A stretch of DNA of 4,247 nucleotides, taken from IMG/VR virus record IMGVR_UViG_2778261674_000006; one strand, 5' to 3'. The notes beneath the pieces were generated by a model that was not told the origin of the DNA, ran no database searches, and saw only the letters and a list, made by a program, of their open reading frames with translations. Shown piece by piece: positions 1-4,247 of the stretch (positions are counted from its first letter, which is position 1; every line of letters begins with the position of its first letter). The translations under genes were made by a program, and so were the position numbers. The DNA is from a virus. Its lineage: Duplodnaviria > Heunggongvirae > Uroviricota > Caudoviricetes.

Positions 1-686
1 CTGCCGAACTGCTCCGAGTCCACCTGCACGCCGACCAGTGCCGTGTTCGGGTAGCACTGTTTCACATCGATGATTTCGGTGTATGACGACCAGAGCGTTT
101 TGTTCTGCAGCTGGTCTGTGGTGCTGTCCGGCGTCATCCTGCGCATCCGGATATTGAACGGGCGCGGCGGCAGGTTACCCACCACCACCGAGGCCAGATA
201 CTGCGAGGTGGTTTTGCCCTTAATGGTGATGTCTTTTTCCGTCACCCAGCCACCATTACGCTGTATCTGAACCAGCAGGCGGACTTCCGACGGATTCCGG
301 TCCCCCTTTGAGGTGGTTTCCACCAGTGCCTGCACGCCGAAGGTAAAGCGCAGACGGTCGATGTTTGCAGACGTAATGGTGCGGGTGATCGGCGTGTCAT
401 ATTTCACTTCCGTACCCAGCACCGTCTCGGAGCCGGAGGATTCAAACCCCTCCGGCGGTGTCTGCTCCTGCTCACCGGCACGGAACACCACCGTGACACC
501 GGAGATGTTGGTATTCCCCTCAGTGTCCAGCACCGGCGTACTGTTCAGCAGCACGCTTTTTAATCCATCCACCGGACCTTCAACCGGCCCTTCGCTGATG
601 GCATCGATCACACTCAGCAACTGCGTGGACTTCAGGTTGTCCTTCGCTTCGCGCGGGGTATGCCCCTTACTGCTGCCTTTACCCAT
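1..686 (-). CDS. J: Tail tip / host specificity protein J, N-terminal ~228 aa; gene continues beyond the window start
   Basis: Reverse-complement translation from the ATG at 686..684 reads MGKGSSKGHTPREAKDNLKSTQLLSVIDAISEGP...TALVGVQVDSEQFG with no stop to position 1; this matches my memory of the lambda gpJ N-terminus. The ORF is not in the supplied track because it runs off the window edge. The plus-strand ORFs 70..270 and 313..702 are antisense shadows. Confidence 0.88.
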   Translation of the reverse strand, partial: MGKGSSKGHTPREAKDNLKSTQLLSVIDAISEGPVEGPVDGLKSVLLNSTPVLDTEGNTNISGVTVVFRAGEQEQTPPEGFESSGSETVLGTEVKYDTPITRTITSANIDRLRFTFGVQALVETTSKGDRNPSEVRLLVQIQRNGGWVTEKDITIKGKTTSQYLASVVVGNLPPRPFNIRMRRMTPDSTTDQLQNKTLWSSYTEIIDVKQCYPNTALVGVQVDSEQFG

Positions 687-710
687 TCGTCACGCTCCAT
701 AAACGACAAA

Positions 711-726
711 ACCGCCCGCAGGCGGT
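711..726 (-). other. Stem-loop in the I-J intergenic spacer (ACCGCC-cgca-GGCGGT), followed on the minus strand by a T-rich run (TTTTGTCGTTTAT)
   Basis: Perfect 6-bp inverted repeat with a 4-nt loop read directly from the sequence, located between the I stop (747) and the J start (686). Could be a weak terminator/attenuator or an mRNA structure element. Confidence 0.3.
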
Positions 727-746
727 TTCACATAAAACATTTTTCA

Positions 747-1388
747 TCAGCGACCAATCACCACAACCTGACCACCATCACCTTCATCTGCCGTGCTGAT
801 CTCCTGAGATACCACCCGCGACCCCACACGCATTTCACCGTACAGAACGGGCAGGACATTGCCCTGGGCAACCATATTATCCAGTGAAGAAAAATAGGTG
901 TTCTGTTTGCCGTTATCCGTTGTCTGTGTGCGAGGGGTTTTGGGTCTAGGGGCCAGCATCTGTGCAACACCGCCAAGCGTCATACTGGCGCCGAGAGAAA
1001 ACAGCAGATTACTCGCCATAATTCCTACCCCCGGCATCCATATAGCAACCGCCATAACAGCCGCCCCCAGCACAGCCTGAAACACACCGCCACTTTTGGC
1101 TCCTGCCAGACGCGGCACGATATGGATCACAGCACCATTTGCCAGCGGTTCATTAAGACGGGCTGATAATTCCGTTTCACCTGTATCACGCCCGGCAATG
1201 CGTACCTGATACCAGCCGTCGCTCAGCTTCTGACGAAACGCCGGGATCTGCATGGCCAGCGCCCGGATGGCTTCGGCCCCCGTTTTCACACGAAGGTCGA
1301 TGCGGCGGCCAAATCGTTGCAAATCCCCGTAAAGGCAGATGCGTGCCATTCCCGGTGACGCCAGAGGGAGTGTGTGCGTCGCTGCCAT
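747..1388 (-). CDS. I: Tail assembly protein I (lambda gpI family), 213 aa
   Basis: ORF-track protein MAATHTLPLASPGMARICLYGDLQRFGRRIDLRVKTGAEAIRAL...NGKQNTYFSSLDNMVAQGNVLPVLYGEMRVGSRVVSQEISTADEGDGGQVVVIGR matches lambda gpI as I recall it. Its start overlaps the 3' end of K by 103 bp, and a ~60-bp spacer precedes J, as I recall for lambda. Confidence 0.88.
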   Translation of the reverse strand: MAATHTLPLASPGMARICLYGDLQRFGRRIDLRVKTGAEAIRALAMQIPAFRQKLSDGWYQVRIAGRDTGETELSARLNEPLANGAVIHIVPRLAGAKSGGVFQAVLGAAVMAVAIWMPGVGIMASNLLFSLGASMTLGGVAQMLAPRPKTPRTQTTDNGKQNTYFSSLDNMVAQGNVLPVLYGEMRVGSRVVSQEISTADEGDGGQVVVIGR

Positions 1389-2023
1389 TTGTCGGTATAC
1401 CTCTCTCGTTTACTCAGTTGTTCAGGAATATGGTGCAGCAGCTCACCGTCGCCGCAGTAAATGGCGGCATGATTCGGCACCGATGAACCAAAGCAGCACA
1501 GCAGCACATCGCCAGGCTGCGCCTCTGTCAGTGGGACACGGTAAAAACCAGTCGCCTCCATATTGTCAAGATAGAGATTCTGACCGTGACGCCACCAGTC
1601 ATCCCCGCGATAAAAATCCGGCATCTCAATCCCCGCCAGATGATAAGCATCCCGGAACAGCGTGTAACAGTCCGTCACCCCGTGCTCAAAGCGCCGCCCG
1701 GTGAGATGCGGCACACAGCGGAACTTGTGAATCGCCCCCCGGCAGACCAGCCACCACGGCAAATCACTCTGCACCTGCAGCCGCCGGTCGGCCTCACTCA
1801 GCCAGGGCAGACCACCGGGGTGACTGTGGACCAGCGCCACAATCTCACCCTGCATCTCTGCCTGCAGCCAGTCCTCCGGAGCCATCCGGAAATACGCCTC
1901 CGGCTCACCGGAGATATTCACGCAGGAAAAATATCTTTCCTCCTCCGGCGTTCTCACCACGAAGCCGCACGACTCCGCTGGCGCACATCGCCGGGCGTGC
2001 GCCAATATATTGCTATAGGGCAT
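1286..2023 (-). CDS. K: Tail assembly protein K (lambda gpK family; MPN/JAMM-like N-terminal region plus NlpC/P60-like C-terminal region), 245 aa from the ATG at 2023
   Basis: ORF-track frame 1286..2062. It contains the JAMM-type motif HSHPGGLPWLSEAD preceded by EMQGE, and Cys/His-containing segments (GVTDCYTLF, HAAIY, HHIPE) typical of NlpC/P60 peptidases. I chose the start at 2023 because AGGAG (2033..2029) sits 5 nt upstream; the track's ATG at 2062 would put a terminator hairpin inside the coding sequence and lacks a ribosome-binding site. An in-frame ATG at 1885 is a third alternative. Confidence 0.82.
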   Translation of the reverse strand: MPYSNILAHARRCAPAESCGFVVRTPEEERYFSCVNISGEPEAYFRMAPEDWLQAEMQGEIVALVHSHPGGLPWLSEADRRLQVQSDLPWWLVCRGAIHKFRCVPHLTGRRFEHGVTDCYTLFRDAYHLAGIEMPDFYRGDDWWRHGQNLYLDNMEATGFYRVPLTEAQPGDVLLCCFGSSVPNHAAIYCGDGELLHHIPEQLSKRERYTDKWQRRTHSLWRHREWHASAFTGICNDLAAASTFV

Positions 2024-2034
2024 GAGAACTCCTG

Positions 2035-2059
2035 ATAAAAAACCCAGCCGAAGCTGGGT
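2035..2059 (-). terminator. Intrinsic terminator downstream of the antirepressor gene and immediately upstream of the K ribosome-binding site
   Basis: Minus-strand reading: ACCCAGC-ttcg-GCTGGGT (2059..2042) followed by TTTTTTAT (2041..2034), then AGGAG and the ATG of K. This is a classic GC stem plus U-tract. Confidence 0.6.
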
Positions 2060-2077
2060 CATTTCGTTGGCAATCTG

Positions 2078-2998
2078 TTAGTAGTGATGCAGTGAAGGAG
2101 GTAATTCTTTGTTCTTAAGTCTTAGCCATGCAGAAAGATTCGTTGGTCCGTCTGGCTCATTAATATCAATATCTCGCGTGTGATTGATTAAAACGTCTCT
2201 CGCCATTCCAATAACATACGAGAACTCATGACCGTAGTCGTAGCATCTGCAGGAATAGTTCGATTGAATTTGCTTTAGCGCCGGATACAGTTCGCGGAAT
2301 AATGCCTGTGAGCGGTTGGCATAATCCCATAACCATACAAGGCTGTTTGCTTCTTTTGCAGAAAGCTCGTTGGTTTTCTTCTCTTGTTTTCCGATGAATT
2401 CGCCTTCAAGTGGAATACGAGCAGCAAGTGACAGTGCTTCGGTAAACTGCTCCTCACTGATTTCTTTGTACGAACATCCAAAATGGGATTTCAGTGACGA
2501 CCACATGGTGATCATCGCCTTCGCCTGTTTTTCTTTTGGCAGAGACTGACCGCGACTCATGACGAGTTGTTTAATAGCTTCCTGCTGTTCAGTGGTGATT
2601 TTCCCCAGCAATGCCTTTTTAGCTTTGCGCGGGTTAATCACATGGCCTTTAGTCCAGTACTCGTAGAGCACATCGTCACACTCTTCCTGATACTGGATTA
2701 CCTTCTCGCGGATTTCAGGGCGGACTTTGTTAGGACTGATGGTTTGGAGCCAACCATTCAGTTTACGCAAAGCAAGGCAAATCATGGTCTGCATACCGCC
2801 AACTGAAGGTATTGCGATTTCCACAATACCTTTAGCAAATCTTTGTTTTAACTTTGTAAACTGTGAAGCCCAATCCATACCCATTCCCTCAACGATAGGT
2901 TTCATTGGGGTGTACGGTTCGCCGTTGTGATTGACGACATAAAGCTCTGCGCCGTGGAATGGCACGTTGATAGTAGATACCGCTGTTGCTATACTCAT
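2078..2998 (-). CDS. ant: Phage antirepressor (Ant-like; the N-terminal region resembles the P22 antirepressor N-terminal domain family), 306 aa from the ATG at 2998
   Basis: ORF-track frame 2078..3052. I chose the start at 2998 (MSIATAVSTINVPFHGAELYVVNHNGEPYTPMKPIVEGMGMDWASQFTKL...) because AAGGAA (3012..3007) lies 8 nt upstream; the 3052 start adds 18 residues that overlap a terminator hairpin. The protein resembles antirepressors from enterobacterial prophages, and the gene sits directly downstream of an Arc-like gene as in P22 immI. Confidence 0.75.
   Translation of the reverse strand: MSIATAVSTINVPFHGAELYVVNHNGEPYTPMKPIVEGMGMDWASQFTKLKQRFAKGIVEIAIPSVGGMQTMICLALRKLNGWLQTISPNKVRPEIREKVIQYQEECDDVLYEYWTKGHVINPRKAKKALLGKITTEQQEAIKQLVMSRGQSLPKEKQAKAMITMWSSLKSHFGCSYKEISEEQFTEALSLAARIPLEGEFIGKQEKKTNELSAKEANSLVWLWDYANRSQALFRELYPALKQIQSNYSCRCYDYGHEFSYVIGMARDVLINHTRDIDINEPDGPTNLSAWLRLKNKELPPSLHHY
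2967..2995 (+). promoter_or_regulatory. Candidate sigma70 promoter for an antisense (sar-like) RNA: TTGATA -17 bp- TATACT
   Basis: -35 TTGATA at 2967..2972, a 17-bp spacer, and -10 TATACT at 2990..2995 on the plus strand, inside the 5' end of ant and pointing away from it. The predicted transcription start is near 3002. Confidence 0.4.
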
Positions 2999-3001
2999 TT
3001 C

Positions 3002-3071
3002 GTTAGTTCCTTGGAAGTTACTGACATAGAAGCCCGATTTGTGTTCGCGCACTGTCGGGCTTCGCTATTTT
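3002..3071 (+). ncRNA. sar: Candidate sar-like cis-antisense small RNA (~70 nt) complementary to the ant ribosome-binding site and the arc-ant spacer
   Basis: It is bounded upstream by the promoter above and downstream by a plus-strand intrinsic terminator: stem GAAGCCCGA (3029..3037) / TCGGGCTTC (3055..3063), a 17-nt loop, then GCTATTTTTAT (T-tract 3066..3071). The transcript would be antisense to the ant Shine-Dalgarno at 3007..3012. As I recall, P22 has a ~70-nt sar RNA in the same position. Confidence 0.35.
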
Positions 3072-3238
3072 TATGTCCTAGCATTCTTCTCTCCAATCAG
3101 TCCGTACACTTTTCTCAATTGATAAATAAGTTCCGTGTTGAACTGTCGACACTCTTTTTCTCCATTTCTTTCAATCGCCTTCCTTACATCCTCTGGGAAA
3201 CGAACCTTGCGTTGATACATGTCTTTTGCTTTTTCCAT
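3071..3238 (-). CDS. arc: Arc-like ribbon-helix-helix transcriptional repressor, 55 aa (not in the supplied ORF track)
   Basis: Manual translation of the minus strand from the ATG at 3238..3236 gives MEKAKDMYQRKVRFPEDVRKAIERNGEKECRQFNTELIYQLRKVYGLIGEKNART, ending at TAA 3073..3071. A strong ribosome-binding site AAGGAG (3249..3244) lies 5 nt upstream. The pattern (basic beta-strand RKVRFPEDV, then N-[ST]-E-[IL]-x-Y-Q) resembles P22 Arc (...FNLRWPREVLDLVRKVAEENGRSVNSEIYQRV...) as I recall it. Confidence 0.65.
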   Translation of the reverse strand: MEKAKDMYQRKVRFPEDVRKAIERNGEKECRQFNTELIYQLRKVYGLIGEKNART

Positions 3239-3255
3239 CTCCACTCCTTAAATAG

Positions 3256-3318
3256 CCTCACTGTGGGGCAATCAAAATTGTCACACCGTGCGTCATTGAA
3301 GTCAACCCCACCGTGGGG
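3256..3318. promoter_or_regulatory. Three candidate operator sites with a CACNGTG core, centred at 3262, 3287 and 3312 (exactly 25 bp apart)
   Basis: Site 1, 3256..3268: CCTCAC-t-GTGGGG (one mismatch). Site 2, 3281..3293: tcaCAC-c-GTGcgt (core only). Site 3, 3306..3318: CCCCAC-c-GTGGGG (perfect 6+1+6 palindrome). Sites 1 and 3 also share the direct repeat CACYGTGGGGCA. Sites 2 and 3 fall in the spacers of the two divergent promoters; site 1 lies between the predicted ant-operon start and its ribosome-binding site. Confidence 0.55.
3277..3305 (-). promoter_or_regulatory. Candidate promoter for the arc-ant operon: TTGACT -17 bp- (TGt)GACAAT, minus strand
   Basis: Minus-strand reading: -35 TTGACT (3305..3300), a 17-bp spacer, and -10 GACAAT (3282..3277) preceded by a TGn extended -10 motif. 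Site 2 lies in the spacer. Confidence 0.4.
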
Positions 3319-3324
3319 CATAAT
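3296..3324 (+). promoter_or_regulatory. Candidate promoter for the mnt-like gene: TTGAAG -17 bp- CATAAT, plus strand
   Basis: -35 TTGAAG (3296..3301), a 17-bp spacer containing the perfect palindrome (site 3), and -10 CATAAT (3319..3324). Its -35 overlaps the -35 of the divergent arc-ant promoter (3300..3305). Confidence 0.45.
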
Positions 3325-3361
3325 TTACTTATTGTGAATTTTTCCTGTTTGGACTAATGGT

Positions 3362-3736
3362 ATGAGTAGAGAAGACCCTCAACTTCGGATTAGGCTTCCT
3401 GTTGAATTAAAAAAAATAATTGAAGCGTCATCAAAACAAAATAATCGTTCTATGAATGCTGAGATTGTCACTCTGCTTGAGTTGGCGATTCGTGTTTGTC
3501 GTGATTTTGGGCCGGAGGATGGTCCTATCGTTCAGCAGTTTAAAGAACAACTAGATGCGATAAACAGAAAATATGATAAAAGCGAGCATGAAAAACTTAT
3601 ACCTCAACTTTTAGAAATCATAGAAAAACAGAAAAAACAAGTAGATAAACTTATTAGCATGGTTGAAAGATCAATTCCTCTTTCAGAGGAATATAAGCAG
3701 AAATATCTTGGTGATGACAACAAAAAACCCACCTGA
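3362..3736 (+). CDS. mnt: Mnt-like ribbon-helix-helix repressor with an extended C-terminal, probably coiled-coil, region; 124 aa
   Basis: ORF-track protein MSREDPQLRIRLPVELKKIIEASSKQNNRSMNAEIVTLLELAI... aligns by eye with P22 Mnt (MARDDPHFNFRMPMEVREKLKFRAEANGRSMNSELLQIVQDAL, from memory): M-x-R-[DE]-DP, R-[ML]-P-x-E-[VL], N-RSMN-[SA]-E-[LI]. The C-terminal ~70 residues are rich in K/E/Q/L with a heptad-like pattern. The gene is divergent from arc-ant. Confidence 0.78.
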   Translation: MSREDPQLRIRLPVELKKIIEASSKQNNRSMNAEIVTLLELAIRVCRDFGPEDGPIVQQFKEQLDAINRKYDKSEHEKLIPQLLEIIEKQKKQVDKLISMVERSIPLSEEYKQKYLGDDNKKPT

Positions 3737-3743
3737 TGGTGGG
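3722..3743 (-). terminator. Hairpin plus T-tract at the convergent L / mnt-like junction; terminator-like only for the minus (L) strand
   Basis: Minus-strand reading: CCCACC-atca-GGTGGG (3743..3728) followed by TTTTTTG (3727..3721), beginning 10 nt after the L stop codon. On the plus strand the hairpin is preceded, not followed, by the A/T run, so it is a poor terminator for the mnt-like transcript. The hairpin overlaps the last mnt-like codons and its stop (3734..3736). Confidence 0.45.
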
Positions 3744-3752
3744 CATAATCCA

Positions 3753-4247
3753 TTACTGCGAAAGCTTGTTAATGGAAAGGAAGCCGCCAAAGTTGCCGAC
3801 GTTATTGCGAAACTTACAGCCACTCAGGCATTTGCTGCATTTATCCTTCGTGATATCGGACGTTGGCTGGTCATATTCATCCGCGACTGCCGGACCGTTA
3901 TAACCGCACTCATCACCGCGATAGGTCCAGGTGCAGGTGTTGGCCAGCATGATACGTCCCGGAAAAACAGCGCCATCTGTTTCCGTCGGCGTGGACAGTA
4001 CAAAAGAGGCACTGACCGCGCTCAGTTCGCTGCACTGCTCGATGCGCCAGCGGCTGATCACCTCCTGCTCCGGATCGGCGTCGCTGTTTCCGTTGACGAA
4101 GTTCACCGCATCCAGAAAACGGGCATAAACCTTACGCCTGACCACCGTTCCGCCGACCAGACTCTGCAGGTCTTCCGCCATCCCGGTGACCATACCGTAC
4201 AGGTTAGAAACCGTCAGCGTGGGGCGCGTACTGGTGCCTTTGCCATT
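3753..4247 (-). CDS. L: Tail tip protein L, C-terminal ~164 aa; the 5' end lies beyond the window end
   Basis: ORF-track protein (from an internal Met) MVTGMAEDLQSLVGGTVVRRKVYARFLDAVNFVNGNSDADPEQEVISRWRIEQCSELS...CSKCLSGCKFRNNVGNFGGFLSINKLSQ matches lambda gpL as I recall it, including the Cys-rich C-terminus. The frame 3753..4193 is given in the track and appears to stay open up to 4247. Confidence 0.85.
   Translation of the reverse strand, partial: NGKGTSTRPTLTVSNLYGMVTGMAEDLQSLVGGTVVRRKVYARFLDAVNFVNGNSDADPEQEVISRWRIEQCSELSAVSASFVLSTPTETDGAVFPGRIMLANTCTWTYRGDECGYNGPAVADEYDQPTSDITKDKCSKCLSGCKFRNNVGNFGGFLSINKLSQ

Follow-up and report, generated by a model that had tools for sequence, protein, structure and literature searches.

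The DNA considered here, referred to below as the window, is a stretch of 4,247 nucleotides from a virus of the Caudoviricetes (IMG/VR record IMGVR_UViG_2778261674_000006). On its minus strand lie the tail genes L, K, I and J, and between L and K, which are of lambda type, a cassette occupies 2004..3752. The features are given in order of position, with the evidence for each in brackets.

1..686, minus strand: J, tail fibre, 5' part, with its ATG at 686..684 (direct reading, MGKGSSKGHTPREAK...; PGAP gpJ in a near-identical prophage)
707..731, minus strand: I-J hairpin, AAACCGCC-TGCG-GGCGGTTT then TG, terminator-like and inside the late operon (fold)
747..1388, minus strand: I, tail assembly gene (ORF list; Pfam Lambda_tail_I, 84.5 bits)
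1286..2023, minus strand: K, tail tip assembly, 245 aa, JAB/MPN and NlpC/P60 (Pfam, PGAP, start-codon comparison)
2004..2036, minus strand: junction-specific segment with AGGAG at 2033..2029, ATG at 2023..2021 and the codons MPYSN (absent from P22 and from cassette-less phages)
2035..2060, minus strand: predicted ant intrinsic terminator (scan, fold, identity to a P22 feature)
2078..2998, minus strand: ant, antirepressor, 306 aa (Pfam, P22 comparison)
2967..3072, plus strand: candidate sar-like antisense RNA (promoter scan, fold, weak Rfam match)
3071..3238, minus strand: small Arc-like protein of 55 aa, encoded first in the ant operon (Pfam, PGAP)
3277..3324, both strands: face-to-face overlapping promoter-like sites (consensus scan, 9/12 matches each)
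3362..3736, plus strand: Mnt-like ribbon-helix-helix repressor, 124 aa (Pfam Arc, PGAP, position)
3722..3744, minus strand: terminator-like hairpin after L, at the left cassette end and in the late-operon direction (scan and fold)
3753..4247, minus strand: L, minor tail protein L, 3' part, with its TAA at 3755..3753 (ORF list; PGAP of a 99% identical prophage)

What is the cassette? From its components, a Mnt-like gene, an Arc-like gene, a sar-like RNA candidate, Ant and a terminator, it is recognisable as a P22-type immI ‘ant moron’. The order in P22 immI is mnt, arc, sar, ant, terminator and tailspike gene 9, and by comparison with the P22 GenBank annotation and PMC2629481 the window has the same gene order and orientation, here too with the module inside the late operon and directly upstream of a tail gene. 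The Mnt-like gene, which is divergent from arc-ant and agrees in position with P22 mnt, has a Pfam Arc domain at 30.6 bits, above the cut-off, and PGAP terms it ‘Arc family DNA-binding protein’; its product is of 124 aa, where the coordinates of P22 mnt give 83 aa. The Arc-like ORF is slightly below the Pfam Arc cut-off (19.2 versus 20.4 bits), and PGAP has its CDS as ‘hypothetical’ here and as ‘Arc family’ in variants. The candidate promoter pair is laid out as are the annotated Pant and Pmnt of P22: the site at 3305..3277 (minus) would drive arc-ant (cf. Pant), that at 3296..3324 (plus) would drive the Mnt-like gene (cf. Pmnt), and direct repeats CAC[T/C]GTGGGGCA, read from the sequence at ~3260..3271 and 3309..3320, flank the two. 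Ant, as in P22, has both antirepressor domains (Pfam P22_AR_N 151.9 bits, P22_AR_C 101 bits) and is 56% identical to P22 Ant, with the C-terminal third near-identical, while its N-terminal half and the sar region have diverged. Also as in P22, a candidate antisense RNA promoter lies within the first ant codons; at 2967..2995, it is the best promoter-like site of the window, with 10/12 matches and an upstream TG. The RNA would span ~3002 to 3072, would comprise two hairpins, in a shape like that of P22 sar, and TATTTTTAT, would lie antisense to the ribosome-binding site of ant, and has a predicted folding energy of -28.1 kcal/mol (z = -4.3); in position and length, too, it matches sar. Rfam run on the whole window gave no match at E <= 1, and a narrow search with its sar model gave a full-length match at 3002..3066 that scored 15.6 bits, where the gathering score is 43 and P22 sar reaches 97.8 bits; this being sub-threshold only, the sar-like RNA stays a candidate. 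Every cassette ORF is intact.

Unlike P22, the cassette of the window is without sieA and has an extra late-direction terminator at its upstream end. This hairpin (3744..3722), GCCCACC-ATCA-GGTGGGT then T6, extends into the final codons of the Mnt-like gene, which is convergent to it, and ranks second in the terminator scan (-12.6 kcal/mol, z = -3.6). The sequence TGGATTATGCCCACC[A/G]TCAGGTGGGTTTTTT at this site is constant in at least five cassette variants, which diverge right past the T-tract. The initial annotation had passed over this second conserved terminator, which lies directly after L and is also in the path of late polymerase.

The hairpin behind ant (2060..2035, minus strand) reads GACCCAGC-TTCG-GCTGGGTT and then TTTTAT, with a stem in which 2060..2053 pair with 2048..2041, a TTCG loop at 2052..2049 and a T-tract at 2042..2037 followed by AT. 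In full, the minus-strand order is CACTACTAA, which is the ant stop (2080..2078), CAGATTGCCAACGAA, ATG (2062), ACCCAGC, TTCG, GCTGGGTT, and then, past the stem, TTTTAT, C, AGGAG (2033..2029), TTCTC, ATG (2023..2021) and CCC TAT; the distance from the ant stop codon TAA to the terminator is 17 nt (18 nt in P22). A pattern scan of the window has this as its top terminator-like site, with an 8-bp stem containing 5 G-C pairs, a loop of 4 nt and then TTTTATCAGG; as RNA it would have a UUCG loop and six U's, two of them lengthening the stem. The 30-nt segment has a predicted folding energy of -14.4 kcal/mol (z = -4.68), with 0/200 shuffles folding equally well. The scan found no overall enrichment of such sites in the window (7 versus 4.6 +/- 2.3 expected), so that the case for a terminator rests on site quality and homology, not on site count. 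The initial annotation had placed a terminator directly before the K ribosome-binding site, and this best site of the scan, with AGGAG immediately following, is where it had said, its coordinates being correct to within 1 nt. Reading the hairpin as a terminator on the plus strand was considered and rejected, the tail there, CATTTCGTTG, being weak and no plus-strand gene entering it.

Does the hairpin belong to ant or to K? Over the 24 nt of stem-loop and T-tract it matches, letter for letter, the feature annotated ‘terminator’ behind ant in P22 (NC_002371.2, 16012..16035), and DNA homology to P22, which covers window positions 2037..2410 (374 nt at 87%), ends exactly at the last terminator T. 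The hairpin is kept behind ant in ~145 of ~150 viral contigs, and the ant 3' end and terminator stay together in at least four distinct downstream contexts, which include P22-type tailspike genes, nin-region genes, K and others, with the sequences diverging immediately past the T-tract from one context to another. Hairpin and T-tract are near-constant in ~150 loci while the flanking spacer and the downstream sequence vary. With the stem almost invariant, covariation support is thin: one compensatory variant, L304, where a double change converts A-U to C-G, and one wobble variant, L283, with a G-U pair, are too few for statistics. As frameshifts and stop codons are tolerated there in relatives, the terminator region is taken to be non-coding. 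Judged by these comparisons, the hairpin is part of ant rather than of K, and is a known, named element, the P22 ant transcription terminator. That it terminates ant had been proposed from the window alone, and the 24-nt identity and the contexts in which it follows ant uphold the proposal; that the element was already known and named in P22 had been missed.

At the K side of the terminator, P22 homology stops at 2037 and lambda-type K homology restarts at ~2008. The joint of ~30 nt was found only at the ant-K junction; sequence comparison did not find it in P22 or in cassette-less phages, and in 49/49 viral contigs holding it the ant terminator is directly upstream. Of 73 close K relatives, ~70 have L and K adjacent and read L-TAA, 4-5 nt and then ATGACA[C/G]AGACAGAATCAGCG; in such cassette-less phages the K start is without a Shine-Dalgarno sequence and 4-5 nt past the L stop codon, and the L end of the window aligns with them as far as the stop codon. 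The G+C content is 54-64% in the tail genes and 37-47% in the cassette. Insertion of the cassette replaced the original start and the first seven codons of K, with the joint supplying five new codons (MPYSN). By these alignments the ant-K junction is an insertion scar, as had been suspected, P22 homology ending and K homology resuming on either side of a joint specific to it. By the same comparison, and this had escaped the initial annotation, the cassette swapped the Shine-Dalgarno-less K start after the L stop for an independent ribosome-binding site, which it would have had to bring with it because the old start was removed. In the variant with ClpP a similar TTTTTTAT-AAGGAG-TAATC-ATG stands behind the L-side terminator.

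Like the lambdoid morons (the concept of Juhala/Hendrix; P22-like ‘ant moron’, PMC2629481), the cassette is an insert between genes adjacent in relatives, is lower in G+C than its surroundings, has promoter-like sites and a terminator of its own, and is highly variable in its interior, with at least five variants between constant ends. Unlike typical morons, it is not cleanly intergenic, the start and first seven codons of K having been replaced, and it is bracketed by two terminators, both in the late direction. From P22 the window differs as well: the host here is a lambda-type long-tail operon (L/K) and there a short-tail operon (genes 16/9), the P22 terminator is 168 nt from the gene 9 start whereas here the ribosome-binding site is 3 nt past the T-tract, and it is here that insertion rewrote the first codons of the tail gene.

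At which codon, then, does K start? ATG 2062, 39 nt upstream of ATG 2023 and in frame with K, gives the longest ORF (258 aa), and the initial annotation had pointed out that this frame would encode the hairpin, as it would, since the G of that ATG is the first stem base. Were K to begin there, its product would be MTQLRLGFLSGVL-MPYSN..., the hairpin would be coding, and the MTQ might be a relic of an ancestral MTQTES start, ATGACCCAG being similar to the lambda-type K start ATGACACAG; moreover, 34 of 54 related ant-K junctions retain ATG 2062 in frame. However, 12 of the 54 have only five T's, so that the frame is shifted, and a further 8 have a different spacer carrying an in-frame TAA, which leaves 20 junctions without any in-frame upstream start. 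This is the outcome of the comparison of K N-termini for which the initial annotation had called, and it favours ATG 2023, although conservation of that codon among the 54 is partly built in as they were gathered by a pattern that contains it. The spacer from AGGAG (2033..2029) to ATG 2023 is 5 nt, and the anti-Shine-Dalgarno 3' end of the 16S rRNA is predicted to pair at -6.9 kcal/mol ahead of ATG 2023 and at +0.1 kcal/mol, i.e., no Shine-Dalgarno pairing, ahead of ATG 2062; the corresponding value for the lambda-type K start is +0.7 kcal/mol. Counted from ATG 2023, Pfam places Prok-JAB at residues 4-96 of K (profile positions 6-103 of 114) and NLPC_P60 at residues 109-222, so that the protein and its JAB domain begin together, and the 13 extra residues from ATG 2062 fall outside it. 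PGAP (NCBI) puts the K start at ATG 2023 in every relative checked and never chooses ATG 2062. The relic idea was rejected: ATG 2062 is inside P22-derived sequence, where P22 has ACG, and the letters ACCCAG form the terminator's 5' arm. A K start at ATG 2062 is thus very improbable, and the preference for ATG 2023 with its AGGAG, already expressed from the window alone, agrees with pairing, junctions, PGAP and JAB domain alike. On this evidence K starts at ATG 2023, not 2062, and the latter is a chance ATG within the ant-terminator spacer, at which initiation may occur now and then since 34 of the 54 junctions keep the frame.

Downstream of K, the longest ORF of I overlaps the K 3' end, and the I-J hairpin (-16.1 kcal/mol, z = -3.0) has a counterpart annotated ‘terminator’ in phage Ayreon. 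The Q gene and late promoter lie outside the window and were taken from its closest relative, the 99% identical prophage, in which a single lambda-type co-directional late operon extends from Q to J; Q there is 96% identical to P22 gp23 and the late-promoter region is P22-like. Intrinsic terminators have little effect on polymerase modified by a lambda-type Q, and for P22 itself Berget, Poteete and Sauer reportedly described, in J Mol Biol in 1983, termination between ant and gene 9 with gp23-dependent read-through. From the late operon and the Q of the nearest prophage, which give good grounds for it, Q-modified polymerase would be expected to read through the ant terminator here, as the initial annotation had presumed. 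In keeping with this, PMC2629481, citing Adams et al. 1985, sets the P22 ant moron within the late operon, immediately ahead of the tailspike gene, where it affects the frequency with which late-promoter polymerase arrives at that gene.

It is highly probable, in our judgement, that the hairpin terminates the arc-ant operon in an immI of P22 type inserted between L and K, with K translated from ATG 2023 and reached by Q-dependent read-through. Transcripts from the cassette promoter (~3277..3305) would carry arc and ant and end at the ant terminator, and with these transcripts stopped ordinary polymerase starting in the cassette would not reach K, I and J; that termination is efficient in the L-K context would be expected from the identity to the P22 terminator. 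During lytic growth Q-modified polymerase from the single late promoter would ignore intrinsic terminators: having passed the one next to L (3744..3722), it would transcribe the cassette and run on over the ant terminator and, later, the I-J hairpin, so that K, I and J would be made. Before there was a cassette, initiation on K probably depended on ribosomes finishing L, and the insertion would have removed that start; in its stead the ~30-nt joint would supply AGGAG, the 5-nt spacer, ATG 2023 and five codons, with K (245 aa) beginning there.

Might the hairpin act mainly on the read-through transcripts, whether as a partial attenuator of K/I/J mRNA or as an element for the stability or processing of the ant mRNA 3' end? 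Three late-direction terminator-like hairpins surround genes which, from lambda, we take to be needed in small amounts, and this would suit an attenuator. So would the suggestion in PMC2629481 that the P22 ant moron may influence how frequently polymerase from the late promoter gets to the tailspike gene; the phage L paper also raises partial termination, noting terminators within late operons with roles unknown. However, cassette-less relatives have no such element between L and K, and attenuation there is therefore not needed for tail assembly. The terminator resistance of lambda-type Q-modified polymerase, a matter of general knowledge, also weighs against an attenuator, which is in any case compatible with an ant terminator read through under Q and best seen as a role added to it; as the main function it is unlikely. 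It is harder still to credit a hairpin that travels with ant as a relic, an inert passenger which has ceased to terminate, e.g., because the cassette promoter is dead. Promoter calls with only 9/12 consensus matches, an Arc-like ORF just under the Pfam cut-off and the existence of P22-like phages with degraded ant morons could be taken that way, but the cassette ORFs are intact, the sar-like promoter and the hairpins are well formed, and almost every one of the ~150 loci retains hairpin and T-tract while the flanks vary. Besides, an intrinsic terminator stops any polymerase that is not antiterminated, whatever the promoter, and we regard the inert-passenger reading as barely worth entertaining. 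The arc-ant terminator with Q read-through is retained as the explanation.

The arrangement is common, and databases already annotate K from this start, two points that the initial annotation did not have. The ant-K junction is present in 461 of 5426 complete E. coli genomes, and Stx2c phage 2851 (NC_049943) and Stx2a_WGPS8 have the same junction of ant 3' end, terminator, AGGAG and ATG, with K annotated from the same ATG; in phage 2851 there are five T's, not six, so that the upstream ATG is out of frame, and the regulator genes on the L side differ. The E. coli and phage 2851 records examined do not annotate the terminator, and the Stx phage literature, in a limited search, mentions antirepressors and does not discuss the L-K cassette or its terminator. 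Cassette variants have a Mnt-like repressor, a LexA-family repressor, or two Arc proteins and ClpP as their regulator set. It is conceivable, though we put this forward tentatively, that the cassette is a swappable immunity slot for which the two constant late-direction terminators and the rebuilt K ribosome-binding site are fixed recombination joints, with ant shielded and K/I/J perhaps tuned. Were that so, regulator sets could be exchanged without disturbing tail gene expression, the L-side terminator would guard ant from accidental read-in that could induce the prophage, and the K-side terminator might have a further part in setting how much K, I and J is made.

The finding of a terminator between ant and K is correct but ordinary, since elements of this kind are known, and it raises no new question. 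Its significance is mostly for annotation, with the K start fixed at ATG 2023 and the hairpin given its name as the P22 ant terminator. It also shows that many lambdoid prophages of E. coli, those of Shiga-toxin phages among them, carry a P22-type secondary immunity module within their tail operon, and this module is a tidy example of an inserted cassette bringing a new ribosome-binding site for a downstream essential gene. As antirepressor modules can link the induction of prophages that share a host cell, the two-sided insulation of ant by terminators may be of some use for studies of Stx prophage induction.

What is the stem-loop that stands directly ahead of tail gene K? The tail genes of the window are all on the minus strand, in the order 3′ part of L, a 1.7-kb insert, K, I and the start of J, and the features that matter here are the following.

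3755..3753, minus strand: stop codon of the L 3′ part
3744..3722, minus strand, late direction: terminator-like hairpin GCCCACC-ATCA-GGTGGGT plus T6, directly after the L stop, -12.6 kcal/mol
3277..3324: face-to-face promoter-like sites, one for the arc-ant operon and one for the Mnt-like gene
2967..2995, plus strand, backwards with respect to ant: promoter-like site within the first ant codons, 10/12 matches and an upstream TG
2060..2041, minus strand: stem-loop GACCCAGC-TTCG-GCTGGGTT, its tail TTTTAT reaching 2035
2033..2029, minus strand: AGGAG, followed by a 5-nt spacer and ATG 2023..2021
ending at 1286, minus strand: K, a JAB + NlpC/P60 protein (Pfam)
1388..747, minus strand: I (Pfam Lambda_tail_I)
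731..707: I-J hairpin, an annotated terminator in phage Ayreon
686, minus strand: ATG of the J start

Reading along the minus strand, the ant stop codon TAA (2080..2078) is followed by 15 nt, an ATG (2062) and then the stem-loop, through which a 258-aa frame starting at that ATG passes. The initial annotation had drawn attention to this hairpin and to the presence of two candidate ATGs, and both observations are borne out: the hairpin (2060..2035) was the best-ranked terminator-like site in a scan of the window, and its fold of -14.4 kcal/mol (z = -4.68) was equalled by 0 of 200 shuffles. As the scan overall found 7 sites where 4.6 were expected, which is no enrichment, the case rests on the quality of the site and on homology.

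That homology is to P22, in which (NC_002371.2) the annotated ant terminator, ACCCAGCTTCGGCTGGGTTTTTTT, occupies 16012..16035 and is identical over 24 nt to GACCCAGCTTCGGCTGGGTTTTTT of the window. A 22-mer of the hairpin is also present in unrelated phages among the viral contigs scanned and, because C(UUCG)G hairpins are simple motifs, the identity argument needs flanking homology too. By blastn, window 2037..2410 aligns with P22 16034..15661 at 87% identity, the alignment ending at the terminator's last T. Overall, Ant shares 56% identity with P22 Ant, rising to near identity in the last 120 residues. The insert shares the whole layout of P22 immI: divergent Mnt-like gene, face-to-face promoter-like sites, Arc-like gene, ant and terminator. 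Pfam finds both P22 antirepressor domains in its antirepressor and an Arc/Mnt-like ribbon-helix-helix in the opposite-strand protein, and scores the Arc-like ORF just below cut-off. Judged by sequence, this is the ant terminator of P22 inside a P22-type ant moron. An E. coli prophage 99.2% identical to the window (NZ_CP062871) has the same annotation; in this closest prophage, genes for type III secretion effectors (EspS and an EspJ-family protein, 42429..44511) lie downstream of the tail fibre genes.

The site at 2967..2995 is the best promoter-like site of the window, and the predicted RNA of about 70 nt from it has a two-hairpin fold as in P22 sar. This RNA ends in TATTTTTAT at the stop codon of the Arc-like gene. 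Its full length is matched by the Rfam sar model, with only 15.6 bits where the gathering score is 43 and P22 sar reaches 97.8 bits, and the plus strand of 2967..3072 is a candidate sar-like antisense RNA. Direct repeats CAC[T/C]GTGGGGCA flank the face-to-face promoter-like sites at about 3260..3271 and 3309..3320 (region 3255..3325) and could be operators.

Does the hairpin belong to ant or to K? Two scans of viral contigs, one with the exact 22-mer and the second anchored on the ant 3′ end, gave a concordant picture: the hairpin follows ant whether the downstream neighbour is a P22-type tailspike region, a nin-region gene, K or one of a few other genes, with the sequences parting ways directly past the T-tract. 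It is kept at about 145 of about 150 ant 3′ ends and varies chiefly in loop (CTCG, TTAG) and T count (5 to 7). The stem is preserved by a double change at one locus and by a wobble pair at another, a thin covariation support. From these scans, the hairpin is seen to be part of ant, not of K.

The setting of the cassette is clear from its relatives. Of the 80 closest K relatives among viral contigs 73 could be anchored, and in about 70 of these L and K are adjacent, with the junction ...TTTCGCAGTAA(A)TCCC ATG ACA [C/G]AG ACA GAA TCA GCG ATT CTG GCG CAC... and a K N-terminus of MT[Q/E]TESAILAHARR. In the window L homology stops at the L stop codon (3753) and K homology restarts at about 2008, at ATA TTG GCG CAC; the G+C content of the insert is 37-47% vs 54-64% in the tail genes. 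By these boundaries, the 1.7-kb cassette is an insertion between L and K. The approximately 30 nt joining the T-tract to the resumed K homology (ATCAGGAGTTCTCATGCCCTATAGCAAT) are absent from P22 and from cassette-less phages, and the ant terminator is directly upstream of this segment in all 49 viral contigs holding it. In a prophage with a ClpP-containing cassette (NZ_CP146681, about 3060..3116, minus strand), the terminator beside L is followed by TTTTTTAT-AAGGAG-TAATC-ATG, closely like the TTTTTTAT-CAGGAG-TTCTC-ATG ahead of K; this may be a clue to where the K joint came from, or be chance.

Of the two ATGs, that at 2023 had been favoured as the K start, and it remains so. The pattern by which 54 ant-K junctions were collected includes ATG 2023, so that its conservation is partly built in; this bias does not touch the absence of upstream starts. 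Twelve junctions have five T's, not six, so that the upstream ATG is shifted out of frame and no start codon remains in frame, and eight have another ant-terminator spacer, without the ATG and with an in-frame TAA 42 nt upstream; the long form of K is therefore impossible in 20 of the 54. NCBI's PGAP places the start at the equivalent of ATG 2023 in every relative examined, phage 2851 included, the JAB match begins at residue 4 counted from there, and pairing with the 16S rRNA 3′ end amounts to -6.9 kcal/mol ahead of ATG 2023 vs +0.1 kcal/mol ahead of ATG 2062. The likeness of ATG 2062 to a lambda-type MTQ start is coincidental, because it lies within a P22-derived spacer and P22 has ACG in its place. 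Among cassette-less phages, K start annotation is inconsistent: the PGAP version of K is 738 nt long, that of Ayreon 600 nt (1492..2091), from an internal ATG that would shorten the JAB domain, and that of mEp332 (region 2050..2230) 702 nt, from an other-frame start upstream of a 1-nt indel.

Since the lambda-type K start is 4-5 nt past the L stop and lacks Shine-Dalgarno pairing (+0.7 kcal/mol), its use suggests dependence on ribosomes finishing L. A point that the initial annotation had not raised is that the insertion would have removed this start, the joint providing K with an independent ribosome-binding site.

The hairpin at 3744..3722 shares sequence with the final codons of the Mnt-like gene, which is convergent to it. 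At least five cassette variants have this hairpin as a constant element and diverge directly past its T-tract. With the ant terminator it thus brackets the cassette between two late-direction terminators, and with the I-J hairpin added, late transcription must pass all three. The I-J spacer (707..750) differs by about 30 nt from a 99% identical prophage, shifting the annotated end of I. From L stop to K ATG the variants span 1641 to 2327 nt, and their regulators are an Arc/Mnt-like protein, a protein of the LexA family, or two Arc proteins with ClpP. Among prophages (NZ_CP146681, NZ_CP010240, NZ_CP070229) and viral contigs the L-side half is swapped while both ends are constant, the alternatives being an Arc/Mnt-like protein (124 or 106 aa), a repressor of the LexA family (S24), or a pair of Arc-family proteins accompanied by a ClpP-like protease and a YlcI/YnfO protein. 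Of 5426 complete E. coli genomes, 461 contain the ant-K junction, with O157:H7, O26 and O111 strains among them; phage 2851 is one of the published Stx phages that have it.

Overall, support is found for the initial proposal that the hairpin insulates the tail genes from cassette transcription while leaving late expression intact. In the most likely working, ordinary polymerase from the cassette promoter would halt at the ant terminator, so that K, I and J would be silent from that promoter, ordinary polymerase arriving from L would halt before entering the cassette, and Q-modified late polymerase would pass every terminator. Q and the late promoter are outside the window and known from a relative, the nearest prophage: its late operon is single and runs from Q to J, its late-promoter region is P22-like, and its Q shares 96% identity with P22 gp23. 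Berget, Poteete and Sauer (1983) reportedly found termination between ant and gene 9, with read-through dependent on gp23. The P22 ant moron immediately precedes the tailspike gene inside the late operon and may affect the frequency with which late polymerase reaches that gene (PMC2629481). The P22 ant terminator and the ant moron are already known; what is different here is the host operon, which is lambda-type L-K and in P22 is 16-9, together with the K start, which is rewritten, and an additional terminator upstream.

Follow-up and report, generated by a model that had tools for sequence, protein, structure and literature searches.

We consider it highly probable that the DNA separating tail genes L and K in a lambda-like Escherichia coli prophage is a functional immunity-I (immI) cassette of the P22 type, an 'ant moron', lying co-directionally in the tail operon. 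The window, by which we mean the whole stretch of 4,247 nucleotides that was analysed, carries the cassette at 2024-3752, filling exactly the gap that separates the ATG of K (2023; MPYSNILAHARR...) from the TAA stop of L (3753-3755), and the three open reading frames found there, ant, an Arc-like gene and a Mnt-like gene, are intact and full length (Table 1). The cassette is of a known kind, with a regulator allele that is new.

Table 1. Features of the window, with the evidence or sequence reading behind each
Feature	Position	Strand	Evidence or description
Tail gene J, partial	1 to ~690	-	
Tail gene I	747-1388	-	Lambda_tail_I, E 7e-24
Tail gene K (downstream flank)	1286-2023	-	Prok-JAB + NlpC/P60
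Downstream boundary intrinsic terminator, after ant	2034-2060	-	GACCCAGC-TTCG-GCTGGGTT + TTTTAT; terminator scan
ant, P22-type antirepressor, 306 aa	2078-2998	-	P22_AR_N, E 1e-44; P22_AR_C, E 4e-29
Candidate Psar promoter, in the first ant codons	2967-2995	+	TTGATA-17-TATACT, TG-extended, 10/12 match; promoter scan
Candidate sar antisense RNA, ~72 nt	3002-3073	+	DNA homology to P22 sar
Arc-like repressor, 55 aa, RHH, first gene of the candidate Pant operon	3071-3238	-	phrog_228, E 5.5e-6
O3, operator-like palindrome	3256-3268		CCCCAC-A-GTGAGG; at ~+3 to +15 of Pant
Candidate Pant promoter (arc-like + ant)	3277-3305	-	TTGACT-17-GACAAT, TG-extended; promoter scan
O2, operator-like imperfect palindrome	3280-3294		GACGCAC-G-GTGTGAC; sequence reading
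Candidate Pmnt promoter	3296-3324	+	TTGAAG-17-CATAAT; promoter scan; position by analogy with P22 Pmnt
O1, operator-like perfect palindrome	3306-3318		CCCCAC-G-GTGGGG; sole exact CCACNGTGG in the window
Mnt-like repressor, 124 aa, RHH N-terminus + helical C-terminal domain	3362-3736	+	Pfam Arc, E 3e-7
Upstream boundary intrinsic terminator	3717-3744	-	GCCCACC-ATCA-GGTGGGT + TTTTTGTTGT; terminator scan
Tail gene L, 3' part (upstream flank)	3753-4247	-	Pfam Phage_tail_L, E 1e-77

The DNA between L and K is, as the original prediction held, richer in AT than its surroundings, with a GC content of 42.5% against 57.7% in 1-2023 and 56.0% in 3753-4247. The site without the insert is seen in phage mEp332, whose tail genes, L included, are 96% identical to those of the window and whose ATG equivalent to that of full-length K lies 5 nt past the L stop, which puts the size of the insert at ~1.73 kb. 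The gap of ~150 bp that the original prediction gave for lambda agrees with the RefSeq record (L end 14127, K start 14276), a figure that depends on annotation with a short K. By sequence comparison, the insert also replaces the first ~6 codons of K and its ribosome-binding site: K begins MPYSNIL.. in the window and MTQTESAIL.. at empty sites, and the ribosome-binding site CAGGAG and these codons belong to the insert lineage. Among 5,426 complete E. coli genomes, 4,321 have an uninterrupted L-K junction, at least 461 have a K::ant junction and only two carry the exact regulator allele at L-K. With L and K adjacent in mEp332 and in those 4,321 genomes, the cassette is an accessory element and not a core tail component, and it has the features of a moron in the Hendrix/Juhala sense used in PMC2629481, an insert in a phage operon with expression of its own: it sits between normally adjacent genes, with candidate promoters of predicted activity, terminators and a deviant GC content.

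The three proteins had been assigned to the Mnt, Arc and Ant families, and BLASTP comparisons with the P22 proteins uphold this (E 2e-10 for the Mnt-like N-terminus, 2e-5 for the Arc-like protein and 4e-119 for Ant). Ant, which also matches phrog_245 'anti-repressor Ant' (E 2e-97), is 56% identical to P22 Ant over its full length; identity rises to ~90% in the C-terminal ~115 residues, and the N-terminal half is diverged. P22 Ant is reported, in work of Susskind & Botstein (1975) as cited in PMC3121763, to inactivate the repressors of P22, L, lambda and 21. Because the CI of the closest cassette-bearing prophage has a LexA/S24 family signature, as in P22, Ant is probably accessory to the induction of its own prophage. 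This closest host prophage is defective, with an IS66 in its small terminase gene.

The Mnt-like protein clears the cut-off of the Pfam Arc family and finds its best solved-structure match in 1mnt (E 1.5e-3). Its resemblance to P22 Mnt covers Mnt residues 1-43 (33% identity), and past residue 43 BLASTP shows no similarity to the Mnt tetramerisation domain. The AlphaFold2 monomer, of moderate confidence (mean pLDDT 69.5, pTM 0.35), places helices at 14-26, 31-49, 55-70, 74-104 and 109-115 and predicts a helical C-terminal domain with a 31-residue helix. Full-length homologues with 66-90% identity occur in E. coli, Salmonella and Citrobacter, and across 19 Mnt-like homologues the K-P-T end is invariant or almost invariant despite differing C-terminal domains. 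The Arc-like protein belongs with phrog_228, 'Arc-like repressor', and falls narrowly under the 20.4-bit cut-off of Pfam Arc (19.1 bits, E 1.2e-3); a plain PDB sequence search with it gave no significant Arc match, and a profile-profile comparison of its family with other ant-moron Arcs by hhalign gave 94.3% probability (E 9.6e-8). Strong purifying selection acts on the Arc-like gene, in which ~28 of 33 synonymous sites have changed against ~10 of 132 non-synonymous sites, and both small genes are constrained (dN/dS 0.04-0.16, the Mnt-like gene standing at 0.16 against its Salmonella copy).

These measures bear on the suggestion that the insert is a remnant in decay, carried along inactive and without current function. 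The ant morons of P22-like phages are frequently degraded (PMC2629481), the Mnt-like gene copy of TL-2011b carries a frameshift and the closest host prophage is itself impaired, but all three open reading frames of the window are full length, dN/dS lies far below 1 and the non-coding control elements are conserved beyond the coding DNA, and we give this suggestion very little credence.

The control elements in question, candidate overlapping divergent promoters and three operator-like palindromes, lie where a P22-type switch would have them. Promoter-like sites in the region number four against a shuffle expectation of 3.3 +/- 1.9 and are not in excess, so the promoter calls rest on position and conservation. 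Distant copies from Salmonella and Citrobacter match the stretch 3277-3325 at 47 of 49 positions (96%), against only 77% identity in the arc coding sequence, where synonymous changes have reached saturation. O1, fully conserved in those copies, sits between the -35 and -10 boxes of Pmnt and abuts the -35 box of Pant, and it shares its core CCACGGTGG with the P22 Mnt operator (AGGTCCACGGTGGACCT). As in P22, an operator-like core of this kind lies over the Pant start, here a candidate: this is O3, whose position relative to Pant is that of the Mnt operator in P22 and whose TL-2011b and Citrobacter versions are perfect palindromes (CCCCACGGTGGGG). O2 lies between the -35 and -10 boxes of Pant, the place of the Arc operator in P22, and is identical in TL-2011b, Salmonella and Citrobacter, all of which share the Arc-like allele; assigning the Arc-like protein to O2 is a guess, since O2 resembles a Mnt-type core. 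The centres of O1, O2 and O3 (3312, 3287 and 3262) are spaced by 25 bp. The predicted starts of Pant and Pmnt lie ~61 bp from each other, their -35 boxes stand back to back and the operators number three, whereas P22 has ~37 bp and two operators, and the regulatory logic may therefore differ from that of P22.

The candidate sar RNA of the original prediction is real as far as sequence and predicted structure go, on the combined evidence of homology, promoter, fold and compensatory changes. Its promoter, conserved as TTGCTA(T/A)ACT in 12 loci, lies no further than ~35 nt into ant, and the same holds for P22, where Psar is annotated at the equivalent site. The RNA runs antisense to both the ribosome-binding site of ant and the spacer between arc and ant (72 nt in the window, 68 nt in P22), and its predicted fold (-28.3 kcal/mol, z = -4.7) consists of two hairpins in the architecture of P22 sar: a 5' hairpin whose loop is complementary to the ant Shine-Dalgarno sequence, and a terminator hairpin at 3029-3063 followed by a U-run. 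All nine distinct sar alleles take the same fold with differing stem sequences, and 5 of the 14 pairs of the terminator stem show compensatory changes; a search of Rfam gave no family match for sar.

From homology with P22, which guides the pairing of proteins with operators, the timing of expression and the choice of Ant target or targets, we infer how the cassette may work. Expression from Pmnt in the lysogen would supply the Mnt-like RHH repressor, which would bind the CCCCAC-N-GTGGGG operators O3, over the Pant start, and O1, and keep Pant off. On entry of the phage DNA into a cell devoid of the Mnt-like protein, Pant would be on, and the Arc-like protein and Ant would be made. Ant would then bind CI-type repressors non-covalently, perhaps its own, perhaps those of lambdoid prophages resident in the cell, leading to derepression. 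The Arc-like protein would next turn Pant off, probably via O2, and the sar RNA from Psar, within the start of ant, would pair with the ant ribosome-binding site, and together these two brakes would make Ant synthesis brief. Both the silence in the lysogen and the action in trans on the repressors of other prophages, as originally proposed, are expectations carried over from P22.

The cassette is bounded on both sides by conserved late-strand terminators, which would shield it from unmodified read-through; to reach K, I and J, late transcription antiterminated by Q would have to pass both of them. The upstream hairpin overlaps, on the opposite strand, the last codons and the stop of the Mnt-like gene (..AAA AAA CCC ACC TGA = KKPT*) and recurs in phage 2851, EC12, A1, epsilon34 and P22; the Salmonella and Citrobacter loci have a variant of it. 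The hairpin after ant is identical in P22, where it is annotated, in epsilon34, CUS-3, Kapi1 and JLK-2012, and in every L-K insert examined. One could read such an insert as mainly a transcriptional valve for K, I and J, built of terminators and repressor-bound DNA, in which the antirepressor role is vestigial: the pair of intrinsic terminators flanks the insert, the second lying 10 nt upstream of the ribosome-binding site and ATG of K, the insert abolishes the close spacing of L and K at the empty site, and for the P22 ant moron an influence on read-through into the tailspike gene has been suggested (PMC2629481). A terminator pair alone, however, would not need the conserved genes, sar and operators that we find, and the intact state of the Ant, Arc-like and Mnt-like genes under purifying selection counts against the valve. 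The same regulatory cassette drives Bro-N cargo in other tail operons, which points to a cargo-expression switch. We regard a valve as the main role as quite improbable; as a side effect it is compatible with the P22-type cassette that we favour.

Another alternative casts the cassette as the SOS-induction device of its prophage, in which DNA damage would lead to ant expression and inactivation of a non-cleavable repressor, in the manner of Tum, AntC and GfoA/GftA. Antirepressor-mediated induction is widespread among enterobacterial prophages (PMC3121763), the repressors of several lambda-like prophages of O157 Sakai are without a peptidase domain (PMC2669165), and the variant in E. coli EC12, which has a protein with an HTH and a Peptidase_S24 domain in place of the Mnt-like gene at the same site, could render ant RecA-responsive. 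Against this, 2024-3752 holds no LexA box (CTGT-N8-ACAG, at most one mismatch), at the antirepressor promoter or elsewhere, the sole match in the window lying inside gene L; the keeper here is an RHH protein without an S24 domain; the nearest prophage with the exact cassette has a CI of the LexA family, a cleavable type; and ant mutants of P22 stay SOS-inducible (PMC7380047). The likeness to 186 Tum, N15 AntC and Gifsy GfoA/GftA is one of principle, a prophage repressor being inactivated by protein-protein binding (PMC3121763), whereas those proteins are unrelated to and far smaller than the large P22-type Ant of the window and are under host LexA control in place of a phage RHH pair and an antisense RNA. 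An SOS role is in our judgement unlikely. For LexA-controlled antirepressors, cross-talk between prophages is considered possible (PMC3121763).

Set beside P22 immI, the P22-type cassette of the window has the predicted gene order and orientation, with mnt divergent and arc, sar and ant running with the late operon, as checked against the annotated P22 record. The two share RHH N-termini in both regulators, a homologous sar, an identical ant terminator and a co-directional place in the late operon, ahead of a gene for the tail or for adsorption. They differ in setting, since the P22 cassette lies in a podovirus, between gene 16/sieA and the tailspike gene 9, and that of the window in a lambda-like siphovirus between L and K, without sieA and orf59a. 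They also differ in their regulators: Mnt has 83 residues and the Mnt-like protein 124, with an unrelated C-terminal domain, and the Arc-like protein shares no more than ~33% identity with Arc across 40 residues. The 25-bp array of three operator-like sites and the back-to-back -35 boxes set the window apart as well.

A setting in the late operon, which the original prediction placed outside the canonical lambda layout, is P22's own and appears in the literature under the name 'ant moron' for P22-like phages (epsilon34, CUS-3, HK620, Sf6 and Kapi1; Villafane, Casjens et al. 2008, PMC2629481). That element is likewise a variable, independently expressed late-operon insert, often comprising mnt, arc, sar and ant (PMC2629481), is in high genetic flux and shares its boundary hairpins with the window; it was reported for P22-like podoviruses only, whereas the window copy lies in a lambda-like tail-tip cluster. 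Placement between L and K is not unusual: many Stx phages and EHEC prophages have the same L-K cassette in their annotation. The antirepressor inserts of Stx-converting and further lambda-like E. coli phages (2851, 1717, YYZ-2008, Stx2a_WGPS4/6/8, PhiR12_1) and of many EHEC prophages occupy the identical insertion site and have the K-side junction of the window (..GCTGGGTTTTTTATCAGGAGTTCTCATGC(C/T)CTATAGC..). Their L-side boundary hairpin is shared in the three compared (2851, EC12 and A1), where the gene in the Mnt position abuts L; PhiR12_1 has an extra ClpP-family gene and the hairpin only as a related sequence further along. Their ant DNA is 86-90% identical over the aligned part (~56% of the module), and they differ from the window in their Arc-like and Mnt-like alleles and in their operators, which in 2851 are palindromes of the TGGTGCCA type; 2851 has both an Arc-like and a Mnt-like gene, the latter unannotated. 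The intact P22 immI cassette is real, and it is a common, already-annotated accessory insert and not a new kind of system.

A broader reading, which we offer tentatively and hold at somewhat less than even, is that the Mnt-like/Arc-like/sar unit is a portable, terminator-bounded switch that moves across tail operons, swaps its cargo and its keeper and possibly networks prophages. Tail operons of several unrelated architectures seem to have been colonised, and in all of them the control unit runs in the direction of the late genes: for example at the L-K and K-I junctions of lambda-like phages, in a myovirus-type baseplate operon, in the P22 podovirus late operon and upstream of the tape-measure gene of siphovirus Oslo, which has some tail proteins with an annotated similarity to those of ES18. 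At the conserved boundary hairpins, both the cargo (P22-type Ant or Bro-N proteins) and the keeper (RHH Mnt-like or S24 self-cleaving repressor) seem to be swapped, and both RHH repressors may read one CAC-N-GTG operator core. If they do, cassettes in EHEC polylysogens could network the cross-induction of prophages and affect the induction of Stx phages; in such polylysogens, up to seven places per genome match the module DNA, mostly ant.

The DNA between tail genes L and K is correctly labelled an immI-type ant moron rather than tail genes: it carries a Mnt-like gene, an Arc-like gene, a candidate sar and Ant, the components of the P22 immunity I region (immI), and we consider it very probable that these work as a switch of the P22 type. 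In ORF and family searches, the lambda tail-tip block consists of long ORFs that all have family support and all lie on the minus strand. The L stop and the K start codon are 1,729 bp apart, and the bounds set by the original prediction, 2024-3752, prove exact at both ends. The insert is AT-richer, as had been proposed: its GC content is 42.5%, whereas the flanks have 57.7% and 56.0%. I and K share a 103-nt overlap (1286-1388), as in the lambda annotation; a mechanical ORF list opens K at ATG 2062, which falls within the ant terminator hairpin, and the real start is ATG 2023.

Features of the L-K insert and the flanking tail genes
Feature	Position	Strand	Details
J, partial	1 to about 690	-	
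I	747-1388	-	
K	1286-2023	-	start ATG at 2023, CAGGAG before
Ant-side intrinsic terminator	stem 2060-2041, then TTTTAT	late strand	10 nt before K ribosome-binding site
ant, 306 aa	2078-2998	-	P22_AR_N E 1e-44; P22_AR_C E 4e-29
Candidate Psar	2967-2995	+	TTGATA-17-TATACT, extended TG, 10/12, best in region
Candidate sar RNA	about 3002 to 3073	+	5' hairpin, then terminator hairpin and U-run
Arc-like gene, 55 aa	3071-3238	-	Pfam Arc 19.1 bits, cut-off 20.4
O3 palindrome	centre 3262		CCCCAC-A-GTGAGG
Candidate Pant	3305-3277	-	TTGACT-17-GACAAT, promoter scan
O2 palindrome	centre 3287		GACGCAC-G-GTGTGAC
Candidate Pmnt	3296-3324	+	TTGAAG-17-CATAAT, promoter scan
O1 palindrome	centre 3312		CCCCAC-G-GTGGGG
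Mnt-like gene, 124 aa	3362-3736	+	Pfam Arc E 3e-7, above threshold
L-side intrinsic terminator	stem 3744-3727, then TTTTTGTTGT	late strand	directly after L
L, partial	3753-4247	-	stop TAA 3753-3755

The insert is missing from phage mEp332 and from numerous further lambda-like phages whose tail genes match those of the window at 92-96% identity, and at such empty sites (mEp332 comparison) the L stop and the K ATG are 5 nt apart. The RefSeq lambda record has a 148-bp gap, in line with the ~150 bp given for lambda in the original prediction, because a shorter K is annotated there. The L-K junction is uninterrupted in 4,321 of 5,426 complete E. coli genomes, which together with mEp332 marks the insert as accessory and not as a core tail component.

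Ant aligns with P22 Ant over its full length at 56% identity (E 4e-119), and identity rises to about 90% over the final ~115 residues; PHROG 'anti-repressor Ant' is matched at E 2e-97, and the hits to both the N- and the C-terminal domain family bear out the proposed antirepressor. Its start is the ATG that RefSeq likewise uses in the nearest relative, and a PDB sequence search with Ant returned no match. The Mnt-like protein aligns with P22 Mnt residues 1-43 at 33% identity (E 2e-10) and has the Mnt repressor 1mnt as its best solved-structure match, which, with its Pfam Arc hit, upholds its assignment as a ribbon-helix-helix (RHH) repressor. The C-terminal 80 residues, which have no relation to Mnt, are kept as a unit, with E. 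coli, Salmonella and Citrobacter homologues 66-90% identical; this part is predicted to be helical in an AlphaFold2 model of moderate confidence, too low for a meaningful fold search. The gene is under purifying selection (dN/dS = 0.16). In the Stx phage TL-2011b (L006 about 3500-3560), a 1-nt insertion near codon 10 of the Mnt-like gene points to a pseudogene or else to an error in sequencing; only the C-terminal part, from MNAEIV, is annotated in the record.

The Arc-like identification is the weakest of the three protein calls; its Pfam score narrowly misses the cut-off. The protein matches P22 Arc (BLASTP, E 2e-5) and PHROG 'Arc-like repressor' (E 5.5e-6), and a profile of it and three orthologues matches a five-Arc profile from other ant cassettes across the whole RHH region (hhalign, 94.3% probability, E 9.6e-8), in keeping with the divergent Arc-like RHH repressor first proposed. 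The top PDB matches of the single sequence or the four-sequence profile, to designed proteins and a primase, were judged spurious; Arc reached only E 0.2-0.6 in that search. Between this gene and the Salmonella copy, about 28 of 33 synonymous and about 10 of 132 non-synonymous sites differ, and the gene is under purifying selection.

Both candidate promoters of the divergent genes, Pant and Pmnt, lie in the 123-bp spacer between them. Promoter-like sites in the region are no more numerous than shuffling would give, so the argument for these two rests on position and conservation. The spacer also holds three palindromes, O1, O2 and O3, whose centres are exactly 25 bp apart. The core of O1, CCACGGTGG, which has no other exact occurrence in the window, is that of the P22 Mnt operator AGGTCCACGGTGGACCT. 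O3, at about +3 to +15 of Pant, takes the position of P22 Omnt and O2, between the Pant -35 and -10, that of Oarc, whereas O1, inside Pmnt, is an extra operator-like site relative to P22; the predicted starts of Pant and Pmnt are about 61 bp apart here and about 37 bp apart in P22. The block 3277-3325 is identical at 47 of 49 positions in one Salmonella and one Citrobacter copy, whose arc coding sequences are only 77% identical, which is strong evidence for constraint on the control region.

The arc-ant spacer (72 nt, against 68 nt in P22) is recognisably homologous DNA. The candidate Psar sits inside the first ant codons, the exact place of the annotated P22 Psar, and its -10 region, TTGCTA(T/A)ACT, is kept across 12 loci. 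The predicted RNA (-28.3 kcal/mol, z = -4.7) has the same architecture as P22 sar, and the ant Shine-Dalgarno sequence has its complement in the loop of the 5' hairpin. RNAalifold gave no consensus for the 5' hairpin, where the alleles cannot be aligned in register; they were therefore folded individually, and the two-hairpin fold appeared in 9/9 distinct alleles with differing stem sequences. The terminator stem has 14 pairs, with compensatory changes in five. Searching the whole window against Rfam (E up to 1) gave zero matches, so that this sar is recognised by no curated model; the homologous DNA, the promoter, the fold and the compensatory changes argue for the candidate sar of the original prediction.

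An intrinsic terminator on the late (minus) strand lies at either boundary. The ant hairpin is identical in P22, epsilon34, CUS-3, Kapi1, JLK-2012 and every L-K insert examined. The L-side hairpin overlaps the stop of the gene in the Mnt position, the keeper, in P22, epsilon34 and most, not all, of the lambda-like inserts compared (those of the window, 2851, EC12 and A1). Nearly all Mnt-position proteins, an S24 LexA-like one included, end in KKPT despite unrelated C-terminal domains, because the stop region overlaps this conserved hairpin; AAA AAA CCC ACC TGA (window 3727-3744, with equivalents in L002, L004, L010, L011 and L005) forms one of its arms and the loop. A DNA structural element thus fixes a protein C-terminus.

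In the P22 annotation, immI is part of the late operon, with gene 16/sieA on one side and tailspike gene 9 on the other, and arc and ant are co-directional with the late genes. The window has the gene order and orientation claimed for it, a divergent Mnt-like gene and an Arc-like/sar/ant arrangement matching P22, and its non-coding elements correspond to immI piece by piece. An immunity switch in the late operon had been called non-canonical for lambda; the insert is indeed accessory, but its late-operon location is P22's own layout. The parts and their conservation can be read from the DNA, and we infer binding, timing and target by analogy. The Mnt-like protein would hold Pant off in the lysogen; Pant would be active briefly upon infection, the Arc-like protein and sar would afterwards stop Ant synthesis, and Ant would inactivate CI-type repressors. 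Late transcription, modified by Q, would pass both terminators into K, I and J. The repressors of P22, L, lambda and 21 are targets of P22 Ant (PMC3121763), whose biological role remains a matter of debate (PMC3121763, PMC7380047).

Purifying selection on all parts fits neither a decaying remnant nor a pure 'transcription valve'. An SOS-controlled self-induction device is also unlikely: a motif search found no LexA box in the insert, and the SOS-controlled antirepressor model was rejected for this allele on that result; moreover, an S24 domain is lacking from the Mnt-like keeper, and the CI of the closest carrier prophage belongs to the LexA family. At the L-K site of E. coli EC12 (NZ_CP070229.1, L004 4382-5191), a 269-aa HTH_3 and Peptidase_S24 protein replaces the Mnt-like gene, and this LexA/CI-like keeper could potentially make ant expression RecA/SOS-responsive there.

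The cassette is an ordinary, widespread accessory element of a well-studied kind, in a copy with a rarer regulator allele. The K::ant junction (coverage 80% or more) occurs in at least 461 of the 5,426 complete E. coli genomes (at least 8%), and antirepressor cassettes occupy L-K in the Stx-converting phages 2851, 1717, YYZ-2008, Stx2a_WGPS4/6/8 and others; the placement, which had been taken to lie outside the canonical lambda layout, is therefore not unusual. DNA that matches the module at least in part, chiefly in ant, occurs in 1,219 genomes (about a fifth), and only two carry the exact regulator allele with coverage of 80% or more. That allele, not a new principle, is what the window contributes.

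L-K genes have stood in GenBank as antirepressors since at least phage 2851. Parts of the cassette are missed in several public records, and sar is annotated at none of the lambda-like loci examined. In phage 2851 (FM180578.1), an Arc-like gene is present beside the annotated 'antirepressor-like protein', and a 114-aa Mnt-like ORF (L002 5060-5404; Pfam Arc E 2e-20), divergent from the arc-like and ant genes, is unannotated. In the open-access full-text literature searched, we found no lambda-like L-K cassette described or tested; the matches were general antirepressor work and the paper in which Villafane, Casjens and colleagues named the variable P22-like region the 'ant moron', a site of high genetic flux with a possible influence on tailspike-gene read-through (PMC2629481).

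Salmonella enterica prophages (L016-L018) carry the window-type Mnt-like/Arc-like/operator/sar unit in a myovirus-type baseplate operon, and in Citrobacter koseri (L019) it separates K from I in a lambda-like cluster. Relative to the window, the Mnt-like protein is 83%, the Arc-like protein 87-93% and the operators about 100% identical; the cargo is a Bro-N protein and a ~250-aa protein, with no P22-type Ant. Salmonella siphovirus Oslo has mnt/arc/ant upstream of its tape-measure gene. Cargo and keeper vary across loci, so control unit, cargo and keeper appear to be exchangeable modules between conserved hairpins. The K-side junction is common to all L-K inserts compared, altered first K codons included, which suggests a single ancestral insertion at L-K, later spread and shuffled by recombination. 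We advance only tentatively, at somewhat less than even odds, the idea of a portable switch that moves into tail operons again and again and could tie together the induction of prophages in polylysogens. If these antirepressors act in trans like P22 Ant, they could couple induction of co-resident prophages and influence that of toxin phages, Shiga-toxin phages being among the K::ant carriers.

The closest copy lies in an E. coli CFSAN018748 prophage (L014 2467-5719) that is probably defective, because an IS66-family element interrupts its small terminase gene; additional antirepressor-like genes (P22AR_C, KilAC, Rha) lie in its nin and lysis regions. In the L-K insert of PhiR12_1 (L009 4285-4821), a ClpP-family protease-like gene (Pfam CLP_protease E 2e-11) directly follows an 82-aa Mnt-like gene.

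Follow-up and report, generated by a model that had tools for sequence, protein, structure and literature searches.

A probable homologue of the P22 sar antisense RNA, within an mnt/arc/ant cassette flanked by tail genes L and K, in a lambda-like E. coli prophage

Antirepressors decide between silence and induction of a prophage, and can also induce other prophages residing in the same cell. The sar RNA of phage P22 (Rfam RF00262; Liao et al. 1987, Wu et al. 1987 and Schaefer & McClure 1997, as summarised in PMC2629481) acts by a translational block based on pairing (PMC12197685), is reported to act on P-late transcripts (PMC12111858, in its account of Wu et al. 1987), and has been experimentally detected as an RNA, at 1433 and 2724 RPM (PMC13397905). 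In the annotated P22 record (OQ031658), its promoter, Psar, is located at positions +7 to +35 of the antirepressor gene ant; the RNA, 70 nt long, starts 7 nt past the -10 hexamer, and its 3' end reaches 1 nt into the arc stop codon. An "ant moron" was described by Villafane et al. 2008 (PMC2629481), only at the gene 16/gene 9 junction of P22-like podoviruses. The c4 antisense RNA of P1 and P7 (RF01695) is another small RNA by which ant translation is blocked, in this case through pairing in the region of the ribosome-binding site (PMC12197685).

The window analyzed here, a stretch of 4,247 nucleotides, most probably contains, at 2967-3074 of the plus strand, a homologue of the P22 immI sar element: it would belong to a complete mnt/arc/sar/ant cassette, placed as a moron in a lambda-like E. 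coli prophage, with tail gene L on one side and K on the other, and its RNA would block ant translation by pairing. The ant gene (2078..2998, minus strand) encodes an antirepressor of 306 aa, matching Pfam P22_AR_N (9e-45) and P22_AR_C (4e-29), with 56% amino acid identity to P22 Ant. Its ATG at 2998 is also annotated by PGAP in a 99.8%-identical E. coli prophage, and the same start is used by homologues; on these grounds, and for its overlap with conserved genes, a GTG-extended version of the ORF, starting from 3052, was rejected. An ORF of 136 aa on the plus strand (2927-3337) was not accepted as a gene either, being antisense to, or overlapping, conserved genes. On the same strand as ant, a ribbon-helix-helix gene of 55 aa is found at 3071..3238: it is indicated as arc-like, as its product shares 33% identity with P22 Arc (E 2e-5), while the Pfam Arc match is below cutoff (E 0.0012). 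For the homologue of this gene in TL-2011b, the annotation given is Arc-like repressor. The mnt-like gene (3362..3736, plus strand, 124 aa), also of the ribbon-helix-helix type, matches Pfam Arc at 3e-7, and its product is 33% identical to P22 Mnt across the N-terminal 43 aa (E 2e-10).

A control region may be recognized at 3256..3324, where consensus matches, scoring 9/12 each, indicate candidate divergent promoters: Pant on the minus strand (3305-3277) and Pmnt on the plus strand (3296-3324). Two operator-like near-palindromes, found as repeat and consensus matches at 3256-3270 and 3306-3320, share the core CACCGTGG, a sequence similar to the P22 mnt operator.

Gene order and orientation are those of a P22-type immI, with mnt divergent from the co-oriented arc and ant; in both phages, the cassette is embedded in a late or virion operon and has its same orientation. 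The hosts, in contrast, are different: P22 is a podovirus, carrying the cassette between gene 16 and the tailspike gene, while the window comes from a lambda-like siphovirus, where, as seen in the E. coli prophage of 99.8% identity, the cassette lies between the lambda-type tail genes L and K. The "different phage background" proposed by the sequence-only reading, the first description of this locus, is thus borne out. The cassette resembles the ant moron in being a self-regulated antirepressor unit within a late operon, with its own promoters and terminators, highly mosaic between phages; it differs for its position between L and K, shared by the cassette of Stx phage YYZ-2008. Open reading frames are intact for the four components of the cassette and for the tail genes at its sides. 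The exact version is rare, as sequences at least 99% identical are present in 2 out of 5426 E. coli genomes, and the element could be in a defective prophage.

Direct reading and a promoter scan both indicate, at 2967-2995 of the plus strand, the sequence TTGATA-17-TATACT, preceded at the -10 by an extended TG. The -35 hexamer (2967..2972) matches the consensus in 5 positions out of 6; the extended -10, TGcTATACT (2987..2995, with TG at 2987-2988 and the hexamer at 2990-2995), overlaps codons 2-3 of ant. This is the top sigma-70 match of the window: the best of the 6 found by the scan over its whole length, with 10 out of 12 consensus bases plus the TG. As ant, on the minus strand, begins with the ATG at 2998-2996, the hexamers of this predicted promoter fall at +4 to +32 of the gene, within codons 2-11, and are directed away from it. 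The near-consensus plus-strand promoter, noticed within the first ant codons by the sequence-only reading, is therefore confirmed. Taken by itself, it is not statistically unusual, since 0.50 matches of at least 10/12 are expected per window in 3000 first-order Markov simulations of both strands; the expectation falls to 0.032 when the TG is included.

The RNA predicted to start from this promoter would be about 67–71 nt long (3002..3072, plus strand), with the 5' end set at 3002, 7 nt past the -10, on the basis of the P22 spacing, and the 3' end within a T-run overlapping the arc-like stop codon (3071-3073). A fold prediction, which had been proposed along with the first description, assigns two hairpins to positions 3002-3074, with an energy of -28.3 kcal/mol (z -4.88; none of 200 shuffled sequences is as stable), and both helices are perfect in the window copy. 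Hairpin 1 (3002..3025) is based on a 6 bp stem, GUUAGU/ACUGAC, and bears in its upper part an anti-Shine-Dalgarno sequence, UUCCUU (3007-3012). The second one (3029..3063), identified by direct reading and by folding, is a terminator hairpin, where 10 outer pairs and an internal loop are followed by a 4 bp inner helix (GUGU/GCAC). Its stem includes 9 bp formed by GAAGCCCGA (3029-3037) and TCGGGCTTC (3055-3063), and its tail is GCTATTTTTAT (3064..3074), composed of GC and then TATTTTTAT, with five T at 3068-3072.

The 9 bp stem and the T-run had both been correctly reported, with the omission of the GC which separates them; the stem had also been placed about 70 nt downstream of the promoter, while it begins 34 nt past the -10, and about 70 nt is the length of the whole RNA. 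The hairpin was missed by a simple terminator scan, because the nominal loop of 17 nt, within which the inner helix is revealed by the fold, exceeds the limit of 8 set in the scan. Transcripts of the plus strand only are expected to be terminated by this hairpin, since no U-run is present 3' of it on the minus strand. A perfect, GC-rich 9 bp stem with a T-run is expected 0.016 times per window (3000 Markov simulations), and promoter and terminator jointly, in the same arrangement, were found in none of 3000 simulated windows (first-order Markov, both strands).

The predicted RNA lies opposite the ant Shine-Dalgarno and the whole arc-ant spacer, through the arc-like stop codon. Its target would be the ant translation initiation region (2996..3012, minus strand), which includes the start codon (2998-2996) and the Shine-Dalgarno AAGGAA (3012-3007): the RNA would cover the latter but not the AUG, as the predicted +1 is located 4 nt upstream of it. 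The complementarity to the Shine-Dalgarno region and to the spacer, claimed from the sequence alone, is in agreement with these coordinates.

The likeness to P22 sar in position and size, noted in the first description, also holds when the annotated P22 record is compared. The RNA is 64% identical to that of P22, a value which becomes 62% when the promoter is included (z 5.8–6.2 relative to shuffled sequences), and the aligned blocks in common are TTGCTATACT, TTACTGACA and GAAGCC...GGCTTC. The first of them is identical in the two promoters, which also share the TGcTATACT extended -10 and the spacing between hexamers. The -35 is weaker in P22 (GTGTTA) than in the window, where TTGATA is close to consensus, so that the whole promoter scores 8/12 in P22 and 10/12 in the window. 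Since the N-terminus of the window Ant lacks one residue relative to P22, the RNA is predicted to start 4 nt from the AUG, one codon further than in P22, where the distance is 1 nt. Both RNAs feature the same predicted fold of two hairpins, the second being a terminator which overlaps the arc stop codon; the window terminator, however, contains an internal loop and ends in a proper U5 tail, while AACUUU is found in P22.

No sar match is listed by the Rfam scan of the whole window at E <= 10. When a segment of 151 nt is scanned, the sar model (RF00262) is aligned in full, from 1 to 68, to positions 3002-3066, with 15.6 bits (E 0.84): this is below the gathering score of 43, while P22, used as a positive control, scores 97.8. 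The two values are the extremes of a graded series (97.8, 85.7, 73.4, 44.8, about 29, 24.2 and 15.6 bits), all elements of which align in full length and adjoin ant in the same position. Intermediate forms link the window element to P22 sar. Five further classes of clearly syntenic elements are also under threshold, at 24–30 bits. The P22 score, together with the failure of the window element and of these five classes to reach the threshold, indicates that the Rfam model is narrow, and not that the element is missing from the window. Judging from these alignments, the element is placed outside the sar family as operationally defined by Rfam, and inside the homologous family.

Other Rfam matches on the same interval (SymR, CRISPR-DR28, hairpin-ribozyme, sau-6072) are far below threshold, and are driven by the terminator hairpin. 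SymR (RF01809) reaches 16.5 bits at 2997-3066, to be compared with a gathering score of 61. It is likewise a cis-antisense RNA, covering a 5' end and having a similar terminator hairpin, but the resemblance is limited to the terminator, and a symE-like target is absent from the window. With c4 the window RNA shares the role of a small RNA directed at ant translation, while sequence and structure are unrelated. c4 is processed from the transcript of its own target, and works through short a/b recognition elements. The Rfam scan finds no C4 match in the window; one is present in TL-2011b.

Conservation was evaluated on 31 distinct versions of the element, adjoining Ant-type genes. As MAFFT alignments misplaced the hairpin 1 arms between classes, independent folds and a helix-anchored register were used instead; the same misplacement explains why only the terminator was recovered by RNAalifold. 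When folded singly, each of 29 other distinct versions forms the two hairpins. For hairpin 1, 7 helix types are observed, and all of their 35 pairs are canonical (100%), as opposed to 17–69% when the partner arm is slid; compensatory changes are found at pairs 1, 4 and 5, and the switches observed are between G-C and A-U, between A-U and G-C, and among G-C, U-A and A-U. For the terminator, 92% of the pairs are canonical in register in the 11 lower-helix types, compared with 29–60% when slid; none of 2000 shuffles matches the observed count, and RNAalifold reports compensatory changes at 5 pairs. The nearest relative of the window terminator, from JEP4, carries a double change from A-U to G-C. 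Each helix contains from 1 to 3 G.U pairs in each version, and the plus strand is more stable than its complement in 22 out of 22 versions, by 9 kcal/mol on average; in the window, -28.3 kcal/mol are to be compared with -19.5 for the complement. Both helices are selected for pairing on the plus strand. Lesions are present in some relatives: a terminator deletion in L075, and changes of the ant start codon in L055 and L080.

The promoter is similarly conserved. The -35 is either TTGATA or TTGATT across all E. coli-type ant loci compared, and TTGCTAnACT is found in 86 of the 89 sequences compared. The -10 is variously TATACT, TAAACT or TACACT: T-12, A-11, T-7 and the TG are always retained, and the 17 bp spacer, the TG and TA..CT remain constant, while the encoded Ant residue shifts among I, L and V. 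In JEP4 and E7476, the N-terminus is different, of the Rha type, and the -10 preceding it is retained as TGcTACAAT. By consensus match, the window promoter is the strongest of the family.

From homology to the characterized P22 system, we infer that the RNA is produced, with the ends given above, and that it represses ant translation. RNA polymerase would start at about 3002, from the extended -10 sigma-70 promoter within ant codons 2-11, moving away from ant; transcription would end at the intrinsic terminator, whose T-run lies on the arc stop, giving a two-hairpin RNA of about 70 nt. This RNA, which bears its anti-Shine-Dalgarno in the upper part of hairpin 1 and matches both the arc-ant spacer and the ant Shine-Dalgarno with perfect complementarity, would pair with any ant-containing mRNA, so that the ribosome-binding site is hidden and translation of Ant is blocked. 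Targets would include transcripts from Pant and also those of the late operon, as these must traverse the cassette in order to reach K, I and J.

The same promoter and terminator might, while being real, act mainly through interference between convergent transcripts, rather than by RNA-RNA pairing over the ribosome-binding site: polymerases leaving Psar would collide with, or occlude, those arriving from Pant and from the late operon. Psar and the candidate Pant do face each other, their predicted starts (about 3002 and about 3270) being about 270 bp apart, a distance equal to that in P22, and it is nearer to consensus than its P22 counterpart (10/12 versus 8/12). Interference alone, however, would not require the selection for plus-strand pairing seen in both helices; the placement of the anti-Shine-Dalgarno in the upper part of hairpin 1, as folded in the window, and the translational block by pairing established for P22 (PMC12197685) also argue against it. 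Interference as the main action is therefore improbable, although it and RNA pairing are not mutually exclusive. It is highly improbable, on the other hand, that the hairpins function on the minus strand, in the spacer of the arc-ant mRNA, as a processing site, a stabilizer or a means of translational coupling, the promoter hexamers being a by-product of conserved codons at the Ant N-terminus. Hairpins do form in the mRNA strand, but they are weaker (-19.5 kcal/mol in the window), the G.U pairs favour the plus-strand fold in 22 out of 22 versions, and a T-run is found 3' of the hairpin on the plus strand only. The -10 does overlap conserved Ser-Ile-Ala codons; yet its promoter-critical bases are kept where the residue varies among I, L and V, and TGcTACAAT precedes the Rha-type N-terminus of JEP4 and E7476. 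P22 sar, moreover, is an experimentally detected RNA (PMC13397905).

The rarity of the exact version, found at 99% identity or more in just 2 of the 5426 E. coli genomes, and the lesions noted in some relatives (the L075 terminator, the L055 and L080 ant starts), would fit an inactive relic, a sar-derived sequence no longer transcribed or relevant within a decaying prophage. This is hardly probable, given that the cassette is intact in all its four components, as are the tail genes on either side, that the promoter is the strongest of the family by consensus, and that the helices are perfect in the window copy.

If the element is a sar homologue acting by pairing, its biology may be expected from that of P22, and the sar layer of control would not be limited to P22-like podoviruses, but would move with mnt/arc/ant cassettes into lambda-type tail operons. 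A textbook regulatory RNA would be recognized in a broader range of prophages of E. coli and Salmonella, the tail-located cassette being found also in Stx phage YYZ-2008. An annotation gap is also indicated: only the P22-like subset is found by the Rfam sar model, while at least 6 classes of syntenic, structurally conserved homologues are under threshold, and a broader model would annotate such RNAs in many genomes. In the literature searched, whose coverage is incomplete, sar-like RNAs are described neither for cassettes in lambda-type tail regions nor in work on EHEC prophage sRNAs, which is weak evidence of novelty.

A more tentative, and on balance doubtful, suggestion is that hairpin 1, which bears the anti-Shine-Dalgarno, represents a specificity module, in which case sar RNAs would act in trans among phages of the same class, whether co-resident or superinfecting. 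The many lambdoid prophages of E. coli and Salmonella would then have an RNA-based layer of cross-immunity, or of insulation, at the level of their antirepressors. For hairpin 1, at least 7 sequence classes can be told apart; they are interchangeable, and their shuffling is independent of which ant gene, terminator or virion type accompanies them. The class of the window is found in three settings: the lambda-like E. coli prophage, the Salmonella siphovirus Oslo, and the P22-like E. coli phages JEP4 and E7476, where it fronts a Rha-type antirepressor.

The 4247-bp window contains, opposite the ribosome-binding site of ant, a promoter, hairpins and a terminator, which are homologous to those of sar, the antisense RNA of Salmonella phage P22 immI, and whose conservation on the + strand is accompanied by covariation. 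The promoter proposed by the sequence-only reading, TTGATA-17-TATACT at 2967..2995, can be read directly: the -35 is located at 2967-2972 and the -10 at 2990-2995 (+), the 17-nt spacer ends in TGC, and the ant start codon (CAT on the + strand, 2996-2998) directly abuts TATACT. The site ranks first in a promoter scan of the window, with 10/12 matches plus the extended -10 TG; in simulations of 3000 windows with matching dinucleotide composition, promoters with at least 10/12 are expected 0.50 times per window, and 0.032 times when the TG is included.

The RNA is predicted to start at 3002, leaving the AUG uncovered. In its terminator GAAGCCCGA (3029-3037) pairs with TCGGGCTTC (3055-3063), followed by GCTATTTTTAT, whose T-run overlaps the arc-like stop. 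The 9-bp stem and T-run had been correctly described, while a GC before the T-run had been omitted; the suggested distance of about 70 nt fits the length of the RNA, but the stem begins 34 nt from the promoter. The RNA fold proposed as a check was run: RNAfold lengthens the terminator stem to 10 pairs, adds an inner helix of 4 bp, and predicts a further hairpin (hairpin 1) at 3002-3025, whose upper part contains UUCCUU, the complement of the ant Shine-Dalgarno (SD) AAGGAA. The two-hairpin fold of 3002-3074 has an energy of -28.3 kcal/mol (z = -4.9). Terminators of such quality are expected 0.016 times per window, and promoter and terminator in the arrangement found occur in 0 of the 3000 simulated windows. 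A second, weaker terminator-like hairpin on the + strand (3135-3152, GTGTTGAACTGTCGACAC then TCTTTTTC), within arc and antisense to it, lies about 70 nt past the sar terminator; its frequency is at chance expectation, and it could catch read-through.

The element is carried by a foreign cassette, located between tail genes L (3753-4193, -, cut by the window edge) and K (JAB plus NlpC/P60, 1286-2023, -); the lambda-type tail assembly protein I is at 747-1388 (-). The cassette includes ant (2078-2998, -; Pfam P22_AR_N 9e-45, P22_AR_C 4e-29; 56% identity to P22 Ant), a 55 aa arc-like ribbon-helix-helix gene (3071-3238, -; 33% identity to P22 Arc, E 2e-5) and a divergent 124 aa mnt-like gene (3362-3736, +; 33% identity to P22 Mnt, E 2e-10). 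E. coli CFSAN018748 carries a prophage with a copy 99.8% identical to the window, whose annotation features, in full and on a single strand, the order Z-U-V-G-T-H-M-L / cassette / K-I-J. Gene identities and gene order thus indicate that the cassette is a P22 immI-type "ant moron" within the tail operon of a lambda-like siphovirus, co-oriented with late transcription. Strong intrinsic-terminator-like hairpins on the minus strand, directly after L (3744-3727) and directly after ant (2060-2041), bracket it in the classic moron fashion; without antitermination, late transcripts would not get as far as K, I and J. Stx phage YYZ-2008 (L004) has its ant cassette at the same L/K site: two unannotated ORFs, mnt-like (114 aa, 1823-2167, -) and arc-like (57 aa, 2251-2424, +), lie between L and ant, and an Stx phage therefore also has a full immI cassette at this position.

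Upstream of arc, two operator-like near-palindromes (CCnCAC-n-GTGGGG), CCTCACTGTGGGGCA (3256-3270) and CCCCACCGTGGGGCA (3306-3320), are found 50 bp apart; a third CACCGTG core at 3284-3290 makes them three sites phased 25 bp apart. Their core is similar to the mnt operator of P22, CCACCGTGG, and they are likely to be Mnt/Arc-type operators of different specificity. Two divergent candidate promoters, TTGACT-17-GACAAT (3305-3277, -) and TTGAAG-17-CATAAT (3296-3324, +), are located in the same region.

Position and size recall P22 sar, as had been anticipated. In the annotated P22 record OQ031658, sar is an antisense RNA of 70 nt: it begins 7 nt past the -10 and reaches 1 nt into the arc stop codon, the terminator lying in the arc-ant spacer. 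The window, likewise, features a promoter just inside ant and a predicted RNA of about 70 nt with its 3' end at the arc stop. The promoter hexamers span ant +4..+32, compared to +7..+35 in P22, and the RNA starts 4 nt, rather than 1 nt, upstream of the AUG; the window Ant lacks residue 2 of other Ants (MSIA vs MNSIA, MKSIA or MTSIA). Identity to P22 is 62% for promoter plus RNA and 64% for the RNA (z about 6 vs shuffles), with TTGCTATACT, TTACTGACA and GAAGCC...GGCTTC as common blocks; for P22 sar the predicted fold, at -29.5 kcal/mol, has the same two hairpins. The consensus match predicts greater strength for the window promoter (10/12 plus TG) than for P22 Psar (8/12 plus TG). Position, promoter, architecture and sequence together place the element in the homologous sar family. 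The "different phage background" of the earlier reading also holds: the cassette lies within a lambda-type tail operon, between L and K, while the P22-like "ant moron" is described from the junction of gene 16 with the tailspike gene (PMC2629481).

The Rfam sar model RF00262 aligns to the window at full length, exactly at 3002-3066 (+), with 15.6 bits: by the gathering score of 43 bits, the element is outside the family as operationally defined. Representative relatives form a graded series, always aligned at full length and just upstream of ant: P22 (97.8 bits), L077 (90.1), L018 (85.7), CUS-3 (84.6), L012 (73.4), TL-2011b (44.8), YYZ-2008 (29.5), L010 (29.3), L034 (28.7), L064 (28.5) and Salmonella phage Oslo (24.2), where L-numbers denote compared loci; for phage JEP4 no RF00262 match is listed. 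Such a series, at a constant position next to ant, indicates that the curated model is narrow; the window version is among the most diverged.

For the evaluation of conservation, loci were gathered by their Ant protein rather than by the RNA (80 IMG/VR contigs plus phage and E. coli records). TTGCTAnACT followed by a GC-rich hairpin is found in 86 of 89 sequences, which reduce to 29 distinct RNAs (31 including Oslo and JEP4). Each, folded alone, shows the same architecture: hairpin 1 from +1, a 3-6 nt spacer, the terminator. Hairpin 1 occurs as 7 helix types, in which 35 of 35 pairs are canonical in the helix-anchored register, compared to 17-69% after shifting the partner by 1-3 nt; just 4 of 2000 partner shuffles match this pairing. 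Double compensatory changes affect pairs 1 (G-C/A-U), 4 (A-U/G-C) and 5 (G-C/U-A/A-U). The lower helix of the terminator occurs as 11 types, with 92% canonical pairs (29-60% when slid; 0 of 2000 shuffles); its pairs 5-7 alternate (C-G/U-A, G-C/C-G, A-U/G-C), and RNAalifold, on a plain MAFFT alignment, reports 5 compensated pairs. The nearest relative of the window terminator, that of JEP4, is distinguished from it by a double change, A-U to G-C. In the promoters of the relatives, the 17 bp spacer and TG are invariant, and the -10 is limited to TATACT, TAAACT and TACACT, variants which swap an Ant residue (Ile/Leu/Val) yet retain the sigma-70-critical bases. Among IMG/VR contigs, a deletion removes the 3' arm of the terminator in L075, and the ant start codon is ATA in L055 and GTG in L080.

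G.U pairs are present in every version, and in 22 of 22 distinct versions the fold of the + strand is more stable than that of the complement, by 9 kcal/mol on average (-28.3 vs -19.5 in the window), indicating that selection on structure acted on the antisense RNA and not on the ant mRNA. This G.U asymmetry contradicts a function for the hairpins in the mRNA strand, as do the T-run, found on the + strand only, and promoter conservation. Transcriptional interference may contribute, as Psar and the arc-ant promoter, Pant, are convergent, with their starts separated by about 270 bp, like those of P22; it leaves selection on RNA structure unexplained. That the element is a dead relic is an unlikely alternative, against which stands the intactness of all components in the window copy. 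As an antisense RNA, the transcript of about 70 nt (3002 to about 3072) would pair with the arc-ant spacer and the ant SD (3012-3007), holding Ant untranslated on Pant transcripts once Arc has shut Pant down. The same block would apply to Q-antiterminated late transcripts, which would have to traverse arc-ant before K, I and J; P22 sar, according to a passage of PMC12111858 citing Wu et al. 1987, acts on late-promoter transcripts crossing immI.

The system is the P22 sar system, differing from the known one in its lambda-type background (L/K insertion) and in a divergence sufficient to fail Rfam. A 2025 review gives sar for P22 only (PMC12197685), and the searchable literature describes it for P22 and P22-like phages. 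A wider distribution of sar and an annotation gap are the useful outcomes, which would not surprise a specialist.

Hairpin 1 exists in at least 7 interchangeable classes, shuffled independently of ant, terminator and virion type; that of the window is shared by a lambda-like E. coli prophage, the Salmonella siphovirus Oslo and P22-like E. coli phages. That these classes define trans-acting specificity groups among co-resident prophages is a speculative and rather improbable idea. In JEP4 and E. coli E7476 the RNA class of the window precedes, instead of Ant, a Rha-N / P22AR-C hybrid gene, whose first codons still spell TGcTACAAT. These RNAs (JEP4, L087 1501-1577; E7476, L090 2501-2576), 84-88% identical to that of the window, lie beside an arc-family gene in P22-like phages, and this version occurs in about 70 E. 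coli genomes. The terminator half (window 3027-3075) has counterparts of 85-87% identity in more than 100 E. coli genomes, within P4-like integrative elements, opposite the 5' ends of Icd-like genes or beside Ash-family genes. One region, in E. coli MLI106K4 (L089 2468-2547), weakly matches Rfam SymR (34.8 bits, threshold 61), and its type may represent another cis-antisense RNA with a common terminator module. In TL-2011b (L002), the region 41-239, upstream of a Bro-N gene, matches the Rfam C4 antisense RNA (77.7 bits), isrK (76.7 bits) and the c4 a1b1 target (41.7 bits); along with its sar-type cassette, this genome therefore features two different RNA-based antirepressor controls.

Follow-up and report, generated by a model that had tools for sequence, protein, structure and literature searches.

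What does an antirepressor gene do in the tail operon of a lambda-type phage, and would its product be made when the tail genes are transcribed? The window (the whole 4,247-nt stretch of DNA analysed here) raises this question by its ant gene, which codes for a P22-type antirepressor of 306 aa and occupies positions 2078..2998 of the minus strand, with the ATG at 2998 and the stop codon at 2078-2080. The first-pass annotation had proposed that late transcription running into ant bypasses Arc/Mnt control and delivers antirepressor during lytic growth, e.g., against the repressors of resident heteroimmune prophages. We consider it very likely that the gene is the ant of a complete secondary immunity cassette of the immI type (an "ant moron") carried by a lambda-like E. 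coli prophage, and this identity bears on how much Ant the late transcripts could yield.

An insertion between the tail genes L and K

Outside the cassette, every long ORF supported by a protein family lies on the minus strand and is a lambda-type tail tip gene. The 3' part of the tail tip gene L (3753..4247, minus strand, Pfam Phage_tail_L 1.6e-67) forms a frame that stays open to the edge of the window, so the 5' end of L lies outside it. The tail tip gene K (1286..2026, minus strand) codes for a protein with JAB and NlpC/P60 domains and is followed by the tail assembly gene I (747..1388, minus strand, Pfam Lambda_tail_I 6.8e-24). The 5' part of the tail tip gene J (1..686, minus strand) is represented by the open frame MGKGSSKGHTPREA..., which is annotated as J in matching phages. 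With ant, L, K, I and J all located on the minus strand, the co-orientation of arc-ant with the tail genes noted earlier is plainly visible.

L and K are separated by a 1.7-kb block which starts directly after the L stop codon and has a low GC content (42.5% in the cassette vs 56-59% in the tail genes). Phages mEp332, mEp460 and cdtI match the tail genes only, which limits the match to about 59% of the window. In the cassette-free mEp332 the L stop codon is followed by the K ATG 5 nt on, and L is joined to K in many phages. The block is therefore a moron-type insertion after the L stop. It has the properties of a moron in the sense of Hendrix and Casjens: an extra block of DNA with its own promoters and terminators and with a different base composition. 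The first eight or so codons of K differ from those of cassette-free phages.

Both borders of the insert carry intrinsic terminators acting on the minus strand. The upstream one follows the L stop codon (3721..3744, hairpin 3744-3727) and consists of a 7-bp stem with 5 GC pairs, GCCCACC-AUCA-GGUGGGU, followed by U6. The downstream border is formed by the ant terminator (2035..2060, hairpin 2060-2041), located between the ant stop and the K start; its 8-bp stem is closed by a UUCG loop, GACCCAGC-UUCG-GCUGGGUU, and a U-run follows. This hairpin, GACCCAGCTTCGGCTGGGT with its T-run, is base for base the ant terminator annotated in P22. The window has 7 terminator-like sites vs 4.6 +/- 2.3 in shuffled sequences, a count which is not significant by itself; the two best-scoring of these sites are exactly the cassette borders, both on the minus strand. 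Two terminators do bracket arc-ant, as the first-pass annotation stated, while its description of them as capable of read-through goes beyond what can be read from sequence. In 305 complete E. coli genomes whose regulators are of other types, the stretch of 39-45 nt surrounding the L-side terminator is found with 100% identity. Read on the plus strand, this hairpin comes after mnt and is devoid of a U-run.

The antirepressor and its regulators

Both P22 antirepressor domains are recognised in Ant far above the Pfam cut-offs (P22_AR_N 9.4e-45, P22_AR_C 3.9e-29). The protein is 60% identical to P22 Ant overall, and in the alignment its C-terminal third (the last ~110 residues) is nearly identical. 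A sequence search of the PDB gave no match for Ant. A Shine-Dalgarno sequence, AAGGAA, is located 8 nt 5' of the ATG. We also considered a longer ORF beginning with the GTG at 3052 and rejected it, as the ATG is the start indicated by homology with P22 Ant and also the one annotated by RefSeq at a locus 99.4% identical to this one; the start at 2998 assigned earlier is thereby supported.

The mnt-like gene (3362..3736, plus strand) is transcribed divergently from arc-ant and codes for a 124-aa ribbon-helix-helix (RHH) repressor whose C-terminus is extended by a long helical segment. The protein matches the Pfam Arc family (3e-07; 30.6 bits vs the cut-off of 20.4), and a sequence search against solved structures gave the Mnt repressor as the top match (1mnt, E 0.0015, residues 3-43). 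The cassette thus has the divergent Mnt-type RHH repressor typical of P22 immI. P22 Mnt has 82 aa (83 codons, the N-terminal Met being removed according to the P22 record), and the two proteins share only ~33% identity in the N-terminal 43 residues.

The first gene of the ant operon is small (3071..3238, minus strand) and codes for 55 aa if translated from the ATG at 3238 or 57 aa from the GTG at 3244. Its position and size match those of P22 arc. The product is ~23% identical to P22 Arc and scores 19.1 bits with Pfam Arc, just below the cut-off of 20.4. It belongs to a family of 55-aa proteins and has 123 homologues across Enterobacteriaceae, mostly named 'Arc family DNA-binding protein', and some of these carry PF03869. 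A sequence search of the PDB returned designed proteins only and no RHH match. The AlphaFold2 model, built with 20 homologues, is an all-helical monomer with a pLDDT of 61 and is uninformative for the RHH fold, which is an obligate dimer. We regard the gene as probably arc-like, short of proof.

The divergent control region between these two genes (3245..3361, 117 bp) contains a Pant-like and a Pmnt-like promoter and three palindromes. The Pant-like promoter (minus strand, TTGACT-17-GACAAT with TG; -35 at 3305-3300, -10 at 3282-3277) and the Pmnt-like promoter (plus strand, 3296-3324, TTGAAG-17-CATAAT) have -35 hexamers that overlap within the palindrome TTGAAGTCAA. The palindromes are of the CAC-N-GTG type and start at 3259, 3284 and 3309, i.e., with a spacing of exactly 25 bp; the outer two are the 15-mers CCTCACTGTGGGGCA and CCCCACCGTGGGGCA, which match at 13 of 15 positions, and none of 200 shuffles contained as many matches. 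The window has only one further CAC-N-GTG site besides these three. In its core the palindrome is similar to GGTCCACGGTGGACC, the operator of P22 Mnt. The promoters are arranged back-to-back around three palindromes, whereas those of P22 overlap fully and are served by one Arc and one Mnt operator. With a promoter geometry unlike that of P22, an assignment of either repressor to a particular palindrome would be a guess. The repressible promoter and the Arc/Mnt-type control which the first-pass annotation attributed to ant are nevertheless present in the form of promoter-like sites, palindromes and the mnt-like and arc-like genes.

Control of ant by LexA was considered as well and rejected, since no LexA box (CTGT-N8-ACAG) is located within the cassette. 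With one mismatch allowed, a single match appears, at chance level and inside gene L.

A predicted, diverged sar-like antisense RNA

The best sigma-70 promoter match of the whole window (2967..2995, plus strand) lies within the first ant codons and opposes ant. This Psar-like promoter, TTGATA-17-TATACT with an extended -10 TG, scores 10 of 12 and shares an identical -10 block, TTGCTATACT, with the Psar annotated in P22. Folding and alignment with P22 sar predict a cis-antisense RNA of ~70 nt downstream of it (about 3002..3072, plus strand). The predicted RNA starts near 3002, covers the AAGGAA of ant together with the entire arc-ant spacer, and ends with a GC-rich hairpin and a U-run just before the arc stop codon. 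It folds into two hairpins (MFE -28.3 kcal/mol, z -5.06): the loop of the 5' hairpin bears the anti-Shine-Dalgarno UUCC, and the terminator hairpin with its U-run follows. The RNA aligns with P22 sar and has the same geometry, spanning exactly the arc-ant spacer as in P22. The cassette therefore contains, as a predicted element, an antisense RNA of the immI sar type that overlies the ribosome-binding site of ant and is driven by a promoter located within that gene.

The architecture is shared by related loci. Spacers were extracted from 80 further ant loci from viral contigs, and 12 distinct variants were folded separately. All 12 form a 5-7 bp stem from nucleotide 1, a UUCC or CUCC loop, a short linker and a terminator hairpin. 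Compensatory changes are found at 6 of the 12 pairs of the terminator stem, and the 5' stem is built differently by lineage (GUUAGU/ACUGAC, AUCAGUU/AACUGGU, GUCAAUA/UGUUGAU, GUCGU/ACGAU, GUCAGU/ACUGGC). The MAFFT alignment of the variants mis-registers the 3' arm of the 5' stem; RNAalifold therefore recovered the terminator stem only, and the 5' stem was judged by single-variant folding. Taken by itself, the 5' hairpin is weak (-4.5 kcal/mol, with 37 of 300 shuffles folding as well).

An Rfam scan of the whole window found nothing. When the scan was confined to 171 nt at the spacer, the sar family (RF00262) scored 15.6 bits (E 0.95) against a gathering threshold of 43, alongside equally weak unrelated hits, while P22 as a control scores 97.8 bits. 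By its position, promoter, architecture and alignment the predicted spacer RNA is a diverged sar homologue, which the Rfam threshold places outside the family. The Rfam sar model misses such diverged homologues, and automated annotation consequently overlooks this antisense layer of control.

Relation to P22 immI and other antirepressor loci

The order and the orientations of the parts are the same as in P22 immI: a late gene, the divergent mnt, the promoters, arc, the antisense RNA, ant, the terminator and another late gene. In both phages the module lies within the late operon and is co-oriented with it. The differences concern the site, the content and the sequences of the regulators. In P22 the module is located between genes 16 and 9 of a podovirus late operon, in the window between L and K of a lambda-type siphovirus; sieA, which is present in P22, is missing from the window cassette; and divergence of the sar sequence has brought it below the Rfam threshold. 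Overall, the cassette is an apparently intact moron of the immI type and an ordinary feature. This arrangement is common and understood in outline.

The same L/K layout of an ant cassette is annotated in Stx2 phages, e.g., 2851 and Stx2a_WGPS8. The L-K cassettes of these and of other E. coli lambdoid prophages share the insertion site and both border sequences with the window, their Ant is 87% identical in protein, and they likewise combine a divergently oriented RHH gene with a small gene like arc and a spacer resembling sar. Their regulators and operators, however, are of another type (Mnt-like proteins ~36% identical over 44 residues). A different kind of antirepressor is represented by GfoA, GfhA and GftA of the Gifsy prophages and FsoA of Fels-1. 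These are also encoded outside the immunity region and bind repressors, including non-cognate ones (PMC3121763), but they are small, unrelated proteins which are controlled by LexA or by the prophage repressor and are needed for induction, whereas the window encodes a 306-aa P22_AR protein in a cassette without a LexA box.

In a survey with a 701-bp query (coverage at least 80%), the ant-K junction was found in 461 of 5426 complete E. coli genomes (~8.5%), O157:H7 among them. A cassette query including ant matched in up to 7 places per genome, in polylysogenic strains. The arc/mnt module of the window type is present in only 2 of the 5426 genomes. The interior of the cassette is mosaic, with regulator types that vary inside a constant L-side terminator border; in strain EC12, for example, mnt is replaced by a gene for a 'LexA family' protein combining an HTH with an S24 peptidase. 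E. coli prophages of the P22 type carry the same ant allele (94-96% protein identity) ahead of their tailspike gene, and therefore the cassette has moved between podovirus and siphovirus late operons. The classical bipartite-immunity module of P22 has been transferred as a whole to the tail operon of prophages of the lambda type, and this arrangement is frequent in E. coli.

The closest complete relative, 97.3% identical to the window over 3 kb, occupies the lambda attachment site of strain Res13-Lact-PEA14-20 as a prophage and has the standard lambda late gene order upstream.

Possible target repressors of Ant

The window contains no repressor gene that could be the target of Ant, and to that extent the earlier statement that the target cannot be inferred is correct. 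It does not extend to the closest relative. The repressor of the Res13-Lact-PEA14-20 prophage is 94% identical to P22 C2 and has HTH and Pfam S24 peptidase domains; judging by this similarity, the C2-type repressor is likely the obvious cognate target of Ant in that prophage. The second carrier of the window-type regulators, strain CFSAN018748, has an unrelated S24-type CI of 235 aa, only 25% identical to C2, and the same protein (WP_000250473.1) is the CI of the EC12 prophage. A single fixed cognate repressor was accordingly rejected, because the two carriers of window-type regulators have unrelated CI proteins. It follows that the cassette is not tied to one immunity type, which fits an Ant of broad specificity.

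Such specificity has precedent. The spectrum of P22 Ant includes C2 as well as the phage L, lambda and 21 repressors, according to the passage in PMC3121763 that cites Susskind & Botstein (1975). A role of Ant in coupling induction among prophages was already proposed in 2011 (PMC3121763). Trans-action on heteroimmune repressors, long known for P22 Ant, and the coupling of prophages are thus not new ideas, both being already published. If Ant does hit non-cognate repressors in polylysogens, it could influence the co-induction of toxin-carrying prophages, as has been speculated in print.

We also considered whether L/K ant cassettes go together with a non-cleavable repressor. This failed in the three prophages inspected: the C2-like repressor has the Pfam S24 domain, and WP_000250473.1, the repressor in the two others, belongs to the LexA family according to its RefSeq annotation. 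Since the cassette has no LexA box and none of these three prophages has a non-cleavable repressor, Ant-dependent induction of the Gifsy type is not indicated.

Probable late transcription through the cassette and its expected yield of Ant

The 52 nt from the end of ant to the beginning of K are taken up by the terminator and a ribosome-binding site, and no promoter-like site was found in this gap. Transcription of K, I and J must therefore begin upstream and pass through the cassette. The Q antiterminator of the Res13-Lact-PEA14-20 prophage is 96% identical to P22 gp23, which in P22 enables late transcription across the ant terminator to gene 9. A polymerase modified by Q (lambda Q or P22 gp23) is expected to ignore intrinsic terminators. 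For P22, it has been described that Plate transcription runs through the ant moron, along with the roles of mnt, arc, sar and ant (PMC2629481, PMC8022706, PMC12111858, PMC11016777). The claim that ant could be transcribed late is thus strengthened: given the downstream position of K, I and J, the promoterless gap, the gp23-like Q and the P22 precedent, it is very probable that late transcripts include ant.

The further claim, that this bypasses Arc/Mnt control and delivers antirepressor in lytic growth, is weakened by the predicted sar-like antisense RNA, which the first-pass annotation overlooked and which would cover the ant Shine-Dalgarno sequence. In P22, sar blocks the translation of ant, the Plate transcript included, as stated in the part of PMC12111858 that cites Wu et al. 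(1987). The wording of that statement has 'arc', evidently a slip for ant. Because the sar-like RNA would be complementary to the ribosome-binding site on any ant transcript, late ant RNA can be expected to remain largely untranslated; in view of the near-consensus Psar we take this as the default expectation. There may be some leakage: Liao et al. (1987) reportedly observed that Psar of P22 is inhibited in vitro when Pant is transcribed towards it, and heavy late transcription might likewise lower sar and allow some Ant synthesis.

By analogy with P22, the cassette would operate as follows. The mnt-like repressor, expressed in the lysogen from a promoter of its own, would occupy the CAC-N-GTG palindromes and keep the ant promoter shut. 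Upon infection, the ant promoter would fire early, giving the Arc-like protein and Ant. Ant would inactivate CI/C2-type repressors by non-covalent binding, and the Arc-like protein would subsequently close the ant promoter. Meanwhile, the constitutive promoter in the start of ant would supply the ~70-nt antisense RNA, whose pairing with the ant ribosome-binding site would make translation of ant poor, both from its own promoter and from Q-antiterminated late transcripts. K, I and J would be reached by late transcription only after passage through both terminators; presumably these shield the cassette from unmodified polymerase and are disregarded by polymerase that carries Q. Late transcription of ant would then be real and mostly silent at the level of translation.

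The reading offered by the first-pass annotation differs from this in one step: Q-antiterminated late transcripts would yield useful amounts of Ant, the repressors of co-resident heteroimmune prophages would be inactivated, and the induction of these prophages would be coupled. Much of what it needs is in place. Late read-through across ant is nearly unavoidable (PMC2629481, PMC12111858), P22 Ant hits non-cognate repressors and has been credited in print with a possible coupling role (PMC3121763), polylysogenic strains are among those with ant-K cassettes, and ant of the window type or nearly identical to it coexists with at least two unrelated CI types. We still find it unlikely, as a conserved sar-like RNA with a near-consensus promoter would mask the ant ribosome-binding site on late transcripts too, and as the stage of late gene expression is close to lysis, which would leave a second prophage little time to benefit. 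Slightly less likely again is the more specific scenario, set in polylysogenic E. coli including EHEC, in which heavy late transcription interferes convergently with Psar and so overrides sar, and broad-specificity Ant, made in a late pulse, induces heteroimmune lambdoid prophages of the same cell, those carrying Stx included, and synchronises their bursts.

Alternatively, Ant could be dispensable and the cassette could act on the tail operon itself, the terminators and the convergent Pmnt and Psar setting the level of late transcription into K, I and J relative to the upstream tail genes. A comparable role at the level of the tailspike, possibly accidental, was suggested for the ant moron of P22 (PMC2629481), and both terminator borders of the cassette are more conserved than the regulators in its interior. 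However, many related phages build their tails with L joined to K, so no such device is needed, and the terminators are not expected to restrain Q-modified polymerase. Besides, intact, conserved copies of ant and its regulators are found in hundreds of genomes, which speaks for selection acting on Ant itself. We consider this explanation very improbable.

The least credible view, that a cassette without present function is here in the course of decay, can point to degraded ant morons in some P22-like phages (PMC2629481) and to one surveyed locus (L070) which has lost the upstream half of the spacer, but in the window the three ORFs are undisrupted, the two promoters and the two terminators are in place, and independent genomes contain nearly identical cassettes.

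Boundaries and regulatory sites of the cassette

Insertion of the immI-type cassette also changed the gene downstream of ant. The N-terminus of K (K is located at 1286-2026 on the minus strand, its start at 2003-2026) reads MPYSNILAH..., versus MTQTESAILAH... in the cassette-free relative mEp332. Since about eight first codons of K are unlike those of cassette-free phages, the insertion was not a clean landing between genes: it replaced the start of K together with the ribosome-binding site.

At the other end of the cassette, a hairpin (3727-3744) located between L and the mnt-like gene is followed by a U-run on the minus strand only. The hairpin should halt transcription arriving from L. It may be a poor terminator for mnt transcripts, which would then read through into L in antisense orientation.

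The divergent promoter region (3259-3315) includes three CAC-N-GTG palindromes spaced by exactly 25 bp; the two outer ones are 15-mers nearly identical to each other. This layout differs from that of P22 immI, where the operators comprise one Arc and one Mnt site. The 124-aa Mnt-like protein has a long helical tail; taken with the three-palindrome layout, this might mean that a single oligomer spans several of the sites.

Against the Rfam model for sar (RF00262), P22 sar (15023-15090 in L003) reaches 97.8 bits, but the sar homologue of the window (3002-3072, plus strand) no more than 15.6 bits. For most ant cassettes of E. coli, this model is too narrow to serve for sar annotation.

Related prophages and other cassette settings

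The closest complete relative is the prophage of E. coli Res13-Lact-PEA14-20 (NZ_CP062871), a natural lambda/P22 hybrid located at the lambda attachment site. Its int, red, replication, head and tail genes are lambda-type, while its C2 repressor and late antiterminator are 94% and 96% identical to those of P22 (L086 14179-14829 and 24172-24795), and the immI cassette is present as well. After the tail fibre genes come genes for type III secretion effectors (EspJ family, EspS).

E. coli EC12 (NZ_CP070229) carries an otherwise similar L-ant-K cassette which differs at the mnt position, occupied by a 269-aa HTH and S24 peptidase ("LexA family") protein (L004 3825-4634). With this protein in place, release of ant from repression could depend on the SOS response. 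The CI of the prophage itself (WP_000250473.1) carries the annotation LexA family.

The prophage of E. coli CFSAN018748 combines a window-type cassette with nin-region genes (L087 3815-5295) for an antirepressor with a KilAC domain and for a protein named "P22AR C-terminal domain", and thus has several antirepressor-like genes. In viral contigs L050-L052, L057, L059, L062, L081 and L031, the gene after ant is neither K-type nor P22 tailspike-type, suggesting that the ant cassette has a third late-operon context, if not more.

Follow-up and report, generated by a model that had tools for sequence, protein, structure and literature searches.

A predicted Arc-family repressor gene in a P22 immI-type antirepressor module at the L-K tail gene junction of a lambda-like E. 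coli prophage

A 55-codon open reading frame (ORF) on the minus strand of the DNA analysed here (the window, 4,247 nucleotides in its whole length) very probably encodes a dimeric Arc-family ribbon-helix-helix (RHH) repressor. It would be the first gene of an arc-ant operon in a complete P22 immI-type 'ant moron', which separates L from K among the tail genes of a lambda-like E. coli prophage. With this assignment the prophage can be recognised as bearing a full antirepressor switch: an mnt-like gene, an arc-like gene, a putative sar-like RNA and ant. Antirepressor switches decide the induction of a prophage, or of a co-resident heteroimmune prophage, without repressor cleavage. The current understanding of the mechanism is unchanged by this result, and the finding is correct but ordinary.

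The 55-codon gene and its conservation

The arc-like gene was placed at 3071..3238 on the minus strand, and the assignment combines the sequence, a PGAP coding sequence, purifying selection and the RHH evidence given below. Read along the minus strand, the Shine-Dalgarno sequence AAGGAG (3249..3244) is followed by a 5-nt spacer (TGGAG), an ATG start (3238..3236) and a TAA stop (3073..3071), for an ORF length of 168 nt. The first-pass annotation of this DNA had described a complete minus-strand gene with these signals; they were read directly from the sequence, and the translation was exactly its 55-aa product. The ORF was missing from the track used for that annotation, plausibly because of a default cutoff that drops ORFs of <60 aa. 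The term 'unannotated' holds for that track only: in public records the ORF is a PGAP coding sequence, and homologues are named as Arc family or Arc-like repressor. PGAP called the version starting at ATG 3238 independently in two E. coli chromosomes, 98-99% identical here, as WP_001579610.1, 'hypothetical protein'. In the mechanical ORF list the start was GTG 3244 (57 aa), two codons upstream of ATG 3238. We rejected this start: the codon falls within the Shine-Dalgarno sequence, and PGAP picks ATG 3238.

Chance could produce an ORF of this length, since 41 mechanical ORFs of 30 aa or more occur in the window, and conservation decides. We compared the window with 14 genomic loci from Rouxiella, Raoultella, Pluralibacter, Citrobacter, Kluyvera, Proteus, Dryocola, Pantoea, Mixta, Xenorhabdus and Yersinia and with phage TL-2011b, giving 15 related loci, or 16 with the window. 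A protein search returned 129 homologues of the 55-aa protein at ≥68% identity, spread Enterobacterales-wide. The frame was open (55-58 aa) in 16/16 loci from 11 or more enterobacterial genera, and all 16 had a GGAG-type Shine-Dalgarno sequence in the same place 5' of it (3244..3249 on the minus strand in the window). Against the window sequence, pS in the arc-like gene ranged from 0.66 to 0.95, which is saturated, and pN from 0.04 to 0.19 (means 0.84 vs 0.16). Third codon positions were variable at 49 of 52 alignment columns, compared with 17 of 52 for second positions. Because the frame is intact, synonymous sites are saturated and pN is low across loci, the 55-codon ORF is, by its pattern of substitution, a real protein-coding gene under strong purifying selection. 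The claim of a real small gene was thus upheld across 11 or more genera. The comparison with related loci that had been proposed along with that claim found the reading frame kept, upstream of antirepressor-type genes, in 16/16.

A competing explanation is that the frame is open by chance, the region being a non-coding leader or its true product being a 136-aa plus-strand ORF (2927-3337). The number of mechanical ORFs in the window lends this some weight, as does the overlap of the 136-aa ORF on the opposite strand. However, the codon-position pattern and pN/pS suit the minus-strand frame, which is the one that PGAP calls, and the fully antisense frame is interrupted by a stop in 10/16 loci whereas the minus-strand frame is open in every one. 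The 136-aa ORF also extends across the promoter-bearing intergenic spacer and into the beginning of ant. Both the chance-ORF and the plus-strand readings were ruled out by the substitution pattern and the stop codons, and we put their probability close to nil.

Relationship of the product to Arc

Taken as a single sequence, the 55-aa protein gave marginal direct evidence of membership in the Arc family. It matched Pfam Arc (PF03869) at 19.2 bits (E 1.1e-3), below the gathering cutoff of 20.4, and PHROG 228, 'Arc-like repressor', at E 1.3e-5; NCBIfam returned no significant match. In the PDB, a single-sequence phmmer search matched nothing but a primase and ferredoxin-like proteins of de novo design, which we judged to be spurious low-complexity helix matches and set aside. 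With a profile built from close homologues (A1), primase and designed proteins again outranked Arc in the PDB (Arc E 0.06-0.16), and a more diverse alignment was therefore needed.

The PF03869 family around the 55-aa protein straddles the cutoff, and the window sequence is a near miss. Fourteen of 23 close homologues matched Pfam Arc at E ≤0.01 (best 8.8e-6), several database homologues have a precomputed PF03869 match, and NCBI gives many of them the name 'Arc family DNA-binding protein'. When the close-homologue profile was run against 1.84e9 representative proteins, 40 were recruited at E ≤1e-3, and these show the canonical R-x-P...N-x-R-S-x-N-x-E-I signature. The wider alignment consisted of 35 recruited proteins plus the query, and 28 of the 36 matched Pfam Arc, the best at 1.3e-37. 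In the PDB, the profile made from it (A2) matched pArc (8.7e-13), AmrZ (7e-11), P22 Arc (3.6e-9) and P22 Mnt (8.8e-8), a link to Arc and Mnt that is transitive, the profile being dominated by canonical Arc-like members. Aligned by hhalign, residues 4-42 fell on residues 4-42 of P22 Arc, gapless and with R13 and P15 in register, at a probability of just 48%.

An AF2 model made with the wider alignment had a pLDDT of 86.6, with an extended segment at 7-15 and helices at 16-28 and 33-44, an arrangement that follows the strand - helix A - helix B topology. In the published structure of P22 Arc, the helices span about 16-29 and 32-45. DSSP assigned no strand in the model; a single chain was modelled, so the beta-ribbon is not visible. 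A Foldseek search with the first structure model returned no match. The fold of the 55-aa protein is thus predicted to be RHH, and family-level evidence that it is homologous to Arc and Mnt is clear, homology to these two experimentally defined repressors being detectable at the profile level. The first-pass annotation had named an Arc-type RHH product and had proposed a Pfam search. The query itself stays below the Pfam cutoff, but its homologues and their profile match Arc, and together with the PHROG match and the AF2 helices they support the name.

In size the protein resembles P22 Arc (PDB 1ARR/1PAR; PF03869), with 55 aa against 53 aa, although the two are only about 23% identical. The loop motif is E-[CS]-R-Q-F-N-T-E in the window and N-G-R-S-V-N-S-E in P22 Arc, and strand residue 11 is K in the window protein and N in Arc. 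Pseudomonas AmrZ (PDB 3QOQ) is also an RHH protein of the Arc superfamily, but it is a chromosomal regulator of virulence and alginate without an antirepressor context, and it bears an N-terminal extension as well as a C-terminal domain for oligomerisation. What is mildly new here is that the protein appears to belong to a divergent subfamily that shares about 23% identity with Arc and scores under the Pfam cutoff. This divergence and the sub-cutoff score would explain why the E. coli copies remain 'hypothetical protein' in PGAP. WP_001579610.1 and its E. coli relatives can now become Arc-family repressors.

Organization of the module between tail genes L and K

Downstream of the arc-like gene, on the same strand, lies the antirepressor gene ant (2078..2998, minus strand; PGAP start ATG 2998), with P22_AR_N and P22_AR_C domains and 56% identity to P22 Ant. 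From the arc stop at 3071 to the ant ATG at 2998 there are 72 nt. A downstream same-strand gene of the antirepressor type was present in 15/15 related loci, with P22_AR_N, Bro-N (with or without P22_AR_C) or KilA-N. In nearly all of these it follows arc directly; in one locus (L005) it lies about 0.7 kb downstream, and in another (L006) it was detected by tblastn only. Opposite arc, on the plus strand, is an mnt-like gene (3362..3736) for a 124-aa protein in which an RHH domain at the N-terminus (Pfam Arc 30.6 bits) is followed by a helical C-terminal domain. Its N-terminus is 33% identical to that of P22 Mnt; its C-terminal domain is unrelated to P22 Mnt. A divergent mnt-like gene was found opposite arc in 14/14 genome loci, with the RHH N-terminus 58-80% identical. 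The Mnt-like proteins differ in length: 124 aa in the window, 87 aa in locus L007 and about 145 aa elsewhere.

The module is flanked by a lambda-like tail cluster on the minus strand, with gene L at 3753-4193, gene K at 1286-2023 and gene I at 747-1388. Two minus-strand hairpins with T-runs, both terminator-like, mark its ends. One (2041..2060) is 3' of ant and before K; the other (3727..3744) is just 3' of L, at the 3' end of the mnt-like gene, and forms the upstream boundary of the low-GC insert. GC content was 0.37-0.47 within the insert vs 0.54-0.64 in the flanking tail genes. The mnt-like gene, the arc-like gene, the putative sar-like element and ant make up a complete P22 immI-type module, a low-GC moron between L and K. 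As in P22 immI, a small RHH gene is promoter-proximal in an operon that ends in an antirepressor gene, and a second RHH repressor (Mnt) is divergently transcribed. The first-pass annotation had proposed an arc-ant operon, and the antirepressor-type gene in all 15 related loci and the likeness of the window's Ant to P22 Ant bore this out. Its wording, a 'full arc-ant operon', was too narrow, since the module also has the divergent Mnt-like repressor and the putative sar-like RNA.

The immI region of P22 is annotated in X01916, and textbook knowledge covers both immI and the set of mnt, arc, sar and ant that forms the 'ant moron' in P22-like phages (PMC2629481). Gene order and orientation are the same in the window, whose predicted promoters are divergent and overlapping like those of P22. 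Like the P22 ant moron, the window module has predicted promoters and terminators of its own and is inserted in a late operon. The host elements differ: a siphovirus tail cluster of the lambda type (L-K) in the window, and in P22, a podovirus, the region before the tailspike gene. A named relative was found in Escherichia phage TL-2011b (NC_019445), where gp41, an 'Arc-like repressor' 79% identical to the 55-aa protein, adjoins gp42, 'anti-repressor Ant'. TL-2011b has the same operator core and arc-ant arrangement on a different phage backbone, and in its record a 1-nt insertion interrupts the mnt-like gene. Gp41 was annotated by similarity, and the literature yielded no experimental study of it. 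The P22-type module itself is thus already known, and an Arc-like label exists for the 79% identical homologue. Its location between lambda tail genes L and K is mildly new: literature searches returned no description of an ant/arc module there, and the 'ant moron' is now also found inside lambda-like tail clusters. The ant of the window is about 94% identical to ant of P22-like E. coli prophages, and this shows mosaic exchange.

The Gifsy antirepressors were considered as a parallel for an ant among tail genes. They adjoin dinI near replication genes and are LexA-controlled, and this location and control ruled them out (PMC3121763).

The 72-nt spacer between arc and ant was homologous to that of P22: the two have in common GAAGCCC...GGGCTTC, GTCAGTAA, the ribosome-binding site (RBS) and ATGA-AGTATAGCAA. 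In P22, the region specifies the antisense RNA sar, whose mechanism is summarised in PMC2629481. On the plus strand of the window, a promoter scan placed a Psar-like promoter (TTGATA-17-TATACT, TG-extended; 10/12 matches) at 2967..2995, in the first ant codons. The P22 antisense -10, TATACT, also lies in the first ant codons, and the hexamer in the window is identical to it. An antisense -10-like hexamer, often TG-extended, was present in the first ant codons of 15/16 related loci (the exception is L017) and was kept irrespective of the family of the Ant N-domain. The putative sar-like RNA (3002..3070, plus strand) would be about 69 nt long, with a 5' stem-loop that contains the ant anti-RBS, a terminator hairpin at 3029-3063 and a T-run at 3066-3070. 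Folded from about G3002, the predicted transcript formed two hairpins (-28.1 kcal/mol, z -4.8); the antisense RNA of P22 likewise has two.

The Rfam sar model (RF00262) found no sar match in a scan of the whole window. When the region was searched alone (111 nt), a match was obtained at 3002-3066 on the plus strand, full length and from 3002, at 15.6 bits (E 0.62), below the GA of 43; P22 sar, the positive control, scored 97.8 bits. Comparative evidence for a sar-like RNA was strong. Across 15 sequences of the terminator hairpin, 145/150 cells were paired on the antisense strand vs 119/150 on the sense strand. The antisense strand had 26 G.U pairs, each of which is an A.C mismatch on the mRNA strand. 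Double changes were seen in 13 cells, and the observed covariation score was reached by 0/500 shuffles. The antisense-strand pairing, the G.U pairs and the covariation show that selection acts on the hairpin as an antisense-strand RNA element, as in P22 sar. It is mildly new that sar-like RNAs, as recognised by this comparison, appear to reach well beyond the detection of the Rfam model, and the comparative data widen the P22 sar family well past it.

The 55-aa protein could instead be an RHH protein with another job, whose proximity to ant is incidental; it could, for example, be a type II antitoxin, act in partition or copy control like ParG/omega, or be an accessory factor of a relaxosome. 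We consider this very improbable. Genes for a toxin, ParA or a relaxase are absent from its immediate neighbourhood, and its partners at each related locus examined are an Mnt-like RHH gene that diverges from it and a downstream gene of the antirepressor type. The top family-level matches are Arc, AmrZ and Mnt, and the arc-ant spacer is homologous to the sar region of P22.

Promoters, candidate operators and the proposed circuit

The spacer between arc and mnt is roughly 125 bp long, and its core is almost invariant across genera although the synonymous sites of arc are saturated. The promoter scan predicted a Pant-like promoter on the minus strand (3277..3305; TTGACT-17-GACAAT with a TG extension; predicted start near 3270) and a Pmnt-like promoter on the plus strand (3296..3324; TTGAAG-17-CATAAT). 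Both Pant-like hexamers lie within the near-invariant intergenic core of the 15 loci, and their layout matches the annotated P22 arc-ant promoter; the Pmnt-like -10 (CATAAT or CATACT) was conserved in all loci. The way in which the promoters overlap differs: in P22 each -10 overlaps the -35 of the other promoter, whereas in the window the two -35 hexamers overlap.

Three palindromes lie among these promoters. O-right (CCTCAC-T-GTGGGG, 3256..3268) covers the Pant start, with its centre 15 nt past the -10. O-mid, an imperfect palindrome (TGTCACAC-C-GTGCGTCA, 3279..3295), is within the Pant spacer and near-invariant in 15 loci. O-left, a perfect palindrome (CCCCAC-C-GTGGGG, 3306..3318), is within the Pmnt-like spacer and abuts the Pant -35. 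The GTGGGG palindrome matched twice in the window, both times in the arc/mnt spacer, vs 0.14 matches expected by chance. All three sites share a CAC-N-GTG core, with centres 25 bp apart, and the assignment of operators to proteins is therefore uncertain. P22 differs in having two operators, which are unrelated to each other, and the candidate sites in the window are unlike the P22 arc operator, ATGATAGAAGCACTCTACTAT.

Positions offer a guide. The P22 arc operator lies in the Pant spacer, and O-mid occupies the same position. The centre of the P22 mnt operator (AGGTCCAC-G-GTGGACCT) is 15 nt past the Pant -10, the same as for O-right. The Mnt half-site is GTGGACC (PMC2726951), and O-right shares its first four bases, GTGG. 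On this analysis, O-mid is most likely the candidate operator of the Arc-like protein, and we infer that O-right and O-left are candidate Mnt-like operators.

The roles could also be swapped or shared, with the Arc-like protein on the GTGGGG palindromes and the Mnt-like protein on O-mid, or with both on all three CAC-N-GTG sites. The logic of the circuit would then differ from that of P22, with Arc, for example, as the main blocker of the start site. The core and the 25-bp spacing common to the three sites favour such an arrangement, as does the similarity of the predicted base-contacting strand residues (Q-x-K-x-R in the Arc-like and Q-x-R-x-R in the Mnt-like protein). O-mid-type sequence takes the place of O-right in two loci (L016 and L017), and the promoter geometry is unlike that of P22. 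Against this, O-right lies at the exact position of the P22 mnt operator and has GTGG in common with the Mnt half-site, and O-mid lies where the arc operator of P22 does. A search for covariation of strand residues with operator bases gave no signal: the strands of both families are invariant across loci, so covariation favours neither assignment and cannot settle which protein binds which operator. We regard swapped or shared roles as unlikely, with a chance that is still far from negligible.

With O-mid taken as the Arc-like operator, the module would be expected to work as follows. After infection, Pant (3305-3277, minus strand) would fire, and arc and then ant would be transcribed. As the Arc-like protein accumulated, its dimers would bind the promoter region, most likely at O-mid, shutting off Pant and the overlapping Pmnt, and synthesis of Ant would be limited to a brief pulse that follows infection. 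In the lysogen, Pant would be kept off by the divergently encoded Mnt-like RHH protein, acting via O-right, at the transcription start, and O-left. The sar-like RNA of about 69 nt, from its promoter in the first ant codons, would pair with the ant ribosome-binding site and block it. Any Ant produced would inactivate a prophage repressor of the CI/C2 type. Dimerisation, operator choice, repression and the target of Ant are all inferred by homology with P22.

A further reading takes the module to be a distinct, portable variant of immI and not a plain P22 copy. Both RHH repressors may read a single CAC-N-GTG code at the three sites 25 bp apart, and the Mnt-like repressor may carry interchangeable C-terminal domains, possibly sensors. 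The arc/operator/sar cassette may have been recombined onto antirepressors with P22_AR_N, Bro-N or KilA-N domains, and the antisense promoter within the opening codons of ant may fix the junction. Taken jointly, these components give a reading that is quite possible, if doubtful. If it is true, the sar promoter would be a 'joint', of recombination and of constraint, for the shuffling of antirepressors across phage morphotypes.

It is also mildly new that the arc/mnt type of the window was found in 38/5426 complete E. coli genomes, with the whole segment covered in only 2 of these. In other E. coli prophages, the slot between L and K was filled by other sets of regulators.

Putative antisense RNA and overlapping reading frame

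The plus strand of the window carries a putative sar-like antisense RNA homologous to P22 sar, which together with its predicted promoter occupies positions 2967-3070, yet its Rfam score falls under the threshold. The promoter lies within the first codons of the minus-strand ant gene, an anti-RBS is found in the 5' hairpin, and a terminator hairpin at 3029-3063 is followed by a T-run. This terminator hairpin is conserved, and its 26 G.U pairs can form on the plus strand only. At two Proteus loci (L010 and L012), the large sar-type hairpin was absent and the arc-ant spacer was shorter.

A plus-strand ORF of 136 aa (2927-3337) covers, in antisense orientation, the promoter region together with arc and the spacer that separates it from ant. 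We rejected this ORF as a gene and regard it as an artefact of the opposite-strand gene because its frame is broken in most related loci.

Mnt-like repressor and candidate operators

The Mnt-like repressor of the window (3362-3736, plus strand) and those of the 14 enterobacterial loci with an arc homologue (L005-L018) share a nearly invariant RHH N-terminus, MSREDPQLRIRLP...NNRSMNAEIV, whereas the C-terminal domain (window residues ~45-124) is swapped among loci. In the window this tail is helical, ~80 aa long and unique; a Pfam comparison of the tail gave no matching family. Most other genera carry a conserved C-terminal domain of ~100 aa, and the L007 protein is a short version of 87 aa. Variation was also seen in the arc/mnt spacer: in Mixta and Xenorhabdus (L016 and L017) an O-mid-type sequence, CACACCGTGTGAC / CGCACGGTGTGAC, takes the place of GTGGGG at the O-right site.

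In phage TL-2011b (L019, NC_019445) one extra nucleotide splits the mnt-like gene (~3448-3880, minus strand): the first nine codons read MSREDPQLR, and the frame shifts from there on. This reflects either a sequencing error or a genuine mnt defect. Of the two pieces, the NC_019445 annotation includes just the downstream one, which it calls a hypothetical protein.

The moron between tail genes L and K

Tail genes L and K flank the entire module, a low-GC moron (window ~2040-3750) with terminator-like hairpins at both ends. The hairpin following ant (2060-2041) falls inside the N-terminal extension of the mechanically called tail gene K ORF (1286-2062, minus strand; ATG at 2062, 258 aa). Of the two starts, the plausible one is ATG 2023 (245 aa), called by PGAP in near-identical E. 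coli genomes. Two other E. coli prophages retain ant in the L-K slot with different regulators: in L003 (3066-4359) the slot holds a ClpP-like protease and a pair of Arc-family genes along with a 46-aa YlcI/YnfO-family protein, and in L004 (3081-4164) a 57-aa hypothetical protein and a LexA-family protein.

Follow-up and report, generated by a model that had tools for sequence, protein, structure and literature searches.

The 4,247-bp stretch of viral DNA analysed here (the window) carries a gene cassette that, as read from its sequence, is likely an immI-type antirepressor control module. It is composed of an mnt-like gene and, running away from it on the opposite strand, an operon with an arc-like gene and the antirepressor gene ant, together with a sar-like antisense RNA unit (Table 1). 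The region 3254-3324 would be the promoter-operator core of the module, where the Mnt-like protein probably binds two outer operators (O_R and O_L) and the Arc-like protein a middle one (O_M). This control region is a new architectural variant of an immI-type switch and not a new kind of system. No description of the control region of this allele was found in the literature searched.

Table 1. Features of the cassette and of its control region in the window.
Feature	Position	Strand	Description
Intrinsic terminator 3' of ant, just upstream of tail gene K	2041..2060	-	8-bp stem GACCCAGC/GCTGGGTT, then TTTTAT
Antirepressor gene ant, 306 aa	2078..2998	-	Pfam P22_AR_N, E = 1e-44; P22_AR_C, E = 4e-29
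sar-like antisense RNA unit (predicted)	2967..3072	+	Promoter, two-hairpin fold, position
Arc-like repressor gene, 55 aa, first in the ant operon	3071..3238	-	P22 Arc homology
Left operator O_L (candidate)	3254..3270	none	13-bp core CCTCAC-T-GTGGGG at 3256-3268, centre 3262
Predicted arc-ant promoter (Pant-like)	3277..3305	-	Consensus scan: TTGACT-17-GACAAT, TG extension
Middle operator O_M (candidate)	3279..3295	none	17-bp imperfect palindrome TGTCACAC-C-GTGCGTCA
Predicted mnt-like promoter (Pmnt-like)	3296..3324	+	Consensus scan: TTGAAG-17-CATAAT
Right operator O_R (candidate)	3304..3320	none	Perfect 13-bp palindrome CCCCAC-C-GTGGGG at 3306-3318, centre 3312
Mnt-like repressor gene, 124 aa	3362..3736	+	N-terminal ribbon-helix-helix (RHH), Pfam Arc PF03869
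Hairpin and T run, tail gene L / mnt 3' end	3727..3744	-	mnt stop codon in the loop

The cassette is inserted between the lambda-type tail genes L and K. The terminator downstream of ant is its boundary on the K side, and the hairpin followed by the T run is its boundary on the L side. The junction on the L side (...KKPT-stop-hairpin) recurs with 95-100% identity in O157 Stx phages whose repressor allele is a different one.

The initial annotation considered the two small flanking proteins as RHH homologues of P22 Mnt and Arc, and the Pfam, structure and alignment matches support this proposal. The Mnt-like protein, which is labelled in RefSeq as 'Arc family DNA-binding protein', matches the Pfam Arc family with 30.6 bits (cut-off 20.4), has P22 Mnt (1MNT) as its best match among solved structures (E = 0.0015, residues 3-43), and shares 33% identity with P22 Mnt over 43 aa. 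In this alignment Arg2 and Arg10 of P22 Mnt are kept, while His6 and Asn8 are replaced by Gln and Arg, respectively. The similarity ends at residue 43 and the P22-type tetramerisation domain was not found in the protein. An AlphaFold2 model of the Mnt-like protein, built from the single sequence, shows helices, but its confidence (pLDDT 55) is too low to serve for a search by fold. Since the C-terminal part is unrelated to the tetramerisation domain of P22 Mnt, a tetramer is an assumption. The C-terminal regions of the Mnt-like relatives fall into six unrelated classes, and Pfam found nothing on the C-terminal domains of these classes. The Arc-like protein scores 19.1 bits against the Pfam Arc family, below the cut-off of 20.4, and 7 of 15 of its relatives match PF03869 at E <= 0.01. 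It shares 33% identity with P22 Arc over 40 aa, and the profile of its family retrieves the P22 Arc structures with E = 1.4e-4 (residues 1-40) versus 0.011 for Mnt. For Ant, the identity with its P22 counterpart amounts to 56% (E = 4e-119).

The sar-like unit has a predicted promoter (TTGATA-17-TATACT plus a TG extension, 2967-2995) that matches 10 of 12 consensus positions, and its RNA is predicted to span from about 3002 to 3072. The first hairpin is complementary to the ribosome-binding site of ant, and the second one (3029-3063), with its T run, forms a predicted terminator that finishes at the arc stop codon. The fold (-28.3 kcal/mol, z = -4.7) has in common with P22 sar the two-hairpin shape and several sequence blocks, and 32 variants keep the unit while its stems vary. 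The Rfam sar model (RF00262) aligns over its full length to 3002-3066 of the plus strand with 15.6 bits (E = 0.79), below the gathering threshold of 43, and the Rfam scan of the whole window gave no match at E <= 1; with the same model the P22 control scored 97.8 bits and the relative L111 59.4 bits at the equivalent position. Since position, promoter and fold agree despite the low score, this copy is a diverged homologue of sar rather than a scored member of the family.

The control region contains two predicted sigma-70 promoters that point in opposite directions. The -35 hexamer of the arc-ant promoter lies at 3305..3300 and its TG-extended -10 element (TGTGACAAT) at 3285..3277, and the mnt-like promoter has its -35 hexamer at 3296-3301 and its -10 hexamer at 3319-3324, both with a 17-bp spacer. 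The two -35 hexamers share positions 3300-3301, and the starts predicted from the hexamers are located at about 3270 (arc-ant) and 3331 (mnt-like). O_L, whose core is CCTCACTGTGGGG, has its centre at about +9 of the predicted arc-ant promoter and is flanked by the predicted start and by the arc Shine-Dalgarno sequence (AAGGAG, 3244-3249). O_M occupies the arc-ant spacer around a centre at about -17, and its left half is also the TG-extended -10 element. O_R, whose palindrome is CCCCACCGTGGGG, takes up the spacer between the mnt-like promoter hexamers (centre about -19) and adjoins the arc-ant -35 hexamer. According to the repeat finder, the outer sites form a direct repeat (15 nt, 87%, spacing 50) and also an inverted repeat. 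The palindrome positions with centres at 3262, 3287 and 3312, as well as the -35 hexamers, had been proposed in the initial annotation and all of them were recovered in the sequence. Its middle element was right as to the CACCGTG core (3284-3290), but not as to the extent, as these 7 bp belong to the larger imperfect palindrome listed in Table 1.

The motif CACNGTG occurs 4 times in the window versus 1.32 expected, and 3 of these 4 occurrences fall within 57 bp. Allowing up to two mismatches, CCYCACNGTGGGG has 5 matches versus 0.61 expected, a number that was reached in 1 of 200 shuffles. A search of the complete 51.5-kb prophage in a 99.9% identical E. coli genome gave no further operator copies, which is consistent with the action of local regulators. 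Isolated matches to CCCCACNGTGGGGCATA in the unrelated viral contigs L208, L210, L230 and L285 were discarded as chance occurrences, as they lie within or beside unrelated coding sequences without any RHH gene nearby. A perfect 6+1+6 palindrome is, nevertheless, expected by chance about once per 4 kb, and the promoter-like matches are not significant by themselves (4 versus 2.3 expected per 1 kb in the consensus scan), so that the predicted promoters are credible because of their conservation and not because of their score. Both figures would fit a situation in which the palindromes are no operators at all, but fortuitous or hitch-hiking sequences of a recently spread segment, or in which only the promoters are conserved. 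We find this highly improbable, since all three copies of the motif that occur in 51 kb are gathered within 57 bp, and since the comparison of related loci points in the opposite direction.

This comparison covered 305 loci, which yielded 90 distinct variants of the region, from prophages of hosts that include Proteus, Xenorhabdus, Yersinia and Pantoea. The column entropy is 0.047 bits in O_M, 0.12 in O_R and 0.39 in O_L, versus 1.2-1.4 bits in the spacers (1.35-1.40 on both sides of O_L) and 0.53-0.58 in the adjacent coding DNA. O_M and O_R are contained in a near-invariant block of 48 bp, and in 13 species ranging from Proteus to Pantoea the prophages have an identical 40-bp core, despite the very different base composition of these hosts. 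A recently spread segment would hardly explain such identity, because the spacers next to the sites have diverged heavily, and so have the flanking genes at their synonymous positions. O_M is identical in 79 of the 90 variants, the arms of O_R are invariant in 83 (centre base C in 59, G in 23, A in 5 and T in 3), and O_L is found in 89, usually with one degenerate half-site (GTGAGG, GTGAGA, CCTCAC) and also with a free centre base (C 60, G 15, T 13, A 2). Fixed arms around a free centre are the signature of a dyad-symmetric protein site and not of a promoter element; moreover, O_R lies inside a promoter spacer, which is normally unconstrained. The promoter elements are also maintained: the arc-ant -35 hexamer is TTGACA in 57 variants and TTGACT in 31, its extended -10 element is TGTGACACT in 57 and TGTGACAAT in 31, and the mnt-like promoter has CATAAT in 78 of 90 variants (CATACT in 11) and a TTG[A/C][A/T]G hexamer in all 90. 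Judging from this variation, the promoter hexamers and the three palindromes are under strong purifying selection.

The spacing of the sites is a different matter. A distance of 25 bp separates O_M from O_R in 89 of the 90 variants, which is constant because both sites are inside one invariant block. The distance between O_L and O_M is 26 bp in 41 variants, 24 bp in 39, 25 bp in 5 and 27 bp in 4. Thus, the exact 25-bp phasing of the three sites that had been remarked before is true for the window, and for 5 of the 90 variants, but it is not a general rule, and helical phasing as a design rule is ruled out by these four different spacings.

The six half-sites belong to one family, GTGnGnCA, and agree at positions +1 to +3, +5, +7 and +8. 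Position +4 divides them: the half-sites of O_R (168 of 178) and those of most O_L sites have a purine there, and those of O_M (178 of 180) have a pyrimidine. The two half-site classes parallel the sole difference between the DNA-facing triads of the two repressors, i.e., Q-R-R in the Mnt-like and Q-K-R in the Arc-like protein. The dyad symmetry with constrained arms and free centres, observed in the 90 variants, is the pattern expected of RHH operators. Most likely, the G-rich outer palindromes would be sites of the Mnt-like protein and O_M a site of the Arc-like protein. A covariation of the repressor beta-strand residues with the operator bases gave no signal among the relatives, because in neither protein do the residues that face the DNA vary within the family. 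The N-terminus of the Mnt-like protein, MSREDPQLRIRLP, is identical in 77 distinct proteins, an invariance that is partly built in, since these proteins were recovered with a regex anchored on that same N-terminus; the Arc-like triad has a single change among the relatives (K11R, in the TL-2011b lineage).

If this assignment is correct, the switch would work as follows. The two promoters would fire in opposite directions from their overlapping -35 hexamers, and the three dyads would act as operators for both RHH repressors. The Mnt-like protein, as a dimer of dimers, would bind O_R and O_L. Occupancy of O_R, its strongest and best-conserved site, would produce negative autoregulation of the mnt-like gene and at the same time occlude both -35 elements, and the weaker O_L, at +9, would provide a second block on arc-ant transcription, as the mnt operator does in P22. 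The Arc-like protein, made from the ant operon, would bind O_M over the extended -10 element and turn its own operon off after a burst of expression, and the sar-like RNA would block the translation of ant. The net result would be that ant is silent in the lysogen and is expressed transiently upon infection or upon loss of the Mnt-like protein. The region had been described as a bistable switch, but the analogy with P22 suggests otherwise, since the Arc arm of P22 is self-limiting and not a stable state.

The two site classes are blurred in several lineages (Mixta, Xenorhabdus, L303 and L293), and this counts against the assignment. The O_L of Mixta (GTCACAC-G-GTGTGAC) is of the middle type, those of Xenorhabdus and L303 are hybrids, that of L293 reads TGCCGCAC-T-GTGCGGCA, and the right half of O_M is of the O_R type in three variants.

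The near identity of the DNA-facing residues in both proteins makes a shared recognition possible. It is conceivable, although we would not favour it, that both repressors use the same code, GTGnGnCA, on all three sites with different orders of affinity. Equally tentative is its consequence, namely a graded three-operator system like lambda OR instead of the private operators of P22. The almost identical triads, the agreement of the six half-sites at all the positions mentioned above, and the fact that O_L can be of the O_R type, of the O_M type or a hybrid depending on the lineage while the proteins are unchanged would all be explained in this way. Likewise, the allele of the O157 Stx phages pairs two RHH proteins having one triad (K-N-R) with one family of repeats (GGTGCC). 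However, the triads of P22 Arc and Mnt are also near-identical (Q-N-R and H-N-R) and their operators are unrelated, so that similarity of the triads does not predict shared sites; the specificity of both P22 proteins reportedly resides in their N-terminal residues, as Knight and Sauer are said to have found in 1989. In addition, the very stable split at +4 between O_R and O_M is not what a fully shared code would predict.

The assignment of two sites to one protein and of the third one to the other can also be questioned from the opposite side, i.e., all three palindromes might belong to the Mnt-like protein, perhaps with looping between O_L and O_R, while the Arc-like protein would act elsewhere or not on DNA. 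The three sites resemble the core of the P22 mnt operator and none of them is like the P22 arc operator, and O_L and O_R are separated by 49-52 bp, close to five helical turns. Moreover, locus L075 has a lone mnt-like gene without arc or ant, and it keeps O_R (12 of 13 positions) in the promoter of that gene as well as O_M. Nevertheless, L075 may be the remnant of a recent deletion, given that its ant promoter is already mutated, O_M sits exactly in the slot of the P22 arc operator, and there is no other conserved dyad for the Arc-like protein within the near-invariant 48-bp block. We consider this possibility improbable.

Even less probable is the reverse assignment, in which the outer, G-rich palindromes would belong to the Arc-like protein and O_M to the Mnt-like one. 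This idea comes from two lineages. In that of TL-2011b, the only sequenced phage with this control region, the K11R change gives the Arc-like protein the triad Q-R-R, and there O_L is perfect (CCCCACnGTGGGG) and O_R degenerate. In L293, O_L and O_M deviate alongside a diverged N-terminus of the Arc-like protein, and O_R and the strand of the Mnt-like protein are unchanged; however, this pattern would assign O_R to the Mnt-like protein just as well. O_R is also located within the mnt promoter and persists in L075, where only the mnt-like gene is present, and the P22 mnt operator agrees with the G-rich half-site at more positions (5 of 8) than with the half-sites of O_M (4 of 8). The apparent mnt pseudogene of TL-2011b was rejected as evidence on the ownership of the sites, as the frameshift is present only in the GenBank record and its identical contigs, and mnt is intact in 17 other contigs of the lineage.

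A speculative model can be put forward, in which the 48-bp core and the two RHH repressors constitute a portable switch with a shared half-site code, an exchangeable output and an exchangeable Mnt-like C-terminus. A purine or a pyrimidine at +/-4 would choose the winning protein at each site, giving a graded logic as in lambda OR, here made with proteins that read DNA through beta-sheets. The output gene could be exchanged between antirepressors of the P22 Ant type and the Bro-N type, and at least six unrelated C-terminal classes of the Mnt-like protein may set its oligomerisation or sense signals. If this model were true, one and the same DNA switch would respond to different induction cues from prophage to prophage. 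Should the simple P22-like reading be right, the cassette is a useful but incremental addition.

In either case, the allele is well suited to study how RHH proteins partition similar sites. It represents a natural experiment with three related operators of graded and lineage-specific strengths and with two repressors that differ in one DNA-facing residue, where the 90 variants can guide mutagenesis. The two variable bases that are common to both -35 hexamers offer a model for the tuning of a divergent promoter pair. Besides, antirepressor cassettes decide between silence and induction of their prophage, and of co-resident prophages with sensitive repressors, and Shiga-toxin phages carry a sister allele in the same K-L slot. 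The repressor of the resident prophage is a cI of the LexA family. The textbook examples Arc and Mnt come from P22 immI, to which a large share of the knowledge on DNA recognition by beta-sheets is also owed, but to our knowledge the natural variation in the design of its operators has hardly been explored.

The sister allele is found in the Stx-converting phages of O157:H7 (for example Stx2a_WGPS8 gp50-52, phage 2851 and YYZ-2008), with an antirepressor cassette that has the same slot, the same gene order and the same junctions, i.e., ...KKPT-stop-hairpin beside L and a terminator beside K. Its Ant is 87% identical to that of the window, and the 3' half is about 91% identical at the DNA level, but the Arc-like and Mnt-like proteins represent a different allele, with 36% identity between the Mnt-like proteins restricted to the RHH domain. 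Its intergenic region contains GGTGCC/GGCACC repeats and lacks the CACnGTG palindromes, and no convincing promoter hexamers were found in it by eye. Presumably, this allele has a different immunity specificity. Among 5426 complete E. coli genomes, the O157 allele is present in about 300 and the allele of the window in 2; E. coli CFSAN018748 and Res13-Lact-PEA14-20 carry the latter.

Cassettes of this kind have been described as 'ant morons' in epsilon34, CUS-3, HK620 and other P22-like phages, with regard to their gene content only (Villafane et al., 2008; PMC2629481). Like the cassette analysed here, the morons vary between phages, are inserted in the late operon but transcribed independently of it, and often carry mnt, arc and ant; both also show a high genetic flux with partial or degraded versions. 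That work did not describe the operator and promoter architecture of the present allele.

Compared with immI of P22, the gene order and orientation are the same, with mnt diverging from an arc-ant operon and a short control region between them, and both cassettes are insulated morons inside a late operon, located in P22 between gene 16 and the tailspike gene and here between L and K of a lambda-like phage. As in P22, the sar-like antisense RNA would start just upstream of the start codon of ant and end where arc stops. In P22 the mnt operator (GGTCCACGGTGGACC) has its centre at +9 of Pant, as O_L has with respect to the predicted ant promoter; it has the 9-bp core CCACGGTGG in common with the G-rich palindromes, and the half-sites GTGGGGCA and GTGGACCT of the two agree at 5 of 8 positions. 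The arc operator of P22 lies between the -35 and the -10 of Pant around a centre at -20, a slot equivalent to that of O_M at -17, but it is a 21-bp sequence (ATGATAGAAGCACTCTACTAT) that also covers Pmnt, whereas O_M is unrelated in sequence and clear of the mnt promoter hexamers. The Mnt-like protein differs as well in its C-terminal part. Three operators of one sequence family are found here instead of two unrelated ones. The predicted promoters overlap only by their -35 hexamers, and about 61 bp separate the predicted starts, whereas in P22 each -35 lies over the -10 of the opposite promoter and the distance between the starts is about 37 bp. Finally, a perfect palindrome fills the spacer of the mnt promoter, a site that P22 does not have, and this predicts a direct negative autoregulation of the mnt-like gene. 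The earlier description of the region as analogous to but not identical with that of P22 was accurate.

The window (4247 bp) covers the tail tip of a lambda-like prophage, with all its tail genes encoded on the minus strand, and it carries a foreign cassette of mnt-like, arc-like, and ant genes inserted between genes K and L. On both sides, the cassette is flanked by intrinsic terminators reading along the late-operon strand. The L-side junction shows 95-100% identity to O157 Stx phages bearing another repressor allele, which places a recombination boundary within the last codons of mnt. A 99.9% identical copy was found in E. coli CFSAN018748, in a prophage integrated at dusA (L178/L179) for which the RefSeq annotation gives an identical gene set. 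This prophage looks defective or badly assembled; its small terminase gene contains an IS66-family element, and frameshifts are annotated in several head genes. A LexA-family cI repressor is encoded there as well, along with two more antirepressor-type genes (KilAC, P22AR C-terminal) in the nin region.

Features of the window, with promoters and operators as predicted
Feature	Coordinates	Strand	Description
J (5' part)		minus	tail gene
I		minus	tail assembly; PF06805
K		minus	tail gene; JAB plus NlpC/P60
Terminator after ant	2060-2041	minus	intrinsic; late-operon strand
ant	2078-2998	minus	antirepressor
sar-like unit	2967-3072	plus	promoter and two-hairpin RNA of ~70 nt
Arc-like gene	3071-3238	minus	55 aa
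O_L (left palindrome) core	3256-3268		CCTCACTGTGGGG; centre 3262
Pant-like promoter	3305-3277	minus	TTGACT-17-GACAAT with TG extension; consensus scan
O_M (middle palindrome) core	3284-3290		CACCGTG; centre 3287
Pmnt-like promoter	3296-3324	plus	TTGAAG-17-CATAAT; consensus scan
O_R (right palindrome) core	3306-3318		CCCCACCGTGGGG; centre 3312
Mnt-like gene	3362-3736	plus	124 aa
Terminator after L	3744-3727	minus	intrinsic; late-operon strand
L	3753-4193	minus	minor tail protein; PF05100

The 124-aa Mnt-like protein scores above the Pfam Arc/RHH threshold, and its closest solved structure is P22 Mnt (1MNT, residues 3-43), with which it shares 33% identity across 43 residues and no likeness beyond. 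The 55-aa Arc-like protein (19.1 bits) falls slightly below the Pfam threshold of 20.4, shares 33% identity with P22 Arc, and, as a profile of 15 relatives, matches Arc structures (E = 1.4e-4) better than Mnt. The Ant protein shares 56% identity with P22 Ant. According to the alignments, the DNA-facing beta-strand residues are Q-N-R in P22 Arc, H-N-R in P22 Mnt, Q-K-R in the Arc-like protein, and Q-R-R plus a conserved N-terminal Arg in the Mnt-like protein.

The 123-bp gap that separates both RHH genes holds the promoters and the palindromes. The initial annotation had described at 3256-3324 two divergent promoters and three palindromes centred 25 bp apart, and on recheck all its sequence statements were correct. 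For the middle element it had noted a CACCGTG core, which is present but is part of an imperfect palindrome of 17 bp, TGTCACAC-C-GTGCGTCA (3279-3295), whose left half doubles as the -10, with its TG extension, of the promoter on the minus strand. Promoter-like matches alone do not exceed chance (4 vs 2.3 expected). The palindromic motif is over-represented: the 13-mer pattern has 5 matches vs 0.61 expected, and three of the four CACNGTG copies of the window lie inside 57 bp. No additional motif copies were found in the 51.5-kb prophage. A repeat search scored the outer sites O_L and O_R as direct and also as inverted repeats. On the plus strand, the motif TTTACTTATTGTGAATTTTT (3325-3345), which opens the predicted mnt leader, is moderately conserved in most variants, not all.

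Several hundred related loci were gathered by protein-guided and pattern scans of IMG/VR, and the removal of duplicates reduced 305 loci to 90 distinct versions of the control region. A 40-bp core was matched exactly in 13 species when species-representative genomes were scanned: two of Proteus, three of Pantoea, Yersinia pestis, and one each of Xenorhabdus, Kluyvera, Pluralibacter, Rouxiella, Raoultella, Dryocola, and Mixta. Entropy per column is lowest in O_M (0.047 bits), followed by O_R (0.12), the overlapping -35 hexamers (0.19), and O_L (0.39), compared with 0.53-0.58 in the flanking coding DNA, 1.21 in the mnt leader, 1.35 in the arc leader, and 1.40 in the spacer from O_L to O_M. The O_R arms are CCCCAC/GTGGGG in 83 of the 90 variants, with a centre base that can be C (59), G (23), A (5), or T (3). 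O_L is found in all variants but one, a deletion derivative; one of its halves is usually the weaker (GTGAGG, GTGAGA, CCTCAC, CCTCAA), and the base at its centre likewise varies freely. Fixed arms around a free centre, within a promoter spacer and with scrambled DNA around, have the look of a dyad-symmetric site for protein binding. Promoter constraint does not account for this pattern, nor does recent spread.

Concerning the promoters, the -10 of Pmnt is CATAAT in 78/90 variants, the -35 of Pant is TTGACA in 57 and TTGACT in 31, and its extended -10 is TGTGACACT in 57 and TGTGACAAT in 31. The only freely variable bases of the invariant core are two common to both -35 hexamers (3299-3300; AA, CT, or AT), which alter Pant and Pmnt in opposite directions. 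Across variants, the consensus TTGACA of Pant tends to pair with the weaker -10 GACACT, and TTGACT with GACAAT (3277-3282), a pairing that suggests compensatory tuning, although shared ancestry may account for part of it.

The equal 25-bp phasing of the three palindromes, emphasized initially, was not borne out, and the bistable behaviour also proposed is a hypothesis. The O_M-to-O_R spacing is 25 bp in 89/90 variants because both sites lie within one near-invariant block, but the O_L-to-O_M spacing is 26 bp in 41 variants, 24 in 39, 25 in five (the window among them), and 27 in four, and thus the equal phasing in the window is incidental. The conserved feature is instead where O_L lies relative to the start of the ant transcript, roughly +8 to +11.

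Indirect arguments favour the assignment of the Mnt-like protein to the G-rich palindromes (O_L and O_R) and of the Arc-like protein to O_M. This distribution agrees with the positional homology with P22, whose mnt operator is slightly nearer to the G-rich half-site, and the lone mnt-like gene of the viral contig L075 keeps O_R in its promoter. Moreover, O_R and O_M differ very stably at position +4 of the half-site, with a purine in O_R and a pyrimidine in O_M, and this parallels the sole Arg/Lys difference between the DNA-facing triads of both proteins. However, several lineages mix both site classes though the proteins are unchanged: O_L is of the O_M type in Mixta (GTCACAC-G-GTGTGAC), a hybrid in Xenorhabdus and in locus L303, and TGCCGCAC-T-GTGCGGCA in the distant relative L293, while the right half of O_M is of the O_R type in three variants. 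Since every half-site fits GTGnGnCA, recognition of the sites by both proteins in common is a live alternative. No covariation was detected across the family between the sites and the contact residues of both proteins, because these residues are invariant.

The L075 locus (1900-2460) retains the mnt-like gene (151 aa), O_M, and O_R, lacks the arc-like gene, ant, and O_L, and has mutated hexamers in the ant promoter. Either a deletion left this remnant, or the repressor stands alone and is autoregulated.

A sar-like unit is located on the plus strand, with its promoter (TTGATA-17-TATACT with TG, 10/12 matches) within the 5' end of ant. The antisense RNA expected from this promoter would begin near 3002. 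Its fold comprises two hairpins (-28.3 kcal/mol, z = -4.7): hairpin 1 is complementary to the ribosome-binding site of ant, and hairpin 2, a terminator, ends at the stop codon of arc. The same two-hairpin shape is seen in P22 sar, which has sequence blocks in common with the window copy. The Rfam sar model (threshold 43 bits) gives 97.8 bits for P22 and 59.4 for the relative L111, and the window copy, with 15.6 bits, falls below the threshold. Taken together, these data point to a diverged sar homologue, and position and fold predict a sar-like action, although the RNA does not score as a member of the family. In 32 variants the unit is kept, with terminator stems that differ between lineages but still pair, and whichever cargo gene is present.

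The cargo behind the Arc-like gene is a P22_AR-type Ant in about half of the loci, and in the others, judging by eye, proteins resembling Bro-N-type antirepressors with mosaic C-termini; both kinds (L085-L164) are preceded by the same operator core, arc-like gene, and sar-like unit. In the Mnt-like proteins (L005-L317), the first 13 residues of the N-terminal RHH domain are invariant (MSREDPQLRIRLP), partly by construction since the search was anchored there, and in different prophages this domain is joined to six or more unrelated C-terminal regions, giving total lengths of 86-152 aa. No class of C-terminal region had a Pfam match, and many of these proteins end in ...KKPT, encoded at the cassette junction.

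The allele of the window was found in two E. coli genomes of swine origin out of 5426 complete ones, in three plasmid-collection records, one of which is 5.4 Mb long and thus probably a chromosome, and, among 50,697 phage records, in TL-2011b only. The TL-2011b lineage has a perfect O_L, a degenerate O_R (GCACAC-G-GTGAGG), a CATACT -10, and a K11R change in the Arc-like protein. The GenBank TL-2011b sequence (L002, 3300-3345) carries an early +1 frameshift in the mnt-like gene (GGG for GG), absent from 17 other contigs of the lineage.

O157 Stx phages carry in the K-L slot, with the same junctions, a sister cassette whose Ant is 87% identical but whose RHH proteins and operator repeats differ. 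In phage Stx2a_WGPS8 (L003, 2090-2197), GGTGCC/GGCACC repeats replace the CACnGTG palindromes, both RHH proteins have the triad K-N-R, and no convincing promoter hexamers were found by eye in the control region.

The annotated control region of P22 provides the closest comparison. In P22, Pant and Pmnt overlap fully, the -35 of one lying on the -10 of the other, and the arc operator occupies their common spacer, its centre lying at -20 relative to Pant and at -17 relative to Pmnt. In the window, the promoters are about 25 bp further apart, so that the overlap is confined to the -35 hexamers and each spacer has its own operator. The P22 mnt operator, GGTCCACGGTGGACC, has its centre at Pant +9, and since the +1 of the window Pant is predicted at about 3270, O_L is likewise at +9. 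The G-rich palindromes hold the 9-bp core CCACGGTGG, as in the P22 mnt operator, and the half-sites (GTGGGGCA vs GTGGACCT) agree at 5/8 positions. O_M, at -17, occupies the slot of the P22 arc operator but is unrelated to it in sequence, whereas O_R, which adjoins the ant promoter -35 and is centred on -19 relative to the mnt-like promoter, has no equivalent in P22. Full-text literature searches returned accounts of the P22 immI region and of the 'ant moron' that varies among P22-like phages (PMC2629481), and none of this allele's promoters or operators. The switch variant lends itself well to experiment. The initial proposal, in which a relative of P22 immI has RHH operators set in two divergent promoters, was right in substance and is greatly reinforced by the comparative data: with putative operators, the architecture is new and the type of switch is known.

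Follow-up and report, generated by a model that had tools for sequence, protein, structure and literature searches.

The gene at 3362-3736 of the window, by which we mean the whole stretch of DNA analysed here (4,247 nt), encodes a Mnt-type repressor of an antirepressor cassette. Its RHH head carries a two-helix tail that is longer than the tail of P22 Mnt, is not homologous to it and comes from a narrow, uncharacterised family. The earlier note on this DNA had described a Mnt-type RHH repressor with an unusually long coiled-coil-like tail; the repressor assignment was borne out by matches to Pfam Arc, to 1mnt and in hhalign and by the divergent arc-like/ant operon beside the gene, and the views on the tail fared less evenly, as described below.

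The window is a segment of the tail operon of a lambdoid prophage, in which the tail genes lie on the minus strand. Both of its flanks matched phages such as mEp332 with 93-96% identity, in two pieces with 59% coverage from which the middle is absent. The GC content of this middle (about 2063-3752) is 37-48%, compared with 54-63% in the flanks, and the low-GC middle is an immI-like cassette that was put in between lambdoid tail genes L and K. It contains a mnt-like gene, an arc-like gene, a sar-like antisense RNA and ant, which is the gene set of P22 immI. The genes and related features of the window are the following:

Tail gene J, minus strand, part only.
747-1388, minus strand, tail gene I.
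1286-2062, minus strand, tail gene K, with domains JAB and NlpC/P60.
2078-2998, minus strand, ant antirepressor gene, 306 aa from the ATG at 2998 (RefSeq coordinates).
3001-3074, plus strand, putative sar-like antisense RNA across the arc/ant junction, with a promoter-like site at 2967-2995.
3071-3244, minus strand, arc-like gene, 57 aa (55 aa with the RefSeq start at 3238).
3362-3736, plus strand, mnt-like gene, an ORF from ATG to TGA with 124 aa plus the stop codon.
3727-3744, minus strand, terminator-like hairpin GCCCACC-ATCA-GGTGGGT, followed by TTTTTTG on the minus strand.
3753 onwards, minus strand, tail gene L.

The ant product contains both antirepressor domains (Pfam P22_AR_N, 1.1e-44; P22_AR_C, 4.3e-29). 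The arc-like protein matched the PHROG Arc-like repressor family with 5.5e-6, and its Pfam Arc match (E=0.0012, 19.1 bits) is slightly under the cut-off of 20.4. For the putative antisense RNA, the promoter scan gave 10/12 consensus matches with a TG, and the RNA is predicted to fold into two hairpins (-28.1 kcal/mol, z=-4.87) at the same position as P22 sar; an Rfam search of the window for sar or other RNA families returned nothing at E<=1. Generally, the arrangement is that of P22 immI, where repressor gene and arc/ant are divergent too, their promoters overlap and the arc/ant junction bears an antisense RNA. The place of insertion differs: the P22 cassette stands before a podovirus tailspike gene, whereas the cassette here is located between the siphovirus tail genes L and K.

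The mnt-like gene is adjoined directly by the convergent tail gene L, and there is no adjacent co-directional partner gene. The hairpin at 3727-3744 encodes K-K-P-T-stop on the plus strand and forms a conserved cassette end; the junction region of 39-45 bp that contains it (within 3716-3760 of the window) is present in 305 E. coli genomes, and the KKPT ending is common to unrelated repressors in the same cassette slot. P22 Mnt is similar in this respect, since its gene also ends with KK(P/T)T-stop within a hairpin, after a head and a helical C-terminal tail. The L-K position of Stx-converting phages contains the same kind of cassette with another Arc-family protein of 106 aa, and in E. coli EC12 the slot of the mnt-like gene is occupied by a HTH-S24 LexA-family repressor that may cleave itself and respond to SOS.

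RefSeq has an entry at identical coordinates (WP_032258060.1, "Arc family DNA-binding protein"). The Pfam Arc model (PF03869) matched residues 2-40 with 30.6 bits, compared with the cut-off of 20.4, and phmmer aligned residues 3-43 to 1mnt, the head of P22 Mnt (E=0.0015). With a query profile built from 19 relatives, hhalign aligned residues 1-43 only to P22 Mnt (probability 96.8%, E=2.8e-10), with 33% identity over 43 columns. The RHH turn (G/N-R-S-x-N-x-E) reads NNRSMNAE in the mnt-like protein and NGRSMNSE in Mnt, and R11 is aligned with Mnt R10. The AF2 model of the head has a pLDDT of 86-91, and the whole model searched by Foldseek against PDB found Arc, AmrZ and CopG as the best matches (target TM up to 0.81, weak E-values). 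By both profile and fold, the mnt-like protein is a member of the Arc/Mnt RHH family. A plain Mnt orthologue was rejected, since the tetramerisation domain (Mnt 53-83) was compared and is not homologous. A RHH type II antitoxin was rejected too; the FitA-like match (PF22513) reached 18.3 bits, less than its cut-off of 27, and no co-directional toxin gene is located downstream.

After the head, the mnt-like protein continues for 80 residues and P22 Mnt (83 aa) for 40, which agrees with the tail of about 80 residues claimed by the earlier note; the peptide quoted there corresponds to residues 62-104. To describe the tail, we divided the protein as follows:

3362-3493, plus strand, RHH DNA-binding head, residues 1-44, with strand QLRIRLP and helices 14-26 and 31-48.
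3494-3574, plus strand, linker and short helix, residues 45-71, with linker RVCRDFGPEDGP and amphipathic helix 55-70.
3575-3673, plus strand, main amphipathic helix, residues 72-104, with its core at 78-104.
3674-3733, plus strand, tail end, residues 105-124, with the end of the helix and unstructured ...NKKPT, the last codons lying inside the hairpin.

The AF2 model is a monomer predicted from an alignment of 19 sequences (mean pLDDT 71, pTM 0.34). In the tail it contains a Gly/Pro linker (49-54), a helix (55-70), a break (71-72) and a second helix (73-115), while the last 9 residues (about 116-124) are unstructured. The tail pLDDT is moderate (57-83), with 79-83 over residues 81-100, and falls from 57 to 44 at the end. 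A disordered tail had been named in advance as the outcome that would speak against a coiled coil, and the model predicts helices at 55-70 and 73-115 instead. The extended amphipathic coiled coil itself was upheld only in part: the tail is helical and is amphipathic at about 78-104, but it consists of a linker and two helices and not of a single coil of 80 residues. P22 Mnt differs here, for its 40-residue tail has one helix, compared with two helices in 80 residues in the protein of the window.

Relatives hardly vary over the linker and the beginning of the first tail helix, RVCRDFGPEDGPVVQQF, Cys46 included; the nearly invariant columns are R44, V45, C46, F49, P51, G54, V57, Q59, F60 and L64. 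Residues 57-67 form two heptads with V57, F60, L64 and I67 at the a/d positions. The maximum hydrophobic moment of 21 residues in the tail is 2.04, compared with 1.26 +/- 0.25 in shuffles, of which 8 in 5000 reach 2.04, and the strong amphipathicity is confined to about 78-104. Over residues 80-104 there are about 3.5 heptads, with I80, I87, V94 and V101 at a and L83, Q90, L97 and S104 at d, and with further hydrophobic residues at e (L84, I98, I105) and g (L79, I86, M100). A canonical coiled coil was defined by at least about 4 uninterrupted heptads with hydrophobic a and d, and here the run is broken by prolines P81 and P106. An apolar face of this width would point to a helical bundle more readily than to a two-stranded zipper.

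As for periodicity, the tail of P22 Mnt favours 11/3 (1.45) over 7/2 (0.80), whereas the moments of the tail here are equal for 7/2 and 11/3, so that both fit equally well. Nooren et al. are said to have found right-handed coils in the Mnt tetramerisation domain in 1999, which fits its 11/3 periodicity. The core amphipathic helix of about 27 residues is similar in length to the Mnt tetramerisation helix, and the tail exceeds that of Mnt by its conserved linker, first helix and C-terminal extension. Compared with the Salmonella homologue, the head has a dN/dS of 0.05, the tail of 0.27 and residues 72-104 of 0.26; against and between other lineages the tail has 0.17-0.20, which gives a range of 0.17-0.27 across three lineages. 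The tail is under purifying selection.

We compared the tail with several databases. Past residue 43, hhalign found no homology to P22 Mnt, which contradicts the suggestion that the tail is an elongated Mnt tetramerisation helix, and phmmer with the whole protein or the tail gave no match to 1qey, the structure of that domain (31 residues, 53-83, four chains). Nothing significant was found for the tail in Pfam, where RPN6_N, DUF6047 and IMEF_Flp were far under their cut-offs, and no match in PHROG; in PDB, Foldseek matched the RHH head alone and nothing for the tail. By sequence, the tail matched nothing in PDB but designed helical-hairpin repeat proteins (E=0.0057), which were taken as compositional. 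An exhaustive phmmer search of the tail against 1.84 billion representatives found 3 real relatives, all of which are RHH proteins; two giant repetitive proteins with 17 and 4 matched stretches were regarded as composition matches. The tail was found in 18 clusters from E. coli, Salmonella and Citrobacter, only on RHH proteins, and the exact allele of the mnt-like gene occurs in 2 of 5426 complete E. coli genomes.

It turned out that this tail rides on two different RHH heads, as P0018, P0024 and P0122 join the same linker and tail to a DKFTVRFP-type head. Different second helices follow a jointly conserved linker and first helix (P0020-P0024 and P0122). Besides, the tail accompanies three antirepressor cargoes, namely the P22-type Ant here, Bro-N in Salmonella and Bro-N plus ANT in Citrobacter.

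For the whole protein, 247 relatives were obtained from 5.8 billion proteins and the best 120 clusters were compared. Among these 120, the head MSREDPQLRIRLP...NNRSMNAEIV is conserved at 70-80%, and beyond helix B there are nine mutually unrelated tail groups. The shortest protein in these clusters has 77 aa and the longest 194 aa; 79 clusters exceed 124 aa and just 10 stay at or below 90 aa. With a median of 143 aa, the comparison does not agree with the view of the earlier note that the length is unusual. Most numerous is a tail group of 74 clusters (mostly 143-147 aa; phrog_1388, "unknown function"; type C hereafter), whose tail AF2 models with confidence as a globular alpha/beta domain (pLDDT about 90), and Foldseek of a 143-aa type-C relative against PDB gave weak winged-helix-like matches, none of them significant. 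Both tail ends are recombination joints, at the LLELAIRV... linker and at the KKPT hairpin. Long exchangeable tails are the rule among relatives of the mnt-like protein.

The 117-bp intergenic region contains three CAC-N-GTG sites with centres at 3262, 3287 and 3312, exactly 25 bp apart. The 25-bp phased sites to which the earlier note referred are thus real. The sites and promoters are:

3256-3268, operator-like site L, CCTCAC-T-GTGGGG, centre 3262, conserved in four loci.
3277-3305, minus strand, promoter-like site of arc-like/ant, TTGACT, 17-nt spacer, GACAAT, with an upstream TG.
3281-3293, operator-like site M, TCACAC-C-GTGCGT, centre 3287, invariant in four loci.
3296-3324, plus strand, promoter-like site of the mnt-like gene, TTGAAG, 17-nt spacer, CATAAT (9/12, consensus match only).
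3306-3318, operator-like site R, a perfect palindrome CCCCAC-C-GTGGGG, centre 3312.

The two promoter-like sites overlap face to face (3277-3324), as in P22. Site L follows immediately after the -10 of the ant-side promoter, where P22 has Omnt, and site M lies inside the spacer of the same promoter, where P22 has Oarc. Sites L and R are palindromes of 13 bp, and their core CCAC-N-GTGG is the core of P22 Omnt AGGTCCACGGTGGACCT. P22 differs in having one annotated Omnt, compared with three operator-like sites here, one of them in the promoter of the repressor itself; this is site R, whose location inside the spacer of the mnt-side promoter suggests autoregulation. The arc-like (QRKVRFP) and Mnt-like (QLRIRLP) proteins have the same strand pattern Q-x-(R/K)-x-R, and the arc-like protein could share the candidate operator sites with the Mnt-like protein.

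Natural head/tail chimeras indicate which part of the protein the operators follow. The same head with an unrelated 143-aa tail (a Citrobacter locus, L009, and phage TL-2011b) has the same three sites with a spacing of 25-26 bp, and so has the Salmonella locus L010, whose tail is as in the window. At another Citrobacter locus the same tail is joined to a different head, and the repeats there are AAGTCAA-A-TTGACTT, spaced 17 and 26 bp; the Stx-phage version of the cassette has yet other operator repeats. Operators and spacing therefore go with the head and not with the tail, and this natural swap does not support the link between tail length and the 25-bp sites drawn in the earlier note.

We consider it somewhat better than an even chance that the protein works as a tail-joined tetramer of RHH dimers on Omnt-like palindromes, which keeps arc-like/ant off in lysogeny. 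The mnt-like protein would serve an immI-type antirepressor cassette as its maintenance repressor, much as P22 Mnt does: the RHH heads at the N-termini of two chains would pair into a DNA-reading dimer, the tail (helix 55-70 and the amphipathic helix of about 73-104) would join two dimers into a tetramer, and the tetramer would bind the 13-bp palindromes CCCCAC-N-GTGGGG cooperatively. At site L, binding would switch the arc-like/ant promoter off, while binding to site R would probably autoregulate the promoter of the repressor and limit its own synthesis. We infer the oligomeric state, the assignment of the protein to these sites and the repression of ant. The C-terminal helix of P22 Mnt is a tetramerisation domain (PMC3149346), and by analogy the tail here may be an exchangeable self-association module with a function like that of the Mnt helix; the core 78-104 of the main amphipathic helix is proposed as the surface for it. 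The case for self-association is an indirect one: the tail is a predicted helical, amphipathic and selected part of the protein that occurs on RHH heads only. Since it is combined with either of two heads, each with its own operators, and with any of three cargoes, it cannot rely on a particular partner encoded nearby, and an autonomous tail with no need of such a partner is best explained by self-association. Against the tetramer speak the moderate confidence of the AF2 monomer in the tail, the absence of sequence or profile similarity to the Mnt tetramerisation domain, and the short heptad run with its prolines P81 and P106.

The tail could also merely stabilise the RHH dimer as an intradimer four-helix bundle, so that the protein stays dimeric and any half-site cooperativity comes from the heads, as in Arc, which needs no tail. 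The two helices per chain with a short break between them in the AF2 model suit this arrangement, and so do the designed helical-hairpin repeat proteins among the PDB matches; however, keeping the linker and first helix with different second helices suggests two separable units, and a Mnt-type 13-bp palindrome would be expected to require two dimers, so we regard such a bundle as unlikely. Rather improbable, too, is a regulatory or partner-binding tail that times repressor inactivation and the release of Ant, with a protease, a host factor, the antirepressor or a protein of a superinfecting phage as the target. Nine unrelated tails on a nearly invariant head is the pattern expected of input modules, the commonest of them is a confident globular alpha/beta domain and not a coiled coil, and the EC12 slot contains the potentially SOS-responsive HTH-S24 LexA-family repressor. 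Yet the tail type is independent of cargo and of arc-like partner, the co-directional neighbour that would serve as a partner gene is absent, and the tail lacks a match to known ligand- or toxin-binding families.

The exact 25-bp spacing of the three CAC-N-GTG sites and the flexible Gly/Pro linker after the head could be explained by long arms that bridge operator sites 25 or 50 bp apart by looping, with tail length setting the spacing. We find this quite unlikely, because the same sites with 25-26 bp spacing occur with the unrelated 143-aa globular tail, the same tail on another head has sites 17 and 26 bp apart, and at an offset of 25 bp neighbouring sites face almost opposite sides of the helix. 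That mosaic recombination between head and cassette end left behind a functionless or disordered tail would agree with the recombination joints at both tail ends, but it is very improbable in view of dN/dS values of 0.17-0.27 across three lineages, an amphipathicity matched by 8 of 5000 shuffles and predicted helices with pLDDT around 80.

Going further than the tail-joined tetramer that we favour, interchangeable tails might be specificity or input modules and not passive glue, which we think is a speculative and improbable proposal. Many cassettes have one head and operator set in common, and it is usual for E. coli and Salmonella to harbour several lambdoid prophages, which is the basis for the idea of insulation. 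If true, distinct tails would keep co-resident cassette repressors from forming mixed oligomers, or would couple antirepressor release to different signals, as the HTH-S24 LexA-type repressor would for SOS, and the helical tail here would be one rare insulation or induction class of immI-like cassettes.

Antirepressor cassettes can let a prophage or an incoming phage induce other prophages, and as these cassettes sit in E. coli lambdoid and Stx-type prophages, their repressors influence prophage induction. P22 Mnt, the textbook case, is a short form within a family in which longer and very diverse C-terminal modules on a conserved DNA-reading head are usual, and the natural head/tail swaps are ready-made chimeras for probing tail function. 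Our literature search found no paper on long-tailed Mnt homologues or on the L-K cassette, and no description of P22 Mnt as a short member of a family with swappable tails; what it returned of relevance was general remarks about P22 mnt/arc/ant and about the Mnt tetramerisation domain. Such a head-plus-swappable-tail family is unsurprising given phage mosaicism. The tail of the window is a rare uncharacterised helical module that is no surprise in kind, and the repressor gene as such is fairly ordinary.

We also compared the protein with other known proteins. The Stx2a_WGPS8 protein YP_009909332.1 (106 aa, phrog_1287) has the same L-K slot, the NKKPT end with the hairpin, and a RHH head with a helical tail of about 55 residues. 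It differs in its head (36% identity, strand KFNLRFP), in its operator repeats and in its tail, which is not significantly similar to the tail here. Type-C relatives (143-147 aa) have a head about 80% identical, the same three operator sites and an arc-like neighbour, whereas their globular alpha/beta tail is unrelated to the helical tail of the window. AmrZ has a structurally similar RHH head (Foldseek 3qoq, probability 0.99), and its C-terminal domain mediates tetramerisation. There is no sequence relationship between the tails, and AmrZ is a chromosomal global regulator, whereas the mnt-like protein is a phage cassette repressor.

The cassette of mnt-like, arc-like and antirepressor genes is inserted at varied places among the tail-gene clusters of the comparison loci (L006/L007, L008/L009 and L010-L013). 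In Citrobacter it has the tail tube genes on one side and the tape-measure gene on the other; in Salmonella its neighbours are baseplate genes (Baseplate_J, sheath initiator). Its cargo varies as well, including Bro-N, ANT and P22-type Ant, and these varied places and cargo in the compared sequences indicate that the cassette acts like a mobile moron. In the window, one end of it seems to be marked by the following feature:

Window 3719-3752: hairpin CCCACC-TGAT-GGTGGG, the stem of which is made by the final mnt-like codons.

These codons, AAA AAA CCC ACC TGA, encode K K P T and the stop. A TTTTTTG stretch comes after the hairpin on the minus strand, making it terminator-like, and it lies immediately past tail gene L. 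This hairpin, with the ...KKPT ending, also closes unrelated repressors that occupy this slot: the 106-aa protein of Stx phage, the Salmonella and Citrobacter homologues, and an HTH-S24 LexA-family protein of E. coli EC12. In P22, mnt ends with KKTT-stop, within aaaaaaaccacctga. The KKPT/hairpin region would appear to be both a conserved terminus of the cassette and a recombination joint.

In E. coli EC12 (NZ_CP070229.1; comparison locus L014, 2212-3021), an otherwise similar arc-like/antirepressor cassette, which shares the L-K insertion site of the window, has in its repressor slot a protein of 269 aa with a LexA-family annotation. The N-terminus of this protein is of HTH type, and its C-terminal end (...NKKPT) is short and helical. 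The presence of a LexA-family protein in this slot suggests that certain cassettes are wired to SOS. The commonest tail on the mnt-like head belongs to proteins of 143-147 aa (phrog_1388, “unknown function”), represented by P0035 and its relatives (Citrobacter locus L009, 3001-3432). Its predicted structure is a confident globular alpha/beta domain (pLDDT about 90) with these elements:

Residues 55-86: helix
Residues 91-95: strand
Residues 106-122: helix
Residues 136-140: strand

Comparison with PDB gave weak winged-helix-like matches only, and this tail is an uncharacterised domain. In phage TL-2011b (NC_019445.1; locus L003, 2808-3241), which comes from an O103:H25 EHEC strain, a 1-nt insertion past codon 9 makes the mnt-like gene read MSREDPQLR before the frameshift, and the annotated product is just a 113-aa hypothetical protein starting at an internal Met. 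The maintenance repressor may therefore be inactive in this phage.

For the two repressors of the window, we compared the beta strands:

Window 3071-3244 (-): arc-like, QRKVRFP
Window 3362-3400 (+): Mnt-like, QLRIRLP

Both carry Q-x-(R/K)-x-R on alternate strand positions, and a CAC-N-GTG core is present at all three intergenic sites. Given the matching pattern and the common core, the arc-like and Mnt-like proteins may be rivals for these sites or use them in common, unlike Arc and Mnt of P22.

A candidate RNA lies opposite the arc-like/ant junction:

Window 2967-3074 (+): candidate sar-like antisense RNA, also opposite the ant ribosome-binding site

Upstream there is a sequence that strongly resembles a promoter (TTGATA, 17-nt spacer, TATACT with TG; 10/12), and the 74-nt fold contains two hairpins with a T run at the end (-28.1 kcal/mol, z=-4.87). 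The Rfam search returned no match for this candidate (window 2967-3074). At the Salmonella locus L010, one stem pair is changed from A-U to G-C.

What's more, Cys46 of the mnt-like protein (window 3497-3499) belongs to the linker motif RVCRDFGPEDGP and hardly varies across both sub-types of the window protein's tail and both head types.

What the first reader, a model, noticed from the sequence alone, without database searches (positions are those of the whole stretch)
3722..3755. Shared hairpin at the convergent L / mnt-like gene ends terminates only one strand
The CCCACC/GGTGGG hairpin is followed by a T-tract only on the minus strand, so L-strand transcripts can terminate here. The mnt-like transcript (plus strand) has no obvious terminator and would run antisense into L. 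This may couple mnt expression to interference with late tail transcription, or it may simply be a cassette boundary. The hairpin also overlaps the mnt-like stop codon.
Basis: seen in the sequence. Interest (0 to 1): 0.35.

Follow-up and report, generated by a model that had tools for sequence, protein, structure and literature searches.

The report
One-way terminator bordering antirepressor cassette
The hairpin is a real, conserved, ordinary transcription terminator that points in the direction of the phage tail genes and marks one edge of a P22-style antirepressor cassette inserted between tail genes L and K; it is ordinary phage housekeeping, not a new regulatory device.

Summary
The hairpin at 3727-3744 has a T-tract only on the minus (L-sense) strand. 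There it looks as strong as P22's annotated ant terminator (dG -12.1, 7 of 8 T). The plus strand has the hairpin but only 2 of 8 T. The stop codon of the mnt-like gene lies in the loop.

The setting is a 1.73 kb, low-GC, P22 immI-type "ant moron" (mnt-like, arc-like, sar-like, ant, t_ant) inserted between lambda-type tail genes L and K. In lambda itself only 5 bases separate the L stop from the K-homologous reading frame.

The hairpin corresponds to the one at the 3' end of P22 mnt (KKTT*/KKPT* with TGA in the loop). In P22-like phages it carries T-rich tails on both sides. Here the join to L, 8 nt away, replaces the mnt-side tail.

The same A-run, hairpin and spacer block ends at least five different repressor genes next to L, and occurs in at least 305 of 5426 complete E. 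coli genomes.

Best reading: a late-sense terminator that shields arc-ant from unmodified read-through. Q-modified polymerase would pass it, and ribosomes stopping at the L stop would mask it. The proposed antisense interference with L has no support. Termination itself was not tested. Interest is low.

The parts
3727..3744 (-). Terminator hairpin. Minus-strand RNA is GCCCACC-AUCA-GGUGGGU, 7 bp including one G.U. On the plus strand it forms 6 bp.
3717..3726 (-). U-tract of the L-sense terminator (TTTTTGTTGT on the minus strand). On the plus strand it is the A-run that encodes the N-K-K of the mnt-like C-terminus.
   Evidence: The A-run is kept even where it is non-coding in relatives.
3734..3736 (+). 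TGA stop codon of the mnt-like gene, inside the hairpin loop.
   Evidence: Same arrangement in P22 mnt and many relatives.
3745..3752 (-). 8-nt spacer between the L stop codon and the stem. It takes the place of the T-rich tail that follows the hairpin in the mnt sense in P22-like phages.
3753..4247 (-). 3' part of tail gene L (Phage_tail_L). Stop codon at 3753-3755.
   Evidence: E 1e-77
3362..3736 (+). mnt-like ribbon-helix-helix repressor, 124 aa, ending ..DDNKKPT*.
   Evidence: Arc domain, E 3e-07; alignment with P22 Mnt
3245..3361 (.). Divergent control region between the mnt-like and arc-like genes. Holds operator-like repeats at 3255-3270 and 3306-3320 and promoter-like sites.
   Evidence: Function is inferred from the P22 Pant/Pmnt layout.
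3071..3238 (-). arc-like small repressor gene.
   Evidence: Arc domain, E 0.0012, 19.1 bits, just under the 20.4-bit cut-off; annotated CDS of the same extent in L002, named 'hypothetical protein' there
2967..3074 (+). sar-like antisense unit. The best promoter match in the window (TTGATA-17-TATACT, 2967-2995) sits opposite the ant start. It is followed by hairpin 3029-3063 and a T-run.
   Evidence: aligns with the P22 sar region. No Rfam match.
2078..2998 (-). Antirepressor gene ant (P22_AR_N and P22_AR_C domains).
   Evidence: E 1e-44 and 4e-29
2031..2060 (-). Second late-sense terminator at the K-side edge of the cassette. The hairpin is identical to that of P22's annotated ant terminator. 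The K ribosome-binding site lies in its tail.
   Evidence: P22 annotation
1286..2023 (-). Tail gene K (JAB and NlpC/P60 domains), the next late gene downstream of the cassette.

Best explanation
The element is an intrinsic (Rho-independent) terminator that works in the L / late-operon direction. It sits 8 nt after the L stop codon and forms the L-side edge of a P22 immI-type antirepressor cassette (mnt-like, arc-like, sar-like, ant, t_ant) inserted between tail genes L and K. With the t_ant homologue at the K-side edge, the cassette is bracketed by two terminators that both face the late operon.

Proposed working:
- In a lysogen, RNA polymerase that has not been modified by the phage antiterminator and drifts down the tail genes is stopped before it reaches Pant-arc-ant. 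This prevents accidental antirepressor synthesis.
- In lytic growth, Q-modified polymerase reads through both terminators to express K, I and J. A ribosome finishing L, only 8 nt from the stem, further masks the hairpin.
- In the mnt direction the same hairpin has no U-tract and is melted by the ribosome stopping in its loop. It is therefore at best a weak terminator or a 3'-end stabiliser. Transcripts from the mnt-like promoter probably run some way antisense into L, until Rho or a chance site stops them.

Shown: the anatomy, the correspondence to the hairpin at the 3' end of P22 mnt, the conservation, and the boundary position.
Inferred: termination itself, the insulation role, and read-through by Q.
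For: - Canonical features on the minus strand only: dG -12.1 and tail score 4.50, against -13.5 and 4.00 for P22's annotated ant terminator.
- The cassette is an insertion. Of about 120 viral contigs carrying a lambda-type L 3' end, nearly all have the K start a few bases after the L stop and only about 6 carry the hairpin. In lambda the K-homologous frame opens 5 nt after the L stop. Cassette GC is 0.36-0.47 against 0.55-0.65 in the flanks.
- P22 correspondence. P22 mnt ends AAAAAAACCACC-TGA-CGGCGGG, and on the late-sense strand that reads CCGCCGTCAGGTGG + TTTTTTTGTA. The gene order matches P22, the t_ant hairpin is identical and the sar region aligns.
- The block AAAAAACCCACCTGAYGGTGGGCATAATCCA next to L closes five different plus-strand units: RHH genes of 124, 106 and 84 aa, an HTH+S24 repressor, and an RHH + ClpP-like pair.
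- The A-run, which is the U-tract in the L sense, persists where it is non-coding (type D; L176, L198, L201).
- Natural variants keep pairing through G.U mostly in the late/L sense: P22 GGCGGG, GGTGAG on two backgrounds, GGTGGA, and the outer GGTGGGTC/GGTGGGCA forms. Only one variant in this set does so in the mnt sense; a second, in a separate subfamily, was seen by eye (L189).
- A 99%-identical prophage has an antitermination protein where lambda has Q.
- A terminator 5-9 bp after a stop codon is almost fully repressed by the ribosome (PMC4824070).
- Terminators inside late operons have been noted in P22-like phages and suggested to stop spurious, non-antiterminated transcription (PMC8022706).
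Against: - No transcript data were available, so termination on either strand is unproven.
- The G.U asymmetry rests on about 5-6 events against 1-2. That is not significant and could reflect mutation bias.
- In three of the cassette types the A-run is also coding (Lys-Lys), so its conservation there has a second explanation.
- In P22-like relatives the hairpin looks bidirectional. The ancestral role may therefore have been mainly to end mnt transcripts.
- Untranslated stray transcripts in the tail genes would be exposed to Rho anyway, so the need for an insulator is not demonstrated.
Confidence: 0.6

Rival explanations
1. The hairpin serves mainly the mnt-like mRNA, as a weak terminator or as a barrier to 3' exonucleases that fixes and stabilises its 3' end. 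On this view the A-run is there only because it encodes Lys-Lys, and the L-sense terminator appearance is incidental.
For: - Every version found lies at or just after the end of a plus-strand repressor unit.
- In P22-like phages a T-rich tail follows the hairpin in the mnt sense.
- The plus-strand hairpin is stable, dG -11.8.
Against: - Here only 2 of 8 bases after the stem are T.
- The stop codon is in the loop, so a terminating ribosome would melt the stem (principle from PMC4824070).
- P22 mnt has its own annotated terminator further on, after orf59a.
- The A-run persists where it is non-coding.
- Wobble variants favour the other strand.
Confidence: 0.2
2. One reading: transcripts from the mnt-like promoter, lacking a terminator, run antisense through L and damp late tail gene expression, so that immunity is coupled to tail synthesis.
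For: - No plus-strand terminator-like site lies between 3745 and the end of the window.
- The next candidate is a weak one about 560 nt downstream, inside L (L002 14352-14368).
Against: - Nothing in the antisense stretch looks selected. The L 3' end is essentially the same as in lambda, which has no cassette.
- The lack of a T-tract is explained by the join to L.
- L is silent in a lysogen.
- In P22, Arc represses Pmnt in lytic growth (my knowledge, not tested here).
- Q-modified late transcription is strong and processive.
Confidence: 0.07
3. The block is only a recombination joint, a mosaic boundary sequence kept by descent, and has no present role in transcription.
For: - Identical 40-nt junctions sit beside at least five different upstream genes next to L.
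- At least six different downstream sequences start right after the hairpin in P22-like phages.
Against: - The hairpin and A-run are kept between distant phage types (P22-like podoviruses and lambda-like siphoviruses) while the flanks diverge.
- A compensatory stem change is seen (L178).
- Being a boundary and being a terminator do not exclude each other.
Confidence: 0.1
4. The palindrome CCCACC-N4-GGTGGG is a DNA binding site for a cassette repressor. It resembles the CCCCAC-C-GTGGGG repeat in the control region.
For: The motifs CCCAC and GTGGG recur at 3255-3270 and 3306-3320.
Against: - The half-site spacing differs: 6 nt here against 1 nt in the control region.
- The same hairpin accompanies cassettes with quite different repressors and control regions, for example Stx phage 1717 and the EC12 HTH-S24 type.
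Confidence: 0.03

Closest known systems
3' end of phage P22 mnt (immI region)
   Same: The Mnt-family repressor ends K-K-(T/P)-T-stop. The A-run and the 5' arm supply the last codons, and TGA sits in the hairpin loop. On the late-operon strand the hairpin is followed by a T-run. It lies upstream, in the late sense, of Pant-arc-sar-ant-t_ant.
   Different: In P22 and its relatives a T-rich tail also follows in the mnt sense, and further genes (orf59a, sieA) lie between mnt and the preceding late gene 16. Here the hairpin abuts tail gene L with only 8 nt between, and it has no mnt-sense tail. The P22 record does not annotate this hairpin as a terminator.
P22 ant terminator (t_ant, annotated in the RefSeq record; characterised experimentally to my recollection, not checked here) and the 'ant moron' of P22-like phages (Villafane et al. 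2008, PMC2629481)
   Same: An independently regulated antirepressor cassette sits inside the late operon. It ends in a late-sense terminator that antiterminated late transcription must cross to reach the next virion gene. The hairpin at window 2041-2060 is identical to that of P22 t_ant.
   Different: The host operon is a lambda-type siphovirus tail cluster (between L and K), not the 16-9 interval of a podovirus. The element under study is at the upstream edge of the cassette, not the downstream one.
Bidirectional intrinsic terminators between convergent E. coli genes (programmed RNAP collision at a shared stem-loop; Wang et al., bioRxiv 10.1101/2022.10.23.513370)
   Same: A single hairpin is shared by two convergent genes (for the concept).
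   Different: Only one side carries the U-tract here, so the defining symmetric A-tract/U-tract arrangement is absent.
Ribosome-masked terminators close to stop codons (Li et al. 2015, PMC4824070)
   Same: The distance from the stop codon to the stem is 8 nt in the L sense, and the stop lies inside the loop in the mnt sense. Both are in the range where tR2 was almost fully repressed.
   Different: That work used an engineered tR2 reporter. Nothing has been measured for this site.

Membership tests
Intrinsic (Rho-independent) terminator, L / late-operon sense (minus strand) | G+C-rich stem-loop of about 5-10 bp with a short loop | tested here: met
   7 bp, 5 of them G-C, 4-nt loop, dG -12.1
Intrinsic (Rho-independent) terminator, L / late-operon sense (minus strand) | U-rich tract immediately 3' of the stem | tested here: met
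   TTTTTGTTGT, 7 of 8 T, tail score 4.50, against 4.00 for P22's annotated ant terminator
Intrinsic (Rho-independent) terminator, L / late-operon sense (minus strand) | Transcripts actually end there | not testable with these tools
   No Term-seq or RNA-seq data were accessible. The supplement of PMC7547250 is not held.
Intrinsic terminator, mnt sense (plus strand) | U-rich tract immediately 3' of the stem | tested here: not met
   ATAATCCA, 2 of 8 T, tail score 0.79. Not listed by the scan.
Bidirectional terminator of a convergent gene pair | Hairpin flanked by an A-tract on one side and a T-tract on the other, so that both strands read hairpin + U-tract | tested here: not met
   The tract is present on one side only in the window. 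It is present on both sides in P22-like relatives.
P22 immI-type antirepressor cassette ('ant moron') | Mnt-like RHH repressor divergent from an arc-like gene followed by ant (P22_AR_N and P22_AR_C) | tested here: met
   Pfam hits; the arc-like hit is just under the Pfam cut-off. Same order as P22.
P22 immI-type antirepressor cassette ('ant moron') | sar-type antisense unit across the ant start, and a terminator after ant | tested here: met
   Promoter 2967-2995 plus hairpin 3029-3063, which aligns with P22 sar. t_ant hairpin identical. Transcription not shown.
Moron (insertion into a phage operon) | Absent between the same two adjacent genes in related phages; different base composition; own promoter and terminator | tested here: met
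   Lambda and most lambda-type contigs have L directly followed by K. GC 0.36-0.47 against 0.55-0.65. Promoter- and terminator-like sites.

The most novel reading that the evidence does not exclude
The roughly 40-nt block (A-run, hairpin, 8-nt spacer) may be a portable joint as well as a terminator. Exchange at this joint could let quite different repressor genes be swapped in front of the same tail gene L: RHH genes of three lengths, an HTH+S24 self-cleaving type, and an RHH with a ClpP-like partner. That would oblige otherwise dissimilar proteins, at least one of a different fold, to share the terminator-encoded tail (N/D)KKPT. Because the terminator faces one way and is masked by the ribosome finishing L, it would stop only untranslated, unmodified polymerases. 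Antirepressor insulation would then be conditional on the state of the phage.
Probability: 0.3. Interest if true: 0.35.

Novelty: new member of a known kind. Interest (0 to 1): 0.15.

Why it matters
The practical value is for annotation.
- Many lambda-like and Stx prophages of E. coli, including O157:H7 EDL933, carry a complete P22-style secondary immunity cassette inside the tail operon.
- Its edges are two co-oriented terminators, which gives exact boundaries for that cassette.
- This explains why diverse repressors there end in KKPT.
- It warns that a terminator between L and K does not mean the tail operon ends there.

It does not open a new mechanism. Terminators inside late operons that antiterminated polymerase crosses, and morons with their own terminators, are established ideas.

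Tried and rejected
- Rfam scan of the whole window at E <= 1: nothing, so neither the hairpin nor the sar-like unit matches a curated RNA family.
- Looked for published strand-specific 3'-end data for EHEC strains that carry the junction. One Term-seq paper was found (PMC7547250), but no supplement is held.
- Considered that the hairpin belongs to the 3' end of L. Rejected, because similarity to lambda and other L genes stops exactly at the L stop codon.
- At first read type D cassettes as having no convergent gene at the hairpin. ORF calling then showed a plus-strand ClpP-like gene ending about 25 nt before it. The minus-strand ORF there is antisense to that gene and probably spurious.
- The plus-strand ORF 3736..3903, whose ATG overlaps the TGA in the loop, was dismissed. 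The ATG is lost in the TGAC-loop variants.
- The minus-strand promoter-like site 3772-3745 matches 9 of 12 positions and fires straight into the hairpin, so it was treated as chance.
- Composition on the plus strand downstream of the hairpin gives only a mild C-over-G bias, from about 4060 to 4220. This neither supports nor excludes Rho termination of the mnt-like transcript.
- The strand-specific wobble count leans to the L sense but is too small to be decisive.

Full report
**What is in the window.**
All large genes lie on the minus strand and are lambda-type tail genes:
- L, 3753 to beyond 4247 (Phage_tail_L, E 1e-77)
- K, 1286-2023 (JAB and NlpC/P60 domains)
- I, 747-1388
- the start of J, up to 686

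Between L and K sits a 1.73 kb block of lower G+C, 0.36-0.47 against 0.55-0.65 in the flanks. It holds:
- a plus-strand 124-aa ribbon-helix-helix gene, 3362-3736 (Arc domain)
- a divergent control region
- a small arc-like gene, 3071-3238
- an antirepressor gene, 2078-2998 (P22_AR_N and P22_AR_C)

A 99%-identical prophage lies at the bio locus of an E. coli pig isolate. It has the ordinary lambdoid layout, including an antitermination protein where lambda has Q.

**Checking the observation.**
- On the minus strand a seventh pair, G.U, is added and the stem is followed by TTTTTGTTGT. The scan lists the site on that strand only.
- My scoring gives dG -12.1 and tail score 4.50 (7 of 8 T) for the minus strand. 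The plus strand gives dG -11.8 and tail score 0.79 (2 of 8 T).
- For comparison, P22's annotated ant terminator scores -13.5 and 4.00.
- The TGA of the mnt-like gene, 3734-3736, is in the loop. The L stop codon, 3753-3755, is 8 nt from the stem.
- Taken alone the site is only mildly unusual. Fold z-scores are about -2.1 to -2.4. The window holds 7 terminator-like sites against 4.6 expected. Its reality therefore rests on comparison with other sequences.

**The cassette is an insertion, and the hairpin belongs to it.**
- Similarity to lambda and many other L genes stops exactly at the L stop codon.
- In lambda the K-homologous frame opens 5 nt after the L stop.
- Among about 120 viral contigs carrying a lambda-type L 3' end, nearly all have that direct L-K join and only about 6 carry the hairpin.

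**The hairpin is a conserved boundary block.**
I anchored a search in L, outside the hairpin. It returned 45 viral contigs with AAAAAACCCACCTGAYGGTGGGCATAATCCA next to L. Upstream of this block the sequences fall into unrelated classes:
- the 124-aa gene of this window (..DDNKKPT*)
- a 106-aa RHH gene (..LLNKKPT*), which is frameshifted in Stx2 phage 1717
- an 84-aa RHH gene (..GEDKKPT*), also present in EDL933
- an RHH gene followed by a ClpP-like gene whose stop lies about 25 nt before the hairpin
- in strain EC12, a 269-aa HTH + S24 peptidase repressor ending ..RDNKKPT*

The TGAT-loop version alone occurs in at least 305 of 5426 complete E. coli genomes.

**Correspondence with P22.**
- P22 mnt ends TAC AAA AAA ACC ACC TGA CGGCGGG, that is ..YKKTT* with TGA in the loop. 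On the late-operon strand this reads CCGCCGTCAGGTGG followed by TTTTTTTGTA.
- A protein-guided search and a search anchored upstream in mnt show that most P22-like mnt genes end AAAAAACCCACC-TGAN-GGTGGGTT, that is ..KKPT*.
- In those phages the stem extends to 8 bp and T-rich tails follow on both sides. At least six unrelated downstream sequences start right after the hairpin, so it is a mosaic boundary there too.
- Other relatives use a shifted register, AGCCCAC-CTGA-GTGGGCT. One carries a compensatory CAG/CTG pair (L178). Several keep the upstream A-run where it is non-coding (L176, L198, L201).
- The rest of the cassette matches immI as well. The order is mnt, Pmnt/Pant, arc, sar, ant, t_ant. 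The hairpin at 2041-2060 is identical to that of P22 t_ant. The arc-ant gap aligns with P22 sar, including the -10 box and the terminator stem.
- The window therefore holds the 'ant moron' described for P22-like phages (PMC2629481), here placed in a siphovirus tail operon.

**Which strand does the hairpin serve?**
Three points favour the L / late-operon sense.
- Only that strand has a U-tract here.
- The A-run that encodes this U-tract survives in non-coding settings.
- Natural stem variants that keep pairing only through G.U are mostly of the kind that pair in the late sense. These are P22 GGCGGG, GGTGAG on two backgrounds, GGTGGA at an L junction, and the outer GGTGGGTC/GGTGGGCA forms. Only one variant of the opposite kind appears in that set, and a second was seen by eye in a separate subfamily (L189).

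The last point is suggestive only, at about 5-6 events against 1-2.

In the mnt sense the ribosome terminating in the loop would melt the stem, and no U-tract follows. The next plus-strand terminator-like site is a weak one about 560 nt further on, inside L. The downstream C-over-G bias is mild.

**How it most likely works.**
K, I and J follow on the same strand, so the terminator lies inside the late operon. Late transcription must cross it, and also the t_ant homologue.
- Shown: the prophage encodes an antitermination protein where lambda has Q, and the stop-to-stem distance is 8 nt.
- From the literature: a terminator 5-9 bp after a stop codon is almost fully repressed by the terminating ribosome (PMC4824070). 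Terminators inside late operons occur in P22-like phages and have been suggested to stop spurious transcription that lacks antitermination (PMC8022706).
- Inferred: in a lysogen the hairpin stops unmodified polymerases from entering Pant-arc-ant, and in lytic growth it is passed.

The missing mnt-side tail is best explained by the join to L, which takes the place of the T-rich sequence seen in P22-like relatives.

The one-strand reading and the cassette-boundary alternative are supported. The idea that run-on mnt transcripts interfere with tail expression has no support:
- The antisense stretch is plain L sequence shared with phages that lack the cassette.
- L is silent in lysogens.
- In P22, Arc turns Pmnt down in lytic growth (my knowledge, not tested here).

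**Novelty and verdict.**
I found no paper describing this particular junction, and the P22 record does not annotate the matching hairpin. The kind of element is nonetheless well known: an intrinsic terminator at the edge of a moron, read through by antiterminated late transcription. I file it as a new member of a known kind, of low interest. The modestly interesting residue is that a terminator doubles as a shared recombination joint and supplies the last codons of otherwise dissimilar repressors.

Noticed in passing
window 2967-3074 (+): A sar-like antisense unit. The best sigma-70 match in the window (TTGATA-17-TATACT with TG) abuts the ant start codon on the opposite strand. It is followed by a strong hairpin at 3029-3063 (the 60-nt segment holding it folds at dG -24) and a T-run that overlaps the end of the arc-like gene. 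The region aligns with P22 sar but has no Rfam hit.
   Followed up: partly
window 3255-3270 and 3306-3320: Two copies of CC(T/C)CAC(T/C)GTGGGGCA, 50 bp apart, lie in the divergent control region. The second is a near-perfect palindrome, CCCCAC-C-GTGGGG. They are candidate operators for the mnt-like or arc-like repressor.
   Followed up: partly
window 2021-2060 (-): The K-side edge of the cassette is a hairpin identical to that of P22 t_ant. The K ribosome-binding site (AGGAG) lies inside the terminator tail. The first codons of K (MPYSNILAH) differ from lambda's (MTQTESAILAH), so the right-hand junction of the cassette lies inside the 5' end of K.
   Followed up: partly
L168 2905-3714 (E. coli EC12): In one cassette variant the Mnt-like RHH repressor is replaced by a 269-aa HTH + peptidase S24 (CI/LexA-like, potentially self-cleaving) protein that ends in the same DNKKPT* and hairpin. 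This would put the antirepressor under DNA-damage control.
   Followed up: partly
L074, L130, L144 (viral contigs), cassette between L and K: Another variant carries a 178-aa ClpP-like gene directly after the mnt-like gene. Only residues 23-96 match the CLP_protease family. Its stop lies about 25 nt before the shared hairpin.
   Followed up: partly
L001 4379-4724 (Stx2 phage 1717): The 106-aa mnt-like gene, intact in contig L160, is split into two overlapping ORFs in phage 1717. This looks like a frameshift, so antirepressor control may be altered there.
   Followed up: no
L003 734-913 (lambda 14133-14312): In the lambda reference an ORF starting 5 nt after the L stop encodes 44 residues homologous to the N-terminus of K in this window (the JAB domain part). 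It then runs out of frame with the annotated K start at 14276. There is a 1-nt length difference relative to the window.
   Followed up: partly
window 3736-3903 (+): The loop sequence TGATG creates an ATG that overlaps the mnt-like stop and opens a 55-codon ORF antisense to L. The ATG is absent in the TGAC-loop variants, so the ORF is probably meaningless.
   Followed up: yes
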